A DNA stretch of 13,604 nt, taken from Octopus sinensis. Lineage: Eukaryota. Location: positions 1 through 13,604 of the forward strand of contig NW_021826106.1 of NCBI RefSeq assembly GCF_006345805.1, given 5' to 3'. Shown piece by piece: positions 1-13,604 of the stretch. A model generated the notes under the pieces. The model saw only the letters and a program-made list of their open reading frames with translations. It was not told the DNA's origin and searched no databases. Position 1 is the first letter of the stretch. Every line of letters begins with the position of its first letter. Made by a program: the position numbers and the translations under genes.

Positions 1-130
1 GAATAATTATTGTTGTTGAGTTGAATAAAATTCAAAAATTATAACTAAAAAATATATATAATATTAAATGTTCCATAAGGGGTTTATCTTAAAAGAATAA
101 ATAGAAAAACTCCTAATAGAAATTCAAATT

Positions 131-186
131 GCCCCAAAACCCGAGGGGCCCCATGTCCAGGGTCGCCGCAATAAGGGGTTGCACTG
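131..186. mobile_element. Orphan terminus of a pogo/Tc1-mariner-type DNA transposon (rest lies upstream of the window or is lost)
   Basis: Reverse complement reads TA|CAGTGCAACCCCTTATTGCGGCG (TA at 187-188), the same TA|CAGT..ACC pattern as the other pogo ends here; GC-rich relative to flanks. Confidence 0.5.
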
Positions 187-1242
187 TATGTATAACTATG
201 GATTATTGAATTTATTCCCTTTATTCCTCGATATCTTTCGAAAGGACTTTCGTTAGAAAATGAATGGAAAAATATGTTATAACTGTACACAGCATTTTCT
301 CTCACAGTCGGATAAATGAACACGCGAATAAATGGACACTTTCAAAATTTTCATTTTTGAGCAAATTACCATACAAAATACATGTTAATTTTTCTAAGTC
401 TCACTTTAAACACATTTTTAATAATTTTGGTACCTGTTGAAAAAGCAGGATCTCGAAAAAAAAAACATCCCACTGACATCAACAATTTTTATTGATATCG
501 AGAAGTCTATTGATTTTTGGTTAACCATTAAAAAATAATGATTTAAAATTGTAAATAAATCGGTTAAAATTGAGATAATAATTAAAATTAACATTAGAAA
601 ATAGAAAAAAATTCTAGATTCCAAATAAAAGCTTCGTCTGCTCCTAACCCTAACTCAAATCTTAAACAACTAACCCTATGCGGGCTTCCAATTCTTAAAA
701 AAATTTAGATGAAAAATTTTAAACAAAATCGTTAGTCAATTTTTGTAATTCTTGATATATGTACGTTAGTTTTTTCACCATTCTCATCTTCGATCAAGTA
801 CATGTCATTTTGTTGATCTACCACAACATATTTGTTGTTTGATAATCCATCGTATAATGGGAACCTTCGAATATTGGCATCATTGTCTTGTCTTGGAAAT
901 GTATTAAAAAATTAATACTACTGTAGCTCCTATACTTTATGGATCCATCTTCTCCTGTCTATCATTTTATCTCCAGCGATAAGAAGTTTTGAATACGCTT
1001 CTTCACGTGCATCTACGATTGCACTGTCGACATCTTCCGATAATAATTGTTCAATTTCCGACTCCGTTATTGGATTCGGATTTTGAGCACCCATAAACAA
1101 GTAGAACGGGACTTTTCCGGTTGTGGAATGTATTGTGTTATTGTAACCATAAACAATGTCTTTGATTATGGTACAATATCGCCCAAAATATCTACGAGAG
1201 GCACTTGCTGATGATATCCAACGTTTTATGCTTTGGTTGAAC

Positions 1243-1269
1243 CTTAAAAAATTAAAACCATCAGGCAAC
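1243..1269 (-). other. 27-nt GT-AG mini-intron (phase 2) in integrase copy 1
   Basis: gtagagag|GTTGCCTGATGGTTTTAATTTTTTAAG|gttcaac; removal turns VERLPDGFNFLRFNQ into the canonical VERFNQ; same position as the intron at 9437-9462. Confidence 0.85.
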
Positions 1270-1506
1270 CTCTCTACTTTCCCTTGTATCCTGGGCGCTC
1301 GTGCTTTACCACGCACATGCTTGATCGAATATTTTTCACAGACTTCGTCAATTAACGAATTACAGAATTCTTTCCCATTGTCTGTTTGGAGGATGATTGG
1401 TGGTCCGATGTAATAAAAATATTTTGGAATAGGTTAGCTATTTCTACCGCAGATTTGATAATTCGACAACTACATATTTCGAGAAGGAATCAACGATTAC
1501 AAGAAT

Positions 1507-1535
1507 CTTTATATTAAATATCTCATCTAAAATAC
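1507..1535 (-). other. 29-nt GT-AG mini-intron in integrase copy 1
   Basis: tcttgg|GTATTTTAGATGAGATATTTAATATAAAG|attctt; removal restores FSW-ILVIVDSF and removes an in-frame stop. Confidence 0.8.
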
Positions 1536-1643
1536 CCAAGAGAATTTATCGTTAATTTCAGAATATCTGCGAAGATCAATGAGATCTGCTATATATCTAT
1601 CTCTAGCCCTACGACTACCAAAATGATTATAATTATGTTCCGC

Positions 1644-1669
1644 CTAAGTAATGTTAATTAATCCAATAC
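1644..1669 (-). other. 26-nt GT-AG mini-intron in integrase copy 1
   Basis: attgag|GTATTGGATTAATTAACATTACTTAG|gcggaa; removal joins a ~55-codon open exon in frame to AEHNYNHFG (His pair of the Zn-binding domain) and removes an in-frame TAA. Confidence 0.8.
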
Positions 1670-2000
1670 CTCAATGCATTTAAGCTTCAACTCAATGTCA
1701 TCCTCTGCGAAAAATCCCAATTTGGTTGAATTCTTAATAAAGAATACATTTCCATTTTCAAAGCATATGTTTTTCGCAAGCTGCTTTAGCCTAAATCGTT
1801 GTTTTCTGTTGGGACTGTCGTCTAATGTGTTTCTTCTTGGTTTTCTCTGATTTTTTTGATTTTGTCAAGAATTTCTTTGCTGAGCTTTATAAATTAAAAA
1901 GTAGAATATTTCTCTAAAATATTTAACTAATTGTTAATATTGATGTATAGACACGATTGAAACAAAACAAATGTTAACAAATAATTACTTAAAAGACCCT

Positions 2001-2930
2001 TCAGCCTTCGGAGTCCACTTTACGAGGTCCACTATCTTCCCGATCTATCATCCCAGGGCCCACACTTCCGTCAATTTTAACTCGTTTCGAACCATTCAGA
2101 AAAGGAACATGGTAGGCATCCTCGACGAGTCGACGCACCGCGATCTCTCGGTCACCGATCCCGTTAGCTTCCTCGTATTTTTAGAGTACCTCCTCAACCC
2201 GGGGTTCATAATCCATTTGCGAAAGACCTCTCCGAAAGTCCAGCACAGTGCTCTCCATCGTACGCTTAAGCACAATTGATTGCATATAAGCAATCAGATG
2301 TTCCCTCACTCTGATCGACTCCAAATATTTTTTAAAATATTTAGACACAATGCCATCCCATGTAAGGACAACAGGAATTAAATTCACTTTGGCCTTGTGG
2401 ATCAGGGATAATTCATTAGCGAGCAATTCATATTTTCTTAACTTTTCAAGTATTACTCGCTGTAAATTATCTTGAGAAGTAACTCCCACATCCACAATCC
2501 AAATTACGTTCTCTTTTTTATCATATACCAATAAATCAGGTTTGTTATAACGAACGGTAGAATCAGTCTCGATTCGAGTGTCCACCCGTACCTCAACTCT
2601 TTCATTCGATATAACCTCCTGCACCGAATGTGTCTTCAACCTTTTCTGATTCTTCAATCCATAAAGACGACAAAAATGGAGATGCAAACAGCGTACAACT
2701 TCATTATGACGTCTCGTGTAGTCAAGATACAGCATACGTTCACATCTAGTGGCCAGATGATCCACTGTTTTCTTCGCCGCTTTACAATGAGGGCACCTTG
2801 AGACCAGTTCTTCGCTGAAAAAGAACATATTCCGATCTTGAAGAAAACATGCCAATCCTTCATTGCGCGGTGAGTTATTTCCATTTCCAAGTCATATAGA
2901 TGAGGACTTGTATGTAGCCATATAGAACAA
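2001..2930 (-). mobile_element. 3' part of a non-LTR retrotransposon with restriction-like endonuclease (R4/Dong-like), 5'-truncated
   Basis: ORF 2181-2855: LQDRNMF, CCHC knuckle CPHC-x8-H-x4-C, RHN, KPDLLVYD...IVDVGV (PD-D core), EKLRKYELLA. The same frame extends upstream through one TGA (2892-2894, SSI*LGNGN) and downstream past TAA 2181-2183 for 59 more codons to TGA 2001-2003. Confidence 0.88.
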
Positions 2931-2938
2931 TTCCCGTA

Positions 2939-3216
2939 GGATCTTTTTCGTCGGAATCCCCACTGCTCCGCTGCAAGTGTACCTGATTCCACTACGAAGT
3001 TCGAAAGCCTTGTGAAGACAATCCGTTCCATAATTTTAGAGACGGAGCATATTAGGCTTATTGACCGATAGTTCTCTGCATGGTCCTTCATTTTTCCAGG
3101 CTTTGGAATCATACGTCATACTATTTCCAAGAGTCCGGTACGTACCCAAGTCTCCAGTTTGCATTGTATAGTGCGGTCAAATATCGTATGAGAATAATTG
3201 AAGCATGTTTGATAAC
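2939..3216 (-). mobile_element. Internal RT fragment of an APE-type LINE (Jockey/I-like)
   Basis: IRYLTALYNA.WRLGYVPDSWK*...MIPKPGK...NYRSISLICSVSKIMERIVFTRL...EQWGFRRKRS matches the N-terminal RT blocks of Jockey/I-type LINEs; one stop and one frameshift. Confidence 0.8.
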
Positions 3217-3351
3217 TCAAGTTAGCTCGCAGACTTTTCTGTACCTCACATATAAATTCTGGATTAGAGATAAACTTCATAAAGTCTGGGATCAATGTTG
3301 ATTCTTTATACACAAAAATCGATTTTTTGATAGGGATGAAAAATATCGATA

Positions 3352-3410
3352 CAGTGAACCCTTGCAAATTGGCCATTTTTGGTAAATAAAAATTTTAGAG
3401 CCAATTCGAA
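3352..3410. mobile_element. Orphan pogo-type terminus
   Basis: TA(3350-3351)|CAGTGAACCCTTGCAAATTGGCC with an internal inverted pair AATTGGC...GCCAATT, the same architecture as the terminus at 5050; no partner TIR found. Confidence 0.5.
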
Positions 3411-3743
3411 AAAAAATCAATAATCAAAAAATAAAATAAACACGTTTAATTTAAATAGCTTATCTGGCAACATTGTCCTCGTACAACTGCTAAAAGATAA
3501 TCAAGTAACCTCGTGAATCAGAATGAGAATTGATGTTTTTAGTATAGAAGCACACTATCTATCTGATTTTTTTTCAAAGTTTATTATAATGAGGAGACAA
3601 TGACAATAATTTGAAACAGTGTAATTTGAATGCAAATAACTAAAATTATAATTTTATTTTTTTTAAAATTTCAAGATTTTATTTAATTCCTAAAATACGT
3701 ATTATATGACGTTGTAGTTTGTCATTACTTTTTGTGGTTGATG

Positions 3744-4400
3744 TATTTTATATTTTTCTGTGATGAATTGTTTTACTTGTTATTTATGGTTTTTTTTCAT
3801 TATTTCTATGTTTATTGGTTCCTTGATCCTTTAATTTTATAATTAATTATTGGTTTGAAGAATCATGTATTTTAATCATTCTATAAACTATTAATAATGA
3901 CTGAAACATTTTATTGGTTTCTCCCATTTTTATATTTTCTATATCTAAAAAATATTTATTTTATATTTTTCTGTGATGAATAGTTTTTACTTGTTATTTA
4001 TGGTTTTTTTCATTATTTCTATGTTTATTGGTTCCTTGATCCTTTAATTTTATATTAATTATGGTTTGAAGAATCATGTATTTTAATCATTCTATAAACA
4101 TTATTAATAATGACTGAAGCATTTTAATGATTTCTCACATTTTTATACATTTTCTATATCTAAAAAATATTTATTTTATATTTTTCTGCGATGAATAGTT
4201 TTTACTTGTTATTTATGGTTTTTTTCATTATTTCTATGTTTATTGGTTCCTTGATCCTTTAATTTCTATAATTAATTATTGGTTTGAAGAATCATGTATT
4301 TTTAATCATTCTATAAACATTATTAATAATGACTGAAGCATTTTAATTGATTTCTCCCATTTTTATACATTTTCTATATCTAAAAAATATTTATTTTATA
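3744..4400. repeat. Tandem repeat, 3 units of ~213-220 bp, very AT-rich
   Basis: Anchor TATTTTTCTG recurs at 3751, 3964 and 4179; units share GGTTCCTTGATCC, GGTTTGAAGAATCATG and CTATATCTAAAAAATATTT. Confidence 0.95.
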
Positions 4401-4436
4401 AAATATTCTCATATAATTGCTTTTTTAAGCATATTA

Positions 4437-5047
4437 CAGTACGACCCCGCCCCAATAGAAAAGTGCCCCAAATATAGAGGGTGCCCCTAGGATAGAGGTA
4501 TATATAATTTTTACATTTTAAAAGCAAATATCTGTATTTTTTAATAATAAAATATGTTTTTTCGTATTAAAAAAGAGGAATTAATTTATTCTGTGAAAAA
4601 TAATCAGTTATTTTGAATTCAGTATTATATTTATTTCTTAGAATCTTCGACATTTTATCTTGAATTCATAGTATTCTTTGAGTCCTTCAGGGCAAGTGTT
4701 GAATAAGGAAGTTTCAAGATCATTGATTATTCTCATTGAATCTTTTAAGTCGGACCCTTCAATTTCATCATTTCCATTATTACAAATATCATTATCCTCA
4801 ATTCCGTTTATTTCAGATCCATTAAAGCTAAAACATGCTTATCAATTAATTCAGATTCTTTTTTTGAATTAGTTTCAGGAAACATGTTCTCTGTTCGTTT
4901 ATTTTCATCCAACAATTGACAATTGTTGTTGTTGTTACTCGACTTCATGCTTCTCCCACATATGCGATTATTTTGTCACATGGGCCACGCGATACCTATG
5001 GGCAGTTAATTTCTTTTATTAATGAAACCACAAGAGTAAAATTTTGG
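4437..5047 (-). mobile_element. 3' portion of a Tigger/pogo element (Tigger C), cut off by the element at 5050
   Basis: Terminus TA|CAGTACGACCCC at 4437; minus strand gives IAYVGEA*SRVTTTTIVNCW, an acidic tract, LKEYYEF and KITDYF (4597-4614), stop at 4567-4569; parallels the C-terminus of the 11536-12980 transposase. Confidence 0.7.
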
Positions 5048-5162
5048 TACAGTAAAACCTCTCGAATCCGCCAAATTTGGGACTGGGAAATTACGGCGGA
5101 TTCGAGAGACAAATTTGAATATTTTTATAGACTAATTAAAAAATGAAGACATTATTTCTGTA

Positions 5163-6930
5163 AATATAGTCAGTTATTTTATTTTAAAATATTTATTGGA
5201 TGTTCTCTACTAACATCATCAAGGTGATTGAAGACATTTAAATTAGTTTCATCCTTTTGTTTGAAGTACTTACTTCTCAATGTATGGAGAGCATTCAAAG
5301 CATCGTGGTCTAAACGACTTATTCATTCTTTTTTTCTCCACAATCAATGTCCTCATCATCATTTTCAGCCAAATTGTCCAGGATCTCTTCATTCTCTGTA
5401 TACTCGTATAGCGTCTTGAATGTCTTAATGACTCCTTGGTCCATCGGCTGTAATAAACACGTAGCATTTGCCGGCAGAAAACATTATTTCAATTTGCTGT
5501 AAATTTGTAAAATCTTGTGAGATGGACATGGTCAATTACGAGTATGATTGCGTTTTTCTTCAGCCAACCTGATATCCCATTCGAACAAAAATGTATTGAA
5601 TAACTTAGAATTTTTGTAAATAGTCCATGTTACCAATGTTCCTCCCTGGTATTTGAATGTACGTACAAGACGGGAATTTTTATGGCCAAATTCGTCACCG
5701 ACTGTCGACTAATGGGAGGACTATACATGTCCGTTGATAAGGGGCAGTACTCGAGGGAATACTCGTTATCAAAAAACTTTTTTCGCATTTGAGGGCAAAA
5801 CTTTCTTGGCTATTAAGTGGCCATTCAAGCCTATTCATGCACCACTAAAACCCAAAAAAATTGTTTTTTGAAGAAATTAATATATTATTAATATCTTTTT
5901 GCTTTTCAATTTGATAAATCGTCGTAAAAAAAATCTGTCTTTCCCACAGATTGGCATCTTAAAAGAAATTTATAATTTTCTATTAAAATTTTTTTTTAAC
6001 ATATTTTTTTTAAAAACAACATTATCATATTTGAATCTGTTATTTAGTATTTAATTAGCAGCAGAGGATAAGATGGAATGGCAATTCCCACGCAAGATGG
6101 CTATTGATATGCGTTGGAAAAGCCATGTCCGTTCCCATGATCATCTTCTTCTGCTTGCAAAATCCCCAGTTTAATAAGGAAAACCTTAGAATCCATCCAT
6201 GCGTTTTTGTGAATTATGATAGGTCACAAAACTTCGATAGCTAAAATTTTAAAGCATCTAGGATTTTTGAATTTTCCAATTATGAATGGTGTTAGTTTAT
6301 CGGTACCAGTCATATTTGAACAGAACATTATCGATATTCGATCCTTCGATAATTTATGCCCATATCTCTTGATCTTGCAAATGATTTACATGGAAGAGCT
6401 TTATAAAATAATCCTGTCTCATCTGCATATAGATATTTTCTCGACCATATAATTTATTTTTGCTCTTATCTTAATAGAGAAAATCATTAACTTCAGAATT
6501 TGAGAAATTCTCTGTAGAGATTCTCCATAAAGTTTCTTCAATTTAACCCATGTCTTCTTTAAATTTTTTAAGCCATCCACGACTGGCTTTAAACTCATTT
6601 ATTAGACGTTTCTTCTTCGCAAAGTCTTCAGCCTTTGTAAGAATAATCGAATCATTAAGAATTGCTCCTCTGGTTCCATCATTTGAATCCAGACATATTA
6701 CTCATCAATTTAATGAACTTTAAATATGGATTCCGAGATAATTCTGAAAAAAGCAAGGCAGATACATTCTTCTGCTCCTAAGGTCGTTTAAGGGATCGTC
6801 TTGGAATAACGCGTCTGAATCTTTCGGAAAATAGCGGACACTCTTGTAAGCGAATCCCTGGATTTTGATCGATAAATTTAATAATTTGTTCATCTTCGGA
6901 ATTTTTCAATCTGGTACAATTACGTTTCAT
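5163..6930 (-). pseudogene. Tigger transposase (CENP-B-type HTH + DDE_1), frameshifted and interrupted at 5604-6184
   Basis: MKRNCTRLK start at 6930; FKASRGWLKKFK; ADETGLFYKALP; IIGKFKNPRCFK; AWMDSK|LFNTFLFEWD; ID(H)CPSH; LPANATCLLQPMDQGVIKTFK; NKITDY at 5166-5183. Confidence 0.88.
5604..6184 (-). other. 581-nt insertion with 8-bp direct repeat and GT-AG boundaries inside the Tigger A transposase
   Basis: CTTAGAAT at 5604-5611 and 6185-6192; on the minus strand gattctaag|GTTTTCC...AAAAATTCTAAG|ttattc; removal gives W-M-D-S-K-L-F in frame. Confidence 0.75.
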
Positions 6931-7873
6931 TACAATTAAACATGACCAAACCACACAATAAGATGCTAATGTCTCGTGTAAAAGTGTTTTTGAATTTAAA
7001 AAATAATAATTAAGAAAATAACAAATATATATTTCTAAAATGCGGCGGATTCGAGAAATTGGCGGATTCGGGAATTTCTCATAGGAAATTTCGTATTCTT
7101 TAAAAAAATTCGGCGGATTCGAGAGGTGGGCGGATTCGAGAAATTTTACACGACAAAATCAATTTTGTATCTAAGGATGTGGAAATTCCGGCATTTTTCC
7201 TATGGCTCAACGAACTTGTTTTTTGAAGACAAAATCGTCTTTTAGTGGCAGGTTTACAGAAAAGGATCCTTGTAGACAATTTCTTTGCCCTTCCTTACAA
7301 TTGACGAGGTGAAATAATACAGATTGATTACATTAAATGTTATTTATTTTATTTTTTAAATGTTTTTATTTATCGAATTAACTACAATAAATTATTACGC
7401 ACGTTATATTATTTTCTTTGTTGTGCATGTATGCAGTTAATTCTTATTTTATTTTTCGTGCTTTTATGTTTTAATTTTATAATTTTTTTTTTTTTTATTT
7501 GTTTGACTATTAATTAAATTGATTATGGTAAATATCTGCATAAAGTATATTTTGCAAGTGAATGTGTATTCATTTTATCAATTAATTAATATGCAATTCG
7601 ATACTATTGGTTTAAAAAAAAATTAATATGCATTCATACAGACTTGTTTAAATTTATTTCTTCTAGTATTTTATGTCACCGGCTCATTAATGGACCCGGC
7701 ATATTAATGGACCGCATAAATGTCATTAATATCAATTACGTCCATATGAAAAGTATCTTACTTTTTTCTAAGTCCAATTTTAAACCTATTTTTGATGGTT
7801 TAATGACTTCTGGAAAACTAAGATCGACACATAACAACCAAACCTAACCTCATTTTGAAAATTATTGATTAAT

Positions 7874-8536
7874 GAAGAAGAAGGATGTCATTTATTAGAG
7901 AGGCCAAAGATTCGGATGCCAGCGGCCGGGCAACCTTAGGGATTTTTTCCGAGCAACAAAGCGGCTGCGGCGGGAGCGAGGAAATTGCGAGGAGAGGACA
8001 TCTTCTGCGGAAAATTCGTCCGGCAAATAGCGTTCCGCGGGGGTTTCCGAGAGGGGATTTTTGGATTTCTGCGAGGCTGAGGTAGGCAAGAGGGACATAG
8101 CCAGCATTTTAGTGCCATAGCCTCGCGTTTTACGGATATTTAGGCAATACAGGTGGAAATACTCATCGCAAGAGGAGCAGCGAAGGCGTTCTTTCTGGGG
8201 GCTGAAGACAGGCATGCCTGCAAGTGTAGGTTCACGAAGGAAACAACTGGGTGGTTGTGAAGCTTTGGGTGTCATGGATATAAGAAAAAAAACAGAATGA
8301 GTGAAATGAAATGAAAAAAGAGTAAGAGAGGATAGGAAAGATAGAAATGGGGCTAAGAGTGAAAGTAAGAGGTAATAAAGAGATGGAAAGATGAGAAAAG
8401 TGAACAAAGATACAAAAGGATGTAACATAGAAAAAAAGGACTACAGAATTACAATGAAAAAGACACCACCACAACGATGAGTATGAGTACAAAATTCCCC
8501 ACTGTTTATATCCACTGTTTAATATCCTCAGAAGGC
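7874..8536 (-). mobile_element. 5' fragment of a PHD-finger-bearing non-LTR retrotransposon (CRE-like, tentative)
   Basis: GC-rich; pyrimidine-rich leader then ATG at 8275; across frameshifts it reads LRCSSCDEYFHLYCLNIRKTR...KCWLCPSCL (PHD Cys4-His-Cys3 pattern) and KIPKVARPLASESLASLINDIL; flanked by ATTGATTAAT at 7864-7873 and 8537-8546. Confidence 0.5.
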
Positions 8537-9436
8537 ATTGATTAATTATTATATTGTTTATTATATTAGAGGGTCTCCATTTTAAAATAATCAATTTTTC
8601 ATTTAAAATAGTAATAGTACACTTTTAAAATTTGAGATATGAATATTCTAACGTAAAAAGTCAATTTCGAAAGACAATCTTACTCAAACCCTAATTGTTG
8701 CAAGTCATTTGATACTGTTCCCTATGCGGCCTGCGGCCGCAGTGTATTTGACTCGGATTTTATGATTAATACGATCTTTATACTTTCTGATTACACTTTC
8801 TAGTGTTACGCGAACTCTAAATAACAGTTTTATTAAAACTTAATTAAAAACCCCGTATACGACACAATGCAAAACATTAAAAGTTTCAACTATTATTTTA
8901 AAATTTTAGAAAGTCTCGAGATATTAACATTTTTGATTACATTTTTTCCATATCTTCTAGATCATAATTATGAAATTCTGATTAATCACTGTATACATAT
9001 TTGTTTGTAGTTCATCATACAAAGGATACTTCTGTTTGAAACATTTCATCATAATCATGTCTAATAATCACTTTATCTCCCACGTTTATATTTTCCTCAT
9101 CATATCGCCATTTCTTTTTTTCTTCATTTTCTCGCCTGCTTTTTGAAGATTTTCCAGAATCTTCATATTCTGCTGGTCATCTTCCGAGCATTCATTTTTT
9201 TCGTAATTTATTTCTTCTTCTGGATCAGTTCCATCGAATGCCATTAATGCATTTATTTCATTTTCGTCTGGTCTTTTTTTAATTCCCATAAAACTTCGAA
9301 AAGGAATATTCTTGGTCGTGTCATGTTTTGTTCGATTGTAATCATATACGATCCTCTTTATAATGTTGAAGTAAACTCCAAACTTCCAGCTGAAGCACTT
9401 GTTGAGGATATCCACCGTTTAATTGATTGGTTGAAC

Positions 9437-9462
9437 CTTTTTATTATAGCTTTAAAATAAAC
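9437..9462 (-). other. 26-nt GT-AG mini-intron (phase 2) in integrase copy 2
   Basis: gttgaaag|GTTTATTTTAAAGCTATAATAAAAAG|gttcaac; restores VERFNQ; position identical to 1243-1269. Confidence 0.88.
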
Positions 9463-9711
9463 CTTTCAACTTGTCCTTGTACCCAAGGTGCTCTAGGTCT
9501 CCACAGATATGTTTATTTTACAAAATTCACACAGCTTATCCATTTCAGAATTGCGAAACTCCCTTCCGTTATCAGTTTGGAGAATGACGGGTTCTCCAAT
9601 AACGTAAAAAATATTCTCAAGTAGAGATGAAATTTCCAATGCACTTTTATTCTTTGCTAATTTTACAACAGCATACTTAGTAAACGAATCAATGACCACT
9701 AGTAAACGAAC

Positions 9712-9739
9712 CTTCATATAAATAATTATTTAAGTTTCC
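9712..9739 (-). other. Probable degenerate mini-intron (~28 nt, GG instead of GT donor)
   Basis: AT-rich, frame-breaking interruption ending in AG between SW and (VR)LLVVID, the site of the 1507-1535 intron in copy 1; exact boundaries uncertain. Confidence 0.45.
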
Positions 9740-9865
9740 CCACGAGTTTGATCGATTTATTTCTAAATATCTTCTGAGATCTATAAGATCTGCGATATAA
9801 CGGTCTCTAGGACCTCTGGCAATGATTGGAGTGATAGGTGGCTTGGTTGCCATCAATTTTTTGGA

Positions 9866-9891
9866 CTAGCTAATAAATAAATAGCCAATAC
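9866..9891 (-). other. 26-nt GT-AG mini-intron in integrase copy 2
   Basis: tgtcaa|GTATTGGCTATTTTATTATTAGCTAG|tccaaa; removal puts CVYCQ in frame with SKKLMATKPPITPII. Confidence 0.8.
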
Positions 9892-9951
9892 TTGACAGTA
9901 AACACATTTGTCTAAAACAAAGCGGATATCTTCTCTCATTATGTTATAGAA

Positions 9952-10582
9952 CAGGGCTGGCCAACCCAAGGCCCGCGGCCCGCGAGAGAAATTTTGTATG
10001 AAGTTAACCTATAAATACATTCAAGATAAATTTTTCTTAAGTTTAATAAATAAAGATAAATTTATAAGTTTAATAAATTTTAAAGTTTATCTATTTTTGT
10101 AGCTGTTATCATATGAGAAAAAAGGAAAATTTTGAAGAAAAAGGCAATTCAGCACAATCATTGGGAGAAGATTACTTTTTTATAATGCATAATTCTAAGC
10201 CAACATGTTTATTTGCAAGGAGAAAGTATCGGTGGTGAAAGAGTACAATGTAAGAAGACATTATGAAACAAAGCATTCCGAATACGCGAAATTTAGTAAG
10301 GAATTGAAACAAGGAACTGGATTCGCTTAAATCTGAATTGAGAAATCAGCAAAGACTATTAAATTCATCGATACACTCTTCTTCTGATACTGTTAAAGCA
10401 AGCTACTCTGTTGCAATGATAATTTCAAGAGAATGAAATCATTTTCGGATGGAGAATTCGTAAAAGAGTGTTTGGATGCTGTCGTGAAAGACATTTTGCC
10501 AGATAAAACTAAAAAAGTTTTCAAACATTAGCTTGTCACGTCAAACCATATGTCGCAGGGTAATGACATTTCAAATGAAATT
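9952..10582 (+). mobile_element. 5' fragment of a Buster/SPIN-like hAT transposon (GTF2IRD2-like transposase N-terminus)
   Basis: Terminus CAGGGCTGGCCAAC at 9952 preceded by TTATAGAA (nnnTAnnn target); GGCCCGCG subterminal repeats; from ~10113 decayed coding EDYFF..KPTCL.CKEKVSVVKEYNVRRHYETKH (zf-BED-like), KASY, FSDGEFVKECL, SLSRQTICRRV; no right TIR. Confidence 0.85.
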
Positions 10583-11222
10583 CCACTTTTCCCAGCAAAT
10601 TCATTTTCCCCAGTCCTCTTATTTCCCTTTAATGGAGTTCAATAATTACACTTTTGTAAATGATAAAATTTTTAATAATTAATTAAGATAGTTGTCAATC
10701 TACTGAATCTACAAGAGTTAGAAATTTTGTTGCTTAATTCTTGTAACTTCAAGAAATTTGATGTAAAGAATTAGTAGATGCACATTCCATCTGTCCATCA
10801 CAGTTGCAACAAATTATAAAACCACAAAGGAGTCTTCTCAGGCACTCAACGGAGTAGGCATGGTCAAAATTTCCTTTTTCAAATCCACTCATCGACTAGA
10901 TCAAACTAGTAAGTTGGTAAAAAAATTACAATCCCTAGAAAATATTGTGTTAAAGTGTCAAAACAGCTGAAGAGATTTTGGTGTATACGACAAACAAACT
11001 CAATACGTATAACCTCCATTTGGGGCAGACCTCTGGCTTGGGGAACCTCTATTTTGGGGGGAAACCTCTATTTTTGGGGTAGTTTGAAAGGATATAATTT
11101 TTATGCGGTAATTTCCAAATTTAGAAATTACCGGAACCTCTAAGTGGGGCACGATTTTTAATTTATATACATATTTGCTATTAAAATTAAAATTAATTAT
11201 ATAAAATTTCATTTGGAAGCCT

Positions 11223-11497
11223 GCCCCAGCTAACATAGCAATGGAGGGCTACTTCCTGAAAGAGGGATCGAGCTTCCGTGGACGTCCACGTGTTACGCTG
11301 CCGGAAACACTTGACGGAGACCTGAAATGTGTGAAGAAAAGGCTAAGGAGTGGTGAGGATCTGGACGAGCTGAGGAAACTCGCTCACGACAGAGGAGGTT
11401 GGAGGAGGTGGTTCAAGGATTTTGTTTTTAATGCTGCACGAGTAAAATTATAAACTAAATGATTCTACGTATGTTGCAAATAATAATAATAATAATA
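11223..11497 (+). mobile_element. 5'-truncated RTE-like LINE 3' end with (AAT)7 tail and 12-bp TSD
   Basis: TSD ATTTGGAAGCCT at 11211-11222 and 11498-11509; encodes PANIAMEGYF...RGRPRVTLPETLDGDLK...LRKLAHDRGGWR (RTE-type RT C-terminus); (AAT)7 at 11479-11499. Confidence 0.88.
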
Positions 11498-11535
11498 ATT
11501 TGGAAGCCTCGTGTAATTTTTGTATTCTTGTTGTT

Positions 11536-12980
11536 ATGGCTCGTAAGCTTAGTCTTGAGTTAAAGATCAAAATTGCCAAGGAATTAGTGAAAATAAACAT
11601 CTTACTGAACGAGATATTGTAGATAAGTACAAAATTAGTAAAGGTTTTTTATTAATGTAAGTTTTTAGGCGCTGTGTCACGTATTAAAAAAAAATTATCT
11701 CAATTTTTTAATACTGGGGCTGTTCAAACAGATTTTCCCAGAAATATTCAACGCTCTCCTCATACTTTATCCCAAAAATTGGATATAAATTGTTTTTGAG
11801 GCTTTCACCAAGACAAGGGAAGAATTTATTCCTGTGTCCGGTCCTCTTTTAAAAAATATTGCTTCCAAAGTAGCAAGGATGTTGAATTATTCGGCGTTCA
11901 AAGGGTCCAATGGCTGGTTGGAAAAAATTTAAGAAAAGACATATGTTGTCATTTAAGACAATTAGTGGAGAGAAAAACTCTTCCGATGTTTCTTCGCTTG
12001 ATATGTTTTTTCCAAGTATGATGAATACGTAAAAGAATATGGTCTTCAAAATATTTTTAATTGCGACGAAACTGGGTTATATATTAAAAGGATACCTTCA
12101 AAATCATTTGTAAGTTCGGATGGATGAAGATTGTTTCGGAATTAAAAGGAGTAAAGAAAAATTCCACTATTCTTTTGTCGGTCAGTGCTTGTGGCGAAAA
12201 ATTGAAGCCATTGTTAGTAGGAAAATATAAATCCCCACGTTGTATGAAAAACTTTAACCTGAAGAACATGGAGTTTCATATTCATCATCTAAAAACAGTT
12301 GGATGACATCAGAAATATTTATTACATGGCTCACCATTACAATGAACAAATGATTACGCAAAAGAGAAAAATTGTTTTGTTACTTGATAACGCAAGCTGT
12401 CACAAATATATCCATCTTTCCAACATTGAATTGTTTTTTCTCCCAAAAAATACAACCTCATTAATTCAACCGTTAGACATGGGTATTATTAAATCTTTCA
12501 AGTCCAATTATCTTAACGCTTCATTGGATTTTACTCTTTATTTGAGGACGTTGAGTTACAAATTGTTAATTTAAAAAAAATAAATCTTCGTCATGTCATA
12601 ATAATGTTGGAAAAACATGGCAAAATTTAAATCCTGAAACAATAACGAATTGTTGGGAAACAATTAATAACTATCGGCAACAGATTCCTAGTTCAAATTT
12701 TTTAGTTAACAGTGAGAAAGAAAATTTGGACACGATAATTGCAGACGTAATTGCTGAAAATGAAGAAGAAAATAATGATGAGTCAATATATGACCAAACT
12801 GAATGCAACTGTTCACACTTGGACACGATAACAGCAATGAATAACCTTGAAGAGAATATTCACCGTTTGTTTCACGATGCGTTAAAAGACTATTACAATT
12901 TCAGAAAAATATTGGGCATACATATGAAGAAATCTGCAACAGGAAACAAAATAACAGATTATTTTCGTGTAATAGAATAA
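11536..12980 (+). pseudogene. Tigger transposase (HTH + DDE_1, DD29D), frameshifted, one mini-intron
   Basis: MARKLSLELKIKI; KYKISKG|AVSRIKK; FKGSNGWLEKFKKRH; NCDETGLY; GKYKSPRC; SWMTSEIF; LLLDNASCH-(29 aa)-QPLDMGIIKSFK; KITDYF then stop at 12978-12980. Confidence 0.92.
11644..11668 (+). other. 25-nt GT-AG mini-intron (phase 1) in the Tigger B HTH
   Basis: agtaaag|GTTTTTTATTAATGTAAGTTTTTAG|gcgctg; removal yields ISKGAVSRIKK and removes an in-frame stop. Confidence 0.8.
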
Positions 12981-13604
12981 AAAATTTTTTTCTACTTGAA
13001 AAATACTCTAATTATCAATAAAATTAGTGGAAAACATGTTTAAATGTTCTTAAAAATACTTTATTTATTTATAAATTAATGAAAAATATGCTAAAACTAT
13101 TAAAATTATTATAAAAATAAAGAAATTTCAGACCTCCATTTTTGGGGAAACCTCTATTTTTGGGGCAATTTTTCAAAATTGATGCCCCAAATGGAGGTTA
13201 TACTGTACCACTGAGAGCAGTGTGTAAATTCATTTATATTTAATAATTACGAGTTAACACTTAAAACAAACCGGACGTGACGCCGTTTTAATAAAAAAAA
13301 CGTACGTAAATTGTTATTCCGAAGTGTGAAACTCCATTTTTAATAAAAAAGACATAGATTTCTACGCGAGAATGTTTGAGCAGTAGCATCCTAAATAATG
13401 GATTTCCTTCAATTTTATTTTCCTGCTTAATTTAATATTTTTTAATTTTTACTTTAAAATAAACACTAATCAACTTCTTGTTCATTACTGCTAGATCCTC
13501 AAATTTCGATCGAGTAGATCCTCATTTTTGCACACACAGTCTGCAATACTTTAACATCACTTAATTTGATTTTTCAAATTGCGATTTGAAGTTCGTAATT
13601 GCCA

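Follow-up and report, generated by a model that had tools for sequence, protein, structure and literature searches.

Ultra-short introns at conserved positions in two decayed integrase genes of a probable Ginger2/Tdd-type transposon on a contig labelled Octopus sinensis

The window (the whole stretch of DNA analyzed; 13,604 nt of contig NW_021826106.1, labelled Octopus sinensis) contains the remnants of two Ginger-type elements, copy A and copy B, which have each kept a single terminus and a decayed integrase gene.

300..1900, minus strand: copy A, Ginger-type element remnant that keeps the 3' terminus, the 3' untranslated region and an integrase pseudogene
300..339, plus strand: 3' terminal inverted repeat of copy A, TCTCACAGTCGGATAAATGAACACGCGAATAAATGGACAC
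732..1884, minus strand: copy A integrase/transposase pseudogene with a DD35E core
7674..9951, minus strand: copy B, second Ginger-type element remnant, about 50% divergent, with 3' terminus, 3' region and integrase pseudogene
7674..7735, plus strand: 3' terminal inverted repeat of copy B, TGTCACCGG, then two CATTAATGGACC subrepeats
8893..9951, minus strand: copy B integrase pseudogene with a DD35E core

A LINE lies directly upstream of copy A, to which the 5' end of the element has been lost, and the gene of copy B is truncated at 9951 by a hAT element, its own 5' end being gone as well. The terminus of copy A holds two ATAAATG-ACAC subrepeats and is mutated at base 2 relative to TGTCAC, such that the end at 300 reads TCTCA, a single substitution from the TGTCA found at the 7674 end of copy B. 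It also matches, locally, the terminal repeat TGTCACAGTCCGAATAAAATACACGCCGAATAAT of a related element (L001, see below) better than any other part of the window does. The termini of the two copies are homologous, with 60% identity over ~150 nt and 36% beyond. The design of the copy B terminus, TGTSACCGG followed by tandem subrepeats ending in GGACC or GAGCC, was found again at seven other sites in related loci, against an estimated chance expectation of ~0.5. The terminus of copy B is separated from its gene by 1.2 kb, and joining the two into one element, as we infer, means that an insertion of 0.5–1 kb must be assumed; an unrelated, GC-rich retroelement fragment probably sits in the 3' region of this copy (about 7885-8430).

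The two integrase genes of the original prediction are DD35E integrases, with the catalytic D, D and E at the 35-residue spacing, though both proved to be pseudogenes carrying frameshifts. Each was translated on the minus strand with and without the proposed inserts, and removal of the inserts joins the frames as had been described. The gene of copy A is missing ~41 codons at ~1617, a deletion that took the H2C2 zinc finger and one intron position (position 2 below), and is further disrupted by several stops and by two frameshifts near 1420-1455. The gene of copy B has at least four frameshifts and retains the C-x2-C half of the zinc finger. In the Protein Data Bank, the copy A integrase matches those of retroviruses and Ty3 (E ~3e-9). 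Over 6 kb the window is colinear with a second related locus, L004, at ~95% identity, and L004 holds a counterpart of copy A.

For each proposed junction, all GT..AG segments with a length of 15-80 nt were enumerated whose removal links the two flanking peptides in a frame free of stops. Only one solution exists per clean junction, in copy A (n = 3) and in copy B (n = 2), and these unique solutions bear out, at the proposed coordinates, the five GT-AG inserts and the one degenerate insert. The spliced reading of the junctions is fixed because intronless relatives align across them, and the estimated probability of finding GT and AG at such given positions by chance is ~0.3% per junction. The inserts occupy five positions (a slash marks the junction in the peptide).

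1644..1669, minus strand: intron position 1 (KCIE/AEH), copy A, 26 nt, GT..AG, phase 0
9866..9891, minus strand: intron position 2 (C..CQ/SKK), copy B, 26 nt, GT..AG, phase 0
1507..1535, minus strand: intron position 3 (FSW/ILV), copy A, 29 nt, GT..AG, phase 0
9712..9739, minus strand: intron position 3, copy B, 28 nt, GG..AG
1243..1269, minus strand: intron position 4 (VER/FNQ), copy A, 27 nt, GT..AG, phase 2
9437..9462, minus strand: intron position 4 (VER/FNQ), copy B, 26 nt, GT..AG, phase 2
892..917, minus strand: remnant of intron position 5 (VLLR/QDNDAN), copy A, 26 nt, donor mutated to TA

Positions 1 to 4 as well as the fifth are all present in a third copy, L001, which lies on another contig that bears the Octopus sinensis label. 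Position 1 lies there at 9513-9537 and position 2 at 9658-9687 (30 nt), while position 4 has decayed (27 nt) and is translated through, in frame, by the NCBI protein P0002. The VER/FNQ intron had been noted as common to both window copies, which holds; it falls one codon past the catalytic E in copy A and is identical in the counterpart of copy A in L004. To this can be added position 3 (W/[IV]L), which is common to copy A, copy B and L001; the insert of copy B at this position fits with a GG donor only and is accordingly read as a degenerate intron. Likewise, the claim of at least four intron positions stands with four that are conserved, and is extended by the fifth, which is absent from copy B and for which the intact intron of L001 (26 nt, GT..AG) serves as the reference for the copy A remnant.

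Across copy A, copy B and L001, GT..AG ends and a length of 25-30 nt are seen in 10 of 12 intron instances, the other two having degenerate ends in pseudogenes. The inserts are richer in A+T than the gene (79% vs 65%) and their sequences differ among the copies, being more divergent than the conserved exons that flank them, and the four shared positions persist across copies with only 50-65% identity in protein. Taken from sequence, this pattern supports the reading that the inserts behave as spliceosomal introns. Relatives lacking the insertions, which had been named as evidence to the contrary, do exist (copy D of L004, P0001 and P0003), some in this genome and others in marine metagenomes, the latter representing genomic DNA and not cDNA. 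Their existence indicates that the introns are lineage-specific and leaves the intron reading intact.

As a single terminus is left per copy, no target duplication can be read in the window, and the anatomy of the transposon was instead taken from two related copies that retain both ends.

L001, 9165-10928: element with 34-nt near-perfect inverted repeats (1 mismatch)
L004 copy D, 16488-18563: element with inverted repeats at 16480-16539 and 18512-18571 (60 nt at 83%)

The repeats of L001 can be extended to 9133-9198 and 10895-10960 (66 nt at 79%). The element is bordered on both sides by AATTA and copy D on both sides by TTATA, in each case a 5-bp target duplication; a 4-bp reading fails for both. 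These units of 1.8-2.1 kb have inverted repeats beginning TGTGAC, with TGTGA or TGTCA at all four ends, and between the repeats lies an integrase gene alone, which starts ~160-215 nt inside the inverted repeat and encodes an H-x3-H ... C-x2-C (H2C2) finger. Neither reverse transcriptase (RT) nor RNase H was found within the 1.8 kb and 2.1 kb units, nor upstream of the integrase in L001, L004 copy D or copy A. Further, an internal-deletion derivative, typical of DNA transposons, is carried by a fourth locus (L087). The inverted repeats, the 5-bp duplications and the lone integrase gene of these relatives agree with the proposal of a Ginger-type DNA transposon that is easily mistaken for LTR debris, and both structural features suggested as checks, terminal repeats with target duplications and the lack of RT, were observed in L001 and L004 copy D.

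The same observations bear on the possibility that the copies are pol fragments of Gypsy-type LTR retrotransposons, or a Polinton/Maverick integrase, and that random insertion into dead DNA accounts for the inserts. Among solved structures, retroviral and Ty3 integrases are indeed the closest, and integrase-plus-chromodomain proteins are among the more distant database relatives. However, the RT beside copy A is that of a non-LTR LINE, of which separate copies with 94% identity occur elsewhere, the repeats are inverted and not direct, and inserts with GT..AG ends occur at identical codon positions in independent copies; this explanation is largely refuted and is the least probable of those considered. 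The elements share with Gypsy/Ty3 integrases the fold family, the H2C2 and DD35E motifs, the TG...CA logic of the ends and the best matches among solved structures, but differ in having introns and inverted instead of direct repeats and in lacking gag, protease, RT and RNase H; a stand-alone gene whose neighboring RT is a separate LINE does not belong to a Gypsy LTR retrotransposon. Polinton/Maverick elements are 15-20 kb long, with protein-primed polymerase and capsid genes and a 6-bp duplication. Membership in that group does not fit with units of 2 kb, 5-bp duplications and the presence of an H2C2 finger, which Polinton integrases lack (PMC2836005), and no relative was found in a viral contig collection.

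It is also conceivable, with a probability only slightly higher, that the copies are the decayed remains of a host gene family that goes back to a domesticated integrase of the GIN1 or KRBA2 kind, in which case the introns would be ordinary host-gene introns. The genes stand alone and have host-type introns at conserved positions, and Ginger-derived domesticated genes are known (PMC2836005, PMC3575427, PMC12863088). Against this, relatives occur with inverted repeats and 5-bp target duplications, there are many copies and fragments in transposon-rich DNA, including the deletion derivative, and all are pseudogenes, none of which has a conserved genomic context.

On balance, copies A and B are very likely dead members of two subfamilies of a ~2 kb cut-and-paste transposon of the Ginger2/Tdd type that resided in a dicyemid host. 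The assignment to Ginger2, for which the anatomy provides support, draws on the terminal inverted repeats, TGTNR...CA ends, AT-rich targets and a single transposase with H2C2 and DDE motifs, features described for Ginger2/Tdd along with the 5-bp duplication of TDD-4/5 (PMC2836005), which matches that of L001 and L004 copy D. Neither YPYY nor GPY/F motifs were recognized by eye in the aligned sequences, another point of likeness, and the C-terminal region reads YPLYDGL. In several respects the elements depart from Ginger2/Tdd: the units are shorter (1.8-2.1 kb vs 2.7-6.7 kb), as are the repeats (34-66 nt vs 45-297), the gene has up to five introns of 25-30 nt, and the duplication is 5 bp, whereas 4-bp (or 6-bp) duplications have been reported for metazoan Ginger2. 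Ginger1 and the domesticated GIN1/GIN2 and Imagin have in common with these elements a Gypsy-integrase-like transposase, TGTNR ends and inverted repeats, but Ginger1 has 4-bp CCGG/CCGT duplications, YPYY and GPY/F motifs and Ulp1, OTU or PHD domains. With a protein of ~400-430 residues, no extra domains and 5-bp AT-rich duplications, the present elements fall outside Ginger1. GingerRoot similarly has an integrase-related DDE transposase within inverted repeats and is distinguished by a 6-bp GC-rich duplication, TA...TA ends and repeats of 100-150 bp. The original prediction had presented the family as cryptic, and its integrase is indeed split by mini-introns; however, Ginger1 genes are already known to contain 1-4 canonical GT-AG introns (PMC2836005), which makes an intron-bearing Ginger element less novel than claimed.

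In the proposed mechanism, each unit would be delimited by inverted termini that begin TGT(G/C)AC and contain short tandem subrepeats, putative binding sites for the transposase, and would carry one gene of about 400-430 residues consisting of a short N-terminal region, the H2C2 finger, the DD35E core and a small C-terminal domain. Insertion would duplicate 5 bp of an AT-rich target and, since the element is predicted to move as DNA, the introns of its gene would be copied along. Up to five introns of 25-30 nt, presumably the normal intron size of the host, would have to be removed by the host spliceosome before a transposase could be made. The family adds to Ginger2/Tdd a very small form that makes 5-bp duplications and whose gene has as many as five introns, from an animal lineage whose transposons are essentially undescribed, though they make up half of its genome. 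The introns of the transposon appear to have adopted the extreme size of host introns and related families differ in having them, so that the family can serve to mark transposition by way of DNA as well as the gain or loss of introns inside a transposon.

A host with very short introns, as had been proposed, is indicated by a fifth locus (L005), on a sister contig. There, CPVL, a conserved, non-transposon carboxypeptidase gene that looks intact, is split by seven introns of 19-27 nt (six GT..AG, and one 25-nt GC..AG that was read by eye) and is open once these are removed. A CPVL paralog in L001 has one intron position in common with it, and it is adjoined by a compact CK1 gene, the visible part of which has no introns. 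Genes with long, octopus-type introns were not seen in ~130 kb of these contigs. Dicyema japonicum lives in O. sinensis, has a genome composed of 49% repeats and was the only non-myxozoan with introns this short among 51 animal genomes compared (PMC6736024, PMC13644364). The introns of dicyemids (D. japonicum) and of myxobolid myxozoans resemble those described here in their length (19-30 nt), minimal GTa...AG signal and A-rich 3' parts; those reports, however, treat host genes and transposon genes with such introns are unmentioned there. The most likely host is not the octopus but a dicyemid of the genus Dicyema, which parasitizes the kidney of Octopus sinensis. As the CPVL introns fit a dicyemid and not an octopus, the contigs that match the window and carry the octopus label are probably parasite DNA in the octopus assembly.

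Alternatively, the window could be real octopus chromosomal DNA, with the mini-intron transposons and the CPVL gene transferred horizontally from a dicyemid into the germline, where the introns could not be spliced and the copies decayed. All of the named relatives are labelled Octopus sinensis, whose reference assembly places them on contigs between 64 kb and 1.03 Mb long, every integrase copy seen is dead, none being intact among those examined, and contact between host and parasite is intimate and lifelong (PMC6736024). This scenario is nevertheless improbable, if somewhat less so than a domesticated gene family. Intron positions are common to divergent subfamilies (50-65% protein identity), which argues for diversification where the introns could be spliced, and the CPVL gene that is open after removal of its seven mini-introns, the compact CK1 alongside and the ~130 kb in which no gene with long, octopus-type introns was seen all count against it. 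Further, the gene identifiers of all nine octopus matches fall together in the last part of the numbering (115228140-115231605), which would fit unplaced scaffolds.

If the preferred dicyemid host is correct, the parasite is the source of contigs as long as 1 Mb in the O. sinensis reference and of NCBI proteins named as octopus, among them the one whose frame runs on through an intron. Under a transfer into the octopus germline, mini-introns that the octopus spliceosome presumably could not remove would provide a built-in marker of the donor for parasite-to-host transfer between animals. Annotation of such DNA will go wrong with gene finders that do not allow introns shorter than 30 nt.

The window is 13.6 kb of eukaryotic DNA (32% G+C) made up almost throughout of nested transposon remains, amongst which the two regions predicted to hold integrase genes, 732-1884 and 8893-9951, both lie on the minus strand, within the remnants of two Ginger-type elements (copy A, 300-1900; copy B, 7674-9951). 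Both genes were translated with and without the six inserts proposed to split them, and a junction search covered all GT..AG segments of 15-80 nt whose removal gives a stop-free join of the flanking peptides. A single solution emerged at every junction, coinciding with the coordinates of the original prediction; removal of the inserts joins the frames as described, and the one insert regarded as degenerate does require a GG donor.

Features of the window
1644-1669 (26 nt), minus strand: intron of copy A, from the junction search
1507-1535 (29 nt), minus strand: intron of copy A, from the junction search
1243-1269 (27 nt), minus strand: intron of copy A, from the junction search
9866-9891 (26 nt), minus strand: intron of copy B, from the junction search
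9437-9462 (26 nt), minus strand: intron of copy B, from the junction search
9712-9739 (28 nt), minus strand: degenerate intron of copy B, GG donor required
about 1900-3400, minus strand: LINE, a 5'-truncated non-LTR retrotransposon with reverse transcriptase and a C-terminal zinc-knuckle and nuclease-like domain
3744-4400: tandem repeat of a very AT-rich 213-bp unit, three copies, 95% matches
5043-7158, minus strand: second pogo/Tigger-type element, GGCGGATTCGAGAG-type inverted repeats, the motif occurring several times at the right end
7885-8430, minus strand: GC-rich (about 45%) fragment, 177-codon frame with a PHD-like cysteine motif, CSSCDEYFHLYC
9955-10560, plus strand: start of a hAT element with a CAGGGCTGGCCAAC terminus, truncating integrase copy B
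11007-13203, plus strand: decayed pogo/Tigger-type element, perfect 21-nt inverted repeats (11007-11027 and 13183-13203)

The two copies are approximately 74% identical over aligned DNA and 50% identical as proteins, and the exon sequence flanking the junctions is conserved between them while the insert sequence is not. The inserts are also richer in A+T (79%) than the gene (65%). Both integrase genes are pseudogenes: about 41 codons, zinc finger included, are missing from copy A, which also carries two frameshifts and several stops, and copy B is truncated at 9951, with four or more frameshifts. Internal eliminated sequences of the ciliate (Paramecium) type were rejected as a source of the inserts, which end in GT..AG and not TA..TA, with animal-type transposons as neighbours and a standard genetic code that fits.

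The integrase search also returned P0002, a protein labelled Octopus sinensis (57% identity), in which nine extra residues at VER|FNQ (the bar marks the splice junction) are the translation of a decayed 27-nt intron left in the reading frame. The contig encoding P0002, L001, holds a nearly full-length integrase gene with inserts at four positions:

KC[IV]E|AEH: 25 nt
C..CQ|SKK: 30 nt
FSW|IL: 25 nt
VER|(F)NQ: ends decayed

Based on this map, copies A and B differ in where their first intron lies, and the original count of at least four positions was correct. A fifth position, VLLR|QDNDAN, has an intact 26-nt GT..AG intron in L001 and a remnant in copy A (892-917), with none in copy B. The original prediction had held that intact relatives without the insertions would speak against introns. 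Intronless relatives do exist: two metagenome contigs (48-51% identity to copy A) have uninterrupted coding sequence at positions 2-4, and copy D, a paralogous element on the octopus-labelled contig L004 (35% identity), lacks introns altogether. These relatives define the expected spliced product and confine the introns to part of the family, which is no argument against their being introns. A search of metagenomes for relatives that were closer or carried introns gave best matches of ≤45% identity (80 loci), a scan of viral contigs gave no relatives, and no intact copy occurred among those examined.

The anatomy of the relatives bears out a Ginger-type DNA transposon and not LTR debris. The L001 unit (9165-10928) has AATTA at both flanks and near-perfect inverted repeats of 34 nt (TGTGACAGTCCGAATAAAATACACGCCGAATAAT), with the gene starting about 160 nt inward of one repeat, and copy D (L004 16488-18563) has 60-nt inverted repeats starting TGTGACCGG with TTATA at both flanks, target duplications having been read from these two elements only. 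In both, the integrase gene is alone between the repeats. Copy D, intronless and with one frameshift, is the best preserved of the family members seen and may have been active recently; a further contig, L087, carries an internal-deletion derivative. Ends combining TGTSACCGG with tandem subrepeats occurred eight times in approximately 140 kb, against about 0.5 expected by chance on our estimate. The window retains 3' ends only, at 300 (copy A) and 7674 (copy B), which are homologous over about 150 nt (60% identity, compared with 36% beyond); past the first 160 nt only noise was found, a shared 10-mer (CCCTATGCGG) being near chance expectation. The 5' ends are lost, with the LINE directly upstream of copy A and the hAT element starting at 9955 beside copy B, and local alignment found no partner repeat for either terminus in the window, L001, L004, or L005. 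Ginger2/Tdd elements as published have TGTNR ends, AT-rich targets, and H2C2 and DDE domains without YPYY or GPY/F, and TDD-4/5 make a 5-bp target duplication (PMC2836005, PMC6839031). The present elements share the ends, AT-rich target, H2C2 and DDE, 5-bp duplication, and, as judged by eye, the lack of YPYY and GPY/F, and are assigned to Ginger2/Tdd on anatomy; their features set them apart from Ginger1, GingerRoot, Polinton, and Gypsy (PMC2836005, PMC6839031).

The prediction of a host with very short introns is supported by a gene outside the transposons. On L005, an octopus-labelled contig of 1.03 Mb, a gene for the carboxypeptidase CPVL has seven introns of 19-27 nt within 1.5 kb, and each removal agrees with intronless homologs (e.g., IDNP|VGTGFSF, LCDPYN|MVDYG); the adjoining casein kinase 1 gene is intronless over its visible 250 codons. 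A CPVL paralog on L001, sharing one intron position, is a pseudogene with one donor changed from GT to TT and further frame breaks. Octopus-named CPVL models at NCBI skip exons. Amongst 51 animal genomes compared, introns <30 nt occur only in myxobolid myxozoans and Dicyema japonicum (PMC13644364), a dicyemid living in the renal sac of O. sinensis with a 67.5 Mb genome of 49% repeats (PMC6736024). The most economical reading, in which we have high confidence, assigns the window and its sister contigs to a dicyemid, so that the octopus assembly would include contigs from the parasite; contigs of up to 1.03 Mb whose genes have 19-27 nt introns are probably of this origin. Real transfer into the octopus germline, in place of contamination, is improbable: several divergent subfamilies have intron positions in common, which requires that they diverged in a genome able to splice such introns, and the contigs are unlike octopus DNA. 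CpG observed/expected (0.87-1.07 everywhere) does not separate octopus from parasite, and the flanks of three more LINE-bearing octopus-labelled contigs held transposon genes only and no host gene. The same three contigs supplied more integrase fragments and termini. The related contigs (L001, L004, L005, and L086-L088) are VCDQ01011016.1, VCDQ01012107.1, VCDQ01002408.1, and others of GCA_006345805.1, and their proteins carry octopus names at NCBI; one of these, LOC115228165, is an in-frame read-through of an intron.

The anatomy is that of a cut-and-paste element with a gene interrupted by host-sized introns. The transposase would bind the subterminal repeats, cut at the TG...CA ends, and insert with a 5-bp stagger; the host would have to splice its messenger, and the introns would be inherited because the element moves as DNA. 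Position 5 is occupied in the A/L001 subfamily and not in B, and copy D and the metagenome relatives have no introns, a pattern of gain and loss suggesting that intron acquisition followed the entry of the lineage into a mini-intron host. The proposed cryptic intron-bearing family is supported as to introns and Ginger type, though not as a novelty, since GT-AG introns, 1-4 per gene, were reported for Ginger1 transposases in 2010 (PMC2836005); in dicyemids, introns this short are known to be the rule. What is new is that this host has a Ginger2/Tdd-like family of very small elements, the gene split by up to five mini-introns, and, likely, that parasite contigs have been mislabelled as octopus; no paper reporting dicyemid contamination of an octopus assembly was found.

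The surrounding mosaic recurs elsewhere in the assembly. Window 1011-7089 is approximately 95% identical to and colinear with L004 6069-11751 (a 455 kb contig), sharing integrase copy A, the LINE, the 213-bp satellite, and two pogo elements, the differences in L004 being an inserted hAT element and a deletion of 194 nt; the recurrence may reflect segmental duplication, haplotype divergence, or the presence of a second dicyemid species. The L004 counterpart of the pogo/Tigger-type element at 5043-7158 has a 379-codon open frame. The LINE includes a 224-residue reading frame and matches both an O. sinensis-labelled protein and copies on other contigs at 94% identity. Among its named relatives, the next best (50-60% identity) have an odd host spread, microsporidia (Hamiltosporidium, Astathelohania) and Lepidoptera. 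The fragment at 7885-8430 resembles a retroelement first reading frame (70% identity to L086 11563-11775) and is probably an insertion into the 3' region of copy B, and the hAT element encodes an N-terminal zinc finger and DUF4371-like region of a FAM200/ZBED5-type transposase. Further, the decayed pogo/Tigger-type element has a candidate 25-nt GT..AG intron (11641-11665) in its DNA-binding region (KYKISK|GAVSRIKK), so that mini-introns in the window may extend to another family of DNA transposons.
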